Shown here: piece by piece, positions 1 through 64,000 of the stretch
Layout of the letters: each line of letters starts with the position of its first letter
Numbering within the stretch: the stretch's first letter is position 1
Assembly (NCBI GenBank): GCA_951406725.2
Contig: OX597821.1
Coordinates: forward strand, 38,130,001 to 38,194,000
Direction: 5' to 3'
Length of the DNA stretch: 64,000 nucleotides
From: Octopus vulgaris
Lineage: Eukaryota
Translations under genes and position numbers: made by a program
Notes under the pieces: generated by a model
What the model saw: only the letters and a program-made list of their open reading frames with translations
What the model was told of the DNA's origin: nothing
The model's database searches: none

Positions 1-350
1 TAAAATTAAGTTGATATGAGACTTTGTTAAAACTTCATTGGCAATTGCCTCGTGTTGTCACGACTTGGGTTTCATGTCACAGAATGTTGATATATACATG
101 TGTGTCTATTGTATGTGAGTGTGTTTATATATATATATGTATGTATATACGTATGTATGTGTATGTATATATGTATGTATATATGTATGTATATATATAT
201 ATGTATATATGTATGTATATAAATATGTGTGTATATGTATGTATATACATATATGTATGTATATATATATATATGTATATATATGTATGTATATGTATAT
301 ATATGTATGTATATGTATATATATGTATGTATATATATATATATATGTAT

Positions 351-467
351 GTATTCGGGGTTAACCACAGTAAATAAGGTACTCAATACATAGCAGAGTA
401 AAATTAATTTATTATATAGAAGGAGCTTCTACAGGACTAGAACTGTTTCATTCAAGAGAAATCATCA
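351..467 (-). mobile_element. Penelope-like terminal fragment with 5'-truncated hammerhead-like motif, between TA-rich tracts
   Basis: Minus strand: UGAUGA uuuc ucuu gaau GAAA C aguucua GUC cugu; C3 and the 5' arm of stem I are lost to the microsatellite. Confidence 0.45.
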
Positions 468-523
468 TATATGTATGTATATATATATATATGTATGTAT
501 ATATATGTATATATATATATATG

Positions 524-603
<80 letters not shown>

Positions 604-1095
604 GAAGACTGACTCAAGTACTTTTGATAGAGAAGATTCCATTAAAGGCTTCCAAGGTTCAAGGCGCAGGGCTTAAACTTTGCAGTGGATCAAGACTCTC
701 CTCCATGTAGGACATGGTTGGAACTGAGCCCAGAACGAAAATAAAAAGCGGTGGGACAAATACCGCAAGATCCGACGTTCTTAAGAGTCTCACCAACCCA
801 CAACCTTTATTGGTTCATTTTTATCGATGACGAAATGACGAAAGGCAACCTTAGGATTTGAAATCATGGCGCTCTGATGAGTCTGCGCATCCTACCTTCC
901 CATGAAAAGTTAACAATACTAGACGCATACAAAATATTGTTTTCTACTCTAGGCACAAGGCCCGAAATTCGGGGGGGGGGGCACAGTCGATCAGATCAAC
1001 CTCAGTACGCAACTGGTACTTAATTTTTCGACCTCGAAAAGATGCAAGGCAAACTGGACCTCGGTGGAATTTGAAATCAGAAATATTCTCTTGAA

Positions 1096-1326
1096 GGCGG
1101 CGAGCTGGCAGAAACGTTAGCACGCAGGGCGAAATGCTTAGCTGTATTTTGTGTGCCGCTACGTTCTGAGTTCAAATTCCGCCGAGGTCGACTTTGCCTT
1201 TCATCCTTTCGGGGTCGATTAAATAAGTACCAGTTACGCACTGGGGTCGATATCATCGACTTAATCCGTTTGTCTGTCCTTGTTTGTCCTCTCTGTGTTT
1301 AGCCCCTTGTGGGTAGTAAAGAAATA
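1096..1326 (+). mobile_element. tRNA-derived SINE family A, nested in an opposite-strand copy (937-1370)
   Basis: ggcggcgagctggcagaaacgttagc...gagttcaaattcc (B box); 17-bp duplication ggaatttgaaatcagaa at 1066-1082 and 1327-1343. Confidence 0.9.
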
Positions 1327-1719
1327 GGAATTTGAAATCAGAACGTAAAGACGGACGAAATACCGCTAAGACGAATATACAACTCAGACGATCTACCACA
1401 GTGTTAGCTTAATGTATGACTGTCGTTTATAAAACTAAGCAATCAATAGTATTGCTAGGGAAAGAAATCGGGGTAGATTTTTCCGAGGAAGAGAACAAAG
1501 AATCGTGAAACGGTCAGTCAGGAGATTCTCTACTCTTATCTCTGCTCATCAATGTTATAAGGAACGTGTTTACATTTGTACTTCATCTCATAACAATGTA
1601 GTGCTGATGTATGCCGTGTTGTGCATTTTATATATATATGTGTGTGTGAGCGTGTGTGTGTGCGTGTGGTCTTTTGTGCATATGTATGTTTTTTTTTTAC
1701 GTGTGTGTATGTGTGTGTG

Positions 1720-1965
1720 AAGGCTCGTCGCCTAGTGATTGGGCGTGTTGCACTCACGACCTTGAGACTGTGGCGGCGATTGTAAGACCGGCTGCGTGTT
1801 GTGTTCTTGAGCAAAACTCTTCCTTCCACGTTGTTTCAGTTCACTCAGCCGTAAATGACTGACCCTGCGACAGAGTAGCCATCCGACCACAACAATGTTG
1901 CCAGTAGTATCATTAAAAGAACAACAACAAGACAATAGCTAAAACAATGCAAAGCGTATTTTGAC
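1720..1965 (+). mobile_element. Diverged tRNA-derived SINE (family C-like)
   Basis: tRNA-like head, gtgttcttgagcaaaac core, and a 3' end resembling the 5944-6212 element. Confidence 0.55.
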
Positions 1966-4164
1966 AAACCTTATATATAGTTACATCCGATAGTCTGGTC
2001 GATCACATGATCACGTATACGTGTGTGTGTGTGTATGAATATATATATGTCTGTGTCTTCGTGAGTGTGTGTTACGTACGTGTGTGTGTATATATATCCA
2101 TATGTTCGTGTATATATATATATATATATACGCATACGTTTATTACGTGTGTTTATACATACATATTTTCTTTTGCGTGTGTGTGCATGAAGTGTTATTC
2201 ATATTACACCTTTAGTTGGCGTTTGCCTATGTAGCGATCCTTAATTTATATAAAATAGGTAATCTAGTGATTTGTTAAATAGATGTCGATAAAACAATAG
2301 ACTAAAATAGACTCTGGGCTCGATAGTCTGGAGTAAACCCTTGAATGGTTGTGTATCGTCTATCCATAGTTCAGTGATCGAAGTTAGTAGATGAATACAA
2401 ATGCAATTAATGTTTTACTATTTTTCATTCAATAAAATATATTTATTTGTCTGCCTAGGGTTGTAGAAGATTAGACAATCTTCCCTTTACCAATTAGAAT
2501 CTGAAATGATATACTTCAATATTTTCTGTAAACATCATACTCTTCAAATCATTCTTTTAGCACAGCCTCTGCCTTCACCTGACCGTAGGTTTCTACACGT
2601 ATAAATAGATATTGAACCTCTTTCAAATTTCCGTTAAATGATCCGACCAAGGCAATTGGTTATTAGATTATCTTATATTTTCTAATTGCATAATATCTTG
2701 AATGAAATATTGTGCTCGGTCTGTATGAACAAGCCTTCAAACCTTCTTTATTGCTGTCTTCTCGTTATACCCAGTTCATCATTATAATTCAGAATATTTT
2801 TTCTTCCTCATCTAAATGTTAATCAGATGTACACCTCGCTTCAATTCTGTCATCAAGGAAGCGTTATTAATGCATGAACGTGTCAAGAACTAGAAACGAA
2901 CATTTATGTTTTTTTAAAAGGTTCGCACAATAACAGAATTGATTAAATCTAAAGAATTGATGAAGCTATATAATAAAAGAAGGCATTTGACATAATTTGA
3001 TGATATTTTAAATGCGAATAATATTATGTGAGGTGAAAAGGATTATTTTCCTAGAGAAAATTTCTGAAAAGAAAACTGTTAGTGTTGTTGTTATTACAGC
3101 ATAGAGTGGTCCTATATGCATCATAATTAAATAAGGCCTGGACTTCATCAAAATCTTTGAACTTTCTATTATTAACATTTTTAGTTTTTCCTGTTTTAAG
3201 GCACCATTAAGTTATTATTAATTAGAAGACAATTGTTGATTAAAAAACGAAATTTGCTAGTGTTCACTTCACCTTTATATTTTAATCAATCAACTCTGGT
3301 CTGAATACAACACTTTCATGCTTTGTGAATCGACACTTTTATATCGCTTGAGCATTGAATAAGTCTCTTACTTTTGTTTGTCTATGATGGAAATGGAAAA
3401 AGCTCGCTGGGAAATTTTTTTATTCTGTCGACGGACTTCTAATTGTGAAGCTATATAAAAGAACTGCTTTCCATTTAGTAACGCTACGATGGATGAAACA
3501 GTCTTCTTAGCTTTACTAAATGAAAAAAAAAAAAAGAAAGAAAGCGAAATTAGATTAACGTAGTGATGAAATTCTTTTAATTTTAAGTAGCTTGATTACT
3601 GAGATAAAACATAAAAAGTGAGTTCAAATGAACTTGTCGGGATGTGGTGTTTTGTGAGGTAGAAGTTTTAGGTAAGAGGCAAATGGTCAATAGAAGATTA
3701 GGACTTTTCAGCAATTTTGTGCATTTTGAAAAGCAGAGGCCATTAAAATTACGGTTGGAAAATCAAAAGGAAAAATAAAATAACTTCACAATCTTCACTG
3801 TTGCTGTTATCAGTTATATCAAGGACAATGGTTTTGTTACTCATGCAAATAGTGACTTTTATGAAAAGATTGAGAAATTTATCGATTTTTTTCCCCGAAT
3901 AAACTCAATTTTCTGAGGAAAACCTACCCTTTGAATGAACCTAGTATATTACTGGTAAATTCAATACTACAACATAAGAAGAAGAAATGATTTACATATA
4001 GGTGTTACGTTAAATGGTCTCAACGACAAAACCTATATTAAACTGATATTAATTGATTTCAATTTAATTATTGAGAAACCTTAATATATTGTAGATTACG
4101 TTTGGTTATTAACAGTGCTTGAGTTCTTCGTCGTCGCACTCAGAACCACGAAATTGACAGCTAC

Positions 4165-4385
4165 TACTCCTTTCTACTAAAGGCACAGGGCCTGAATTTT
4201 GGGCGGGGAGGGGACTGATCGATTACATCGACTCCAGTGTTTCACTGGTACTTATTTCATCGACCCCGAAAGTATGACAGGTAAAGTTGACCTCGGCGTA
4301 ATTTGAACTCAGAACGAAAGGACGGATGAAATACTGCTAAGCATTTTGCCTGACCTGCTAACGATTTAGCCAGCTCACCGCTTTA
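4165..4385 (-). mobile_element. SINE family A
   Basis: Reverse-complement similarity to 1096-1326. Confidence 0.85.
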
Positions 4386-4434
<49 letters not shown>

Positions 4435-5169
4435 TCATCATCATCATCTCATTCTTGCATATAGCCAGAAACCTGTACACGAAATGTTTGAAAGTAAAAG
4501 TGTAGCATTATTTGAATATGTATTTTGTCGACCTACAAACATAATTTACAACTTCAACTCTGCTAATATTTGATCTCAGAATTTAGAGACAACAATTAAA
4601 ATATTGGCTCGCATTTCAGCCAGAGCGCAACAGTTTCTATCATGGATATCCTCTAACATATTTTGTGGTTGACGAGTAGACACAAAAATCTTGTATTTTA
4701 GAGAATATAATTAAGTGGTATAAAATTAAACTTCAACATAAATTGGGTCTGACATCAATAAATCTTATTTCATGTATAATTCTCCATAATAATAATAATG
4801 ATAAATAACTTTAAGATAAAATATTACTTTTAACAATACAAATCCCTTGACACAGGATAAAAACAAGAGAAGTATATGAAAGAAATAGAAGGTTCAAATT
4901 AAGGTCTTCGAAAATGTGTTCACAGCAGCTTCATGGCACATAACTCTGGCAAGGTGGCAGATGTTTTGTCAAAGGAATACAGGAGTCTTTGACAGGCATG
5001 CAATGCTTATTCTCGAATACCAAACTTAGAATAGTTTTTCATAAAACCCGCAAACGAATGAAGGCGAAATCAAACAATTTATGAGTTCTATTCTTAATCT
5101 TACATTCGATCCATCTACTCTTCGTTCATAATAAGGGAAGAGTTTAATAATGCGCAAGTAAAGTTTGGA

Positions 5170-5555
5170 ATGTGCACAGGCGTAACTGTAACTGTTCAGG
5201 GTTCAGTCCCACTGCATGGCACCTCGGGCAATGTCTTCTGCTGTAGCCTCGGGCCGACCAAAGTCTTGGTTGGATTTGGTAGACGAAAAACTGAAAGAAG
5301 CCCGTCGTATATAAATATGTATTTTTATGTGTGTATCTTTCTTTGTATCTGTTTCCACTCTAACACCACCACCACTTGGCAGCCGATGTTAGTGGGTTTA
5401 CGTCCCCGTAACTTAGTGGTTTTGGCAAAAGATACCGACAGAATAAGTGCCATACTTTAAAAACTGTACTGGGGCCAATTCATTTGACTTAAATTCTTCA
5501 AGGCGGTGCTCCAGTTTGGCCACAACCTAATGAGTGAAAGATAAAAGATATACAC
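5170..5555 (+). mobile_element. SINE family B (5'-degenerate)
   Basis: ggttcagtcccactgc...gggcaa core, shared with 40159-40565. Confidence 0.85.
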
Positions 5556-5767
5556 GATAAAAGATAACAGATACGAGAAATAATCTGATTTAGAAGAGGG
5601 AAGATGTGATATTCATTCGAGCCAAAACTGGGATCAAGTATAGCGTTATGGTCATCAGAACTCTCTACCATAACTTTATCAATCATAACTTTCTATCCAA
5701 TAGATAGAGTTCAACTGAAATGAATTTATTAAATACAAATTTTGTTTTTCCTTTTTACCTTTTTCAG

Positions 5768-5865
5768 GTCCTAACCGATCGACGTTAAATGACATTTGGC
5801 GAATGGTTTGGCAAGAAAATTCGAAAACAATTATTATGTTGACAAATCCTACAGAAACTGGAAAG
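5768..5865 (+). CDS. Receptor-type protein tyrosine phosphatase, catalytic-domain exon A (gene begins upstream of this exon)
   Basis: Acceptor ttttcag, donor gtattt, 98 bp. Translates (G)PNRSTLNDIWRMVWQENSKTIIMLTNPTETGK, matching the PTP motifs QGP / DFWxMVW / IVMLT. Confidence 0.95.
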
Positions 5866-5943
5866 GTATTTCATTTTAGTTACATTTAACTACTTTTATC
5901 ATTCTTCATAGCAGTTTCCATTACTTTATATATATATATATAT

Positions 5944-6302
5944 CACCGTGACCGACCAGGCTATCATATGTTGCTACACATCGCTGGTTACAATGCGCTT
6001 CACATTGTTTTAGACTTCAAATGACGCCACCCCGCTGGGTAAGCGAGCACGCTAACAGAAGAAAGAGTGAGAGAAAGTTGTGATGAAAGAGTACAGCACA
6101 GATCGCCACCACCCCTGCCGGAACCTCATAGAGCTTTAGGTGTTTTCGCTCAATAAACACTCACAACACCCGGTCTGGGAATCGAAACCGTGATCCTACG
6201 ACTGCGAGTCCACTTTAAAGTCGACCTCGGCGGAATTTGAACTCAGAACGTAACGGCTAAGCATTTCGCCCGGCGCGCTAACGTTTCTGCCAGCTCGCCG
6301 CC
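5944..6302 (-). mobile_element. Composite SINE: family A head (6213-6302) joined to family C body (5944-6212)
   Basis: Family A 5' ~90 bp runs directly into a second B-box-containing (ggtttcgattccc) SINE that lacks its own 5' end. Confidence 0.75.
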
Positions 6303-6308
6303 TCTGTC

Positions 6309-6411
<103 letters not shown>

Positions 6412-6720
6412 GCATATGCGCTCACACACACAAACGCCCACACACCCAAGAATAAATGGTTAGGTGAAACTTGCAATCTCAGTCAACTTCCTCTGCCCTG
6501 TAAATTTTATTTTACTCTCTGTACAGCACTACACCAACAGTAAATGATCAGACTTAATATTGCATTAAAATAGGAACACATGCACACTCTCAAACACTCA
6601 CTCACACACGCACACACGCACACATTTCTCTGTGTGTGTGTGTGTGTGATTTTCGTATCTGAATTACATTTGGTTTTAAAAATGAAATATAATTTAAGCC
6701 TGTTATGAGGTGTTCAACAA

Positions 6721-6847
<127 letters not shown>

Positions 6848-7273
6848 GTCTGTCTATTTGAGTGTGTGTGTTGTGTGTGAGTGTGCATGAGGGCAGGTTA
6901 TGGAAAACATTATCTATACTAATTAACAATACTATAATACTCATAAACCATCCTAATTATCCAATGATTCAGTATTTCATATTATTTGTACGGACTATTT
7001 TTCCTGTCTGATTTCTAAAGACCATAACACTACTCTCCATACATATTGTCACATGTACCCATTTTCCCTCCCTATTCCTTTACACATACACAAACACACA
7101 CACGTATATTTATAAACTTCTTACAGCTTCTGCTGTTTTCATATTCTTGTATGTGTTCCACTAAATTATGGTTAACAATTGCTAATTACTCTAATTCTAA
7201 TTGGCAGCAGATTTGATGAGAGCGACAATCATAGTTGTATGGAATTTCAATAGAATATTAAACTGACATAATG

Positions 7274-7315
<42 letters not shown>

Positions 7316-7519
7316 CAACTTGAACTGCATTAAAGCTACTTTCGGTTGATTTCAAGCTTGAATTACCGCCCATAAAATTTAACTATGCGCAAATATTAAT
7401 AGGTAGGAAACGTTACAACAATGCTTTGCGCTTTCAATGACTTTGTTTTATACGCATGAACGAAGATAGAAAAATTAGTATAGATATATACATAAACATA
7501 TCTATCCATCCATCCACCA

Positions 7520-7623
<104 letters not shown>

Positions 7624-7755
7624 ATCTACACAAATACGCAGGGCATGTACGCGGCCGCGCGCACACACACAATTTGCATTTATGTATGTAAGCATGTGTG
7701 TGAATGTATGCATAAACACACACTCTTTCTCACTCACACATGGAAATACATACAT

Positions 7756-7834
<79 letters not shown>

Positions 7835-8379
7835 TCTGATATAGAAGTCAGTACTTTGCGTAATCATTATAGTGGATAAATATATTAACTGCATCAAAAG
7901 TCAAATTTGTACATATGTGTTCCTGTGTTCCTGAGATCTTCCGTGATATTCCTTGATCTTGGCCACCTGTTCGACCTTAGTGTTACAAGGAGAGAAGTTT
8001 GTGTTTTTCTCAACCGCACCCCACACAGTAACCCATGGAATTACAATCGGCACCATGAGGGGGGCCAGAAATTAGGGCTGGTGAAGTAGAAGAAATTCTC
8101 AGACAGCCACTTCTGACCATTTCTGGGGCATGTGGCTAGTGCTTCTGCCACATATATTTGCTGCAGGTACTCTCTCCAGCAAATACCCGCTCAAGCCAGG
8201 ATTTGTCCATACTTTTCAGTAGCTTCACATAGATACATAACTTAGATATTTTTCGGCCAAAGATTGGTACAAGCCACGTCCACCTAATAATAAGCACCAC
8301 GTGATAGGATCTGTTATTTTAAGTCAAGTTTTCTCCTGATATCAGGGCGTATTCACGTTGGGAATTATTGTTGACTGAG

Positions 8380-9500
8380 ATGTGTCGAGGCATTAGTGGC
8401 TTATCTCGTATCCCTTCATCCTGGTTTCATTTAGACCTGATAGGACCTTTCTCTTCTTTGATATGTTTTGGGATAATTTTAAATAGAGCAGGACCTGTTA
8501 AAGAAAAATAATTGTGTTACAGTAAATATGCCTTGTGAACCTGGGGTGTGTAGGGGTGCATATCGCACGTGGCCCCAACCTTGGATGAAATTAAAATCTT
8601 ATGTTAAGACGTTTAGACAATGCTGGTGGTATAGTCCTTACATTGTTCAAATGATGTGCTCAAGGCGGCGCTGGAGAGAATAAAAAATTAATATTTAAAG
8701 CAGACCCAATAATCAAGATCCGTCATGCCCTTAATTTTGTGATTGATTTAGTGATTGCTCTCAGAGGTGACTCAATCCTTGCAATGCAGTATTCTAGGTT
8801 TAGCTGTAGAAAGGAAGAGAAATGGAAAATGATGATCTTGCTCACTGGACCGGTTAGTATCGAGGAGTTCAGCCTCTCAGCTTTACCGACTTCATTGTTG
8901 ATGTGAGCACCCCAGCCTAGATAGCTGTCAACAATTACTGCTAAGACACTGAGATTAATAGATGCTATGAGTAGTTCTGAAGGAAGAGAATATGTTTGAG
9001 TGGATTCTCTTTTCCAAAATGCAACAGTTCAAAATTTCTCTCATTTATCCGCATGTTTTTGTTCGCCCATTGGCTTACTGCATGGCGATCAAAATGGAGC
9101 TTACTTTGTTCTTCTTCAATGATAACTTTCCTGATTCTGGAGTCATCTGCGAATATTTTAATTTTGCTATTTGATGACGTTTGAAATGACGTTTATGTAG
9201 AGTATAAAAAGAAGCGGACCAAAGCAGTCCCCTGGGGGACACCACTGGTAACTTTTGCTGGTTTGAGTGGGTTCCAGTGATCGTAACACGTGCCCTGTTC
9301 ATCAGAAAATACTTAATCCAGTGCAACAGTTTACCACGGATTACAATATTGGATAATTTCAACAGGAGAATGTGGTCGAGAAATATAACATCAGAGTTCG
9401 AACCTGAATCTAAGGCTTTAAATGCATCATCTATGTGATGCTCGTATATTAAGAATGCGTTTATGTTACGTACGTGATTGATATACAAGCATGACCTTAC
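8380..9500 (-). mobile_element. Decayed LINE reverse-transcriptase remnant (CR1/L2-like)
   Basis: ORF 9075..9488: DVIFLD...LLLKL..IRGKLLHWIKYFL.NR, followed by frameshifted SGVPQG and FADD-like segments. Left boundary approximate. Confidence 0.75.
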
Positions 9501-10754
9501 CCTCGATGGTTAACACAAACTGAAAAGTTACTAAAACTGTGCAAAAATAGCAAACTGTCATATGTCCAAATATCACCTCCAATATGAATGGCCTGAGTGA
9601 TGTATGGTGCAAATAATCAGCCCATAATAGAGACAGCCATGCAAAACATCGTCGTTAAATGTCACAACCATTGGCACGTTACCCATATTTTCTGTTATAT
9701 ATTACTCTGTGATAGAATAATATTACTGTATTATTGAAGCTGATCACAGGAATGATTCAGAGTTTATAGAATACTTATAATTACACAAAATTATATATTG
9801 AATTGTTTCTCATCGACATACGATACAGAGGAAAGAGAAGTCTTAAATCATAAACAATATAAATAGACGAAATTGTACGGTAGGCCACACGCTCGGTGCC
9901 AATAGCAGCGATACAACACACAAACACACACACACACAAACACACACAAACACACACACACAAACGCAAACTCACATACACACACAAACGCAAACTCACA
10001 CACACACACGCGCACACACGCACACACATACACAACCTGAATGGAAACTGTTAACTTAGTACAGCCTTTTAGTGATCCGCTGATTTATGGTTCAGCTATG
10101 GTCTGTTGGTTTTAGCTTCATGGAGAGTTTTCAAGTGGCTGCGGCTGTCTGTCTGTCTCTCTATACTTCACCAAGTTTGACCACGTTCAGGAGTATGTTT
10201 TCGCCTGACTGTATCACATCAAGATGTCTGAATGTGTTTGTACTGCACTCTCTCTCTCTCTCTATTTCTCCCCACCTTTGTCTCTATTTCTCTTGCTTTC
10301 TTTCCTTCTCCACTATATATATATATATGTGTGTGTGTTTCTATGTATGCGTGTATATGGTTGTGTAAATCTATATTTACTACAGCGTAGTTTTCGATGA
10401 ACAGTATAAACTGTCAGTTTATGACGGGATGAAACTGACTTTTAATGTATGCATTGTATGAACTTTATAACATGTAACATACAAGGAAACAAAATACTCA
10501 AAAAGCTGTGAGTATATTAAATAGTAATTTATTGTGCTTGGTAAAAAAAAAGAAACAAAAACATTCGTAATGAATTGTGTACTGATGATAAAAGATGAAC
10601 AGGAACAGCAAATATAAATTGTTTTTAATTCATATCAGAGAACCCCATATCTTAAAAATTATATTTGAATGGTTCCTATTACTCAGTAGATAAGATATGG
10701 CTTAGAGCAGTGGTTCCTAACTGGTAGTACAGGGGGGCGTGAACTAAATTCGAA

Positions 10755-10809
<55 letters not shown>

Positions 10810-10812
<3 letters not shown>

Positions 10813-11011
10813 ATCGAGACATGAAAACACAAAGAAAAAACACAACAACGGGAGGACGTAGAACAAGTATAGTGTTATTTGGACGCTCAGGAAAGGAAAG
10901 AAAGAAGGAGGATTTAACGTTTCGAGCGGAGCTCTTCGTCAGAAACATAGGAAAAGGAAAGATCCAAGGAAGGGAAGACGGAGGAAAAAATCGCCAACGA
11001 TACACACGCGG
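10810..11011 (-). mobile_element. Penelope-like terminal fragment with minimal hammerhead (core ~10913-10946)
   Basis: Minus strand: uuu CUGACGA A GAGC ucc GCUC GAAA CGUUA aa, with palindromic AACGUU; the tail runs into (TA)n. Stem I is weak. Confidence 0.65.
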
Positions 11012-11607
11012 GCAAATTTTGAATATATATATGTAGGCGCAGGAGTGACTGGGTGATAAGTAGCTTGCTTACCAACCACATGATTCCGGTAGGCTACGTT
11101 TGCATTGCCGTGGCATATACAAGCAAATAGTTTTTACACAATTTGTTTATATTCATAGACTGGCGATTCACTTCGCCTCAGATTTGGTTCGGGAACTTGA
11201 TGTTGATAAGCCACAAAAATGGCGAAACGTCGATGTTCATCACTCCTGAATGGAATTTTGAGGGAGTTGTCTCGCCTGTCTAAGACTTTCAGGTGTTTTA
11301 ACGCCTGGGAATTAGGAGAAATCGTCCCCACAGCGCTAAATTGAAGCCTACCGGTGAACAAACAATGCAAAGCGTATGAGTGTTACATAATGCTATAACA
11401 CACACCGCTGCTGCTAATTCATATTTGTCTACCACAGTTTATTTGATTGATCCATGCATTTATTGCATTTTACTTTTATTTCCAATCACTTGCAAAATTC
11501 TGCTGCTTATATCAAGCATATTCCTCATTTTTCACCTCCTATATAGACAATATATATGTGACGAATACAAAAATGTATTGATATATAAACAAGCGAAATG
11601 GCAAATA

Positions 11608-11980
11608 CAGGATGATTCAAAAGTTGCCATACATAGGAACAATTTATCTTTTTTATAAGAAAAAGCTTATAAAAACAGTTTTTTATTTTATTTAACCGAC
11701 TCTATATGGTTACCATTGTTTTAAATATACATTGCAATACGTTTACCCCACTCATTGTAAACTCGTAATAGCACATCTGGTGATACGTGTCCAAATGAGT
11801 TGGTGATGCATTCTTTCAAACGAATATGTCTTTTATGTTTCCGCGATACACCATGCCTTTCAAATGCCCCAAAAGATAGAAACCAAGAGGGGTCAGATCA
11901 GGGGATCAAGGGGATCTTATAAACTGTTTCTTATAGAAAAATAAAGTTTTCGTATGTATAGAGACTTTTCAATCACCCTG
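11608..11980 (-). mobile_element. Non-autonomous Tc1/mariner element with ~54-bp imperfect TIRs and TA target duplication
   Basis: ta|caggatgattcaaaagt ... acttttcaatcaccctg|ta; internal minus-strand peptide SPDLTPLGFYLLGHLKGMVY. Confidence 0.85.
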
Positions 11981-12222
11981 TAGATGGCATATATAAAACT
12001 GTGATGCGCCATAAATATTATTACAGCACCTCACCTACAAGGTATCACAGCATGATGGGTCGAAACGAGCGTCGTGAATAGAAACTTGTCATTTCTATTT
12101 TCTTTCTCTTATTTCTTTATATGTATGTATGTATGCATATGTGTGTGTATGTGTTTATATGTGTGTATATTTATATCTTTTCTTCTACTTGTTTCGACCA
12201 TCAGACTGCAGCCATGCTGGGA

Positions 12223-12267
<45 letters not shown>

Positions 12268-12326
12268 GTATATATATATATATGTGTATATATATGTATA
12301 TATATGTGTATATATATATGTATATA

Positions 12327-12387
<61 letters not shown>

Positions 12388-12450
12388 TTGTATATAAATA
12401 TATATATGTATATAAATTGATCAAAATAAAAACATGATGCCAAGGATTCA

Positions 12451-12528
12451 GCGGTACATATGTTTCGGGCCTTTATTAGACAGATTTATAACAATGCATA
12501 ATGTTTGTCTGTGGCCTTCTTCAGCCGC
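12451..12528 (-). ncRNA. Type I hammerhead ribozyme (inverted copy of 13233-13310)
   Basis: Reverse complement of the same motif; stem II GGCC/GGCC. Confidence 0.75.
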
Positions 12529-13232
12529 GCACAACAGCTTCCACAAGGACATGTGTTACATCAAAAATTCTAGGTTGGGGATGCAAATCCTCTCATTCGC
12601 GTACGACATAATGCGGCAGCAGCATAGAATTGAAGCGTCCATCTCTTTCTTCCCTCAATGTAGAATGAGGAAATTTGGATGTTGAAGTAATGTAAGTAAA
12701 TAAATACATATATAGACGTGAAGATGGAGGGGCGAGAATTCAGGACGAGGGATAAAAAATGTATAAAAAGTGTAAGTATAGAAAAATATAAAAATGTAGA
12801 GTATAAAGATATAAAGAGATATAAGGAGATATAAAGGGGATATAAAGAATATAAAGAAATATAAATGAATGTAAAGGCATAAGGTTATAAAGTAAAAATA
12901 GAAATAGAAATAAAAGTAAAAAGTAAAAAAATAAAAATAGGAATAAACATGATAAAAATGTAAAAAAATATAAAGATAAGGGATGTATAGAGGTTACGGA
13001 CCAAACATGGTGGTCAGGAGATTGATAAAATTTAGTTGTAGAAGCTTTGGGTGTCAATAAATCAACAGGGTCGTCTGGGGACCTAGTGTATTGTAAATCA
13101 GAGCTGTTGAGCGGTTAATCTAGTTCTTTGAATTAATTGGTCATCTTGTACATACATACCATCATGGATACATACACCCATATACACGCGCACATATACG
13201 CGTAACACATGTCCTTGTGGAAGCTGTTGTGC

Positions 13233-13310
13233 GCGGCTGAAGAAGGCCACAGACATACATTATGCATTGTTATAAATCTGTCTAATAAAGGTCCGAAACA
13301 TATGTACCGC
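13233..13310 (+). ncRNA. Type I hammerhead ribozyme with extended stem II
   Basis: GCGG CUGAAGA aggcc...ggucc GAAA CAUAUG UA CCGC: stem I GCGG/CCGC, palindromic ACAUAUGU, GUA triplet. Base of stem II is imperfect. Confidence 0.75.
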
Positions 13311-13469
13311 TGAATCCTTGGCATCATGTTTTTATTTTGATCAATTTACTCCACCACCTACACCACCAAACGGTATACACAGGTGCTTATAATTATCAAG
13401 TACTCACCCCGAATTTCTATATATGTATATATATATGTATATATATATATGTGTATATATATATATGTG

Positions 13470-13519
<50 letters not shown>

Positions 13520-14222
13520 TGTATGTATATATATATCTCAGCAAACTCATTCTCCATTCATATTTTCCGCTATTCACCCCCACCAACATATATATATGCA
13601 CGCACACACATACGCACGCAAATATATGCATATTCGGCTATATAAGATTTATAAAGTATCCAGGCATATCACCTTAGACAGAAACACGCACAGAAACACG
13701 TTAAGTAATCCATTACAGTTTTGAATCAACGATGAAGGCTCGACACTTTCGTTGTGTAATGCACAATTTCATTTGTTTATCAGTAATTGGATAGATACTA
13801 GAATCCTTGGTGTGGCGTGAACTTACACACGTCTATATTGAAAATGCCGGATGAGCCTCAAAATTACTTAATGTATGACGCAATCCCTACTCTGTTAAGC
13901 TTACATTAAATAAGGAGATTCTCAGCAAAGCAATTGCCAGAAAATTTAAAACCCGTCCGTTTGTTTCCTCCTACTGCATACACATATTATATATATGTAT
14001 ATATATATATATAAATATATATATAAATATATATATATATATGTATATATATATAACGTGTCGTATTTTTGCCATTTCAATATGGCTAACCCCAAAGGGT
14101 GGATGCTACTGTAGTTTTTAGCCCCAGGAGGACACACTCCTCCAGCTGACCATAGACACACTTTCTGTGTCCTGTCAGTATTTGCAAAGGGAAGTCATCC
14201 TTCCCGTCTTCAACTTATGATA

Positions 14223-14267
14223 CACACGGACTCGAGTTTCGAGGTATTGACCTCTCGTCAGCGTGTG
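14223..14267 (-). ncRNA. Type I hammerhead ribozyme, unit 1 (intact)
   Basis: Minus strand reads CACACG CUGACGA GAGGU caau ACCUC GAAA CUCGAG UC CGUGUG: full core, 6-bp stem I, 5-bp stem II, palindromic stem III ACUCGAGU, GUC cleavage triplet. Confidence 0.93.
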
Positions 14268-14575
14268 ACAATCATAGTTGTCGCCGAGAATTAGATTTCC
14301 TTCACAAATACTTATACTTTTTCCAGCGTCCACTGTCGCTGATAATGAAAAAGTGAAATGAAACAATGATAAATATCAATGTGAGTTATATACAGTAGCG
14401 GTAACACAACGTGTCGTATTTTTGCCATTTCAATATGGCTAACCCCTAAGGGTGGATGCTACTGTAGTTTTTAGCCCCAGGAGGACACACTCCTCCAGCT
14501 GGCCATAGACACACTTTCTGTGTCCTGTCAGTATTTGCAAAGGGAAGTCATCCTTCCCGTCTTCAACTTATGATA

Positions 14576-14620
14576 CACACGGACTCGAGTTTCGAGGTAT
14601 TGACCTCTTGTCAGCGTGTG
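14576..14620 (-). ncRNA. Type I hammerhead ribozyme, unit 2 (G8>A, probably inactive)
   Basis: Same as unit 1 except the core reads CUGACAA (plus strand cctcttgtcag). Confidence 0.85.
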
Positions 14621-14927
14621 ACAATCATAGTTGTCGCCGAGAATTAGATTTCCTTCACAAATACTTATACTTTTCCAGCGTCCACTGTCGCTGATAATGA
14701 AAAAGTGAAATGAAACAATGATAAATATCAATGTGAGTTATATACAGTAGCGGTAACACAACGTGTCGTATTTTTGCCATTTCAATATGGCTAACCCCTA
14801 AGGGTGGATGCTACTGTAGTTTTTAGCCCCAGGAGGACACACTCCTCCAGCTGGCCATAGACACACTTTCTGTGTCCTGTCAGTATTTGCAAAGGGAAGT
14901 CATCCTTCCCGTCTTCAACTTATGATA

Positions 14928-14972
14928 CACACGGACTCGAGTTTCGAGGTATTGACCTCTCGTCAGCGTGTG
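14928..14972 (-). ncRNA. Type I hammerhead ribozyme, unit 3 (intact)
   Basis: Identical motif to unit 1. Confidence 0.93.
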
Positions 14973-15280
14973 ACAATCATAGTTGTCGCCGAGAATTAGA
15001 TTTCCTTCACAAATACTTATACTTTTTCCAGCGTCCACTGTCGCTGATATTGAAAAAGTGAAATCAAACAATGATAAATATCAATGTGAGTTATATACAG
15101 TAGCGTTAACACAACGTGTCGTATTTTTGCCATTTCAATATGGCTAATCCCTAAGGGTGGATGCTACTGTAGTTTTTAGCCCCAGGAGGACACACTCCTC
15201 CAGCTGGCCATAGACACACTTTCTGTGTCCTGTCAGTATTTGCAAAGGGAAGTCATCCTTCCCGTCTTCAACTTATGATA

Positions 15281-15325
15281 CACACGGACTCGAGTTTCGA
15301 GGTATTGACCTCTCGTCAGCGTGTG
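15281..15325 (-). ncRNA. Type I hammerhead ribozyme, unit 4 (intact)
   Basis: Identical motif to unit 1. Confidence 0.93.
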
Positions 15326-15541
15326 ACAATCATAGTTGTCGCCGAGAATTAGATTTCCTTCACAAATACTTATACTTTTTCCAGCGTCCACTGTCGCTGA
15401 TATTGAAAAAGTGAAATCAAACAATGATAAATATCAATGTGAGTTATATACAGTAGCGGTAACACATCAGCGACAGTGGACGCTGGAAAAAGTATAAGTA
15501 TTTGTGAAGGAAATCTAATTCTCGGCGACAACTATGATTGT

Positions 15542-15586
15542 CACACGCTGACGAGAGGTCAATACCTCGAAACTCGAGTCCGTGTG
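15542..15586 (+). ncRNA. Type I hammerhead ribozyme in the inverted unit (intact, sense to the PTP pre-mRNA)
   Basis: cacacg ctgacga gaggt caat acctc gaaa ctcgag tc cgtgtg read directly on the plus strand. Confidence 0.93.
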
Positions 15587-15770
15587 TATCATAAGTTGAA
15601 GACGGGAAGGATGACTTCCCTTTGCAAATACTGACAGGACACAGAAAGTGTGTCCTCATGGGGCTAAAAACTACAGTAGCATCCACCCTTAGGGGTTAGC
15701 CATATTGAAATGGCAAAAATACGACACGTTGTGTTACCGCTACTGTATATAACTCACATTGATATTTATC

Positions 15771-15820
<50 letters not shown>

Positions 15821-15877
15821 CATATATGTATATATATATATACATATATATATATATAGAAGGAGCTTAGACTAGTA

Positions 15878-15910
<33 letters not shown>

Positions 15911-16634
15911 TTATATATATATTTATATATATATATATATACATATATATAATATGTGTATGCAATAGGAGGAAACAAACGGACGGGTTTAAAATTTTCT
16001 GGCAATTGCTTTGCTGAGAATCTCCTTATTTAATGTAAGCTTAACAGAGTAGGGATTGCGTCATACATTAAGTAATTTTGAGGCTCATCCGGCATTTTCA
16101 ATATAGACGTGTGTAAGTTCACGCCACACCAAGGATTCTAGTATTTATCTAATTACTGATAAACAAATGAAATTGTGCATTACACAACAAAAGTGTCGAG
16201 CCTTCATCGTTGATTCAAAACTGTAATGGATTACTTAACGTGTTTCTGTCTAAGGTGATATGCCTGGATACTTTATAAATCTTATATAGCCGAATATGCA
16301 TATATTTGCGTGCGTATGTGTGTGCGTGCATATATATATGTTGGTGGGGGTGAATAGCGGAAAATATGAATGGAGAATGAGTTTGCTGAGATCATGCAAT
16401 TTATTGAATGACCTTGCCATCACTTGGAGTATTTGCCTCTAAATCCAACGCCGAGCATAACGTCATTATCGTTAACATCATAACTGTTTTGTTAGTCTTG
16501 GCACTGATGCTATTTTCCCTCTATTGTAATTATGTCTTCTAATTTATTATTATTATTATTGCTGTTTTTTATTATTACATTAGTTTTCTAATAATAATAA
16601 TAATAATAATAATAATGATAATAATAATAATAAT

Positions 16635-16673
<39 letters not shown>

Positions 16674-18122
16674 CATTATTGCTGTTGTTGTTGTTGTTGT
16701 TTTTGTGCAGATAATTAGGTTGTGAAAAAAGTCTAAAAGCAACCCACAGCTCTAATAGAGAATGCAAAATCCATTAAAATGTTTCTTTTTGCTAATTAGT
16801 TTCTTTGAAATTCTGTTTCTTCTTTTCTTCTTTGCTTCGTGAAACTATAGTCTCATATTTCTTCCAAATTTAATAGATTTTTCTAATTTATCATACTTTT
16901 CAGTGACTAACAATCACACACACACACGCACACACACACACACACGCACACACACACACACGCACACACACACACACACACGCACACACACACATTTCGC
17001 GATTTCAACATCACGTGATATGTTCCGATACATTCCCGTCAAATGCTCATGGAATTCATAGCTACATCGTTTCCTTCATTGAGTATTTCCCATGCAGGGA
17101 TTGAGTTATTTACGAGTTACCTCTGTCTCTTCAATCCTCCCCCTCGAGTATTCTCTTTAACTAATTAAAATTCAAGGCAGGTTTCGGTTGTATTTAGTTT
17201 CATTGTGTCAATAAGGCCAGCTTACTCCTAGTATGTTGTACAAGTTAATCCACAAGGGATAATCAATTCTAAGAAAACTTTAGCATATTAAACCGATCGA
17301 CGAATCTCAGAATACAGTTTTCGATATATATTTAGTATAGCAGCCGTGTAAATTAGGTGAGTGAATGAGAACATTCTAGAGTCGTTCTTAATTCACAAAC
17401 ATACGCACGCACACACGCACACAGTGTGTGCCCGGTATGAACTGGAAGTTCATAGTCTAAATCTATCTTCGTGCTGAATTTAGGAAACGTTGTCGTCGTC
17501 CCTGGTTATGAAGACATGCAAAATTAAATTATCATTTTATTAACAGAGAGATAGAGAGAGGTGGGGAGAGAGAAAAAAACTGAAACGCACGAAGACAAGT
17601 GGGCGCTAAGTATCTCAATAAAGGCCTACACTTTCACTAGAATAAACAAATCTGTGTAAGCAAAAGAATTGTATATTATTATAATTGTCAATATGTATGT
17701 GTGTGTGTTTATTTTCCCATACATTAGCACATGTGCGTGTATGTGTATGTGTATGTTTGTTTAAATCTGTAAGCCATAGTTGGTTGCAATGGTTGTTATT
17801 ACATCGTTTCCTCTCCTTCAAATTACCAAAATGTGGTTCACCCTAATTCACATATTTCTCTGCATCTCTTCTTACTCATTGCGAATTTACAATTTACATC
17901 TCTTCCAAGCGTTTATCCCAAAACTTGCTTACCTTCACAACTACTCTCTCCGCCTTTTCTCCATAAATAACTATTAACAAGTAGCTTAGGTAGTGACCAA
18001 TTGGAGCCGGACTCATTGTTGTGGCACTTAAGATCAATGCCTCTATGGTAGTCTCGAACTGACCAATCCATTGAGGGAAGCTATGCTCTTTCTCTCCATC
18101 TCTCCCTCTTTCCCTCTTACTG

Positions 18123-18372
18123 CACACACACACACACAGACAGACACACACAAACACCAACAGACAGACACACACACAAACCTCGACAGACACACACACA
18201 CACAAACATCGACAGACACACACAAACACCAACAGACAGACACACACACAAACATCGACAGACACACACACACAAACATCGACAGACACACACACATAAA
18301 CACTAACAGACAGACAGACACACTCACACAAACACAAACAGACAGACACACACAAACGCTCACACATACAAA
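18123..18372. repeat. CA-rich compound minisatellite
   Basis: Repeats of gacagacacacacacaaac(atc/acc). Confidence 0.9.
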
Positions 18373-19734
18373 TACATATAATTTTTGCATTCAACAAAAA
18401 ATTCGAATAGAGAAAGTTCAGGGTGTTAATTTAATTGTTCTTAGAAAGATACCAATATTTCACGAGTGGTTCCTTGCGGAATGGCTCATAAGAAACATAT
18501 TCGTTTTTATTCCACCCATATGTATAGACTGAATTATTAACTCAATGCTAGAATTCTGCTGTTTTTTCGGTTTTTTTTTAGAGGACAACTTTTCCAAAAG
18601 ATATCCTCTAAAATTAATACTTTGGTTTCGTTTGTTTAAATTAATTCCTTAATGGAAAATGTTTTCATAACGTGAAATTTGCTTCATAGCATCTGAATTG
18701 CACTAAATACGCAAGTGAAAAAGGGGAGTGTAGTGACATTTAGTAGCAGCAGCAGTAGCAGCACTGCTGTAATCTCCAATGATTAATTACATGAAACATT
18801 CGCCATTCAGGTCTGTCTTCTACTTCGGTGAACTAGCGACTTCGGAAACATCGAATATCTACATTGTTATATTGCATGTTACTTTTTACATCCAACTGGA
18901 AAGAACGGTTTCTCTATTAAATAAAGACTAAACACTACCAAACTGCTAAGAAAACAGATAGAAAAGCAAAAGAGTTATCCTTAGGATATGAAATCGGCGT
19001 TAGTAGCGATGGTGGTTGTGCAGTCAAGTGAAATAAAAATGAACAGAAATAAATTGGCTCAGGTAATGGCGGGTTGGTCATAATAGATGGTAATTAACAA
19101 TGATAATGAAAGCATAGAAGTTGTGTGCCGATGGACAAAGATTGAACAGTCATAAGTATTTGCTTATTAAGCAGAGAAAATAACAAATCATTTAGTAACG
19201 CAGTAAAGTCAATAATATTGATCACAATGTTGGTTTATCAACGAAATTAAATTGTATTTTCAATTAAGTATCTGGAGGCAACCGGTTAGTTTCAATACGA
19301 TCGATGACGATCAAAATATTTTTTCTTTCCATCTTTCCCTCTATCTTCCTTTTGCTATATCAGCCTTCCTTTCTTTTAAACGATTTCTCTCTCCTTGCTC
19401 GGGAAAAAAATACAGATATATATAAACAACCACTCAAACTTAGACAAATTGAGTCAGTAAAAATCCAAATTTCTGTTTCGTAAATATAGCAATTTATTTA
19501 TTTGTTTGTTTGTTTGTTTGTTTGTTTGTTTCTCGGCATCTAGCAGCAATCTCTCCATTTATTATATGTTCTTGTTCCGCCAAGATGAGTGATTATAAAT
19601 TTCCTTTTCTACATCAACTTCTTTTGAACTCCATGCTGTCACTTAACTAATGTAAATCATAAACACAATGCCATGCAGTGAAGAGTATTCGTTGTAAATT
19701 ATTCTAATATATGTATGTATACATGTCTGCTTGC

Positions 19735-19806
<72 letters not shown>

Positions 19807-19935
19807 ATACACATATGCAAATGTTTATATATATCTATGTATATATTTATATATATAGAATAATTATTTGAGGGAATATTATTCCTAACTTACAGGGAAA
19901 AATTCAATTTAAAAATACTAAATCAAATTTCACAA

Positions 19936-19969
<34 letters not shown>

Positions 19970-19973
<4 letters not shown>

Positions 19974-20067
19974 TAGAAAAAACACCTTTTATCAATTCAA
20001 AATGAACAATTAGATGGTGTAATTTAATTGTTCATTTTGAATTGATAAAAGGTGTTTTTTCTAATTT
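19970..20067. repeat. Perfect 43-bp-arm hairpin with 12-bp spacer between TA tracts
   Basis: aaattagaaaaaacacc...aacaatta gatggtgtaatt taattgtt...ggtgttttttctaattt. Confidence 0.95.
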
Positions 20068-20190
20068 ATATATATATATTTGTATATATGTATGTGTGTG
20101 CGTACATATGTATGTATGTCCGTATATATGCGTACATATATATAGATATGTATCTTTCCCGCTCTGTCAATACACACATATATATATAAT

Positions 20191-20690
20191 CGAGGGGTTA
20201 CGCAAAAGAATCTGGAATTTTGCAGTTTTATTTGATTCACCTAGTTTTACACTTTTACACTTTTATCGCCTTCAAAATATCCTCCATTGAAAGTAATGAT
20301 TCGATCCAGCGTTTTCCACTGCTCGAAGCAGTGCTGCAGGTCTTGCGAAGTGATACGTCGTTTTTTTACTCATCCCTTCAACATCGGCAAATTCCGTAGC
20401 ACCACCTTTCGTCACCAGTGATGACCAGCGAAAAAAGGGCCAAATGAACTGTTCTTTCTGTTCACAACCGGCATTCAGGCGTGACTGCTTTTCATCTGTG
20501 AGTGAGCGAGGTACAAATTTCGCTGTAAATCATTTCATTCGCAATTCCTTGCTCAAAATTTGTTGGCAAGTGCTCCAATCATACCAACTCCATTCATATC
20601 AACAACCTCGTGAATTTTTTTGGCGACGGTTCTCCAAGATCAGTTCATGAATTTTCATGTTTTCATTCGATCGGAAGGTCAACAGTCCCT
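20191..20690 (-). mobile_element. Internally deleted mariner-family remnant
   Basis: Minus-strand peptides VITGDE and QDLQHCFEQWK; ta-cgagggg-like terminus next to the TA tract. Confidence 0.65.
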
Positions 20691-21645
20691 ATTGCGGCTT
20701 TATTTTTGAATCGATGAATAAAACTTAATAACAGTATTAAAAACATTGAAAGTCTACAACGATGTACGACTTGAACATAGTCTTATCGTTCCATGCGTCA
20801 AACTCGCCTCCCTTTATTGCAGTATACCACTCCAATTACTCAACTTTCTCTGTTCTTTTTAAAGTTCCTCAATACTTCCATAAGTTTTAATTAACAATTA
20901 ATAAATTTCTTTTTATATGTTTTAGCTCATATTAAATTCTTTGGAACATTTATTTTAATTTACTTTACTTTTGTTCTCCGAAATATTTTCTTTGTGCCAA
21001 ATACCAAATATATGATCATTACTAAACATCACTGATAGATTTATGTGCAATTCCCATTACTCTTTCCCTGTCTACTTACTGACCTCAAAATTTCTTTCTC
21101 TCCACAAATGACTTCGATTTTATTCAGTTTATTTTTGCCTCCCCACCCTCCGGCTGATATATCTTCTTTAAAACACAAGAGACAGATTTTCAACAATGGC
21201 TTTCTACAGATTTATTGTCTTTTATAAATTTTTACTGCACAATTGTCAGAACATTTATATCTGTAACGTTGCCCATCAATAAATTTACTGTCTTTACATT
21301 TATTATACACAACTACCACCAACTGAGCAGAGCAATCTGTTGGTAATTGCGCTCTCTCTCTGTTTGACTTTCTGGCTTTCATTGACACTTTCTCTCTCTG
21401 TCTTCAATCTGCGTGTGTGTGTGTGTGTGTGTGTATGATTTTAGGCGCTGGTAAGATATAAATGTAGGGTATTTCTAGAGAAGCATTCAACCCAAGTTCT
21501 GGGCTGTCTACACTGTCGGATTCCAGACTAAGATCGAAATTCTGCCAGTGTAGAAAATGCTGGTTTCACGGCAGAAAAACTGTTGTGCGGATGTGGGGAA
21601 GAGTGAAATATAATATGTAAGAGTAAACTATTATATACATTCATG

Positions 21646-21751
<106 letters not shown>

Positions 21752-21767
21752 TAGGAAATGGAGTTAT

Positions 21768-21925
21768 AGGCGCAGGAGCGTCTGTGTTGTAAATAGATTG
21801 CTAACCAACCACATAGTTCCTGGTTCAGTCCCACAGTGTGGTATCTTGGGCAAGTGTCTTCTACTATAGCCTCAGGCCGACCAAATCCTTGTGAGTGGAC
21901 TTGGTAGAGGGAAACTAAAAGCTTG
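21768..21925 (+). mobile_element. SINE family B, 5' part
   Basis: ggcgcaggag...ggttcagtcccac...ttgggcaagtgtc. Confidence 0.85.
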
Positions 21926-21951
21926 TATATATACATATATATTTTGTTATG

Positions 21952-23185
21952 CACCAAGTTTGACACTCGTTAACTCTAATGTTTTATCCTGACAATTCGT
22001 TTGTTTTACAACATTGAAGACTTACATCATCAGTTTTTGAAATGCATTTCATGGTGTCTGATTATATTGTGACTTTTCTCTTGTAAATCAATTTTTGTGA
22101 ACTCAGGAATAGACCAAAAATCCCTGTTTATGAATATGAGTTCCGTCGTGGAACCAATGCATCCCAAAACAGCTCGAAACATGAATGAGGTGTTTGGTGA
22201 AGATGTGGCGAATGAGCGCACTGTATGTCGATAGTTGAGAAGTTCCGGTCTGGTGACTTTACTCCTGAAAATCAGTCCCGTGGTAGACCAGAGACCAAGA
22301 TGGATAATGATGAGCTGGAAACTGTAGTGGAAGCGGATACATCTCAAACTACGCGTGAGTTAGCAGCAAGGTTTGATGGTGTTTCAATTCCAACAGTATT
22401 GGGCCATCCGAAACAAATCATCAAACTGGACAAGTGGGTACCACAGGAACTGAACGAGCATCAAATGGCATGTCGTCTTGAAAATTGCTTTTCTTTACTG
22501 TCATGGCATAAAAGCTAACTGTTATTGCATCGTATTGTTACGTGTGATGAAAAATGGATTCTTTTCAACAATAGCAAGCGTTCTACACGATGGTTGGATA
22601 GAGACGAAGTTCCAAAACCACGACCGAAAAAAGAATCTTAATCCAAAAAAGCTAATGGTATCTGTTTGATGGTCCAGCGCTGGTGTCATCCACTGTAGCT
22701 TCATGACCGGGTAAGTCAATTACAGCGGATGTATACATCAACCACTTGGATGAAATGATGAGCGAACTTGCAATTAAACAACCGAGATTGGTCAAAAGAT
22801 ACAGGCCAGTGCTCTTGCAAGAGAATGCTCGACCACATGTTCCACAAAGAACGCTACTCAATTTAGAGGAATTGAACGTCAAAGTACTGTCATCCACGAT
22901 ATTCACTAGACCTTGCACCAAGTGACTATCACATTTTCCAGGCATTCGACAACGTTTTGCAATGAAAAAATCTTCAAATCTGAAGAAGATGCAAAAACAG
23001 CCTTTCATGATTTCATCACTTCTTGCTCTCCAGAATTCTTCGCTGCCGGTAGAAATAAGCTACCGATAAAATGGCAATATTATGTTGATAATTTAGGTGC
23101 ACACTTTGATTAACTGCATTGCTTTGCGTTGAATTAAATAAACTTTATATTCAAAATCGGACATTTCATTCTTAATGACTTGGTG
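21952..23185 (+). mobile_element. Decayed mariner transposon (transposase pseudogene)
   Basis: Fragments WVPQELNEHQ, LHRIVTCDEKW and HPRYSLDLAPSDYHIF match WVPHEL and YSPDLAPSD; stops and frameshifts present. Ends caccaagt / acttggtg, with the left TIR mostly deleted. Confidence 0.93.
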
Positions 23186-24244
23186 TATATACACATAAAA
23201 GTGGGCATAGTAACGTGCATCCTGCAACCGAAAACGGGATCAGTATTAGGTGTACTGAAATATTATTCGTAACGAATAACATTCGAGATACTTTTAGTGC
23301 AGTTTTAAAAGAATTCTGGGAATGAAACAAATTTCACTATAATGAAAAACCATTCTTTTGGTATTCGCTTTGACGGATTTTCACCTGTGTGTGAATGTAT
23401 TTATTTATTTATTTATTTTTGAAACCCAAAGCAATCCAAGCCATAAAAATTAATAATACAGGTTAATGGTTTCTACCTTTACCTGACATTTCGATATTTC
23501 AGGGTTAGGCTTCCTCTCTTTACCTTCAGTTCGCATTTGATCAAGCTGACCAAGCAGATACAGTTTGGTTTGTAATCTTCAATGCTTGCTTTCTAAGGTA
23601 GCAAAGTGTGGTTTCGGGTAAGATATCACTGCTATTTTTAGCAGGTCATGGGGACATGTAGAAATGCCATTGTCGGCTCTCTCTCTATATATATATCTAT
23701 AGCAGTTTATTTGTAGCACTGCTGTCACTAGGATTCACCGTAAATTTCTTACTTACTATCAGCTCCCTGTCAGTTTGTCTAAACACGCATCGCCGTGGTT
23801 ATCTATTTGTCTCCGTTTTCTTTGTTTCTCCCCGGAGCTTTGTCACTATGTCACGCATACACACTTGCCTACGCTCTCTCATGCGCGCACAGACACATAC
23901 AAACACACTCTCACACGCAGAGACACACACTCTAACATATACACTCACACACACCTAAGCATTCTTTTTATATGTCACCTGCTGGTTGTTTCTCCTCTTT
24001 CTCCTCCTCGTCGCTGTCCGCCTGTTTGCAGTCGGCTGCTTGCTCTTTTCATTATCGCACTTATCTCAATTTACTTTTATATCTATTTCAACTACAAACT
24101 CATTCTCCTGCATCGTTGTTGAATGTCTCGACTTCTGTGTCGTCTCTCTATACATCCATGACTCCAAGCCTTTGTTGAGATATTTTCTGTATATTTAGCA
24201 ACCCTAATCCATTGTTTGTCGAAATGTTAGCCACCACGTGAAGG

Positions 24245-24460
24245 CTGGCAGAAACGTTAGCACGCCGGTCGAAATGCTTATCGGTATTTCGTCTGCCGTT
24301 ACGTTCTGAGTTCGAATTCCGCCGAGGTCGACTTTGCCTTTCATCCTTTCGGGGTCGATTAAATAAGTACCAGTTACGTACCGGGGTCGATGTAATCGAC
24401 TTAATCCCTTTGTCCTTGTTTGCCCCCTCTATGTTTAGCCCCCTGTAGGCAATAAAGAAG
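24245..24460 (+). mobile_element. SINE family A
   Basis: Near-identical to 1096-1326. Confidence 0.9.
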
Positions 24461-24984
24461 TAAATATTTTCTCATCTTTTCATCCGAAATGGTCGAAAGA
24501 TATTTCTCCTGACATCTTTTAAAGTTTCCGAGTAATTCTTGGTTAAAGTTTCTAATCAAATTCGCACATGTAAAACTCAAACTATTCATGGTGAGAGACT
24601 TTGAGAAAGAAATTTTTTTTTTTTTTTTTATCTCTAGCAATCTCTGATTTTTCCCTTTCTCTTTCTTGTAGGCAAGGGATACTCGGTGACCATATTTCTT
24701 AGTAGCCTAGTCTATTAGGAATAAGGATTTCTACATTGTTAAGAATATTGTTGGGTTTCTTGATTTAAAATGTCATAATCACAGAAGATTATGAGAACCT
24801 GTAGACATGCTTGGTGAAAGGTATACACACAAGTTCAGCTATTTCCAGGCTACGAACGTACTCCGATTGGAGTGGGACATTTCACTTCGTTGTGGATTGT
24901 GAGCTCATAACGAAAGCATAAGATTTTGTGGCAATGAACTTATTATTACTGGTTCAATCATATACGATACCTACTCTTTCGTTG

Positions 24985-25397
24985 CTGTTTTATCTCTTTC
25001 AGCCACCAGATAATGGCCATGCTAGGGCATCGCCCAGAAAAATTTTAAGTCGAATGAATCGATTCCAAACTTACCTTTTTTAAAACTCTCTTGCTCATTC
25101 TATCGTTCTCTTTTTTCTGAACCACTAAGTAACGAGGATGTAAACAAACCAACACAGGTTGTCAACTGGTAGTGGACAAACACACAAACACACACACACA
25201 CACATACACACACACACACGTGCACACATATACAGCGGGTTTCTTTCAGTTTCCATCTACTAAATCCACTTACAAGGTTTTGGCCGTTCCGAGGCTACAG
25301 TAGAAAACACTTGCCTAAGGTGACACGAAGCGGGACTGAACCTGGAACCATATGGTCAGAAAGCAAGCTTCCTATTACACAACCTCACCTGCGCCTA
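24985..25397 (-). mobile_element. SINE family B, diverged
   Basis: Reverse-complement similarity to 40159-40565. Confidence 0.85.
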
Positions 25398-27315
25398 CAT
25401 ATCTTCAATTGTTTTGATTTCCGGCATCATTTTAGAATCGTAAACAGAACTGCCGAGTTGGATGATCGACTGAATATTTTTATCGACAAGAGAAATCAGC
25501 AATAAAATGAAGCCGAAAACAATGTCTCTGTTCACGTAGAATAATTATAGTAAGAACTGATATTCTTTAAATTATCATACACACATACACATACATGAAC
25601 ACACACATACACACACATATGTGTGTGTGTGTGCTTGCGTGTACAATTTTTAAAGATTATCAATTTTTACTATATTCTACATGAAATAAAATGCTATCGC
25701 TGTGTCGTCGTTTCACACTGTTTATCTGTAGCGATCCAATTGAAGTTGTAGGATGAATAAAATGTTATTGGTTGAATAATACAATCCATATCAATCAATG
25801 TATGCTGCTATTTTAGCACAAGACGTTGAACTCTTCACTGTCTTCAACTTTGAAACTACTCAGCCGGCTGTCTCCTGCAATGAAGTCATTCAATAATGAA
25901 CTTCAGATTGGTGCCTACATATGCTACTAGTACAAATAAGTCTGGTGGAGCTCTTCTCTTAAGTCTGTGAACTTATGAACCAACCATCGATGTTACAGTG
26001 CTGTTACTGTTGCCAACAATGAACTACACTGCCTACTTTTAGCTCGGTGGCCGTAAGAGTTAATCACTGACGCGATGTAACGTCAGTAACGAAATAGAAA
26101 CTCCTGATTCGTCAATTCCATCAAACACAGACCTTGTGTGGCTCTCCGGAATTGTTCCAAATACATTTGAAACAACTGACAAGTCAGAGGTAATAACCCA
26201 ACGGCTTCAGACGATTATATAAAACCTCACCATGTATTGAGTCCTGTTTTAACCATTTCTACATCCAAACGTCACTCTCACTCTGTCTTTCTGGGAGAGG
26301 CACAAGAACGTGCTGCTCCAGTATGATCTGGACCATAATGGCCGAAACAAACTAAAGAATACAATGGAAATATTTTGTTTTGCAATTCTGAAAATGTTTT
26401 CCTTCCTACTTCTGCGGTTCAGTGCCAATGCAGAGAAGAGTAAAAAAGAAAAGAAAGTTTAGAGGCGACGCTAAGAAGAAGAGGGTAAAGAAGATCACAA
26501 AAGCCCTGTTGGAGTAAAGATTGTCTGCGAAATTCAATAAAAGCCGAGATCTGTAACTGTACTTACATAAAATAAAAGCTTCTCAAGGGCCTTGAAATCT
26601 ATAAAGATAAAAAGAACTAAATACTTTAAATAGCTGCTGTTAAAAATGCCTTTGCTATGGGGCATTTTGTATGGTAATGTAAGTTTTATATATCAACTGT
26701 TACATATGTAGCCATTTTTGTTGTTTGACACACACACGCACATATATAATATACGGCATGGCGTTTAACGACGGGATAGGAATTAATTAAACCGTGAAGT
26801 ACTGGCAGTCTAGTGTATTGGTAAACTAAAAAAGACTTTCTGATAGGAAAGAAACAATTTGGAAAGGTTTATTTGATGTTAGTGATTGTTGAAGTCATAG
26901 AGAAACCATCTTTGGAAAGGTCTGTACACACAAGAATATAGTCTTAACATTTATGCGTGTAAAAATCAATATATTTGTCTCCATCATACTACTTATCTCT
27001 GCATTTATTTCTATATAACTATTACTTTATATAGTAGCTATTTTAGTTCTTCCTCTCCTTCACGTTCTCTCTTTCACTTTCAAGCATACTTATAGTACAC
27101 ACACACACATATTTACACATTCACATACACACATATCGACACATACAGACATATATTGTACCCCTGTGTATCGTGATCTTACTGTATGGCTGACTGTCCG
27201 TGTCCCATTATTAACTTAAACATGTGCTACTACTCTTAACTTTCTTTCCCCAATCGTATTATACACAGCAATTTTCATATACACACGTGTAAACACACAT
27301 ATATACGGATATATG

Positions 27316-27370
<55 letters not shown>

Positions 27371-27430
27371 GTACTTACATACATACACTCATATATATAT
27401 ACATACACACATACATACACTCATATATAT

Positions 27431-27487
<57 letters not shown>

Positions 27488-27513
27488 CATATATACATAC
27501 ATACATACACACA

Positions 27514-27549
<36 letters not shown>

Positions 27550-28493
27550 CATATATACATACATACATATAAATATATATATACATACATACGTATATGT
27601 GTATGGGGGGGGATGTGTGTGTGTGTGTGGGTGTGTGTGTTATGAGTCTATTCATCACCACGCTTCCAGCCAAGATCGACGGCGTTCAGTCATCAAAAGA
27701 GCTCACAAATGACAGTTCCACAAACGACATAAAAGTGCAAGTGGAGAAAAAGACAACAAAATGATATTTAAATGCTACACTAAAACCTGGACTCTATACA
27801 CAGCAGGCACGATATCATAATATGAAGCTCTTTGCATTATGCCAATGCGGTGTTAAATGAAATCTCTTACTCAAAGAAACACAAATTCTAAACATTGTAT
27901 TTGAGCATAACTGGTTATTGCTTATAGCTCTTCTACCTCAATACACCTAGACGAATATCTTAGAAAGAATATGAATTAACATGAAAATAAGCGTCTTTAC
28001 AAAGAGGAAAGATCTTATCTCTCTTACATTTTAGAATGCAGAAAAAACAACATAGACTCTCATTTGACTTTTAAAATTATTTAATACACTTTATTTGCTT
28101 TTGTTATTCAAAGTTATGGTACTGGCGATTCTAATTCATTTCTCTCATTTTTGTTTTAAAAATGTACATTTTTCTAAGCCATAGATGTTCTCCACTAGTT
28201 TTTTGTTTGTTTAAATCCTCTGTCTGCTTCAATTAAAAGAGTTTCTGTGCTGAGGTAGAAACGCGCGTCCAAGCTGCCTTCTTTTTAATTTCCAGGCAAA
28301 CACTCTATCATTTCATTCCAGAGAATTCTTGATTATATATGCTGTTAGGTCCAACTTCCGCCATGCGATCGTTTAGACTTCTCTGGAAGCGAACATAAGT
28401 TCAATATATTGAAAAATTTCTCGGTTAAAATTCGTTTATTTGTCAAAAATATAAATATACTACATTCTTAAAAGAATATGCCATAACTATGCA

Positions 28494-28545
<52 letters not shown>

Positions 28546-29444
28546 AGCTAAATAAATGCATTATATATATGTATAAACCCCCCACACACACATACATATA
28601 TACTCAAGCATATATGTGTCTCTGTGTGAGAGCGTATGGTGCATAGCATACCTTGAACTTATTGTAGTTAGAATCCACAGTAGAAATATATAATCAAAGC
28701 AACATATATGTCAATGTAAATATATTTGCATATTCACCGTTGCGCCGGACTGCATATGTTATGTTTATGTGTCTTTGTAAATAGGTATTCCGTAAAAATA
28801 CGTTTCTATGTGAATAGTTTGTGTATAGATATATCTGGCATCTCTGAAAATATGGAGAGAAGTGTTTGCGATCAATTGATTGTTTGCGACCAATAAAAGT
28901 TTACCAGGACATATAATGGAAAGAATTTGATGCCGCTGCAGACTTCAACCCTCACCATTCGTAGACACATCTACCACACTACCACAGAGGAACATTGTAA
29001 CCACACTACGTCTCCTTCGCATCCCAGTAAACACAACTATGTAAATAGCCGCATTATTAGTAACTTCACTGAGATGTGAAGCTATCAATGACAGAGGAAA
29101 AAGCGGAGTGACTGTCGTGCTTCTAATGACTTCATCTCACTCGCCTCCGTTTCTCCGGTATGCAGGGATCTGTTCAGGAGAAGTGAAATCCTGTCCAGAA
29201 TGCCAGACTATTCCATATAATTGAATATTGCATGTCAGTTTGTCTCGATGATCTTCGGTTTACTGAAGGCACGATGTAACTTGAAAGACCAATTTCTGGT
29301 TGGTTAACCGACTGCTTGTATGACATAACTCAGCTTAACAGGAGCTGATTGGCGACTATACACAGAAAATGTTGATAAAACGTTAAAAGTATTATGTTGT
29401 ATATATTTCTGTCTATTTAAATATATTTTTTTTAATATTTCCAG

Positions 29445-29564
29445 CGCAAATGTGACCAGTATTGGCCCGATGAAGGGACGCAAGTTTCATCAGGAATTTC
29501 AATTGAATGTCTAAATGTAGATAAATTGCCTGATTTTACGATACGCACATTCCTTTTACAAATG
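29445..29564 (+). CDS. PTP catalytic-domain exon B
   Basis: Acceptor tttccag, donor gtaagt, 120 bp, phase 0-0 and in frame with exon A. RKCDQYWPDEGTQVSSGISIECLNVDKLPDFTIRTFLLQM contains the KCxxYWP motif. Confidence 0.95.
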
Positions 29565-29959
29565 GTAAGTTTTACATTTCGTTGTTAACGAAGTGAAAAT
29601 TAAGTATCTTTTTTTTTTCATGTACATCATTGTGCATGTTTTCGTAAACACGCTTGGTTATGAAAATATTTGTGAAAAACCTCAAATGTATTACATAGCA
29701 ACTGTCACTTGAAAGATACAATCCAAATTCTATCAGTTAAACTCTGAAATGGTGGGGAAAACTAAGCGGAAAATAGGTATCATGAGTTTTAAGTTCATTG
29801 TAGCAAGAAACGGTGGAATTGTTGTTTCAATAAATTTTACAGATAAACAATTTTATTTCTGAGAGTATCACCAAAAACTCGTTTTCGAGTCGATAAAAAA
29901 GATACCAGTTGAGTACAGGAGGTGATGTAATCGCTGGGTTACATCAATTCCATAGGCTA

Positions 29960-30568
29960 CAATGGTCAACTGGTACTTATTTTATCGACTTAGACAAGAG
30001 GAAAGGTAAAGTCAATATCAGCGGAATTTGAACTCAGAACGTGAAGACGGACAAAATACCGCTAAGAAGTTTGTCCACTGTGCTAACAATTCTATCTTCT
30101 TGTGTCTCAAAGGAAGCATTAATATTCCTTTCTACTATAAGCACGTGTCCTGAAATTAGGGCGCGGGGTAGTCGATTGCATCAATCCCAGTATTCAACTG
30201 GTACTTATTCCCTTGACTCTGAAAGGATGAAAGGCAAAGTCGACTGTGGCAGAATGTGAACTCAGAACATGAAGACGGACGATATGGCGCTGAGCATTTT
30301 GTCCGGCGTTCTAACGGTTCTGCCAGCTCACTGCCCAAAAGGAAGCATTAATATTACAAGTAAATCTAAGGCAGCAAGCTGGCAGAATCGTTAGAACGCT
30401 GGGCAAAATATTGAGCGGCGTTTCGTCCGTCTTTACGTTCTGAGTTCAAATTCCACCGAGGTTCACTTTACCTTTCATCCTTTCAGGGTCGATAAAACAA
30501 TTACCAGTTGAGCACTGGGGTCAATGTAATCGTCTTACTCTCTTTCTTTTCTGCCAAAATCTGAAACC
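29960..30568. mobile_element. Cluster of family A SINEs: minus 29960-30100, minus 30127-30337, plus 30368-30568
   Basis: Target duplications aaaggaagcattaatatt (30109-30126 / 30338-30355) and aatattaca(a/t)gtaaatct (30350-30367 / 30569-30586). Confidence 0.85.
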
Positions 30569-32803
30569 AATATTACATGTAAATCTTCGTTATAGCAAAC
30601 ATTTTCATTAGGATTTTATAAAAATGATTACCATTCTTCATTCGGTGACACTTCATTCTGTGACGAAACCGCGAGAATTACCCCTGAATCTGTAACACGA
30701 ATATATCTTCAAATATTGAAGTATGTATGTGTTCATATACATAAAAAAAATACCGGCATATTCATTCCGAAAAATCAAATGTATAATAATCTAAATATGC
30801 AGTGTTAATCACAATTTGGCTTAACTTACGCTAGTCCAGGTAGTTATTCATAATTTATAATCTTATATTTTCTTATAATTTTGATAATTATTGTTAGTAA
30901 CAAGCTTGTAACATTTTCAGAGTGGATGCTGATAGATATTAATGCTCCTGAAAATAATCGTCAAACACACATTGAATGAAAAAATTTCACTGCGAAAATC
31001 CTACGCAAAATACCAGATAATATATAGATTACTCAGTCAGACTGCAAAATTTCATCAAATTTTAACATTTTTTGATTAAATTAGTTAATGATTGCACTAT
31101 TTTTTTTAATATTCGTTTCTATCGTGTCTTATAATGAGAAAATGAATTATTCTGTTTATAATAACTTTTACATGAATAGAAGTTTTGAAAAAATCAGCTA
31201 TTTTAAGCTGAATATCATACAAACTAATTTAGAAAGTCAAACTGCAGTTGAATTTGCTATTAGAGGTCAAATAAATTATCACGAAAATGTGTTTCAAGTG
31301 ACTAAAATACAATTTAGTTGAGGTTATATTTCGTTTCCTTTGATTATATTCTTGGTTTCTTTTATGTGCGTTTGAACGGGCACAGTATATAACTGGTATT
31401 TTATCGACTTTGCAGAATTTGTAACTTTGATACTAGTTGTATTTGAGCTCATAACAATAAGAGACGGTACTGACCTTCTAAGAAGTGTGAATAAACTCAC
31501 AGTGCAGTACTGTGACATCGTTTTAAGCCGAACCCTTGATTAAAACACTCTCGCCACAGAAGAGCTGCTGGGATAAATATTTATATTGATACAATTAAAA
31601 ATCTAATTTAACTGATAAATTAAAAACCCATTACAGTATAACAGAATACACTTTGTGTACTTTCTAATAAAATTTTCATGATCCGTCGTTCTGTGTACAA
31701 ATTCCGCCAAGGTCGACTTTGCCTTTCATCGATAAATTAAGTACCAGTTGCGTACTGGAGCCGATCAAAGTTTCGGGTTTGTGCCTAGAGTAGAAAAGAA
31801 TAAATGTTCATGGCATTGAATTTTAAAAAATATCCCGTAACAAGATAATTGTTCAAAACTGTAAATCTATTCGATATTTCTTTTTTATTCCAATCAGAAT
31901 TATTTTTATACTTCAAGAGGAAATGGTGTCTTTCACATTATTAGGGGAAGTCGTATTTATATAGGTAAAGCTAGATTCATTCAGTAATATCGTTGCTGGC
32001 AAACATGGTCATCAGACCACTAAAGGCTTGATTTTGTCTCCAGGGTTTCATAAAGACTGCTGTCTCCTCTAAATGATGTGAAACGATTCAACAATTAGGC
32101 ATTTGAATCGTTAATAGGTTTAATCGATCAGAATCTGAATTCTGCCGAAAGGCTTTCTGGCTGTGTTCGATAGATATTCAGCGTTCAGCGCCTTTGTGGA
32201 AACTGAAGATGACAGACCGGAAAAATAAATGTTAATATATTGAACCGCCGAGATGTAATACTTTATATCTACAATGATTTTCAAATATTTTTACGTTATC
32301 TGTATTCGTCTCAGAGAGGTGTTGTATTGAATATTTAGTCTTTACACATATTAAATCTCTATAATTTATGCTCACAAATACACACAATTACAGATACACA
32401 CACAAATACAGATATACGCACATAGATTCACACGCCGAAACATACACAAAGAAATATACATATATCATGCACAGATACATAAGTGTGTGTGTAAACATAT
32501 TTCTGAAAAAGGGAGGCTTATAATGAATGGAAAAGTGTTTCGTCTGAAAATTCAAGTGGCAGAAATTATAGTATTGCTCAATACTTTATTTTCGTTCTTC
32601 CCGAATTAAAATTCTGTCGACAAGGACTGACTCGAAGTTTTCGAATTCAACAAGGAATGGCTCAAGCAGATGATTGTATCAATGCCTGAAAATGTGTGCC
32701 AACAGGAGACCTTTTTATTCTAAAGCATGTTCAACATTAACATGAAAATGTATCATTGACTCGATATGCTTGTCCAGTTGATTGTTTTTTTTTTGTTCTT
32801 CAG

Positions 32804-32952
32804 AATGGGGTATCGAAAATCGTCAAACAATTCCATTACACCACTTGGCCAGATCACGGTGTACCAAAATTTGGTAATTCACTAATATTATTCCGGCAGA
32901 AAATACGAGCGTTTGACCGGCTCGACAATGGACCAGTTATTGTTCATTGCAG
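32804..32952 (+). CDS. PTP catalytic-domain exon C (WPD loop)
   Basis: Polypyrimidine tract plus cag, donor gtaaga, 149 bp. NGVSKIVKQFHYTTWPDHGVPKFGNSLILFRQKIRAFDRLDNGPVIVHC followed by a split Ser codon AG|T. Overlaps ORF 32756..32956. Confidence 0.97.
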
Positions 32953-33534
32953 GTAAGACATGCTCATGTTTTCTTCCATTAACACAATGATTGATATATT
33001 TACAAAGAAAAATTTTTTTCGAGATTTATTTTGCAGATATATCTTTTAAATATTCTTCTTTCTTCTATGGCCAAATGGACTGAATTATTTTTTACCTTAT
33101 TCATAAAAAAAAAGAAAAGACAAAAAATTTATCTTGCTGCATACATAACTGGTTCCAACGTTAGAAACCAATTCCATTGTTACAGAAATGGGAAATTATA
33201 TATATATATATATATATGTGAAATTCGACCACCGACTGTTGGTGATGTCACCTGCAGTTCCTTTCAGAGAGAGAGAGAGAGAGAGAGAAAGAAAGAGAAA
33301 GAGAGGTTACTGAGAAATTAAAGAGAGAGAGGGTGAAGTTTCTCTTTAACGGGGGAGAACATCTATAGAACTTATAACTATAATTAAGGTCTCAAGAAAC
33401 GCTGTAAAGCGAAGCGCTATGTGGACGTGAAACCCAGGGTAACCCAATAAACTGGCCATATCTATCTCTGTCTATATACTCAAATTAGAGTGCGCTTCTT
33501 TTTCGGATTTGTGATTTACTGACGATATATATAT

Positions 33535-33560
33535 AGCCTTGGCTTAGTTATCTCTTTTTG

Positions 33561-33624
<64 letters not shown>

Positions 33625-33650
33625 CAAAAAGAGATAGCTAATCCAAGGCT
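33535..33650. repeat. Palindrome: ~30-bp arms around an (AT)n centre
   Basis: agccttggcttagttatctctttttgtttc (at)n gaaacaaaaagagatagctaatccaaggct, with two mismatches. Confidence 0.9.
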
Positions 33651-33760
33651 GTGAGGAGTTTTCTGGACATTAATAAGGAAAGAGATAGAGATATAGTCTT
33701 ACAACTATTTCTGAAATATTATGGTTACTCTTCATCGGAGACGATGTGAGATGGTTAATA
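33621..33760 (-). mobile_element. Penelope-like terminal fragment with degenerate hammerhead (33696-33742)
   Basis: Minus strand: GUCU CCGAUGA ... GAAA UAGUUG UA AGAC; stem I GUCU/AGAC kept, core U4>C; the tail ends in (TA)n. Confidence 0.55.
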
Positions 33761-34028
33761 ACAGATAAATTTTTGAGTTCGAAATAAGAAGTTACTGTGG
33801 AAAAGGAGGAGATAGGGAATATAGAGGGGAATAAAAGAATGAAAGTAGAAGTAACATATAAAAGATTGTAGTTGCAGTTCCATCATTCGAGTAAAGTGGT
33901 GTATAGAAGTGGTAAATAGTTTCCTGTACATGGTATGTAAGTTCCAATAGTAGTTCATGTTTAGTCATGTCTAAGTATGGAACCGTACATACAAGCATAT
34001 ATATATACATACACACATACACACACAC

Positions 34029-34075
<47 letters not shown>

Positions 34076-34120
34076 TATGTATATATTTGTATGTATGTAT
34101 GTATATATATATATATACAT

Positions 34121-34481
34121 ACGAGCAAAACGACCCCCGTCCAATGAAAGGTGCTGAGTTGTCAAACATTTAAACCAAATTTTCTCAAAGCAACTTTCCG
34201 ACCGTCCCATAGGCCTCTCCTTTGTGAAACACTGGTTTAACCTAAATTTGAGACAGAAGCAAAAGACGGATTTCGACTGATGTACTTGCGCGTACAAATG
34301 CACATTCCTATGGCTTTATCGATTGCATTCTCACCTGAAATCAATTTTTGTATGTTTTTAAAGACTTATACACGCCCTGATATCGTCGGTATCTCCATAT
34401 CAAATTTGAGCGCAATCTGATGGAGGATGCCTGAGATTCTAGAAGACACACACACAGACAGAACGGATTTTATATAATAGA
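34121..34481 (-). mobile_element. Non-autonomous Helitron-like element
   Basis: Minus strand starts TCTATTATATAAAA then CTGT/GT repeats; ends with a GC-rich segment and CTCGT (CTAGT-like). No TIR or TSD seen. Confidence 0.55.
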
Positions 34482-34487
34482 CATGTT

Positions 34488-34541
<54 letters not shown>

Positions 34542-37500
34542 AGTGTGTGTGTGTATGTATGCATGTATCTATCTATCTATCTATCACTCTATTTATATAT
34601 ACATTTGTATTTATGTATATCTTCGTGACCCTTGAGGGATAAAATCAAATTGTACTCCGCAGTATTTGAACTCAAACGTGAAAGGATAGAAATATATGAA
34701 GGTTCTTTTTTCTCACTCTCTGACAATCCTAGCATCAACTTTGAAGAAATTAATATCTATAGTGAATCGAATCAAGACATTGCTTTCTCTCTCTAGTTCC
34801 ACTGACGTAGATGGGTAGAATTAAATAATGACTGTTTCAATTATATTAGCCACATATGAAATAGCTTTAACCTGAATTCGAAATGGATTCAAAACGTGAC
34901 TTGTTTGGTTGTACATGAATATTGCATTTTACTGTGTTTCGAAAAGTAGTGAATATATTGAAAGCCCCAGCACAGTCTGGAATTAATGAAATGTTATTTA
35001 ATAGTTCTTTTTCTACTTTTTATCTGTCAAATATGGAATACAATTAATTTTGAAATGATTTTTCTCCGATCTTATATAGCATCGAGAATATTTTACTCTC
35101 GTTCCAGTCACTAAAATTAAACAGTCTATCATGATTAGCATCAAAGTTTGGTGAATTCCATTTTAAGAAACTAATGCTTATGCATCTCTAGATCTTTAAT
35201 AAGTCGTCCATTCTACGAATCAAAACCTACACTCGAATGAGGAGACGAATCAAGGTTGATTAGATTAAAATAATATAATGGATATAACATCATTTGAAGT
35301 TTTGAGGATTCAAATAATTTCTACCATGTTTAGTTCTCCTTTTTATAGCCGCAACTTTTTGCTAAATCATGAAAATGAACGTTTCAATTATGTTGTCAGT
35401 TGCCAACATGGTGATAGCTATCTGCAAATCTTTTCTGCGTCTATAAAATATATTGGTGCCCTCTCAAGTAGCATTCATCGTAGTCTAGGTTTACCTTCCA
35501 CCTCATTCATGTAAATCATATTTGGTTCATTCAGCATGTAGAGCCATATTGTTTCCCCTGCGCTAAATTAGAAACAAACAAAATAAAAATCTGGTCGTGA
35601 TTAATTTAACAAGAATTAATCTATAAACTCTTCGCTCCTAACTGTTCTTAAGTAACTTAGACTTAATCTATTTGTTGATTTCTCAGCTCCTGCGAAACAA
35701 ACCAGATTCCTATAAATTCAATTATACCCCATAATATCAGAAATTAAAGATTTTTCCTGTCGCGGTATCTATCCATCAACTTAGCTTTCTTTCTACTGTC
35801 CGTCTATTTCCATATCTATCGAGATATATGTGAGTGTGTGTGTGTGTAAGTTTCTATATACACACATAATATGTGTACGTTTGTACGCGCACGTACAACG
35901 TATTTATGTGTGTGTGCGTTCGCATCCCTCTCAGTTGCTAACGATTTATGTCTTTATAGGCTTACATATGTATTTCTCTCTGTAAACTTCTTGCCTATTT
36001 ATTTCCGCAATCATTCAAGACTTTACATATCCATTTTTTCAAAGTTCAACCTACGACTATAAATTACTCAACACGATGTGGCTGCACAGTAATAAACATT
36101 ACAATGGTTTTAATAAACAGTCATTCATTGCATCCCACATCGGAACCATCATTTTTTTACATTCTTCGCAGTGAATGCTGCACAATCACCGACAAATGAG
36201 ATTTAATCGGATTGTGTTTTTTTTCCTAGCAAAGTTGCCATGACTTTCTTCTTGGAACCTTTATAATAATGTATGCACACTTACATATACACACGCTTAT
36301 AGTAGTTTACCGCGCGAAGAGAAGGCAAATATATATTACTCCTTCTCATCTGCGACAGCCAAACGCGTGATAAAAACCACTGGAACGACTTCATATAATG
36401 CTCAGTCTTCAAATTAATTTCTTTTAAACTGACACTAGACCTTCTTCTCCCGTACCAAAAGGTTCTCTGGATCACTCTCCGCTTTGCAGAATTTTTCCTT
36501 TCATTACCATTCAGACATGATGGCTCTTTTAGCAGAATCACAGTCAATAAAATAAATGAACTTCCTACAACTCATACCAGTGCACTTGCGAACACTTCTG
36601 TTCCCTAAAAACCAACAAGGCAATCAGGGACCACGAGTAGAGCTTTCTGTAAACTTACTCTTCAATCACTTTCATCACAAATGTGATGGAAATTTACCGT
36701 CAAATCGTTCTTCACACATCCCTGAATGACCAAAAGAAGTTTTCGTAGGGATAGACCTGCCGAAGAGTTTCTCTCTGAATCTATGTGCCAATAGTATGAC
36801 ATCTTTGAAAATTCCAGTAAGATTGTTGCTCTTAATACAAAAAAGATTTTTGAACTCTGTCGAACCTACAAGCTAAGTTCATATCCCTTTGATTGAAGGT
36901 CTTTGATCTGACCAATCGCTTTCAGCGTTTCTTAGAGGATACCATGCACGCTGTATGAGCTGTGGTTGTGATTGTCACCATCTTTCAATCGTAAATGAAC
37001 GACAAGGTAGACATAACGTCGTACGACACACACTCCTATATACATATGATATCATCTTTCACATCTTAGACCTCCGCATGCAATCAGCAATTCTATGAAC
37101 AGAATCTTCAACAATCTCATACAATAGACACATTACTTCACCATTTCTAATGGCACCAACGCCATTACTCCAATAATATACGTAAGAAAACCCTGTTGCA
37201 TATAAACAATATACATCTAAATTCTTAGTCTCAGCGAATATATTTCAATATCTGATGATTTCTCTTGACGACTGCCAAAATATACAACAAATACTAAACT
37301 TTTCTTGTGGATTAGAAGATCTTACACACGTGATCACTTGCTGATCCTCCAAAACAATCAAATAAAATCGATACTGGAGAATAGTGCTCATTTATTTCTG
37401 AGAGTACAACTCTTGCGTATGGAAGAAGCTGAAACTATAACAAACGAAGAGCAGTCAGCTGATTTGCAACGACTCATTATGGTTTAAACTGCGTACCGTC

Positions 37501-40158
37501 TTGTTTCTGTCTCCTCTCAATCAGTTAGACTGGTCTCTGTTGCACTGAAGTAGCAAGCTCTATACTTCGTTGGTTTAGGTCCATCCGATACAGCCATCAG
37601 TTGTTCCTTCGTCATCTCAACAATGTCAAACATTTGCTCATATAATAATCACCTTGTCCAATGAATCGTTCAACCATATAGAATTTTATCTCTGACCCCT
37701 TTTTTCTCCAGATTTGTCCCTTACAAATGTTTAAACTAGATATCAGCAACATGTGACTCACAATTCTGGGAGGGTCTTCATAGCGAAGGGTGACCTACCA
37801 CTCCCACACTTTGAACTAACGCATACAAATCTTCTTCATGGAAATATATTGATATGTACCATTGTTTTATGATTAATAATTTAATAACTTATTCGTTTTG
37901 TAACACATTCTCTCACCTAGTATCTTCTTCCATCATCATCTCTTGTTTCTGTAGCGTTTTCTTATTATGAGTTGTTGCGACAACCTCTCTCGCTCTTGGA
38001 GGGTGCGTGAAGTCAAATACAAAAGTTCAGCAATAAATATAAACTACGTAACAAACCATTCCTGAAAATTTTGCTACTCTGCTAAAATTTGTCAATTAAA
38101 TCCTAAGTTTTTATAGACTTTAAAATGTAACATTCAACTTGCATATCTAATTGCTATTATTGCTAAAATAATATTTGTTCACGACAAAACTATTTTACTC
38201 CTAATCATTCAAGAAACACATATTTCTTCGGCAATTAATCAAAAATAAACAATAATAATTTTTTGAATTGGCACAAAACCATAAATTTTGTCGAGAGTTC
38301 CTGTAGAGCATAGTTTGATATAAAAACAGAGAAACATAAATACATTTCCACGTAATGTCTTTTGAGGAGGGAAATGGGATGTTGTGGTGTTCATATTTTT
38401 GTCAAGTGCATTGGTACAGAAACAAAATGGCTGAACGGATAAGTTGTTTATTATGTATTCACGGATCAATTCCGTAGTAGGCGTTTCAATGTTCTTCTTA
38501 TTATGCCTTAGTTCACTTCATTTTGAAAAAGCTGTGTCAGCTCCCTGCAATAGGTAACTGCGCTGTCAGCAGGGACCACACTTATCGAGAGGAAATTTAT
38601 ATCTTGCCCCATTATGTTATCAAGCAAGATGTAAACAGTGACCTTTCACAAGTCTAGTTGGATTTTTAAAGTTGTTTAGTTATATTCATTAAGGTGCTGG
38701 GGGTATTGACACAAGAACTACTTCCGACTAAGGACTGAAAGACGTTCCCGCTCAGGCAGCGACGGTATCATGTATAACAATTAAAATAGATATAAATAAA
38801 ATAAATTATTTTATCATGAACGCAATGAGAGCTAAATTGATAAAATTATTACAGTCTCCAGTTTGGTGAATATTTCGATAACATTTCCTCTGCGTAAATA
38901 CTACGGATAATATTTATACGTGTGTCTCGTTTCTCATTCATCCACCCTCAGTTAAGATCCTTCTTTCTCATATAGCTAATTAATCTCTGTAATTGCACTT
39001 TTTTACTCGTTTATTTTTATATCTACATCGGAATTGCTTCTTCCTCTTCGATTCGATTATTCGTGTTGGATTGCTAACGGGAAATCCTACCACCACTATA
39101 CACACGCTCACGCACATATACGCGCAATGATTAATAAACTGGCGCACATATGTGCATCTATGTGTGTGTGTGTGTATCATACATATATATTTATTCATAT
39201 ACATATATGTATATATATGTGTATGTGTGTGTGTGTGTGTATCATACATATATATTTATTCATATACATATATGTATATATATGTGTATGTGTGTGTGTA
39301 TTTATGCATGTATGTATATAAACATATATACGTATACATAAACATCTATCAGCGCGCGCGTGTGTGTGTGTGAACAGGAATTAGGAAATGCAAAAGTAAA
39401 ATAGTCATGCTTCGAGGTCAACACGTACTTGGAAGTGTTTCTAGTAATCTCTGCTACATTTTCATTCTGATAATACACCGAAAAATCTTTAGAGCATGGC
39501 TTTACAGAATCGATCTTAGATTTCTTTCAGGAGACTCTCAGTAACATAAAAGTGCTTTATTTACAATAGTGTTTTGGAGAATCAAGTAATATGATTAAGA
39601 TGTTCATGTCATCGATATAGAAGCTATTGATATCAGCGTTGTTCCTCAACCTCGCTTGTCTATCGACTTCTTTTCCCGCCATTCACGTTCAATGCTTTAA
39701 AGATTTTCATTATTTGGCTACGCATGTTTTCAAAGAAACATCGGAACACTCTCATATACATACATTCAGAGAAGCAGTTTTTGTAAAGACATGCATGTAT
39801 ATTCACACGTAAATACACACACACACAGACACACACACACATACACACGTATATATTCACATATTCGTATACATTTATAACTGTTTTGTTAAATCAAGAG
39901 CAATATATATCCTAGGCTACTGACACACACAATATTTAGAAGTCCGAACGTTATGAAGGGTAGCAATTTAATATCATTTATATTGGGTCTTACCGCAACA
40001 TTCGTATAATTTCTTTATCACTGCCTGTTTACGGCGCTACTATTTAAATGTTGGTGAATTTCCTCTGGATGCGCCATTTTTAAGGGTGGTTTTCGGTTTA
40101 CTTCATGAATTATTTTTAGGATTAAAGGATGTCAACAACAAAAGATAATGTATAAGAT

Positions 40159-40565
40159 AGGCGCAGGAGTGGCTGTGTGGTAAGTAGCTTTCTAACCAAC
40201 CACATGGTTCCCGGTTCAGTCCCACTGCGTGGCACCTTGGGCAAGTGTCTTCTGCTATAGCCCCGGGCCGACCAATGCCTTGTGAGTGGATTTAGTAGAC
40301 GGAAACTGAAAGAAGCCTGTCGTATATATGTATATATATATATAAGTGTGTGTGTATATGTTTGTGCGTCTGTGTTTGTCCCCCTAGTATTGCTTGACAA
40401 CCGATGCTGGTGTGTTTACGTCACTTAGCGGTTCGGCAATAGAGACCGATAGGATAAGTACTGGGCTTACAAAGAATAAGTCCCGGGGTCGATTTGCTCG
40501 ACTAAAGGCGGTGCTCCAGCATGGCCGCAGTCAAATGACTGAAACAAGTAAAAGAGTAAAAGAGA
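40159..40565 (+). mobile_element. SINE family B, full length
   Basis: tRNA-like head ggcgcaggagtggctgtgtggtaag...ggttcagtccc, internal TA/TG tract, 3' (agtaaaag) repeats. Confidence 0.92.
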
Positions 40566-41091
40566 GAGAGAGTATTCTGTTGAATGATAATTTCAAATGA
40601 AATAAAACTGCTTTCACGTTTACGTAATCCTGTCTTCTTATTGAATAAACTTCAATTGGATAAATGCTATTTGCTGTTACATAAATTATGACTTTTATGG
40701 GGAATAATGTCTGTGGTGCATTGACTGTTGGAATGCTTTCTACCATTCGTATGTTCAGTCAGGGGTGATACTAAACTGGATCTAAATGACGACAAAACTA
40801 CGAGTAAGAGGCGTGGACATTTTAGAAAATCGTTCTTCACAAACACACACACACACACAGATGGAAACTTGCTACGCGAAGGTTTTCGTGTCTGCTCAAA
40901 CAGGGGTCATCTGGCTCTAAACAATTACAAATATATCGTGGCAACGAAGACTCCACTGTGTATGTGATTTTCAAACATTTCTCCGTCGTTTACACCCTCG
41001 GCTCAATGTATTTTGCAATTTACTCTTTTATTCCTACGGACAAAATATATTACTGTTTTTACACACACACACAGACATACAGGCATACACA

Positions 41092-41139
<48 letters not shown>

Positions 41140-41710
41140 CCGGTATCGCTGCCAAATCGCTGTCTTTAGGATAGCATGATAGAGCGTGTAAGCACGTGTG
41201 TCTGTATATGTGTGTGTATATATTTCGTTGTCTATATATATTTGTATGTCTGTCTATATGTATGTATCTCTTAAATGTTCAGTTATTCTCAGATTTACAT
41301 ATCGTATATATATAGGGAAGTGATTTTTCTTCATATACTTTCTATGTTATTTAAGAGCCGTAACCTATTTTTTGTAATGTAATACCTGTTTCGAGGACTA
41401 CATTGCAGATATTGTTCAGCAAAACTTGGAAAATTAAATCATCGTAACGCTGTTCAATAGTGACGATATGATCGCTTTATTAGGAGTTTTATTTATTTAC
41501 ATTTGCGATCGAGCTAGTACGCCGATCAATTCTCCCATCTTGCATAACTCAATTATTAGAACGCCATAACATATTACCATGACATTTAATGCAGTTATTT
41601 CTGTCGGTCTTTATCTTTCTGACAGTGAACGAAGAACTGGTGACGAATCTTTCCGAAACTATTTCGAAAAATGTTTTATTTTCTATCTGCTTTATAGTTG
41701 TATTTGCAGC

Positions 41711-41712
<2 letters not shown>

Positions 41713-41776
<64 letters not shown>

Positions 41777-41823
41777 CACACATATATATATATACACATA
41801 TATATACACACACATATATATAT

Positions 41824-41858
<35 letters not shown>

Positions 41859-41901
41859 CACACATATATATATATATACATATATATACACATATATATA
41901 C

Positions 41902-41973
<72 letters not shown>

Positions 41974-42070
41974 GTATGCATATGTATATGCATATATATA
42001 TATTCATATATGTATATATATATATTCATATATGTATATATATATATTCATATATGTATATGTATATATA
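41713..42070. repeat. Long compound (TA)n/(CA)n microsatellite, representative of dozens in the window
   Basis: Direct inspection. Similar tracts at 110-350, 470-600, 6312-6408, 12230-12412, 27300-27600, 42720-42965 and 58050-58280; (TATC)n at 6723, 7521, 52490 and 61750. Confidence 0.98.
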
Positions 42071-42818
42071 GAGATATTGCTTCCTTTAAAGTATTTCTTT
42101 CCTATGTTCTCTGCTGTTCTCTTTCACTTCGATACACTGCAAAGATACAATCTTAATAATTTTTTAAAAATTCATTTGTTTTTGTTTATTGATGTTATTG
42201 CTGTTATTCTTTTTTTTTCTCCTCTTCTCATTATACTGTTGTCGTTGATGTAGTCGCCATTATTATTACTATTATTATTATTATTATTAGTAGTAGTAGT
42301 AGTAGTAGTAGTAGTATTGGTGGGGGTAGTGATGGTGGTGGTTGGAGTAGCCTTTTACTACATATTGTTATTTGTTTTGCATTATTCTTTTTAAATTTCG
42401 TTAGTATTTTGTATCGCGTATTTAAGTTCGCTTCTTACATTTGCTTTCATTACTCCAGTTCCAACGGAAGAAGTGATTAAATAAAAATACGTCGGCTGAT
42501 TAACCTATCCTTCTATCTAAAACTCTGCCTGCCACCGGCTCTCGCTAACAAATCAATAAGCTTCTGATAATCTTTCTTTATTCTTATCGCTTGCCATCGT
42601 CTTCAATTTTTCTCGACCTTCGCTGAGACCTCAATGTCGAACCATGTGATGTATTGTTCTGTTGCAACAGGTGTTCGCTCCCACCGGCCACCTAATAGGT
42701 TTAAGCAATACAAGTTGTGTGTGCGCGTGTGCGTGTGTATGTATGTATGTATATATGTATATATATATATAAAAATATATATATATATATATACACATGC
42801 ATACATATATATATGTGT

Positions 42819-42857
<39 letters not shown>

Positions 42858-43521
42858 CATGTATATATATGTATATATATATATATATATATACATACAT
42901 GTATATATATATATATGTATATACATATACATATATATATACACATATATGTATATATGTGTGTGTTAATACAAGTCTGATAGCATCAATGTGATGAGTG
43001 CAAGCCCCATTTACGAGAAGGCGAGTCAAAGAAGACAAATGAATTTCCAGCTGAAACACTTTCTTCTTTCTTCGCGTCCTCCCAGCCCTCATTTTTCTTT
43101 TGTTATTTTCGTTTTTATTGTGAATTCAAAGAGTAATTTTATGTGAGAAATTTAGGTCTACATGAGAAGAAGAAATTAGTAGCAATAGTACTATTGGCTT
43201 GTATCTTTTTCAAGACGATAGTAACCTTCTGTTAAGACATTGCTGTTTCTGTGTTCTTTATTGCTGGTAAACATCACAATAACCCTTCCTTATTTTCCTT
43301 ATTTCATGTTCCACTGTCAAGTTCTGTCTGTAACAAGATATATATCCAGTTGTATCTCATTTGATCAATTCAGAGGGCATCCATGTAACAAAATGGCTGA
43401 TTGTTATCTAATTGCTGTAATGTCAAAATCCAGTCTATTGTAGTGTGTTCATTAAAAGCTATTGCTGCAAGGGAAAAGGTGCAGAGACATAGACAATGAT
43501 CTAAAGAGAGCGAGAGAAAGC

Positions 43522-43577
<56 letters not shown>

Positions 43578-44537
43578 GAGAGATCATTTCTATTCCTAAT
43601 AATTTACTTCGATCTCCTTTGTGCAACTCCTCATTTTTTATTTCAAATTCAAACCTGGTTGCTCAGGCTCTGCTATTTAAGACAACATTGTCATTAATCG
43701 ATCTGTTAAGGTCTTTCGCTCGTCATTTTCAGTCTTCGCTTTTGCTTTCATTGGACGGTAAGTCTGCATCGGCATTTCAGTGTTTGTGACTCGATCCCAC
43801 AACACGAGGGCTTGGGAATATGTCATCTACCTGAGTCTTAAACTGACCAAAGCCTTATGGTTGAAAGTTGGCTGATGGACTGTTGAAAACCGTCAGTGGA
43901 GGGGAGTTTTGAATGTATTACTACTCTTCTTAGCTGGTAGATGTAGAGACCGTCACAAATCTGACCTCTGGACACCTCTAACATTGTTTACCCACTGCAA
44001 GAATTCAGCTGAGGTATTTGAGTTGATACTAACTTTCTTCTCTTTATAAATCTCGTAAATCCTCGATATTTCATGCCTGCTGTAGTTTTTCCTTTCACGG
44101 AACCCATTACAATATTACAATTTTTAGCATCTCTTCTATTGTACAAAAAACATGACTTGAGTTTCGGCGAACATTCTGATTTGTGGTTATACTGCTATTA
44201 AATGTTTAAAAATCTTTTTTTTTCCCGTTGTGCTTATCGTTTAATATCTTCCTCTACAATATTAGTATCTTTCTATCTCTTTCTCTAAGTTGTGTGCCTG
44301 GATGTGTTCCTCTAAACGAAACTTTCAAGAACCATTGCATTTATTGCGACCACTGCAGCTACTCTCTTTACAATTTGACATATGATATTGATACTAATGG
44401 TTGTATTTATTTCCTATCTCCATAGGCTGACCCATTTTACATTTTTATTGTTAATTTACATTGGGCCTTACATTGTTCCGTAGAAATATTTCTCTAATTA
44501 TTTCCATCTGTAGATTGTTGTATTAAATTCTAGCTTT

Positions 44538-45295
44538 AGAATCGTTAGTGCGCCCGGCGAAATGCTTAGCGGTATTTCGTCTGCGTTACGTTGTGTTCAA
44601 TTCCGCCGAGGTCGACTTTGCCTTTCATCCTTTCGGGGTCGATAAATTAAGTACCAGTTACGAACTGGGGTCGATGTAATCGACTTAATACCTATGTCTG
44701 TCCTTGTTTGTTCCCTCTGTGTTTAGCCCCTTGTTGGTGATAAAGAAATAGGTATTTCGTCTGCTGTTACGTTCTGAGTTCAAATTCCGCCGAGGTCGAC
44801 TTTGCCTTTCATCCTTTCGGGGTCGATTAAATAAGTATCAGCTACGCACTGGAGCCGATATAATCTACTTAATCCGTCTGTCTGTCCTTGTTTGTCTCCT
44901 CTGTGTTTATCCCCTTGTGTGTAGTAAAGAAATAGGTATTTCGTCTGCCACTACGTTCTCAGTTAAATTTCCGCAGAGGTCGACTTTGTCTTTCATCCTT
45001 TCGGAGTCGATAAATTAAGTACTAGTTACGCACTGGGGGTCGATATAATCGACTTAATCCGTCTGTCTGTCCTTATTTGTCTCCTCTGTGTTTAGCCCCT
45101 TGTGGGTAGTAAAGAAATGGGTATTTCGTCTGCCACTACGTTCTGAGTTCAAATTCCGTCGAGGTCGACTTTGCCTTTCATTCTTTCTGGGTCGATAAAT
45201 TAAGTACCAGTTACGCACTGGTGTCGATGTAATCGACTTAACCATTTGTCTGCCTTTGTCCCCTCTATGTTTAACCTATTGTGGGCAATAAAGAA

Positions 45296-45297
<2 letters not shown>
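44538..45297 (+). mobile_element. Tandem array of four family A SINE bodies (~180-185 bp units)
   Basis: Units gtatttcgtctg...aagaaat begin at ~44572, 44752, 44936 and 45121; only the first has part of the 5' head. Confidence 0.92.
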
Positions 45298-45331
<34 letters not shown>

Positions 45332-45332
45332 T

Positions 45333-45364
<32 letters not shown>

Positions 45365-46118
45365 TAGAGACGCAGTTCCTTTCCCAAATAAATAGCAAGT
45401 ATTACCTCTTTGTGTCTGTCTCGACCTTAAACACGATCTCTAGGTTATTCCATTTTTATTTCTACTAAATGCAATTTTTGCGAAAATGGAACCCAGTGAA
45501 TTTAAAAACATCAATGACAAGAAGTACGAAAATACGAGCTTTTCAGATTTGTCGTAGTTTGTAACACCATTTCATTATCACCGTAAACTGCTTTACTTTT
45601 AAGATGTGAAATTAGAAATAACGGCAGGTTTAGCTAGCAGCTACGTCTTCGCTCAGCCAGGCTTTAGCCAAATTCCTAACGTCAGCAGCCAAGCAGGAAC
45701 TCTGTGATTGCTTTGAAAGTAAGACAATTTATAAATGGAAATTTTATAGAGATTTAATTAATTTTCAAATAGACAATTACATTTCTGTTAACTTTTATAG
45801 AATTAATATATATTATCGATTGATACGAAGAATTTATAGAATCAGTACAAAGTAAATATTACATTTGAGCAATGTTGTTGGAAAGCAAGAAAATAATTTT
45901 CCATTCTTCAGTTTAGTTCTACAACTCAGGTGCAAAGAGATTACAACCGTACAGTCAGATTTGCCGGATTTTTTGTGTTTTTTTTCTTATATCGAACATA
46001 GAATTATGTTCATCGAAGCTCACTTTCATGTTAGAATGATTGGATATATGTATTAATAGTATGACGGTATATATAAATATACACACATACATATACATAC
46101 ATGTATGCGTATGTGTGT

Positions 46119-46154
<36 letters not shown>

Positions 46155-46356
46155 ATGCAGTAATGCATAAATCAATGCATACCTGCATTAATGCATAAAT
46201 CTCCTATGCATATATGCATATTTGCTAAATCCTGCTCAGATTAAAAATCATGTTACCTAGCTACAAGAGAATGTGTTTGGTTAGTTTGAATTATGCAAAT
46301 ACATGCTCACACACATTTATACATACATACATATAAATATACATAACATATAAATG

Positions 46357-46407
<51 letters not shown>

Positions 46408-47169
46408 CCATTTATGCATGTTGTTATATGTAAGCGTTATCTTTCTTGTCTCTGTTCAGTCAAAACAAGATTAATCAATTGGATAGAGAAGTCATCGTCC
46501 TAAACTTACGAAACTGTAAATATCAAATCTATTGGCGACACTTCATTGTCCTTTCTTGTCTCTGTGATTATCATTCCAGTTTGGATTTGTGACTTTTGAC
46601 GGATATTTAACGTGTTTTCTGTCGATCTTAAAATTTTAACAATCCGAACGTATTGCCATTATCCTGTATTGTTCTACAATATAATTGCTAGTTTATGACC
46701 CTTTTATATACACTAACTATCTTATTGAAAACACGTTATATTTGCATTCATTTAAAATTTGCACATAAAAACACCGCAGACCATCTTCCCCCACCACCAC
46801 AACCACCACCACCACCTCTTGTTGCAATTCTACTCGGCTATTTATGTTTCTGTGGGAAAATCAGACAATGACAAGTATATGAAAATACGAGTTCTTCAGA
46901 TATCATTATTCTCTGTCATTTGGTTTTTCGTTTCCTGTTTATAGTTTCTTAACAAAGAATGGTCAATTTTTCATCTCCTATATTTCATTATTGCTTAAAT
47001 AGGAATTTGAATTTCAAATATTTCTTAATTTTTATAAGAACATTAACATTTAGACGTTTATGTTTTCTCATGAGTTGGCGGAATTGTTTGCTCCACCAGT
47101 TTCAATGGTAATTAACTAAGTGTAATCAATCTGAAATCTCACAGACGGCAATGATGATGGTCCCCAAGT

Positions 47170-48320
47170 CCTAAAGTGCTTCTTCGCTCGAACCCGGCAC
47201 CTCTACTCTCCAACACCTCACTTGTCGTTCCTACACACAACTGTTTCTTCTTTCCAGTGCTTTCTCTCAACAGTGTTGGTCTTGGTAAGACCCAAGTTTA
47301 CACCCTCGCATCAGATCCCTTCACAATTATATGTTCGCACAATCAGCGATATTATCGATGGCGTCTTCGTTACCTGCGAATAGCTGAAACTCATTAACTC
47401 ACTCCGTCCTTCACGACATATAACCTCTACCATCTCCACCATTTTCCTCTTTATCTCTCTGGATATTTCCCAATCTCTCTACTTTTGTCTTCTACAAATT
47501 CACTGATTTCAATTTTTATTCTATGTTACTCCATCCAGCTACATTCTCATAAAACCTGATTACTTCTCCATGTAACCCCTCCGCCTCACACCTTTGTAGC
47601 CGAGATTCTGGACTCTAATGCACCACATCATTTACAATTTACCTGAAAGGAATTAGTTACCGTAACTAGTCAGTGATACTATCTTGTATTGCGTCAGCGG
47701 TGTTAACCTAGCCTCTGTCCTCATGTTTAGGAAACAACTGCTTTCCCTTTCACCTTATATCTGTCAATCTCATCATTTTAAATTTCCTTTAAACTACACT
47801 ATGGAACTTCGTTTCCTTCAATCTAACCCCATTATTCTCTACAAATTCCCTAAATACCCACCTCTTCTTTCAAATGCAACTACAAGCCCTTTGGGTTTGT
47901 AGATTTTTTTGTCTCTCACACGGTTCCTTTGTCTGTTGTCTCATGTACATTTAAACATCTCCATCTAACTCGAAACAACCTCGTTCTATCATTTTGCCGA
48001 CCGTTTCATCTGAACCTCCAACAGCATTCACACTATAAAATATCAGTTTAGCGCTTGATTATATATTGATGACGCTGATACCACCTGGTTACTTGCATTA
48101 AAAAAACACCTATTGAATGTCCGGCTTAAACACACTGGATTACTCGGACGTTTAGCGCATTACTGTCATTCTTTGCACCAATTCCACTCGAAGCTTGCGG
48201 CAGTGTTCTATGCCACAGATCTTTTGTCTCTCGTTTGCATCATAATCAACAATTCATTCTACTGTTTAACGTAACTCATTCCGTCGGGATTTATAAATAA
48301 GCGGGTTTCTTCTAACAATA
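47170..48320 (+). mobile_element. Highly degenerate Penelope-like coding remnant (RT C-terminus / GIY-YIG region)
   Basis: C/T-rich block with short frameshifted peptides reminiscent of PLE ORF ends (e.g. LQSNP; RLHHNQQFIL...PSGFINKR). Recognition only, no alignment done. Confidence 0.35.
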
Positions 48321-48570
48321 GTACCTAACTCTTTAACACTTCGATAGCAATAAACTATCATGCTTCAACCAACGGCTCAGACTGGTTATTTCTCCTTTTT
48401 TTCCTTCTTTATTTCAACCCAAAAATGTTGCAGTATCAATCATTACGACAATTGTCAAGCTTTTATGCTGGTGTTTATGTTGGCGTGTCATGGCTTGTTT
48501 TGTCGTTTTGTAGGAAGGGTGTATAGAAATACATAAGTTTTATATTCAGACACACAAGCATACAGAGATC

Positions 48571-48695
<125 letters not shown>

Positions 48696-50228
48696 GTTTG
48701 GTTCAATGCACGCCGGGATATTAGAATGCAAAAGAAGGACATAAGTTCAAACATGTTCAGTGCCATACACATATTTGATGTTGTTTGTTTCTTTTCTAAT
48801 ATTCTTGATATGAACTCCTGGCGATTGACTTGCATCTGATTAATTCTTCATTCTCCGATTATTCATTACCTTATAATTATTGACCCAGCAACACCTTCAA
48901 GTTCCGAGGTGAAGAAATATTGCTGTATTCACAAGAATCTGGCAAATACTGACATAACATTGCCGCATGTTAAATACCTCATATTTCAAATACAACTTCA
49001 AATAAAACATGGCGGTATGACGCAGTCAGAGAATATTATTCTGCCTTTTGTATTTCATAGATCGATATCAAAGTATATAAGTTAGTGATTTTTCTTGATA
49101 GTAGACCTTTCTGCTATGATCACTCTCCATTTGAATATAGAATTGTCACCTTGTGCTAAACGTGTACATCTGGGAAAAAGAACAAATTTCTTAGACTTGA
49201 GACCAAGTATTAAAAACTTATCACTTATTGATTGAGGTCTTAACTTTCTAAACTATTGTTATTAATTATCAGTAATTACATGGTTAATGGAAATTGTGAC
49301 TCAAATTAAAAACTTGGTCTCTATTTGAAGTGTTTAATGGCGCCAATAAATATGCAGAGTATCACTAGCGTACGATGAGAAAAGGAAATATGGCAAATGA
49401 TAGGTAAAGAGTGAAGATTAATGTCTAAATACTGAAAGTAAAATATCAGAATATTGAAGTTTGTGAATAATAATGTCATTCATTAATGATAATGTTAACC
49501 AGAATTTGAAAAGGAACGCTGAGTGGTTTAGCTGACAAAGCACTTAGTAAAGCAGAGTAAATCAATAGTGATCGAAAGTACGACCCACTTCTTGACTCGT
49601 AATTAAAGATTTACAGACGTTTTCATTGTTAAAGAAAATAATGAGTTTCTTCTGATATATAAGGATTTCAGTCAGCGGTCATATATTGTAAGAAAATGCA
49701 AAACACGATTTTCATCGTCGGCAAACACAAGAAAAATTTATTTGCAACATGAATTGTTTAATTAACCTACCAATGAGGGATTCAAATACATTTATCCATC
49801 CATAGAAACGTTTGAATATTGATACCATATGTCTCCAGCGAGCTTCACACAAAAAATTCCTTCTATATTATTTTATATCAGCTATATCGATTTATTTCAT
49901 TATTTTATAATATAACATGTTTGTATTGTACTTTTGAACGTTCTAAAATCAGGCAACTTTATACATTGTAGTTTCAATTCCTTTTGATCGTGGGGCATAA
50001 TCCATCGTTTAGAAATTGTAATAGTTTTAAGGAAGAGTTAACATATATTCTGTGGTATTTTAAAACATTATTCATAAGTATACTGAATTCATAGGTTTAT
50101 ATCTTACGAAGTAAATTCGAACACGTCTTGCGACTATTAAATCAATATTTTACCAGAATGACGATTGATTAGTCATTGACATTGAATAGAGATGCTTCAA
50201 TCCTTGACTAGTATTGAGTTAAAGATAA

Positions 50229-50461
50229 AGGCGGCGAGCTGGCAGAAACGTTAGAACGCAGGGCGAAATGCTGAGCGGTATTTTGTCTGCCGCTACGTTC
50301 TGAGTTCAAATTTCGCCGAGGTCGATTTTGCTTTTCATCCTTTCGGGGTCGATAAATTAAGTACCAGTTACGCACAGGGGTCGATATAATCGACTTAATC
50401 CGTTTGTCTGTCCTTGTTTTCCTCTCTGTGTTTAGCCTCTTGTGGGTAGTAAAGAAATAGA
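50229..50461 (+). mobile_element. SINE family A, full length
   Basis: Near-identical to 1096-1326. Confidence 0.92.
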
Positions 50462-52503
50462 TACTCTTCATGATTCAGAGATATCTATTGTCCTCAACTA
50501 GAAATTTTACTTTATCACAGTTTCATTTTCTTTTCTTTTTTTATATTTTGCTTATGACGACGTTTGAATGTGGAGACCGCGTCAACTAGTTTCCATTTAC
50601 TTATGGTACCCATTAAGAGTAGTAAGTGCACGGCACCTTTTCGCGAATTTAACACAACAAAATACAAGCCATCGTTTCTTCGGTATGGAAGCTGGTATAT
50701 TAATATATCTCTCAACTCTCTCGACTATCGATTAATATAGAAAACATTCAGATATAAGTTAGTCTGGCTTGTCGTCATATTTTTGTCAGCCAAACTCTTT
50801 TGTATTTTGTGATGTCTTGGATGTACTTTAAAACATCTTTTATAGGAAATAACTTATTTCTTTACAGGGTATTAATATTTAAAAATATGTTCAATAAATT
50901 CCGTAAAAAAATGAGCATATTTCAAGATGATACATTTGAGAACTTTATAAATTTCATTTACGTTATCCCACCCCGAAGTATGATGGATATAAAAAAAGCC
51001 ATGGAAATTTATGAGTTGAATATAAACTGAGATCGTTACAATGTAATGCTTAACGGTTTGTTTCATGAGCAAAAAAGAAGAAACGGGAGAAATTCTAGAT
51101 GTTCTTTAAATAAACGCTGTTCAGAATATAAAGAAAATCGTGACACTTTTCTTCAGTTATGTCAACAGAAACGCTTCCATAATACCTGTGGCAAGTTTGA
51201 TCGTAAACAAACTTCAGTTCATGCTTCATAATTCCAAGAAATAGATTAAAGTAGATAATGTGTCAGAATTTAGATTAAATTGTGGTAAACGTGTATACCG
51301 TAAATCACCCCACTTTTGTTGGCAGACAATATGTTTATCTCTTCTAGTTTCTGTCTATATAACAAAATTATAGGACATAAGGGATAGGTATGTCAAAATA
51401 GATTTAATATTTTACAAGTGCTGATAGCTTATATAGCTGGGTAGAAACTCGTATTTAGGTAGAATCGTTTACGACATGTTATAATTCCGTGAAATTATTA
51501 CATTCAGATTTCTCAGTGGCACAAAGAACTTAGGTTTCAAGGATTAAAACGACTGAAAAAAAATAGATGCTCCCTTCATATAACAGGGGACATGAGTCCG
51601 CGTTTAGGAACATTTTGAGTAGAAATCATTTGAGCTTTTAAGCTCTTTCCTTCTACTTCCCTAGGTGTCGATGGTAAAAGGAACAAATATCGAGAGTTAC
51701 TATTTCTCTTCGTTATTTCAGTTGATTCTCACGAAAATTAAACGTTATTTAGATTCTGCAGGAACTGTAACTTCCGCAAACTTGCTACTGTGTTAGTCTT
51801 TAACCATTTATACAGTGAGAGGGAGAAAGATAGACAGACACAGCGCGAAAGAGGGAGAGAGACATCGAGAAAGAGAAAGAGAGTTGGGCAGACGGACAGG
51901 GGGAAGGAGAGAGAGAGAGAGAGAGAGAGAAAGCGCGCGTGTGTGTGTAGTACTGATAGTGTTATATCTTCGTGAATATCTTTACAATTGTTCAGTGGCT
52001 TATTTCTATCCTGTCAGAATATAACATGACATGTTTTGATATGTGACGTCCTTGAACCTGATTCTATGGTTCTATTAGATTAACTTGTATTTTATGTAAG
52101 GTAACGTGTGGAGTGCCTTTGTTTGCTGATGCAGGTGGCCCCTTAAGTCTTCTGTAGTTAGGTTAATTGCTGTATTACTCTTTGAGGGTACTATAAATAA
52201 TCTTGCTATCGTTTTATTGTTATTTGTCGTTGTTTTCAAGCAATTCTCTTGTCTCATTCTTGGAAATATTGTCTGCATGCACGATAGTTGTTGATACTAT
52301 TTTCTGGCAAGTTATTGTCCCTACTGTTTCAGACGATGTGTTCATTCTGATGGGGTTAGGTAGCATTAATAACCCCATGGTTATTAAAAGGGAGTTAACC
52401 ATTGCTTTCATAGAATGTCTTTGATATGTTCCCCCAAAATGATAATGATTTGACATAACACATTACAAGCTCTGGCGTCTATCTATCTGTATATCTATCT
52501 ATC

Positions 52504-52584
<81 letters not shown>

Positions 52585-52991
52585 GTCTGTCTGTCTGCCT
52601 GTCTGTCTCTATCTTCCTATCTTTTTGCTTCTACATCTATTGGTCTAAATGCTTTCCTATCGGCGTCACCGCGTCTGTCTTAGATGCTTTTCTACACAGT
52701 CTACACAAATATGATACTTATTATTATTATCATCATTATTTTATAAAAATTCTCTATAAATATATCAAAAGATTACGTAGTATCAGTTCTACGTTGGAAA
52801 AGCAATTTTTAACATGTCCTGAAAGATGTTCAAGGTCACGGAACGCTGTAAAAATATAATCTAATTATTAAATCTCTAAGTATTGTTTCTCTGGACCCTG
52901 TCGATCTAATTTCTTAGTTTTTATTTGATTTGTGTACAACTTTAGAAGAATTTATTTTCTCTATCACTATGAAATCGTTGTTACTATATAC

Positions 52992-53399
52992 TCTCTTTTA
53001 CTCTTTTACTTGTTTCAGTCATTTGACTCCGGCCATGCTGGAGCACCGCCTTTAGTCGAGCAAATCGACGCCGGGACTTATTCTTTGTAAGCCCAGTACT
53101 TATTCTATCGGTCTCTTTGCCGAACCGCTAAGTGACGGGGACGTAAACACACCAGCATCGGTTGTCAAGCAATGCTAGGGGGACAAAGACAGACACACAA
53201 ACACATACACACACACACACATAAATATATACATATATACGACAGGCTTCTTTCAGTTTCCGTCTACCAAATCCACACACAAGGCATTGGTCGGCCCGGG
53301 GCTATAGCAGAAGACACTTGCCCAAGATGCCACGCAGTGGGACTGAACCCGGAACCATGTGGTTGGTTAGCAAGCTACTTACCACACAGCCAATCCTGT
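52992..53399 (-). mobile_element. SINE family B, full length
   Basis: Close reverse complement of 40159-40565. Confidence 0.92.
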
Positions 53400-55954
53400 G
53401 AAGGCTGCTAACGATAGTTTTTCATAATAAACGGGGTCCTTTCGTTTTTTACTTCGAATATTGGATTCTAAATTTTTAAATGGAGAAATGATCTGATTTT
53501 CAGCAACTGTCATTCTAAAAATTTATTCGGCTGAAATACGAAGGCAATTACTTCCACGTTCTTAATCAGAAAATCCTTTGGAACGTGACTTTTCGCAGTG
53601 AAATACAATAAAATCAATGGGGAAATATCTTAGACCACACCGCTTTGATAGGGGACAGACTTGAAAACTAAATTCCTAAATTTTCCCGTTGAATTCCCAC
53701 ACTAAAGTGAACACCAACAGTTTCATTCTCCTTCCGAGTTTTATTTCACCAGCTATATTACAAACTGTTTTTACTGCAGTTCTTACTTTAGGTCACTTCA
53801 TTAAACATCTGAAACCGTTTTTCTACAGCCACAATTGCATTCACAGAAACATCGACAAGAAGAAGACTGTTACATCAAATTCCTACGCAACCTGGCCAGA
53901 CATCGTCACTTTGAGGCTATAATTCTTGTAATGCATTAGGGATTCATTAATTTCCAGGATCTTCTCTGTCCATATTAAACAAAGAACCACTGAGAATTCC
54001 TATTGAATTTTAACGAACAGTCACTGAAGCTTGTTCCCTGTATGTATGCTGCTTAGAGAAATACAAACGCTTTCAAGCAATCTTCCCTCCGCAATATTCT
54101 AGAACTGCAGCAGAAACGAGAGTCTTGTAGCACCTAGCAATGGGCACCCTGCTGTAGACACAACGAAATTAATCAATGAACGGAGATGTGCCTTTCTGCT
54201 GAACTCTAAGTGTTCTGTTAGTCCAGCAAAGAAATACACTTGCCACACATCGAAATGATGTGTCTGTTGTTGCTACTTCCAGTTCGGGTTGAATCTGTTC
54301 ATCCAAACCACAAAGAGCTTTTCATATATGTGGGGTTATTCAGTTCCCAGCTAACCCTGTAAAGGCATACTTTTATGGTTGTTCCGTCTTATCACTAAGT
54401 CCGTACATTGCTGCTGCCATTACTTGGAAGCCTAATCCAATTTGCTCGGAAAATTTTCTTGATGTAACGATAATCGATTTGCTAACTTTTGTCATAATCA
54501 ACAAAGGTTGCACAGCAGGCCTTCTTGTGAATTGAGAAGGCAGTCAGTAACAGTGATAATTTTCTTCTTAAACAGTTACATGACATTCGTTGCAGAAAAT
54601 AGCAAAACTTGGAAGTCTATATTCATAATTACTTCTGTGAAAACATCGCTAAGAGTGCAATTATGTAATATTTCTACTTCAACCAATCACGAATGAGAGG
54701 ACTGAAATATTTCTTACACGTTGCACGTCCAATTGAATAACTAAGTCAAGGCAAAAATCATTGATTCTCATTTTATTATGGACCAGTAATAACTCAAATT
54801 ATATATATTTTTTCTTTCAGCAACCTGCGATCATAAATATGCACTTTTATCTGCATATCTAAATATAGAAATCACTGTTTAGAAGCTTAGAAAAATGCTT
54901 CGGCAGTGAGGATTTTTGTCCAATAAATTATACAAACAAACAATTTTCTTTCTCGGAATATCTATAAAAACTCCAGAAATGTTTCTGTATTACAGTATGA
55001 ATTTGATGAATTTGTATTAATTTAGACAAGATATTAGTTCAGGTGATAAGCGTAGATATACATTCAGAAATACTTTTCTACAAATGTGCCTATCTACCCG
55101 CTGATCTACCTATCGAGACAAAAAGCATGTGTTTATCTAAACCTACCTACCTACCTACCTAACCATCTATCTCTCTTTCTGTGTGTACACACACACACAT
55201 ACATACACACATATATATATATAACAGGTATGTACAGGTGTTCTATTGTACAAGCTTCAATTCGTCTAAGAACGAAAACTTTTTCACTTAAGTGCTCATC
55301 AAGAAATGCTAAATGTAAAAATTAATTGGAACTTTGACAATAATATCGATGTGAAAGAAACATTGAAATGGAAAAATCGGAAATGATATAAACATGCATT
55401 GATATGTATATATGAGAGTAGAAGTTGCTGAACCTGTAGCGTAGTTGATGCATTCATTCGACCTGAGAGAGATACTGGGGGAGCTTTTTCTTTCTGGAAA
55501 TATAATAATTTTATTTAAATGTATATGTGTACGTGTGTCTCTCATTCTTTCTCTTTGTCTGTCTGCCCCCGCCCTCCCTCTCTCTCTCTCGATACACACA
55601 CACAGAGTCACTTTCGTTCAGATATGTATACTTTAATGATGATTATGGTTCTTGAGAACGAAACAACTGTTAAAAGAAAAGCAGTCGTGTCCGCCTTTTC
55701 CTGTCACACAAAAGGAAGAAATTCCTTTCCACATCAGTGACCTGACAATAATATCAGATCTTTTATAAGGTAACGCTCAAAATGGCCACAAGGAAAATGG
55801 AAAATATCTTGTTATTAAATAATGTCTCTTCATATTAAAATATGTGTAAAATGTTGTGTGATATTGATAATGTGTGACCATTGAATTTAACAATTGAAAT
55901 AATACTTTCAGTTTTGATTTTAATCTAATCCCGATACAATTTCCTTTCTTTCAG

Positions 55955-56090
55955 TGCCGGGGTTGGACGCACCGGAACATATATAGCGATCGATGCTCAA
56001 TTAGAGCAAGCCCGCGAGGAAGGAATTGTTGATGTGCATAATTTTGTACAGCATATGAGACGACAGAGGGTCAACATGGTGCAGACTTTG
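55955..56090 (+). CDS. PTP catalytic-domain exon D (P-loop, start of Q-loop)
   Basis: Acceptor ctttcag, donor gtaagt, 136 bp. Completes [10 protein letters not shown], then [38 protein letters not shown]. Phase matches exon C. Confidence 0.97.
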
Positions 56091-57221
56091 GTAAGTGAAA
56101 GGAAATACTTGCATCTTCAGATCTCTTTCAGGACTAGTTTGTGTACCGTTATACTTTTGGCTGGTTGTATACACGTGACAACACTAAATACGCAGTTTTA
56201 GATAATTTTTGACTGTTTGAAATCTAAACTGTAATGCAGAGCCAGTTTAGAATCGATTTTCAGAAATTTTCCTATTCCGAAATTCCATAGTCTGGAACTA
56301 AACCTCCATCTTCTTAAAAGATTGATTCTCAGGAAACCTTCGTTTTCTACGCTATGAAAATAACTGACTGAGTCCTATCCTAAATTTCAGCAAACATTCC
56401 CGCACAACTCTAATCAGGGAAAATGCAGTTACATATTCCATTAAAAATATCTAATTGTAGTTTACCTGAAGAATTATGTTATTTCAAATTAAATGTTTTG
56501 TGATGAGTTCAAAAATGTTCAATTAATTTTGAATTTTAATGTATCTCTGCCTCTGATTAATTAGGAATAAAAGAACTACAAAACAAACAGACACGACAAA
56601 GATATAATTTTAGTCAAGTGAAATTAGTGGCATGTTAGCTTCGATACACTTTATCAACTCTACATCTCTATAAATGATCTTAAGAAAGTAATTTGAAAGG
56701 ATAACTTCAAACTCACGTATTCGTTTAGAATTATCAGATGTGTTGGGTGTTGAAAAACTAATACATCGAAATTTGATACCATTTACTAAGTGTTAAACAG
56801 ATTCAGATAAAGTTGATACACTTTTTCATTGTATTTGTGAATCATTTTATACAAATACAAGGAAACCTCAATCTATTAAAAAAAAAAGAAACTCCTTAAA
56901 TTACTAATTTTTTTTTACTCTGTTAGTGTACTTTAAATATATTTTATGAAGAATTTTTTTTACATTATTTCGTAAGATCATAGCACACCTGATTTACATC
57001 GATGATTTACAGGGATTCATAGATAAAGGTTATAATAAAAAAATTTTTTCTAAGCTCTAACCAAGTTTACTTGATTCCTTTATTGAATAAAGCTGTTCAT
57101 TCATTCCAGTATAGAATAGCACAGCGGCAACAGATTTTTGTACACTAATATTTCAAGAGTTAGAAATAGTTTAAGATATATTTTATAATATATTAGTGAA
57201 GTTACACTACCTTTGGATAAA

Positions 57222-57255
<34 letters not shown>

Positions 57256-57831
57256 GATTGAATGTACGTACCTTGTGCGTAAAAGAAGATATCCAAATCT
57301 GTGAGCCACTCAGTTCTGCTTGCTACAGTTTTTATCGTGTTTGTTCATTGCAGCAAAAGTAAAATACCTATTTTTCTATTTTTCAATAAAAATAAATTAC
57401 TCATCAGATTACCGGGACCATAAACCACAACTATTTAGCTTTTGAGTAAAGCACGTCCGTCAGTCTAATATATTTAAGAAATATTGATAAAGACGCGCAT
57501 TTCTTTCTAAAAACGCGAACAGAAAAAATGGTTATTGAACGTAGAAACTACTACGTTTAGGGTACTGATGAGCAAACATCATGGCTTCAGTTTTTGCAAA
57601 GTAAAAGCATCGAGCAAACTCGTGAATCTACTGCTAGTACAATCATATTGGTATCCTCTCAAAATCCCTGGGGCCCTGAATAAATTGCATCTGCATGTTG
57701 TAATGTGTATATATATAGTAGTAACAGAAAAGCAGGAATTTTGATTATCCCCACGTGGTGAGTTGAAATATATATAAAAGAAATTTTAAAATGCAAAACA
57801 CACTTTACATAGTTTTAATATAATTTTGAGT

Positions 57832-57866
57832 ATATCGACCGGTTTCGCTTTCGCTATTCATGATAT
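57832..57866 (-). ncRNA. Minimal type I hammerhead, A3-U8 covariant core
   Basis: Minus strand: AUAUC AUGAAUA GC gaaa GC GAAA CCG GUC GAUAU; 5-bp stem I, GAAA-capped stem II, palindromic ACCGGU. Confidence 0.75.
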
Positions 57867-58139
57867 TACGGTTTACTTATTTGAATATGTATTTTCTTAA
57901 GAAGAAATTTTTGTACATGTTGCGTGTGATGATATTTACGAGTGAATGACTGACGTCACAAGTAGAAAAGTAAGGGGACGTAATTGTTATCATTGTTATT
58001 GTTGTGGGCAAGGGAGATAACTGTTCAACTTTCGGTAAGGGGAGGGGAATATATATATATATGTGTGTGTATGTATATATATATATGTATGTATGTATAT
58101 GTGTATGTATATATATATATGTTTGTACATATATATATG

Positions 58140-58171
<32 letters not shown>

Positions 58172-58283
58172 TATATAAGTATATATATGTATATATGTAT
58201 ATATATATGTATATATATATATAAGTATATATATATATATATGTATATATATAAGTATATATATATGTATATGTATATATATT

Positions 58284-58802
58284 CATATCTGGCAAACGGA
58301 AGATGGAATACACGAGAATTTCTTATTAATCACAATTGTTTCGACCCATCTAGCATCGATTCCCCATGGGTGGGACACTTAACAACTGGTCCAGAGGCAC
58401 CCGGCCGTGCAGATGTATCTCGTCGGGTAATAAATAAATACAACTCGTTAAAATGACTATTCCGCAAAGTAACTTTCCGTTTTATAGAAATAATAGCAGC
58501 CAGACGGTTGAAATATCTTCATTTATATAGATTAAAAATAAAATCACACATGGCAAAAACAGAACCGAACATACAACCCAACGATGAAAGTATTAAAAAT
58601 AACGGTTAACAAATAAGGATGTTTGAACCCCCTCGGGCAAGCTGCATGATGCGAGTACACTCACTCATACAAGCATCCACAAAAATGTGAGTATACGCAC
58701 ACGTGAGGTTTGGTGCACTCATGAGGAATCGATACTAGATGTGTCGAAATAATTGTCGTGATTAATAATAAATTCTCGTCTGTCTTTTATTTGCCATATA
58801 TG
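58284..58802. repeat. Diverged ~88-bp inverted repeat (58284-58372 and 58716-58802) with hammerhead-like 3' half
   Basis: Both arms read ggaatcgat(g/a)ctagatg(g/t)gtcGAAA(c/t)aattgt...attaataa.aaattctcgt. Confidence 0.75.
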
Positions 58803-58851
58803 TAAAGATCACTGTGAAAGTGACCGTGCTTTACCAGGTGTAGGCCATTCG

Positions 58852-58887
<36 letters not shown>

Positions 58888-59524
58888 CTATGTGTGTGTG
58901 TGTGAATGGCAAGATCCTTCCAGAAATATCAGTAACAAAATTATTCATTGTTAAGAAGCATCATCGAAGTTATCTCCAGTTTATGGAGAATAATATAACA
59001 ATGATTATACAATGAAGAGCTAAATACCTACCTACCTACCCTACCTACTCTACCTACGCACACACACACACACATAGTTACACACATATATTTATTTATG
59101 GTTTGCTGTTGCGTGATGGTAAGATCAACAAAAAATTACTCCATCCTGTGAAAGATAAATATTTAATGTACACAGTACAAAGATACGAGCTGCTTGAAGA
59201 CGCAGGTCCAAGGTGATTTCAATAGTACACCTCGTTACTTCAAGCAATCTGTGTGCTCTGAGCACGTGGTATATTCGATTTACGAACCGGGACGCTGGTA
59301 CAAGAGAAATCACGAGAGAAAACGAGAAGTTGGATTCAAAAAGTGGAAGTGTTGCTTCTCATTTTTACTCCTGATTTTTCTTGTACCAGATTCCTGATTT
59401 CAAAATAAAACAGACCATGTGCTCAGAGCCCACAGAGGGCTTGGAGACACAAACCGTGTTATAAAATCTTGCCTAGCTCCGCGTTTCCAAAACAAAAGCT
59501 ATCAGTGTATATATAATTTATATG

Positions 59525-59915
59525 TTACTGGTTTCAGTCATTGGACTGCAACCATGCTGGGGCACCGCCTTGAAGAATTTTAGTCGAACTAATTGATCCC
59601 AGCACTAATTTTCATTTAAGGCCTGTACTTATTCTATCAGTTTGTTTTGACGAACAGCTAATTTACGGGGACGTAAACACACCAACACCGGTTGTGAAGC
59701 GGTGAGGGGGACACGCACAGAAACAAGAACATGCATACACACACACATATATATGTATATGACGGACTTCTTTCCGTTTTCGCCTAACAAATAAATCCAC
59801 TCACAAGTCATTTCGGCTCGAGGCTATAGCAAAAGGCATTTGCCTAAAGTGCCACGCAGTGGGACTGAACCCGCGACCATGTGGTTGGGAAGCAAACTTC
59901 TTACCACACAGACAC
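59525..59915 (-). mobile_element. SINE family B, diverged
   Basis: Reverse-complement similarity to 40159-40565. Confidence 0.85.
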
Positions 59916-60555
59916 ACTTTCTCCCGTGGAAGAAATGTACCAAATTGTCTCTTCTAAATTTACTCTTATAAACACTTGACAGGAACAGGCTATGAGATGT
60001 TCACACTGGATAAAATATGCGCTTAAACAATTTAAAGAAACATAACTTACCATCTATAGTGATTATACTAATTAAAATAATGATTATGACAATAAATGAT
60101 ATTTATGCAAATAATACTAATAAATATAATTATAATAATAACAATTTTATTAATTGAGGGTATAAACCCAAAATATGCGCAATTCCTCTGAGTTAATAAT
60201 TTACTTCATAGAGTAAAATGTAAATAAAACAATTAATTGTAAAAAAAATAAAGATTTTCAAACGACGATTCAACTTTAATACCAGTAGAGGGGATTAGAA
60301 GATCAGAATTCAATTTGATTTAAAACGCTAACACCTTCAACTGAATACGAACGCAGGAAGCTTGTTTGAATTAGTTCACTTTGAAAACGTCGTTAGTGAT
60401 GGAACGTTGATGACTCGCATGCATAATTGCATACAGAGCAATGTGCAGTTGCTGCAGTAGAACTATGTGCTGGTCATTGGTATGTATGGTGTAGAAAACT
60501 TTTTAATAAAAAAAAGTTTTGGATGTGAATAAATCTCTACTTTCCTCTTGGTTTT

Positions 60556-60612
<57 letters not shown>

Positions 60613-61749
60613 CATAATGTAAGTTATCTATATGATATTAAAATATGATGTAGGAAAGTTTAATAAATGTTTTGTTATGAAACTAAATGCATTCTGATGA
60701 AGTTGAACTGTAATTAATATTTCTATTCTTTTATTTAAAGTATTGTCAAAATGAATTGAAAAGAATAATAAAAATAGAATAATTTTTAAACAAGACAATG
60801 AATTATCGAGAGAGGATTCCAGTAAGAGGGTGAAAGGGAGAGAGAGGGATAGATAGGAAAGGAAAGAAAGAGAGAGGTAGAAATATGGGAAAATAGAAAA
60901 ACATAATGATTTAATCTGTGTTTTTAAAGACGTCGAGCAAATGTCTGTTGTTTAAAAGAGGTTTACAAGTAGGGAAAGATGGAAGAGAATAGACTGTAAA
61001 AAGAAGCCCATGTTTGACTGAATCATATGACGAATAATAGAGGAAGACATTTGACCGATATTAGAGGAACTGTAATTGGAAAACAATAATCAGAGAGTGA
61101 AAATGATTAAAAATAAAATTGTAAATTATGAAATCAAACTGAAGGAAATGAGGTGAAAAACTTTTGTGGTGACCCAAGTTTAAAAGAGTTTTCTGTACGT
61201 TAAAGCGATTAGATAAATCATTGTAACTACTTATTAAAAAAGATCTACACATATATTAAGACAAAAGGATAGAACTTTTGTTTCTCTTTTCACTGTATTA
61301 GGGCGATTATTTAAACAACTATGAGTGTTAGCTTTAAATAACTCGCACACATACCTATATCTACCCCCACCCATACACACATACACACACACACGGAGGG
61401 GAAGAGAGAGTGTATTGTCTTTGAAGCGAGGCACTTGTGTACTAAAATGAATGTATTTCTATGCAGCATTAACTAAATCTATGTTGGAATGGTGGTACAG
61501 AGTTATCGATTTGTTGTGCGCGCAAACAAGTGTGCGTGCGTGGGTAAGGTAATTTTGATATTTTTGCAAAAAATACATACGTATAGCTGTTTAATTCCAT
61601 TGACATCCATATATCTCTACACACACATATATAGGTGCGCACGCATACATACACTGGTGCAAAAATGCCTGACGTGTGTATGCGCGTTCTTATGTATGTT
61701 TCGGTCTCGATGTGTGCTTGTATGTATTAGTGCAGAATTCAGATGCTCA

Positions 61750-61835
<86 letters not shown>

Positions 61836-63374
61836 CCTACCTACCTACCTATAAGTATACATACATAGATATATGCACATAAACATTCGTCTCTGTGTGC
61901 ATGTATAAATATATATACATACACAGAGACATATATGTATATTAGGTGTGTATATATATATACATATACATATATACACATGCATAAATATATATATACA
62001 TACATACATATATACATGCACACACACACACACATATATATATATACACACCACACACGCGCGCACATACATGCTATTCTTCACGCCAGGAATCAAATCT
62101 ATCCACTCGCACACATTACGTATGACAAAGGTGTGTGCGTGGTGGGGACTTTGATGTATTTCGGAAAAGTTATTCCTGACATTTCCTTTGACATAAATCC
62201 GACAATTTTTTTCGTTTGCTTTTTCAGTTAATAGCTTCGAGTCGAGTGGCAGTGATGCTGCCTCCCTCCATTAAACACCACCAATCGCAAAGAAAGTAAA
62301 AAGGAACATCTAACTAAAATTAAGTTACACAAAATTTAAAAGACAAAACAATATATATTAAAATTTTATTTTCATTGTAAGATGTCTTAAAAAGGATTAA
62401 ACATATTTTGACATGTAGGCATTGCAGAAGAAACTAGAGAATAATAAACAAAAAAAAACGACATTGGAAAATAATGAAGAAAGGGCGATGACGAAGGAGA
62501 GAGAAAGGAAGAAGGAATGAATCAATAAATGAATGGCGAAAGAAAGAAAGACGTACAGTGAAGAAAATCTGACTGGCGTCTCTAGATTTTGGGTGGGTGG
62601 GAGCATATTACCCAGCTAACCAGTCAAGCGTAGATAATAACCCATTCAGGTTGAAACTATTAAGTATTATAATGAACTTTTGGCAAAGACTTTTGACTTT
62701 CCTTGTTCAATATTGAGAGTCTGATGAGTGGCCGTGCGGCAGAAGCAGTGGAACAAAACGTTAAATGCCTTACTTTACCATTTCTAATCTCACCAAGGTC
62801 ACTTTGTCATCTCTAGTTTCGATTAAAATGTAGCAATAACTTACTAACGACGAGTCAATCGATTATATCAACAGACATAATCAAAAATGGTATACAAAAG
62901 TTGGCAAAAACGTTATGGTTCTGTCGTAGCAGACAATAGTTTGCAAAAAATGTATGGTTCTCTTTTCTAACTTTGAGAATTACAGGAAACGAAAATAAAT
63001 CAATGTGGACATCACACCACTAAACTGATCTACAAACTAGAATATTTTCTATATTAGGGTGTACAAAAGCCCCGGCCGCAGCCCACAGCATGTTATCTTT
63101 TTTAAAGTTTTCAATTTTTATTTGTGGGTTATTGAGGAATTGATAGCTTCTAGACAGCCTTTTGCGTCACCACTTTAAATTCTTGTTTACATAAACGTTT
63201 GCTAGTAAAGCAAATGGGATATTTCCATGCCAAATGTGTTACAACATACAATATCTACCCTCTCTCTCTCTCTCTCTCTCTGTATATATATATATAAGTT
63301 CAGCAATATTTAGATTCAAGTGAAGATATTCTTGTTGCTTACTTTTAATATATATATATATATATATACATATG

Positions 63375-63779
63375 TTAAAATAGTGGTACATTTAAACACA
63401 AAAGAAAAATTATCCTTTAACAGGTAACTTTTTACATGCTAGAAATAGCAGCCAACACGGCCAAAACCACGATTTAATAGCAATTTTCGAAGTAATTGAA
63501 AAATGAAAGCTTTTACCTTGTTATTTATTATCGGTTATACCATGGTTTCGAAATTTCTTTAGCAAACAACATTATTTGCCATTCTTTGATAGTTAAATTA
63601 TCAAAATAATATAATTGCGAGGCGAATTTCTCGTCAGTAACCGGCCTCAATAACTAACTTATAATTCTGAGACAAGAACATGTGTCCCGTCATTATATGT
63701 TGGCTGCTATTTCTAGCATGTAAAAAATTACCTGTTAAAGGATTATTTTTCTTTTGTGTTTAAATGTACACTATTTTAA
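63375..63779. repeat. ~83-bp inverted repeats (63375-63457 and 63698-63779) flanking the hammerhead
   Basis: ttaaaatag...agcagccaaca versus tgttggctgct...ctattttaa, with few mismatches. Confidence 0.9.
63532..63643 (-). ncRNA. Type I hammerhead ribozyme with a large structured loop II
   Basis: Minus strand: CGGUUA CUGACGA GAAAUU [69 nt, two hairpins] AAUUUC GAAA CCAUGG UA UAACCG; palindromic ACCAUGGU. Confidence 0.88.
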
Positions 63780-63873
63780 AATAGGAATATGTTGTCTATT
63801 AACTATTTATACATGTTAGGCCACTGGTAGTGATATTTATGACGAATATTAGCTACCCTATATATGTATCTTA

Positions 63874-63947
<74 letters not shown>

Positions 63948-64000
63948 GTGTGTGCGATGTTTTTGAAAAGCAGTGCCGAATTTTACAATTCTGCAAATAA

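What the first reader, a model, noticed from the sequence alone, without database searches (positions are those of the whole stretch)
14055..15773. Retrozyme-like array: 353-bp tandem units each with a canonical type I hammerhead ribozyme
Seen: four head-to-tail non-coding units and a fifth inverted unit, each with CACACG-CUGACGA-GAGGUcaauACCUC-GAAA-CUCGAG-UC-CGUGUG. Known: animal non-LTR retrozymes and newt/schistosome satellite RNAs are tandem repeats of a few hundred nt. Their type I hammerheads cut multimeric transcripts into monomers that can circularise, and a short palindromic stem III favours dimeric cleavage. Inference: this is a cephalopod retrozyme family. A minus-strand transcript would cleave at 15287|15286 and 14934|14933, releasing a 353-nt monomer or circRNA. 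I cannot tell from the sequence whether the family has been described.
Basis: partly seen in the sequence, partly recalled or inferred. Interest (0 to 1): 0.95.

Follow-up and report, generated by a model that had tools for sequence, protein, structure and literature searches.

The report
Penelope-driven self-cutting RNA repeat family
This is one insertion of a young, non-coding mobile element whose 353-base unit carries a self-cutting RNA, and the shape of its insertions suggests that a Penelope retrotransposon enzyme copies it, probably round and round a small RNA circle, into AT-repeat DNA.

Summary
The repeat and its type I hammerheads are real, with two corrections. Unit 2's ribozyme has a catalytic-core mutation, and the fifth 'unit' is a 308-bp partial inverted arm.

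The array is one insertion of a young, dispersed, non-coding family (418 exact ribozyme copies; about 2,900 with sister subfamilies). Across 69 loci the insertions show the Penelope-like element (PLE) signature:
- (TA)n targets
- two fixed 3' ends 43-46 nt apart (the 'tail')
- random 5' truncation
- head-to-head inverted arms; 35 of 35 two-ended insertions with typical ends pair one of each end

All units of an insertion, in both arms, share one haplotype (0.5-3% discordance against 29% between loci). Arrays therefore arrive ready-made from one template, most likely by rolling-circle reverse transcription of the circular monomer. Ribozyme stems and the palindromic loop co-vary across subfamilies.

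The unit is not the terminal repeat of any coding PLE examined. The helper is unidentified, though one insertion is fused head-to-head to a young Neptune-type PLE. Cleavage, expression and circularity are not shown.

Verdict: a new member of the known non-LTR retrozymes, with unusually direct genomic evidence for a mobilisation route that the papers read only propose.

The parts
13984..14054 (.). (TA)n target tract, left side
14055..15465 (-). Long arm, four units (1,411-1,412 bp). RNA sense is the minus strand; the 3' end lies at 14055 = fixed start site A (sense position 349-353)
14055..14407 (-). Unit 1; shares two variants with unit 2 that units 3 and 4 lack
14408..14759 (-). Unit 2 (352 bp); ribozyme core mutated (G8>A at 14609), predicted inactive
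14760..15112 (-). Unit 3
15113..15465 (-). Unit 4
14223..14267 (-). Type I hammerhead of unit 1; predicted cut 14229|14228
   Evidence: 32.2 bits; cut position from sequence
14576..14620 (-). Hammerhead of unit 2, core-mutated
   Evidence: no Rfam hit
14928..14972 (-). Type I hammerhead of unit 3; predicted cut 14934|14933
15281..15325 (-). Type I hammerhead of unit 4; predicted cut 15287|15286
14934..15286 (-). Predicted 353-nt cut-to-cut monomer / circle
   Evidence: folds at -120.2 kcal/mol, z -7.1 linear; -115.1, z -5.5 circular
15466..15773 (+). Inverted, 5'-truncated arm (sense 65-353 with a 24-nt deletion, then the tail). Joined head-to-head to the long arm with 1 nt overlap; 3' end at 15773 = fixed start site B
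15542..15586 (+). Type I hammerhead of the inverted arm; predicted cut 15580|15581
   Evidence: cut position from sequence
15731..15773 (+). 43-nt PLE-type 'tail' between start sites A and B, present at one end only
15774..15955 (.). (TA)n target tract, right side
13536..13985 (+). Inverted duplicate of the right-hand flank, bracketed by (TA)n; 5 mismatches in 437 aligned bases, about the age of the insertion
   Evidence: (only these two close copies among 3 hits)
15954..16391 (-). Right-hand flank, inferred to be the original of the duplicate

Best explanation
A non-autonomous non-LTR retrozyme that borrows the reverse transcriptase and GIY-YIG endonuclease of a Penelope-like element. Step 1 (inferred): an array is transcribed as a multimer. 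Neighbouring hammerheads pair through their palindromic loop 3 and cut out 353-nt monomers, which a host ligase closes into circles. Step 2 (strongly inferred from insertion anatomy): a PLE protein nicks both strands of a (TA)n tract. It primes cDNA on the RNA at two fixed internal sites, A (about 174 nt past the ribozyme cut) and B (43-46 nt further), one site for each DNA end. Step 3 (inferred): each cDNA runs through the ribozyme junction and round the circle for up to 6 laps, then stops at random. The two cDNA ends join by short microhomology (head-to-head inverted insertion, tail at one end), or one cDNA joins the target (single arm). The window holds one such event: 4 laps from A and 0.9 lap from B. 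Shown: anatomy, single-template origin, independent synthesis of both arms, structural conservation. Not shown: cleavage, expression, circularity, identity of the helper.
For: Anatomy in 69 independent loci: 102 of 110 outward 3' ends fall on site A (60) or B (42), and 94 of those 102 abut (TA)n. Of 41 two-ended insertions, 35 are A+B, none A+A or B+B, and 6 have one odd end; 35 of 35 mixed has p about 1e-11 if ends were picked independently. The 5' ends scatter over the unit; 1 of 115 lies within 3 nt of the ribozyme cut, and 78 of 115 arms exceed one unit. This matches the PLE signature (Craig preprint passages) and the two internal RT starts that define the tail in vitro (Frangieh 2024). 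Two Neptune-type PLE families with intact 781- and 784-aa RT+GIY-YIG frames in this genome end the same way in (TA)n. Single template: discordance at 8 common polymorphic sites is 5/970 within an arm, 25/795 between arms of one insertion, and 39,041/134,014 between loci. Sixteen rare variants in 12 loci are in every lap covering them; 10 of the 16 occur in no other locus; 13 rare variants are shared by both arms. Of 34 A+B loci only 1 shows lap-specific variation inherited in register. In 6 of 32 simple two-arm insertions neither arm contains the other, so one is not a fold-back copy of the other. Ribozyme under selection: over 22 copies from subfamilies about 72-98% alike, 93.4% of cells pair (shuffled 86.2%, 0/500; slid controls 18-46%), 49 cells change on both sides, and the loop-3 palindrome pairs 22/22 in three forms. 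Sister subfamilies use the same two end sites.
Against: No experiment. No listed run is on record as RNA, and contigs cannot show ends or circularity. No coding PLE sharing the unit's sequence was found among 30 GIY-YIG loci and 20 family-2 loci, out of thousands of candidates. Frangieh 2024 found ribozyme cleavage unnecessary for PLE insertion in vitro, with uncleaved RNA the main substrate, which favours a linear multimer template. L182 shows one lap-specific variant in the register a multimeric template would give, and window units 1-2 differ from 3-4 at two linked sites. The pair G10.1-C11.1 at the base of stem II is unpaired in 15 of 22 aligned copies, all from older subfamilies. The loci were chosen for a near-full unit or an intact ribozyme, which inflates arm lengths. 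Relatedness inflates the covariation score.
Confidence: 0.68

Rival explanations
1. Same PLE-driven twin priming, but the template is an uncleaved linear multimeric transcript of a young, homogeneous donor array. The ribozyme only frees 5' ends or acts rarely.
For: In vitro, PLE insertion uses unprocessed RNA and needs no cleavage. L182 site 159 is inherited in the same-molecule register. Window units split 2+2.
Against: A new mutation in one donor unit stays a one-lap variant when a linear multimer is copied. Yet 16 rare variants in 12 loci fill every lap, and only 1 of 34 loci shows in-register heterogeneity. 5' truncation would also shrink arrays each generation unless a monomer-to-multimer step rebuilt them. 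The whole monomer and the dimer palindrome are conserved.
Confidence: 0.2
2. Single units or PLE terminal-repeat remnants insert first, and the tandem arrays grow later in place by slippage or unequal crossing-over (scenario discussed by Li et al. 2026), with gene conversion homogenising them.
For: Window units 1-2 share two variants (possible later duplication). Eight variants are in some laps only, several in the palindromic register expected of conversion between arms.
Against: Local expansion does not explain multi-unit arms on both sides of an inversion, with fixed A and B ends and random non-integer lengths. Singletons (174) far outnumber partly shared variants (8), so conversion is too weak to explain 23 fully shared ones.
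Confidence: 0.07
3. The unit is simply the terminal repeat (pLTR) of an autonomous coding PLE, and the arrays are truncated pLTR debris.
For: Full PLE anatomy; PLE reading frames lie near 6 loci of this family or its sister subfamilies.
Against: None of 69 young loci or about 50 sister-subfamily loci has the unit as the end repeat of a PLE frame. The nearby PLEs have their own unrelated ends. Past site B the arms run into the next unit, not into an ORF. The one pair of same-strand ribozymes 3.2 kb apart is a minisatellite composite (L181).
Confidence: 0.05

Closest known systems
Non-LTR retrozymes of mussel, coral and axolotl (Cervera and de la Pena 2020, PMC7229834)
   Same: Non-coding tandem units of about 350 bp (mussel 350-390, axolotl 330/353); canonical type I hammerhead with a weak, palindrome-capped helix III (as axolotl HHR_Amex1); GC under 50%; strongly self-paired predicted circle; PLEs in the same genome.
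   Different: There cleavage, expression and circles were shown, and PLE mobilisation was only proposed. Here the RNA is untested but the insertion anatomy points to PLE mobilisation. The main text has 0 occurrences of 'octopus', 'cephalopod' or 'inverted'; its supplement could not be read.
Vertebrate retrozymes as non-autonomous PLE derivatives (Li, Clavereau, Pollet, bioRxiv 10.64898/2026.07.22.740005)
   Same: Same overall conclusion: retrozymes depend on PLEs.
   Different: Their evidence is co-occurrence and pLTR homology in Xenopus (24 of 57 families match known TEs, nearly all PLEs). They discuss arrays as local amplification and leave the mechanism open. Here the arrays are made at insertion, and no homology to a coding pLTR was found.
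Endonuclease-bearing Penelope-like elements (Neptune/Nematis type; Poseidon PAc in Frangieh 2024, PMC11167929)
   Same: AT-rich or (TA)n targets, two internal RT starts bounding a tail, 5' truncation, head-to-head inverted copy, hammerhead upstream of the starts.
   Different: No ORF; canonical rather than minimal hammerhead; whole-unit multimers up to 6 laps; tail of 43-46 nt against about 34 and 40 nt in the two local PLE families.
Newt satellite 2 and schistosome Sm-alpha repeats
   Same: Tandem units with a type I hammerhead that cuts multimers, in newts as dimers (passages).
   Different: Those have described promoters (Pol II and SINE-like); no promoter was identified here.

Membership tests
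non-LTR retrozyme | Short tandem repeats (150-450 bp), dimers to multimers, many dispersed loci | tested here: met
   353-bp units; 2,251 candidates, 40 scored; 418 exact ribozyme copies
non-LTR retrozyme | Canonical type I hammerhead in each unit | tested here: met
   4 of 5 in the window (unit 2 mutated); covariation across subfamilies. Score 32.2 is below Rfam's 34.
non-LTR retrozyme | Non-coding, no LTR, GC under 50% | tested here: met
   no ORF of 90 aa or more; GC 0.42 over 15283-15584; ends abut (TA)n with no LTR pair. PBS/PPT were not searched separately.
non-LTR retrozyme | Monomer predicted highly self-paired | tested here: met
   z -7.1 linear, 0 of 100 shuffles as good; z -5.5 circular, 60 shuffles
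non-LTR retrozyme | Target-site duplication longer than 4 bp when present | tested here: inconclusive
   hidden in (TA)n at most loci; one non-TA insertion, L193, shows a 13-bp duplication (read by eye)
non-LTR retrozyme | Self-cleavage of the transcript | not testable with these tools
   needs in vitro transcription
non-LTR retrozyme | Expressed as linear and circular monomers | tested here: inconclusive
   only contigs of runs guessed to be RNA
autonomous Penelope-like element | RT plus GIY-YIG reading frame | tested here: not met
autonomous Penelope-like element | Unit is the pLTR of a coding element | tested here: not met
   no match to 30 GIY-YIG loci or 20 family-2 loci; only a small part of the genome's PLE candidates was seen
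PLE-mobilised sequence (works like) | Two fixed 3' ends with a 30-45 nt tail at one end only | tested here: met
   102 of 110 ends; 35 of 35 A+B
PLE-mobilised sequence (works like) | Random 5' truncation and head-to-head inverted copy | tested here: met
   41 of 69 loci two-ended; 115 scattered 5' ends
PLE-mobilised sequence (works like) | AT-rich / microsatellite target | tested here: met
   94 of 102 A/B ends in (TA)n

The most novel reading that the evidence does not exclude
Each insertion is a frozen rolling-circle product. One ribozyme-made 353-nt circle is copied from two fixed sites by a dimeric Neptune-type PLE enzyme, one site per DNA end. The circle is recognised by shape or a short tail motif rather than by pLTR homology, so it is a viroid-like RNA parasite of PLEs rather than a pLTR deletion derivative. 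The insertion fused head-to-head to a young Neptune PLE (L222) would then be a mixed event that names the helper enzyme.
Probability: 0.3. Interest if true: 0.78.

Novelty: new member of a known kind. Interest (0 to 1): 0.56.

Why it matters
Animal retrozymes are abundant self-cutting circular RNAs. In the papers read, which enzyme writes them back into the genome, and how their tandem arrays arise, is only proposed (Cervera 2014 and 2020; Li 2026). This young family keeps the insertion scars intact. It gives countable evidence that a Penelope-type enzyme primes twice at a (TA)n cut and builds the whole array from one template in one event. That also bears on how Penelope elements make their own unexplained tandem and inverted structures. 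It supplies a ready test: a 353-nt RNA, two predicted start sites, and intact candidate helper genes in the same genome. A small circle copied into multimers at a defined target could also interest RNA-templated gene-insertion work.

Tried and rejected
Search for the autonomous partner:
- The GIY-YIG family search gave 6,136 candidates, 150 scored and 30 fetched. None of the 30 matches the unit even at word size 7.
- PLE family 2 (20 loci) has its own unrelated ends.
- Two same-strand ribozymes 3.2 kb apart turned out to be a minisatellite composite (L181).
- L188 has a retrozyme just downstream of a different PLE's own end, and L219, L137, L169 and L180 merely lie near PLE fragments. These name no helper.
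- A Pfam accession recalled for a PLE domain is not in the library.
- A further 40 loci could not be fetched, so the frequency of PLE-retrozyme fusions rests on 1 of 69.

RNA evidence:
- No RNA holder was listed; 20 of 24 listed runs (11 studies, 8 organism labels) hold at least half the words.
- Four runs were laid, all contigs. Runs guessed to be RNA hold exact or near-exact pieces across the ribozyme. One 383-nt contig equals the unit plus 30, a closed loop in the assembly graph, which a tandem multimer or DNA would give as well. Not counted as evidence.

Other ideas rejected:
- Rfam miRNA hits at 15283-15584 are artefacts of the long inversion hairpin.
- The flank arms are not a second mobile family: 3 hits in the genome.
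- Fold-back copying cannot be the general source of the inverted arm: 6 of 32 cannot be copies, and 0 of 32 are symmetric at the centre.
- A linear cut monomer is not the template: 57 of 59 A arms and 32 of 42 B arms cross the cut site (a biased sample).
- No promoter was identified; none was scanned for with a tool.

Look-ups with no result:
- Alignments A1 and A2 had mis-oriented or out-of-phase rows and were not used for counts.
- Three look-ups of earlier scan findings returned nothing.
- Lunse et al. on PLE hammerhead dimers is not held.

Full report
OBSERVATION. The window holds four head-to-tail units starting at 14055, 14408, 14760 and 15113 (353, 352, 353, 353 bp; 98.6-99.4% identical to unit 3) and a 308-bp inverted piece at 15466-15773. 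Rfam's type I hammerhead model matches units 1, 3 and 4 on the minus strand and the inverted piece on the plus strand, at 32.2 bits, E 3.9e-5, just under the gathering score of 34. Unit 2 has a G8>A change in the catalytic core (14609) and is not matched. The inverted piece is not a whole unit: it covers sense positions 65-353 with a 24-nt deletion, then runs 43 nt past the point where the long arm ends. No ORF of 90 aa overlaps the array. Both ends lie in (TA)n. The cut-to-cut monomer folds far better than shuffles (z -7.1 linear; z -5.5 circular).

A DISPERSED YOUNG FAMILY. The unit gave 2,251 candidates in the 2.8-Gb genome; the 40 scored were 97-100% identical over full units. The exact 39-nt ribozyme core occurs 418 times, reversed control 0. 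A pattern that frees loop 3 occurs 2,928 times, control 0. Sister subfamilies about 72-87% identical over the whole unit exist.

INSERTION ANATOMY. I examined 71 loci: the 40 best DNA hits plus exact-ribozyme hits on contigs 1-3. I dropped L181 (a minisatellite composite) and L027 (a duplicate of L016), leaving 69. The sample favours long, young copies. Of 110 outward-facing 3' ends, 60 fall at sense 349-353 (site A; positions 1-2 were counted with it), 42 at 41-48 (site B) and 8 elsewhere; 94 of the 102 A/B ends abut (TA)n. Forty-one loci have two outward ends, joined head-to-head: 35 are A+B, none A+A or B+B, and 6 have one odd end. Independence would give about 48% mixed, so 35 of 35 has p about 1e-11. 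The 115 inner 5' ends are scattered, with only 1 within 3 nt of the ribozyme cut. Arms run to 2,121 nt, and 78 of 115 exceed one unit. Most inversion joints overlap by 0-6 nt. Sister subfamilies end at the same two sites. This is the published signature of endonuclease-bearing Penelope-like elements: partial tandems, an inverted 5'-truncated copy, a 30-40 bp tail at one end, and (TA)n targets (Craig et al. preprint, passages; Arkhipova 2013, passages). Frangieh et al. 2024 (parts 1-2 of 4 read) showed that purified PLE protein nicks both strands of AT-rich DNA and starts cDNA at two internal sites that bound the tail. The same genome has coding PLEs of Neptune/Nematis type (zinc-finger linker before the endonuclease; clade assigned from that motif, not from a tree). 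They have intact 781- and 784-aa frames, 67.5% identical to each other, and their copies end at two sites about 40 and 34 nt apart in (TA)n.

ONE TEMPLATE PER INSERTION. At the 8 common polymorphic sites, copies disagree in 5 of 970 comparisons within an arm, 25 of 795 between the two arms of one insertion, and 39,041 of 134,014 between loci (70 loci, L027 still included). Twelve haplotypes occur among 63 loci. Of rare variants at positions covered at least twice, 174 are singletons, 23 are in every covering copy (13 of them in both arms) and 8 are in some. Sixteen variants in 12 loci fill two or more laps of one arm and all other covering copies; 10 of these are seen in no other locus. A mutation in one unit of a linear donor array would stay a one-lap variant, so these need a monomer-to-multimer step. 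Among 34 A+B loci (7,735 in-register site pairs) only L182 shows lap-specific variation inherited in the register of a single multimeric RNA. In 6 of 32 simple two-arm loci neither arm contains the other, so both were made from RNA rather than one from the other. Against this reading stand L182, the 2+2 split of the window's units, and the in vitro finding that PLE insertion prefers uncleaved RNA.

RIBOZYME UNDER SELECTION. On 22 aligned copies from several subfamilies, the hammerhead helices pair in 93.4% of cells (shuffled 86.2%, 0 of 500; slid controls 18-46%), with 49 cells changed on both sides. Helix III is one pair beyond the core, capped by a self-complementary four-base loop. Its outer pair is U-A in 12 copies, C-G in 8 and U-G in 2; its inner pair is C-G in 13 and G-C in 9; it is paired in 22 of 22. 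Some rows were selected by loop sequence. In the pattern search that left the loop free, 77 of the first 100 rows are palindromic, by eye count. This fits the dimeric double-hammerhead described for metazoan ribozymes (Cervera 2014, parts 1-2 of 4 read). The base pair of stem II is mismatched in 15 of 22 rows, all from older subfamilies. Relatedness inflates these counts. Other hairpins of the monomer also co-vary (17 of 60 pairs).

IS IT A pLTR ARRAY? No coding PLE examined carries the unit. Thirty GIY-YIG loci and 20 family-2 loci show no homology, and PLE frames near 6 family or sister loci have their own ends. This covers only a small part of 6,136 GIY-YIG candidates. One locus is suggestive. 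In L222 a retrozyme arm is joined head-to-head, through a 7-nt filler, to a 5'-truncated copy of the young family-2 PLE that ends at its own tail site in (TA)n. That is what a mixed twin-primed event would leave. But the retrozyme arm's 3' end is atypical (sense 100), and two successive insertions could give the same picture.

EXPRESSION. Not established. No listed run is on record as RNA, and only contigs could be laid.

LOCAL FLANK. The insertion is framed by an inverted duplication of about 440 bp of near-unique flank, itself bracketed by (TA)n. It has 5 mismatches in 437, close to the 0.8% between arms. L139 and L102 show the same layout (3 of 68). I infer that both cDNAs were primed from two copies of the same DNA end, or that the palindromic TA end folded back during repair.

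WHAT IS KNOWN. Non-LTR retrozymes were defined by Cervera and de la Pena 2020 (parts 2-4 of 6 and passages read; supplement unreadable). They showed cleavage and circles in coral, mussel and axolotl, and proposed that a PLE RT copies the circle into tandem cDNA. Li et al. 2026 (preprint, parts 1-3 of 5 read; supplements closed) argue from co-occurrence and pLTR homology that they are non-autonomous PLE derivatives, discuss arrays as local amplification, and sample no mollusc. A review (PMC6765202) and PMC7936874 were seen as passages only. Ten literature searches listed no paper that, by title or abstract, describes a cephalopod retrozyme or the insertion ends of any animal retrozyme. The library lacks most subscription papers, Repbase and Dfam were not searchable, and unread supplements could list this family. 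The host taxon was not tested.

VERDICT. A real feature and a new member of a known kind. My confidence is about 0.9 that it is a non-coding family mobilised by PLE enzymes, and about 0.68 for the full model with a circular template. Its value lies in the countable genomic evidence for a mechanism that the papers read only propose, and in the direct test it offers. Interest 0.56.

Noticed in passing
window 12413-13417: A second non-coding family with PLE anatomy (about 860 bp full length, 69-nt tail, (TA)n ends; 2,004 candidates). Of 30 loci, 13 have both end types and 17 only the tailed end that the query selected.
   Followed up: partly
L222:3022-5599 (G000 C17, 47.71 Mb): Retrozyme arm fused head-to-head to a 5'-truncated young Neptune-type PLE; candidate mixed insertion that would name the helper.
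   Followed up: partly
window 13536-13985 and 15954-16391; L139; L102: Inverted duplication of the target flank bracketed by (TA)n, in 3 of 68 insertions.
   Followed up: partly
L097:1081-4781; L247:4545-6896: Neptune-type PLEs with a separate upstream frame (479 aa in L097) before the RT-endonuclease frame, and only degenerate hammerhead-like motifs in their end repeats (read by eye).
   Followed up: no
L181 (G000 C2, 202.40 Mb): Part of the retrozyme unit (sense 56-292) built into a larger repeat made mostly of an A/T-run minisatellite.
   Followed up: partly
tails of the retrozyme and of PLE families 1 and 2 (window 15731-15773; L097; L247): A similar four-base motif lies 17-25 nt upstream of site B in all three; weak and noticed after the fact, but a candidate recognition element.
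   Followed up: no
window 15070-15773: A read-through transcript across the inversion would form a ~300-bp near-perfect hairpin, a possible substrate for small-RNA silencing or A-to-I editing.
   Followed up: no
window 55929-56198 (+): Exon of a protein-tyrosine phosphatase (PF00102, E 7.5e-13); the array may lie in or near this gene.
   Followed up: no
window 44571-45297 and about eight other places (e.g. 985-1333, 24244-24469, 50228-50463): A 184-bp SINE-like repeat, tandem in four copies at 44571-45297.
   Followed up: no
window 13729-13860 and L033: The duplicated flank contains two decayed hammerhead-like motifs (by eye) and has one 69-75% relative on another contig; possibly an old PLE end repeat.
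   Followed up: no

Follow-up and report, generated by a model that had tools for sequence, protein, structure and literature searches.

A dispersed 353-bp hammerhead retrozyme family of Octopus vulgaris with a candidate Penelope-like, two-site insertion footprint

Judged by its sequence, a dispersed 353-bp repeat of Octopus vulgaris belongs to the non-LTR retrozymes. Elements of this kind are known; the family appears to be new. Its insertions end in a two-site, one-site-per-arm footprint that we read as the Penelope 'tail' signature, which would be new for a retrozyme. We observed a hammerhead motif, a family of copies, covariation among them, two fixed ends of which each arm uses one, insertion at TA repeats, and copies that run through the cleavage site. 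We consider it probable that the element is a self-cleaving retrozyme whose RNA would form circles, to be copied into (TA)n from two fixed sites by an RT-endonuclease similar to the one in Penelope-like elements (PLEs).

The window, that is, the whole 64,000-nucleotide stretch of DNA analysed, carries the insertion at 14055-15773. The first-pass annotation had taken 15466-15773 (+) for the repeat unit. This interval is instead one arm, the short inverted one, of an insertion that has two; it is 308 nt long, 5'-truncated and with a 24-nt deletion near 15655, as against a full unit of 353 bp. Both arms face outward into (TA)n. With unit positions numbered from the predicted cleavage site, the insertion and its flanks are laid out as follows.

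13535..14054, no strand: left flank with the (TA)n target at 13984-14054; matches the right flank as an inverted duplicate (96% identity)
14055..15466, minus strand: long arm, made up of 353-bp retrozyme units in tandem (4.0 copies); ends 3' at site a (unit position 174), adjoining (TA)n
14223..14267, minus strand: hammerhead copy with canonical core; Rfam match
14576..14620, minus strand: hammerhead copy with G8 changed to A and the C3-G8 pair broken; read directly, absent from the Rfam matches
14928..14972, minus strand: hammerhead copy with canonical core; Rfam match
15281..15325, minus strand: hammerhead copy with canonical core; Rfam match
15466..15773, plus strand: short inverted arm, running through unit positions 239-353 and on through 1-217; ends 3' at site b, adjoining (TA)n
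15774..16392, no strand: right flank with the (TA)n target at 15774-15955 and the inverted duplicate (15882-16392) of the left flank

The flanks themselves (13535-14055 and 15882-16392) form a 520-bp inverted duplicate (96%) that has no other match in the genome at that identity. Inverted flank duplicates were seen at 6/59 retrozyme loci (4 of them at least 94% identical), compared with 1/100 control TA runs, and they possibly arose by snap-back synthesis at the cut (TA)n. The 18-bp spacer between two TA runs at 15859-15876 looks like the end of an element, palindromic, ~95 bp long and flanked by TA, that was seen complete at L032:2395-2495. Elsewhere in the window, positions 44571-45297 carry a tandem repeat of 184 bp with no relation to the retrozyme (4 copies, 86% matches), which we take to resemble a common SINE-type repeat.

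The ribozyme and its surrounding fold lie within the short arm, all on the plus strand.

15468..15485: CAGCG/CGCUG hairpin
15498..15547: rod 5' strand; includes stem I (15542-15547) and, at 15539-15541, the UGU side of the internal loop
15498-15510/15619-15631: rod helix GUAUUUGUGAAGG/CCUUUGCAAAUAC
15519-15524/15603-15608: rod helix UUCUCG/CGGGAA
15529-15538/15588-15598: rod helix CAACUAUGAU/AUCAUaAGUUG
15548..15580: type I hammerhead core, with CUGACGA, stem II GAGG/CCUC, hexaloop 15559-15564, GAAA, palindromic stem III and GUC
between 15580 and 15581: predicted cut of the hammerhead core
15581..15631: rod 3' strand, including the unpaired U1.7 (15587)
15638..15654: GACACA/UGUGUC hairpin; relatives carry compensatory changes
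15673..15746: multibranch domain with ACAGUAGC/GCUACUGU as its closing helix; site a (15727-15730) and the hairpins ACCC and GCCAU lie inside it
15731..15773: 'tail' of 43 nt bounded by the fixed ends a and b, which only one arm has

The hammerhead was matched over its full length by the Rfam model RF00163 (Hammerhead_1) at 15542-15586 (+), with 32.2 bits against a cut-off of 34 and an E-value of 1.4e-5. Three of the four long-arm units also matched Hammerhead_1, each with 32.2 bits against the same cut-off of 34, and at the gathering cut-off Rfam returned no match anywhere in the window. The conserved core and three stems with an open stem I are present, and the score falls short of the gathering cut-off. 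The motif was found by Rfam on one polarity of the unit only. Matches to microRNA families at the E-value level came from the inverted arms and TA runs and were discarded. As read from the letters, the anatomy matches that of the canonical metazoan type I hammerhead, with a 6-bp stem I, a 4-bp stem II and a short palindromic stem III (PMC4209133), and the G8-to-A copy of the long arm is likely to be inactive.

The genome (2.8 Gb, 227 contigs) was searched with the interval 15466-15773, which gave 1983 candidates, 40 of which were scored. The exact hammerhead pattern was found 904 times genome-wide and 0 times in the reversed control, and a 22-mer spanning the cleavage junction matched 1003 times. 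The retrozyme family is dispersed and multi-copy. Loci of subfamily A, to which the window's copy belongs, lie ~2.6% apart; the subfamily is young, which leaves little covariation within it. Representatives of older subfamilies are 60-72% identical to A, and one more distant relative was found besides. The covariation alignment consisted of 19 hand-picked natural copies (2 from A, 17 others) that were aligned by sequence only, with the pairs defined from A.

In this alignment 86% of the cells pair and 23/76 pairs have changed on both sides, against 6-9 pairs when the partners were slid by 1-3 columns, so that the covariation expected by the first-pass annotation among genomic copies is present across subfamilies. 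None of 500 shuffles reached the observed values (0/500), a result that is not a probability, as the rows are related and cells overcount events. The rod and stem I account for 16/23 covarying pairs. Two helices are weakly held, partly through gaps, in the sequence-only alignment (UUCUCG/CGGGAA 58% paired, ACCC/GGGU 53-72%), and RNAalifold recovered the rod only in part because the middle of the alignment is out of register. When folded singly, each of the five subfamily representatives formed the rod. In the distant relative, a rod of different sequence lies beneath the hammerhead (z -8.4 vs -6.5). The subfamily covariation, together with this rod of different sequence, supports selection on the fold.

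Several features of the ribozyme itself vary in a constrained manner. Core positions 3 and 8 are U-A in 9 rows, U-G in 6 and C-G in 4, and never C-A; U3-A8 is a known active covariation (PMC3088659; PMC4209133). The stem III hexamer takes five forms in the 19 rows, all of them self-complementary, one via G-U pairs, and it is self-complementary in the distant relative too; decayed single copies with non-palindromic hexamers also exist. Loop II, previously read as CAAU, is better read as the hexaloop UCAAUA, since its first base is C in 17/19 rows opposite an invariant A. The UGU/U internal loop 6 bp from the core is there in the sequence as had been described, and four bases do not vary in 19/19 rows: U1.7, the first U of this internal loop, C17 and the final A of loop II. 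Given that U1.7 and this final A are described as forming a U-A Hoogsteen contact in natural hammerheads (PMC11875169), the docking of the two loops that had been suggested is likely, now by way of these invariant contact nucleotides and with the loop reading corrected. Subfamily B1 is an exception: 23/155 motif matches carry a CCGAAGA core together with the common B hexamer, and in 32/155 the base of stem II is mismatched as C-A. Loci of B1 (L080, L087 and others) are widely spread with this changed core and mismatch.

The extension of stem I through internal loops was borne out, all three rod helices being present in the sequence and in the predicted ensemble. The description of the unit as base-paired almost throughout did not hold, as 63.5% is paired compared with 60.5 +/- 2.9% in 100 shuffles. 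Rod and ribozyme (15498-15631) take up 134 of 353 nt (38% of the unit), and the remainder consists of hairpins and multiloops. Four of the five hairpins proposed at first pass were retained, CAGCG/CGCUG, GACACA/UGUGUC and GCCAU/AUGGC with pair probabilities of 0.92-1.0 and ACCC/GGGU with 0.72-0.84. The fifth, GCUA/UAGC, was dropped (pair probability 0, with one pair broken in 17/18 distinct rows), and its segment instead pairs as ACAGUAGC/GCUACUGU, which is 98% paired with one compensatory change. Two further hairpins of the window's family, AAUACGA/UUGUGUU and GAUA/UAUC, are not conserved (52% and 78% paired). Folding was better than in dinucleotide shuffles on both strands, as had been anticipated, with z of -5.8 (+) and -4.2 (-) for the interval 15466-15773 and, in circular mode, of -6.6 (ribozyme strand) and -4.9 (other strand) for the full 353-nt unit.

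In the circular monomer fold, the probability of stem III was 0 and that of stem II 0.3. The notion that the monomer is a fast natural hammerhead is therefore doubtful on these models. For a natural tandem dimer taken from the window, the MFE was a double hammerhead with both stem IIs formed (one core being the G8A copy); the inter-unit palindrome paired with probabilities of 0.43-0.58 and intra-unit stem III with 0. Cleavage probably needs a dimer, according to the predicted folds.

We examined the insertion footprint in 59 subfamily-A loci, 39 chosen by search score (one duplicate dropped) and 20 by position. The 3' ends fall at unit positions 171-174 (site a) or 216-221 (site b), ~45 nt apart, and 86/91 of them adjoin (TA)n. 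Among the two-armed loci (n=32), 29 were a+b, 3 had one atypical end and 0 were a+a or b+b, while the one-armed loci (n=27) ended at a (21), at b (4) or elsewhere (2). Either arm can be the longer one. At a given locus the two arms agree in lineage and in their private variants, which suggests that they derive from one source. In subfamily B, 13/19 two-armed loci were a+b in a count by eye; the unit positions are shared with A and the letters differ. Many subfamily B insertions (L075-L100) lie in AT-rich, non-microsatellite targets with direct duplications of 5-11 bp, unlike the (TA)n bias of A. With regard to arm length, the long arm at 14055-15466 is exactly 4.0 units and terminates at its own start site; among the 20 main arms picked by position, about 6 break off at unit positions 130-180, where about 3 would be expected, which hints weakly that copying stalls after whole rounds.

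This pattern has a close counterpart. With a purified PLE protein, RT begins at two internal positions that delimit the tail, and both strands of AT-rich DNA are nicked (PMC11167929); inverted 5'-truncated arms, a one-sided tail and a (TA)n bias are PLE features (PMC8557442). The one-ended tail, the inverted 5'-truncated arm and the AT-rich target were all found here. The mechanism that we favour combines these elements. Tandem transcripts would self-cleave as double hammerheads into monomers, the folding being predicted and the cleavage proposed from related systems; the rod, in the predicted fold, would pair both ends of the cut monomer and hold them together for ligation; a host ligase, as in related systems, would close monomers into circles; and a PLE-like RT-endonuclease would copy the circular template into (TA)n from two internal start points, the two arms being primed from the two target ends, one site each.

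The identity of the template is where this mechanism meets its best competitor. Copies starting at the cleavage site were not in excess among the loci (2 vs 6 at a control position), so that a cleaved linear monomer was rejected as the main template, leaving a circle or a multimer that has not been cut. Nearly all copies read through the cleavage site, which fits uncleaved multimers equally well and, with the Rfam score below cut-off, counts against the favoured mechanism. The element could then be a non-autonomous Penelope-type element copied from uncleaved linear multimers, with rod and branched domain acting as an RT-binding scaffold and cleavage and circles being incidental. In line with this, PLE insertion in vitro is unaffected in hammerhead mutants and proceeds without hammerhead cleavage (PMC11167929), B1 has been amplified with a variant core, and 1/9 Xenopus retrozyme dimers was cleaved in vitro (10.64898/2026.07.22.740005). 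Against it, subfamilies only 60-72% identical have kept U1.7, the final A of loop II, the 3-8 pair and a palindromic stem III, which implies selection on catalysis. We hold copying from linear multimers to be unlikely.

A further proposal, which we put forward tentatively and with less than even confidence, is that the conserved fold acts as a ruler for the Penelope RT. A single protein dimer would prime the two target ends, each arm from its own structure-defined site, with 45 nt between the sites; thousands of natural twin-priming products made on a retrozyme circle would then be present in the genome, and subfamilies would tune or drop catalysis (U3-A8, U3-G8, CCGAAGA).

Whether the fold acts as RNA or as DNA bears on a second rival, in which it would work at the DNA level in a single-stranded cDNA or fold-back intermediate, the inverted arm being made by fold-back copying and not by a second RNA priming. 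The first-pass annotation had taken mismatches that resolve as G-U on one strand as a sign of selection on RNA over DNA. This argument failed, given that DNA energies produce a similar strand preference: the rod region gave z of -5.3 vs -3.0 with DNA energy parameters and of -5.4 vs -4.6 with RNA energies. The ribozyme strand does fold better, with a lower z in 5/5 subfamily representatives (margins 0.1 to 3.6), and the asymmetry is no proof of RNA. No excess of G-U over A-C was found in relatives (78 vs 89 cells; 29 vs 25 distinct states), the count covering columns that are Watson-Crick in the window's family and including many A-C states at helix ends and in poorly aligned columns. It is the hammerhead core, and not the G-U pairs, that speaks for RNA. 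Besides the asymmetry with DNA energies, a DNA-level fold would accommodate the inverted flank duplications (6/59 loci) and the locus-specific variants common to both arms. It offers no rationale for covariation in the hammerhead core; moreover, the second arm ends at a fixed site, which is a known RT start site in PLEs, and the longer arm can be either one. We regard this explanation as very improbable. Least probable of all are endogenised copies of a viroid-like circular RNA replicating RNA-to-RNA, for the size and rod are viroid-like and several haplotypes and subfamilies co-exist, but the ribozyme motif is on one polarity only, the fold is branched and not a full rod, and the insertion signature is that of a retrotransposon.

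The outcome of a search for an autonomous partner element also counts against the favoured mechanism. The 353-bp unit is non-coding and has no ORF with RT and GIY-YIG; PLE ORFs lie elsewhere and have unrelated termini. The genome carries PLEs with intact 781-aa RT/GIY-YIG ORFs, sited in (TA)n. In 50 stretches around GIY-YIG matches (150 of 6136 candidates were scored), no autonomous PLE with a pLTR matching the retrozyme was found; three retrozyme matches in these stretches are separate insertions, and no PLE ORF was continuous with a retrozyme unit among the matches inspected. The 59 loci contained no LTR-like structure, and no long ORF lies between two HHR copies 3 kb apart at L138.

Other observations were made along the way. 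A young PLE family in L188-L194 (e.g. L192:3126-5468) encodes GIY-YIG at the C-terminus with a CxxxxCxxC motif before it; many of its 781-aa ORFs are intact, and a second long ORF lies ahead of the 781-aa ORF; we take the CxxxxCxxC before GIY-YIG to be Neptune-like. A PLE terminus in L195 (~5800-5845), read by eye, bears a minimal-hammerhead-like motif with the core CCGAAGA. Near one retrozyme copy, L141:65-1243 (-) is a single-exon galactosyltransferase ORF (PF01762).

Among known systems, the closest in anatomy are the animal non-LTR retrozymes (Cervera and de la Pena 2020, PMC7229834), which measure 350-390 bp in mussel and 331/353 bp in axolotl. The octopus family shares with them tandem units of 150-450 bp, a canonical type I hammerhead, a GC content <50%, no ORF, a self-paired predicted circle, a short palindromic stem III that points to dimer-type cleavage, and PLEs in the genome (PMC7229834). 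The window holds 4 x 353 bp with three canonical cores and one G8A, and the predicted circular fold is stable and self-paired (z -6.6, with covariation). The two fixed 3' ends, inverted arms, (TA)n targets and multi-subfamily covariation set it apart from animal retrozymes as these are described in the available portion of PMC7229834. A literature search, largely without subscription papers, returned no description of this family or of a retrozyme tail; the supplement of PMC7229834, outside this comparison, may list the family or host, and a squid genome paper mentions Hammerhead-1 matches in passing (PMC6962438).

The viroids and HDV-like rod-shaped circles are similar in size, hammerhead and long imperfect helix. 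They differ in that here the rod is 38% of the unit, the core is not blocked by complementarity, the ribozyme is on one strand and genomic insertions exist; with 63.5% paired, a branched fold and one polarity, the whole-length rod and ribozymes on both polarities are missing.

In footprint, the nearest relatives are endonuclease-bearing PLEs (Craig 2021, PMC8557442; Frangieh 2024, PMC11167929). Partial tandems, a 5'-truncated copy that sits inverted at the 5' end, a one-ended tail, two internal start sites downstream of the hammerhead, and AT-rich or (TA)n targets are common to both. The tail is ~43-49 nt in the retrozyme and 30-40 in the PLEs of these sources. Unlike PLEs, the retrozyme has no ORF and has a canonical, not minimal, hammerhead with loop-loop contact nucleotides, and a matching autonomous element was not found in the searches above. 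Xenopus retrozymes have been proposed as non-autonomous PLE derivatives on the basis of co-occurrence and pLTR homology (Li 2026 preprint, 10.64898/2026.07.22.740005); the word 'tail' has 0 occurrences in that text, and the link here is the insertion footprint. Earlier arguments on the machinery that moves animal retrozymes drew on co-occurrence and on homology to pLTRs; the present family bears the Penelope footprint itself. As a 353-nt minimal template, it offers a testbed for how the PLE RT chooses two start sites and makes inverted arms, and its subfamily series provides natural covariation for the whole RNA and an assayable panel of core variants. The rod-plus-hammerhead anatomy is by itself ordinary among retrozymes, and the strict two-site footprint is what this family adds.

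What the first reader, a model, noticed from the sequence alone, without database searches (positions are those of the whole stretch)
15400..15773. Tandem-plus-inverted architecture with a circularly permuted, variant fifth copy
Seen: the array flips orientation at 15466. The inverted copy starts and ends at a different phase of the unit and reads across the unit junction. It also lacks 24 bp between two GACACAC direct repeats. Known: Penelope-like insertions typically show tandem plus inverted terminal segments. Inference: a PLE reverse transcriptase copied a circular or multimeric RNA and switched template, possibly to a variant RNA.
Basis: partly seen in the sequence, partly recalled or inferred. 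Interest (0 to 1): 0.7.

Follow-up and report, generated by a model that had tools for sequence, protein, structure and literature searches.

The report
Two-armed hammerhead retrozyme with Penelope footprint
This is one of a few hundred copies of a small non-coding repeat with a self-cutting RNA motif, pasted into TA microsatellites, often as two back-to-back arms that start at two fixed points about 45 bases apart, which likely records a Penelope-type enzyme copying one RNA from both cut DNA strands.

Summary
The sequence features are real: four 353-bp tandem units (14055-15465), then a 308-bp inverted arm (15466-15773) that crosses the unit junction and lacks 24 bp between GACACAC repeats. 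The unit carries a type I hammerhead, so this is a non-LTR retrozyme. The 'permutation' is not random. Outer ends fall at two fixed sites about 43-46 nt apart, the Penelope 'tail'. Of 65 inverted loci, 56 have one arm from each site, 1 has two tailed ends and none has two untailed ends; a pattern-only test gave 25 of 25. Inner junctions vary. Both arms share one haplotype (5 of 378 mismatches, against 26% permuted), and only 1 of 124 arms stops at the ribozyme cut. The 24-bp deletion occurs once in this young family (651 long forms): a slip, not a circulating variant RNA. Best reading: a borrowed Penelope RT-endonuclease primes both strands on one circular or uncleaved RNA. No partner element was found, no RNA data were usable and no long read spans 15466. 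The architecture is published for Penelope elements, and this scan noted the same pattern before on other DNA.

The parts
14055..15465 (-). Tandem arm: four 353/352-bp retrozyme units; RNA sense is the minus strand; outer end at the untailed site (phase 1)
15466..15773 (+). Inverted arm, RNA sense on plus; phases 289 down to 1, then 353 down to 311; outer end at the tailed site
15731..15773 (+). 43-nt tail beyond the untailed site, present on this arm only
15466..15466 (.). Head-to-head junction with 1-nt overlap
15648..15654 (+). Single GTGTGTC left by the 24-bp deletion between two GACACAC repeats
15542..15586 (+). Type I hammerhead, core intact; predicted cut after 15580
   Evidence: RF00163, 32.2 bits, E 2e-5, below gathering score 34
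14223..14267 (-). Type I hammerhead, unit 1
14576..14620 (-). Hammerhead of unit 2 with a core change (CUGACGA to CUGACAA); no Rfam hit; coordinates by register with unit 1
   Evidence: phase 202
14928..14972 (-). Type I hammerhead, unit 3
15281..15325 (-). Type I hammerhead, unit 4
13984..14054 (.). (TA)n target, left
15774..15955 (.). (TA)n target, right (interrupted)
13536..13987 (.). Inverted duplicate of near-unique host flank 15952-16391 (5 substitutions, one 12-bp indel); not a family feature

Best explanation
This is a copy of a young non-LTR retrozyme family, a 353-nt hammerhead-bearing non-coding repeat, whose two arms were likely made when a borrowed Penelope-type RT-endonuclease nicked both strands of a (TA)n tract and primed cDNA from each nick on the same, likely circular, RNA. 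Shown: the two fixed outer ends, their one-of-each pairing, variable inner junctions, shared haplotype, read-through of the ribozyme cut, (TA)n targets. Inferred: one subunit starts at the untailed site and the other about 43-46 nt further 3' (the tail); each runs round the RNA and stops independently; the two cDNA ends are joined, often by microhomology, giving the head-to-head junction. Single-arm loci would be events where one priming failed or was lost. The 24-bp gap is likely a one-off slip between 7-nt direct repeats. The partner enzyme is not identified, and circle versus uncleaved multimer is not settled.
For: Fixed ends: in the 40 loci, chosen without regard to their ends, 63 of 64 outer ends lie at phase 352-5 or 303-312 (hand count). 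Pairing: of 65 inverted loci, 56 are untailed+tailed, 1 tailed+tailed, 0 untailed+untailed, 8 have one end elsewhere (one of the 8, L117, resolved as untailed+tailed). Pattern-only test on C1-C5: 52 tailed and 63 untailed ends give 25 pairs within 6 kb, all one of each and converging, P about 2e-8 if ends were independent. Inner ends: 96 distinct phases of 112. Arm lengths and inner phases do not match between arms beyond chance (p 0.12 and 0.19). One template: 5 of 378 arm-to-arm mismatches in 60 loci, against 26% permuted (lowest 18% in 5000 shuffles); 14 rare variants in 10 loci are in every covering copy of both arms. Not a cleaved monomer: 1 of 124 arms stops within 5 nt of the cut. Junction overlap of 2 nt or more in 27 of 56, against 16% simulated. 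A neighbouring Penelope-like family with an ORF shows the same one-tailed inverted layout in 3 of 4 long loci fetched, the fourth being a direct tandem. PMC11167929: a purified PLE protein cuts and extends both strands and starts at two internal sites that define the tail. PMC8557442: tail often at one end only.
Against: No autonomous element with this unit as its pLTR was found: two RT families and 14 odd loci checked. No usable RNA data. The tail is 43-46 nt, against 30-40 in the papers read. One true tailed+tailed locus exists (L167). Haplotype sharing could partly reflect one subfamily being active at a time, or conversion between arms: 5 variants are in both arms but not all copies, and arm-to-arm divergence (1.09%) exceeds within-arm divergence (0.80%). 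In this locus units 1-2 share two variants that units 3-4 lack, which a single monomer circle does not explain by itself. Overlaps are BLAST-derived and may include mismatches. Most loci were selected by similarity or by having one fixed end. The 15466 joint is not read-verified.
Confidence: 0.65

Rival explanations
1. Same two-strand Penelope priming, but the template is an uncleaved linear multimer transcribed from a genomic array, not a circle.
For: PMC11167929: ribozyme cleavage was not needed in vitro and unprocessed RNA was the main substrate. Units 1-2 versus 3-4 here differ at two linked sites. 8 rare variants are in some but not all copies of a locus.
Against: 22 rare variants are in all covering copies of their locus, up to 4 of 4 units, as copying one monomer repeatedly would give. 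Cores are intact in 4 of 5 hammerheads here. Other animals' retrozymes are mostly circular RNA (PMC7229834). I did not test whether ordered unit variants recur between loci.
Confidence: 0.2
2. One primed cDNA folds back and copies itself; the endonuclease then resolves the intermediate with staggered cuts that leave the tail on one side.
For: Explains shared haplotypes directly. A few junctions sit at internal hairpins with 9-23 nt overlaps. Self-priming was proposed in PMC3846280 and endonuclease resolution of the tail in PMC8557442.
Against: Arm lengths fit fold-back within 40 nt in only 8 of 56 loci (permuted mean 5.0); in 30 of 56 the untailed arm is longer than the tailed arm could template, here 1412 versus 308 nt; inner phases are not close.
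Confidence: 0.08
3. One reading: the RT copied a circular or multimeric RNA, then switched template at a random phase to a shorter variant RNA.
For: The 24-bp-short junction also occurs in 3 older relatives; phase-73 T occurs in one other locus.
Against: Outer phase 311 is one of two family-wide sites. The short form is 1 copy in the young family against 651 long. The three older hits are diverged (two at 73-78% identity, one a short fragment), and one has the segment in its other arm. A switch between sense RNAs would not invert the strand.
Confidence: 0.04
4. The inversion at this locus is an assembly artefact, such as a fold-back read or two haplotypes merged.
For: The whole 13536-16391 stretch is a loose palindrome; its two flank arms carry alleles that different public runs share, and runs X1 and X4 hold one unbroken contig from the flank arm into the right flank. 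No read spans 15466.
Against: The arms are asymmetric and differ by substitutions and indels; the ends follow the family rule exactly; independent short-read contigs show such junctions and TA-abutting tailed ends.
Confidence: 0.03

Closest known systems
Metazoan non-LTR retrozymes (PMC7229834: passages and Discussion read; bioRxiv 10.64898/2026.07.22.740005: parts 1-3 of 5 read)
   Same: Short tandem non-coding units with a type I hammerhead per unit; no ORF; PLEs proposed as the mobilising partner.
   Different: PMC7229834 has 0 occurrences of 'inverted', 'target site' or 'microsatellite' in its main text. The parts of the preprint read argue from co-distribution and pLTR phylogeny in vertebrates and describe no two-armed ends. 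Here the integration footprint itself is measured. Expression and cleavage were not tested.
EN+ Penelope-like elements (PMC8557442 passages; PMC3846280 passages)
   Same: Partial tandem plus inverted 5'-truncated copy, a tail at one end only, (TA)n target preference (reported for Naiads), hammerhead in the repeat.
   Different: No RT-endonuclease ORF; both arms can be multimers of the whole unit; tail 43-46 nt rather than 30-40; no parent pLTR found.
PAc Poseidon element in vitro (PMC11167929, parts 1-2 of 4 read)
   Same: Two internal RT start sites bounding the tail, downstream of the hammerhead cut; AT-rich target; both strands extended; predicted dimer; start in a stem-loop (here a predicted CACG tetraloop).
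   Different: That paper saw no difference in start site between strands; the loci here show near-strict one-site-per-arm pairing. Start sites lie 171-174 and 216-220 nt after the cut here, against about 85-92 nt for the main PAc site.
L1 twin priming (recalled, no call)
   Same: Two primers on one RNA give an inverted insertion.
   Different: In L1 the second primer anneals at a variable internal site and there is a poly(A) end; here both sites are fixed and there is no poly(A).

Membership tests
Non-LTR retrozyme | Short (150-450 bp) tandem repeats, dispersed in many loci | tested here: met
   353-bp unit; 651 exact hits of one internal 21-mer
Non-LTR retrozyme | Type I hammerhead in the units | tested here: met
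   RF00163 in 4 of 5 copies, 32.2 bits, E 2e-5, just under the gathering score of 34; unit 2 has a core change
Non-LTR retrozyme | No protein coding | tested here: met
   No stop-free frame of 150 aa or more in 14055-15773
Non-LTR retrozyme | Low GC (under 45%) | tested here: met
   0.42 over 15283-15584; whole unit not computed separately
Non-LTR retrozyme | Self-cleavage and expression as circular RNA | not testable with these tools
EN+ Penelope-like element (autonomous) | RT plus GIY-YIG ORF | tested here: not met
   No ORF in the element; it works like a PLE passenger and is not itself an autonomous PLE
Penelope-type integration footprint | Tandem plus inverted 5'-truncated copy | tested here: met
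   65 of 115 loci are head-to-head
Penelope-type integration footprint | Tail at one end only | tested here: met
   56 of 65; 25 of 25; length 43-46 nt, slightly above the published 30-40
Penelope-type integration footprint | AT-rich or (TA)n target | tested here: met
   Flanks printed; a few loci (L015, L037, L116, L208) have a non-TA flank
Derivative of a PLE pLTR | Homology to the pLTR of an autonomous PLE in the same genome | tested here: inconclusive
   None with two RT families or 14 odd loci; other PLE families not surveyed

The most novel reading that the evidence does not exclude
A Penelope RT-endonuclease dimer holds a single retrozyme RNA circle asymmetrically: one subunit starts at the untailed site and the other at the tailed site, and both roll round the same circle from opposite strands of the target. 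This one rule would explain the tandem, inverted and one-sided-tail anatomy of Penelope insertions and show that animal retrozyme circles are true PLE substrates.
Probability: 0.4. Interest if true: 0.7.

Novelty: new member of a known kind. Interest (0 to 1): 0.45.

Why it matters
How Penelope elements form their tandem/inverted structure with a one-sided tail is stated as open in PMC8557442, and which enzyme mobilises animal retrozymes is only proposed in PMC7229834 and the 2026 preprint. A 353-nt substrate with two mapped start sites and a near-strict pairing rule gives sharp predictions for an existing in vitro assay. The locus itself is an ordinary member of its family.

Tried and rejected
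Random circular permutation: rejected. Circulating 24-bp-short RNA: rejected for the young family. Linear self-cleaved monomer as template: rejected. Fold-back as the general route: not supported. Inverted flank duplication as a family feature: 6 of 113 element loci against 2 of 108 control TA tracts, not convincing. Preferred stopping zone at phases 1-89: p 0.01 in all arms but p 0.65 in pattern-selected loci, so dropped. Partner search: the neighbour family (L221-L224) and an abundant RT+GIY-YIG family (L227-L267) share no real similarity with the unit; two same-strand hits 5-6 kb apart were LINE-split copies, not a parent. Pfam gave no hit for the two L221 frames and the PDB search nothing useful; their PLE label rests on 24% identity, E 3e-12, to an RVT_1 protein with a weak GIY-YIG hit and on motifs I recall. 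Rfam miRNA hits are palindrome artefacts below gathering. Expression: no RNA holder listed. Target-site duplications cannot be read inside (TA)n. One search timed out and was redone. Dropped before counting, 3 of 118 loci: L198 (double insertion, mis-parsed), L032 (near-mirror of L018), L054 (diverged); also a separate neighbouring fragment in L203. Literature: seven searches found no paper on two-armed retrozyme ends or this family; the library lacks most subscription papers, and the preprint's supplements could not be seen and may bear on this.

Full report
Observation. The window holds four head-to-tail units of 353, 352, 353 and 353 bp at 14055-15465. I number unit positions ('phase') from 14055. 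The arm 15466-15773 is the reverse complement of phases 311-353 plus 1-289. It crosses the unit junction at 15730/15731, shares one base with the tandem arm, lacks 24 bp between two GACACAC repeats and has one adjacent substitution. Both outer ends abut (TA)n.

What the unit is. Each unit carries a type I hammerhead on the minus strand of the tandem arm and the plus strand of the inverted arm (RF00163, 32.2 bits, E 2e-5, gathering score 34). Unit 2 has a core change and is not hit. The predicted cut lies between phases 175 and 174. The monomer folds well as RNA (z -6.55) and has no long ORF. The host is a 2.8-Gb animal genome in 227 contigs. An internal 21-mer has 651 exact hits. These are the features of a metazoan non-LTR retrozyme (PMC7229834).

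The ends are not random. I analysed 115 of 118 non-redundant loci (drops listed under Tried and rejected): 65 head-to-head inverted and 50 single-armed. Outer ends cluster at an untailed site (phases 352-5) and a tailed site (303-312, mostly 308 and 311). In the 40 loci, picked only by similarity to the unit, 63 of 64 outer ends are at these sites (hand count). Among inverted loci, 56 have one arm from each site, 1 has two tailed ends (L167), none has two untailed ends, and 8 have one end elsewhere; one of those 8 (L117) was cut by the locus edge and proved to be one of each. A test from exact end patterns alone on C1-C5 (52 tailed, 63 untailed ends) gave 25 pairs within 6 kb, all mixed and converging, P about 2e-8. 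Single arms start at the untailed site in 38 of 50 and the tailed site in 11 of 50. Reverse-strand pattern counts, which in the listed rows are not inflated by overlapping matches, are 72 tailed and 105 untailed. So the 'permuted' start of the fifth copy is the family's second start site. [quoted passage not shown]

The inner junctions vary: 96 distinct phases of 112. Of 56 junctions, 27 overlap by 2 nt or more, 16 by 0-1 nt and 13 carry inserts; 16% overlap of 2 nt or more is expected at random (BLAST overlaps can include mismatches). Arm lengths are only weakly correlated (Spearman 0.30, p 0.024). They fit a fold-back copy within 40 nt in 8 of 56 (permuted 5.0, p 0.12), inner phases lie within 20 nt in 10 of 56 (permuted 7.4, p 0.19), and in 30 of 56 the untailed arm is too long to be a copy of the tailed one. 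Two largely independent syntheses fit best.

The template. Of 170 arms, 124 reach the ribozyme cut and 1 stops within 5 nt of it; 91 exceed one unit, 25 exceed two and 7 exceed three. A cleaved linear monomer is therefore excluded. The two arms of a locus share alleles at common polymorphic sites (5 mismatches of 378 in 60 loci; permuted mean 26%, lowest 18%). Of 205 rare variants at positions covered by both arms, 19 are in both, 14 of them in every covering copy (10 loci); 186 are in one arm only, so wholesale conversion between arms is unlikely. Against a clean single-circle picture: 5 variants are in both arms but not all copies, some placed symmetrically about the junction; divergence is 0.80% within arms, 1.09% between arms and 1.64% between loci; and in this locus units 1-2 share two changes (phases 291, 306) that units 3-4 lack. 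Circle versus uncleaved multimer stays open.

The 24-bp gap. The exact short junction has 4 hits in the genome against 651 for the long form. Only this locus has it on the young background. The other three are older relatives (two at 73-78% identity, one a short fragment), and one of them has the segment in its other arm. The inverted arm carries this locus's uncommon alleles 2A, 7T and 326T. Other copies show unrelated deletions of 5-18 bp. A slip between the 7-nt repeats, during reverse transcription or later, is the simplest cause.

Start-site structure. The untailed site lies in a predicted CACG tetraloop hairpin and the tailed site just after a small hairpin (these short folds are no better than shuffles). 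The loop-closing pair is U-A in 73 loci, U-U in 16 and A-U in 5, including this one: one lineage's compensation, weak evidence.

Artefact check. Only Logan contigs were available. In 4 runs, all 15 listed joints lead from tandem-arm sequence into inverted-arm sequence at varied phases, and TA loose ends lie before phases 311 and 308, so such junctions exist in independent short-read data. The 15466 joint itself is not among those listed (16 not shown). A 452-bp piece of near-unique flank is duplicated in inverted orientation around the insertion. Runs X1 and X4 hold one unbroken contig from this piece into the right flank, and the two copies share alleles with different runs. This could be a fold-back at a TA break, a join between homologues or a haplotype merge; it is not enriched at family loci (6 of 113 against 2 of 108).

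Partner. The neighbour at 12413-13417 belongs to a high-copy family with a hammerhead-like motif, TA flanks, an inverted arm and a 69-nt one-sided tail; its longer copies encode an RT-like frame, and 3 of 4 long loci fetched show the same one-tailed inverted layout. Neither it nor a second abundant RT+GIY-YIG family shares sequence with the unit. The mobilising enzyme is not identified.

Mechanism. Shown: fixed paired ends, variable junctions, shared haplotype, read-through of the cut, TA targets. From the literature: a PLE protein cuts and extends both strands, starts at two internal sites and is predicted to be a dimer (PMC11167929). Inferred: both nicks prime on one retrozyme RNA, one at each site; each cDNA rolls on and stops; the ends are joined. 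Confidence 0.65; the same mechanism on a linear multimer takes another 0.2.

Novelty. Retrozymes, the tandem/inverted/tail anatomy and the PLE-retrozyme link are all in print. My seven paper searches found no description of this family or of one-site-per-arm pairing; PMC11167929 saw no strand difference in start sites in vitro. This scan's earlier notes report the same pattern in other genomes and in a 490-nt family of this genome; I read them after my own end and haplotype analyses, and they are not independent support. Verdict: new member of a known kind, with useful mechanistic statistics; interest 0.45.

Noticed in passing
L268, L269, L282-L295 (for example G000:C2:132130200-132140100): An APE + RT + zf-RVT LINE (Tx1/L1-like, label recalled) sits in this retrozyme at about phase 233 in 13 of 14 exact hits of its end motif; two full copies show a 20-bp duplication of phases 214-233. 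4 hosts are 96-98% like the unit and 9 belong to an 86-89% sister family. Likely a site-specific LINE that targets the retrozyme beside its hammerhead; co-transport of host sequence was not excluded for the sister family.
   Followed up: partly
window 12413-13417: Insertion of another, high-copy Penelope-like family in (TA)n: inverted 147-bp repeat, 69-nt tail on one side, hammerhead-like motif with a long stem II; longer copies of about 4.7 kb carry an RT-like frame.
   Followed up: partly
window 13536-13987 and 15952-16391: Inverted duplication of near-unique host DNA around the insertion; the two copies share alleles with different public runs. Origin unexplained.
   Followed up: partly
window 14055-15465: Units 1-2 share two changes (phases 291, 306) absent from units 3-4; the tandem arm is almost exactly 4.0 units long.
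   Followed up: partly
L204-L206, L281:5718-5895: Older relatives of the unit at about 73-78% identity, most conserved at phases 30-135.
   Followed up: partly
L007: 44-bp direct duplication of flank across a single-arm insertion, like a target-site duplication.
   Followed up: no
L018 and L032 (C1:22.18 Mb and C1:21.14 Mb): Near-identical insertions in opposite orientation about 1 Mb apart; possible segmental duplication.
   Followed up: no
window 44571-45297: Four tandem copies of a 184-bp dispersed SINE-like repeat; resembles octopus SINEs by recall only.
   Followed up: no
window 10942 (-), 30170-30535, 19971-20066, 63371-63783: A further minimal hammerhead-like motif and several small inverted repeats.
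   Followed up: no
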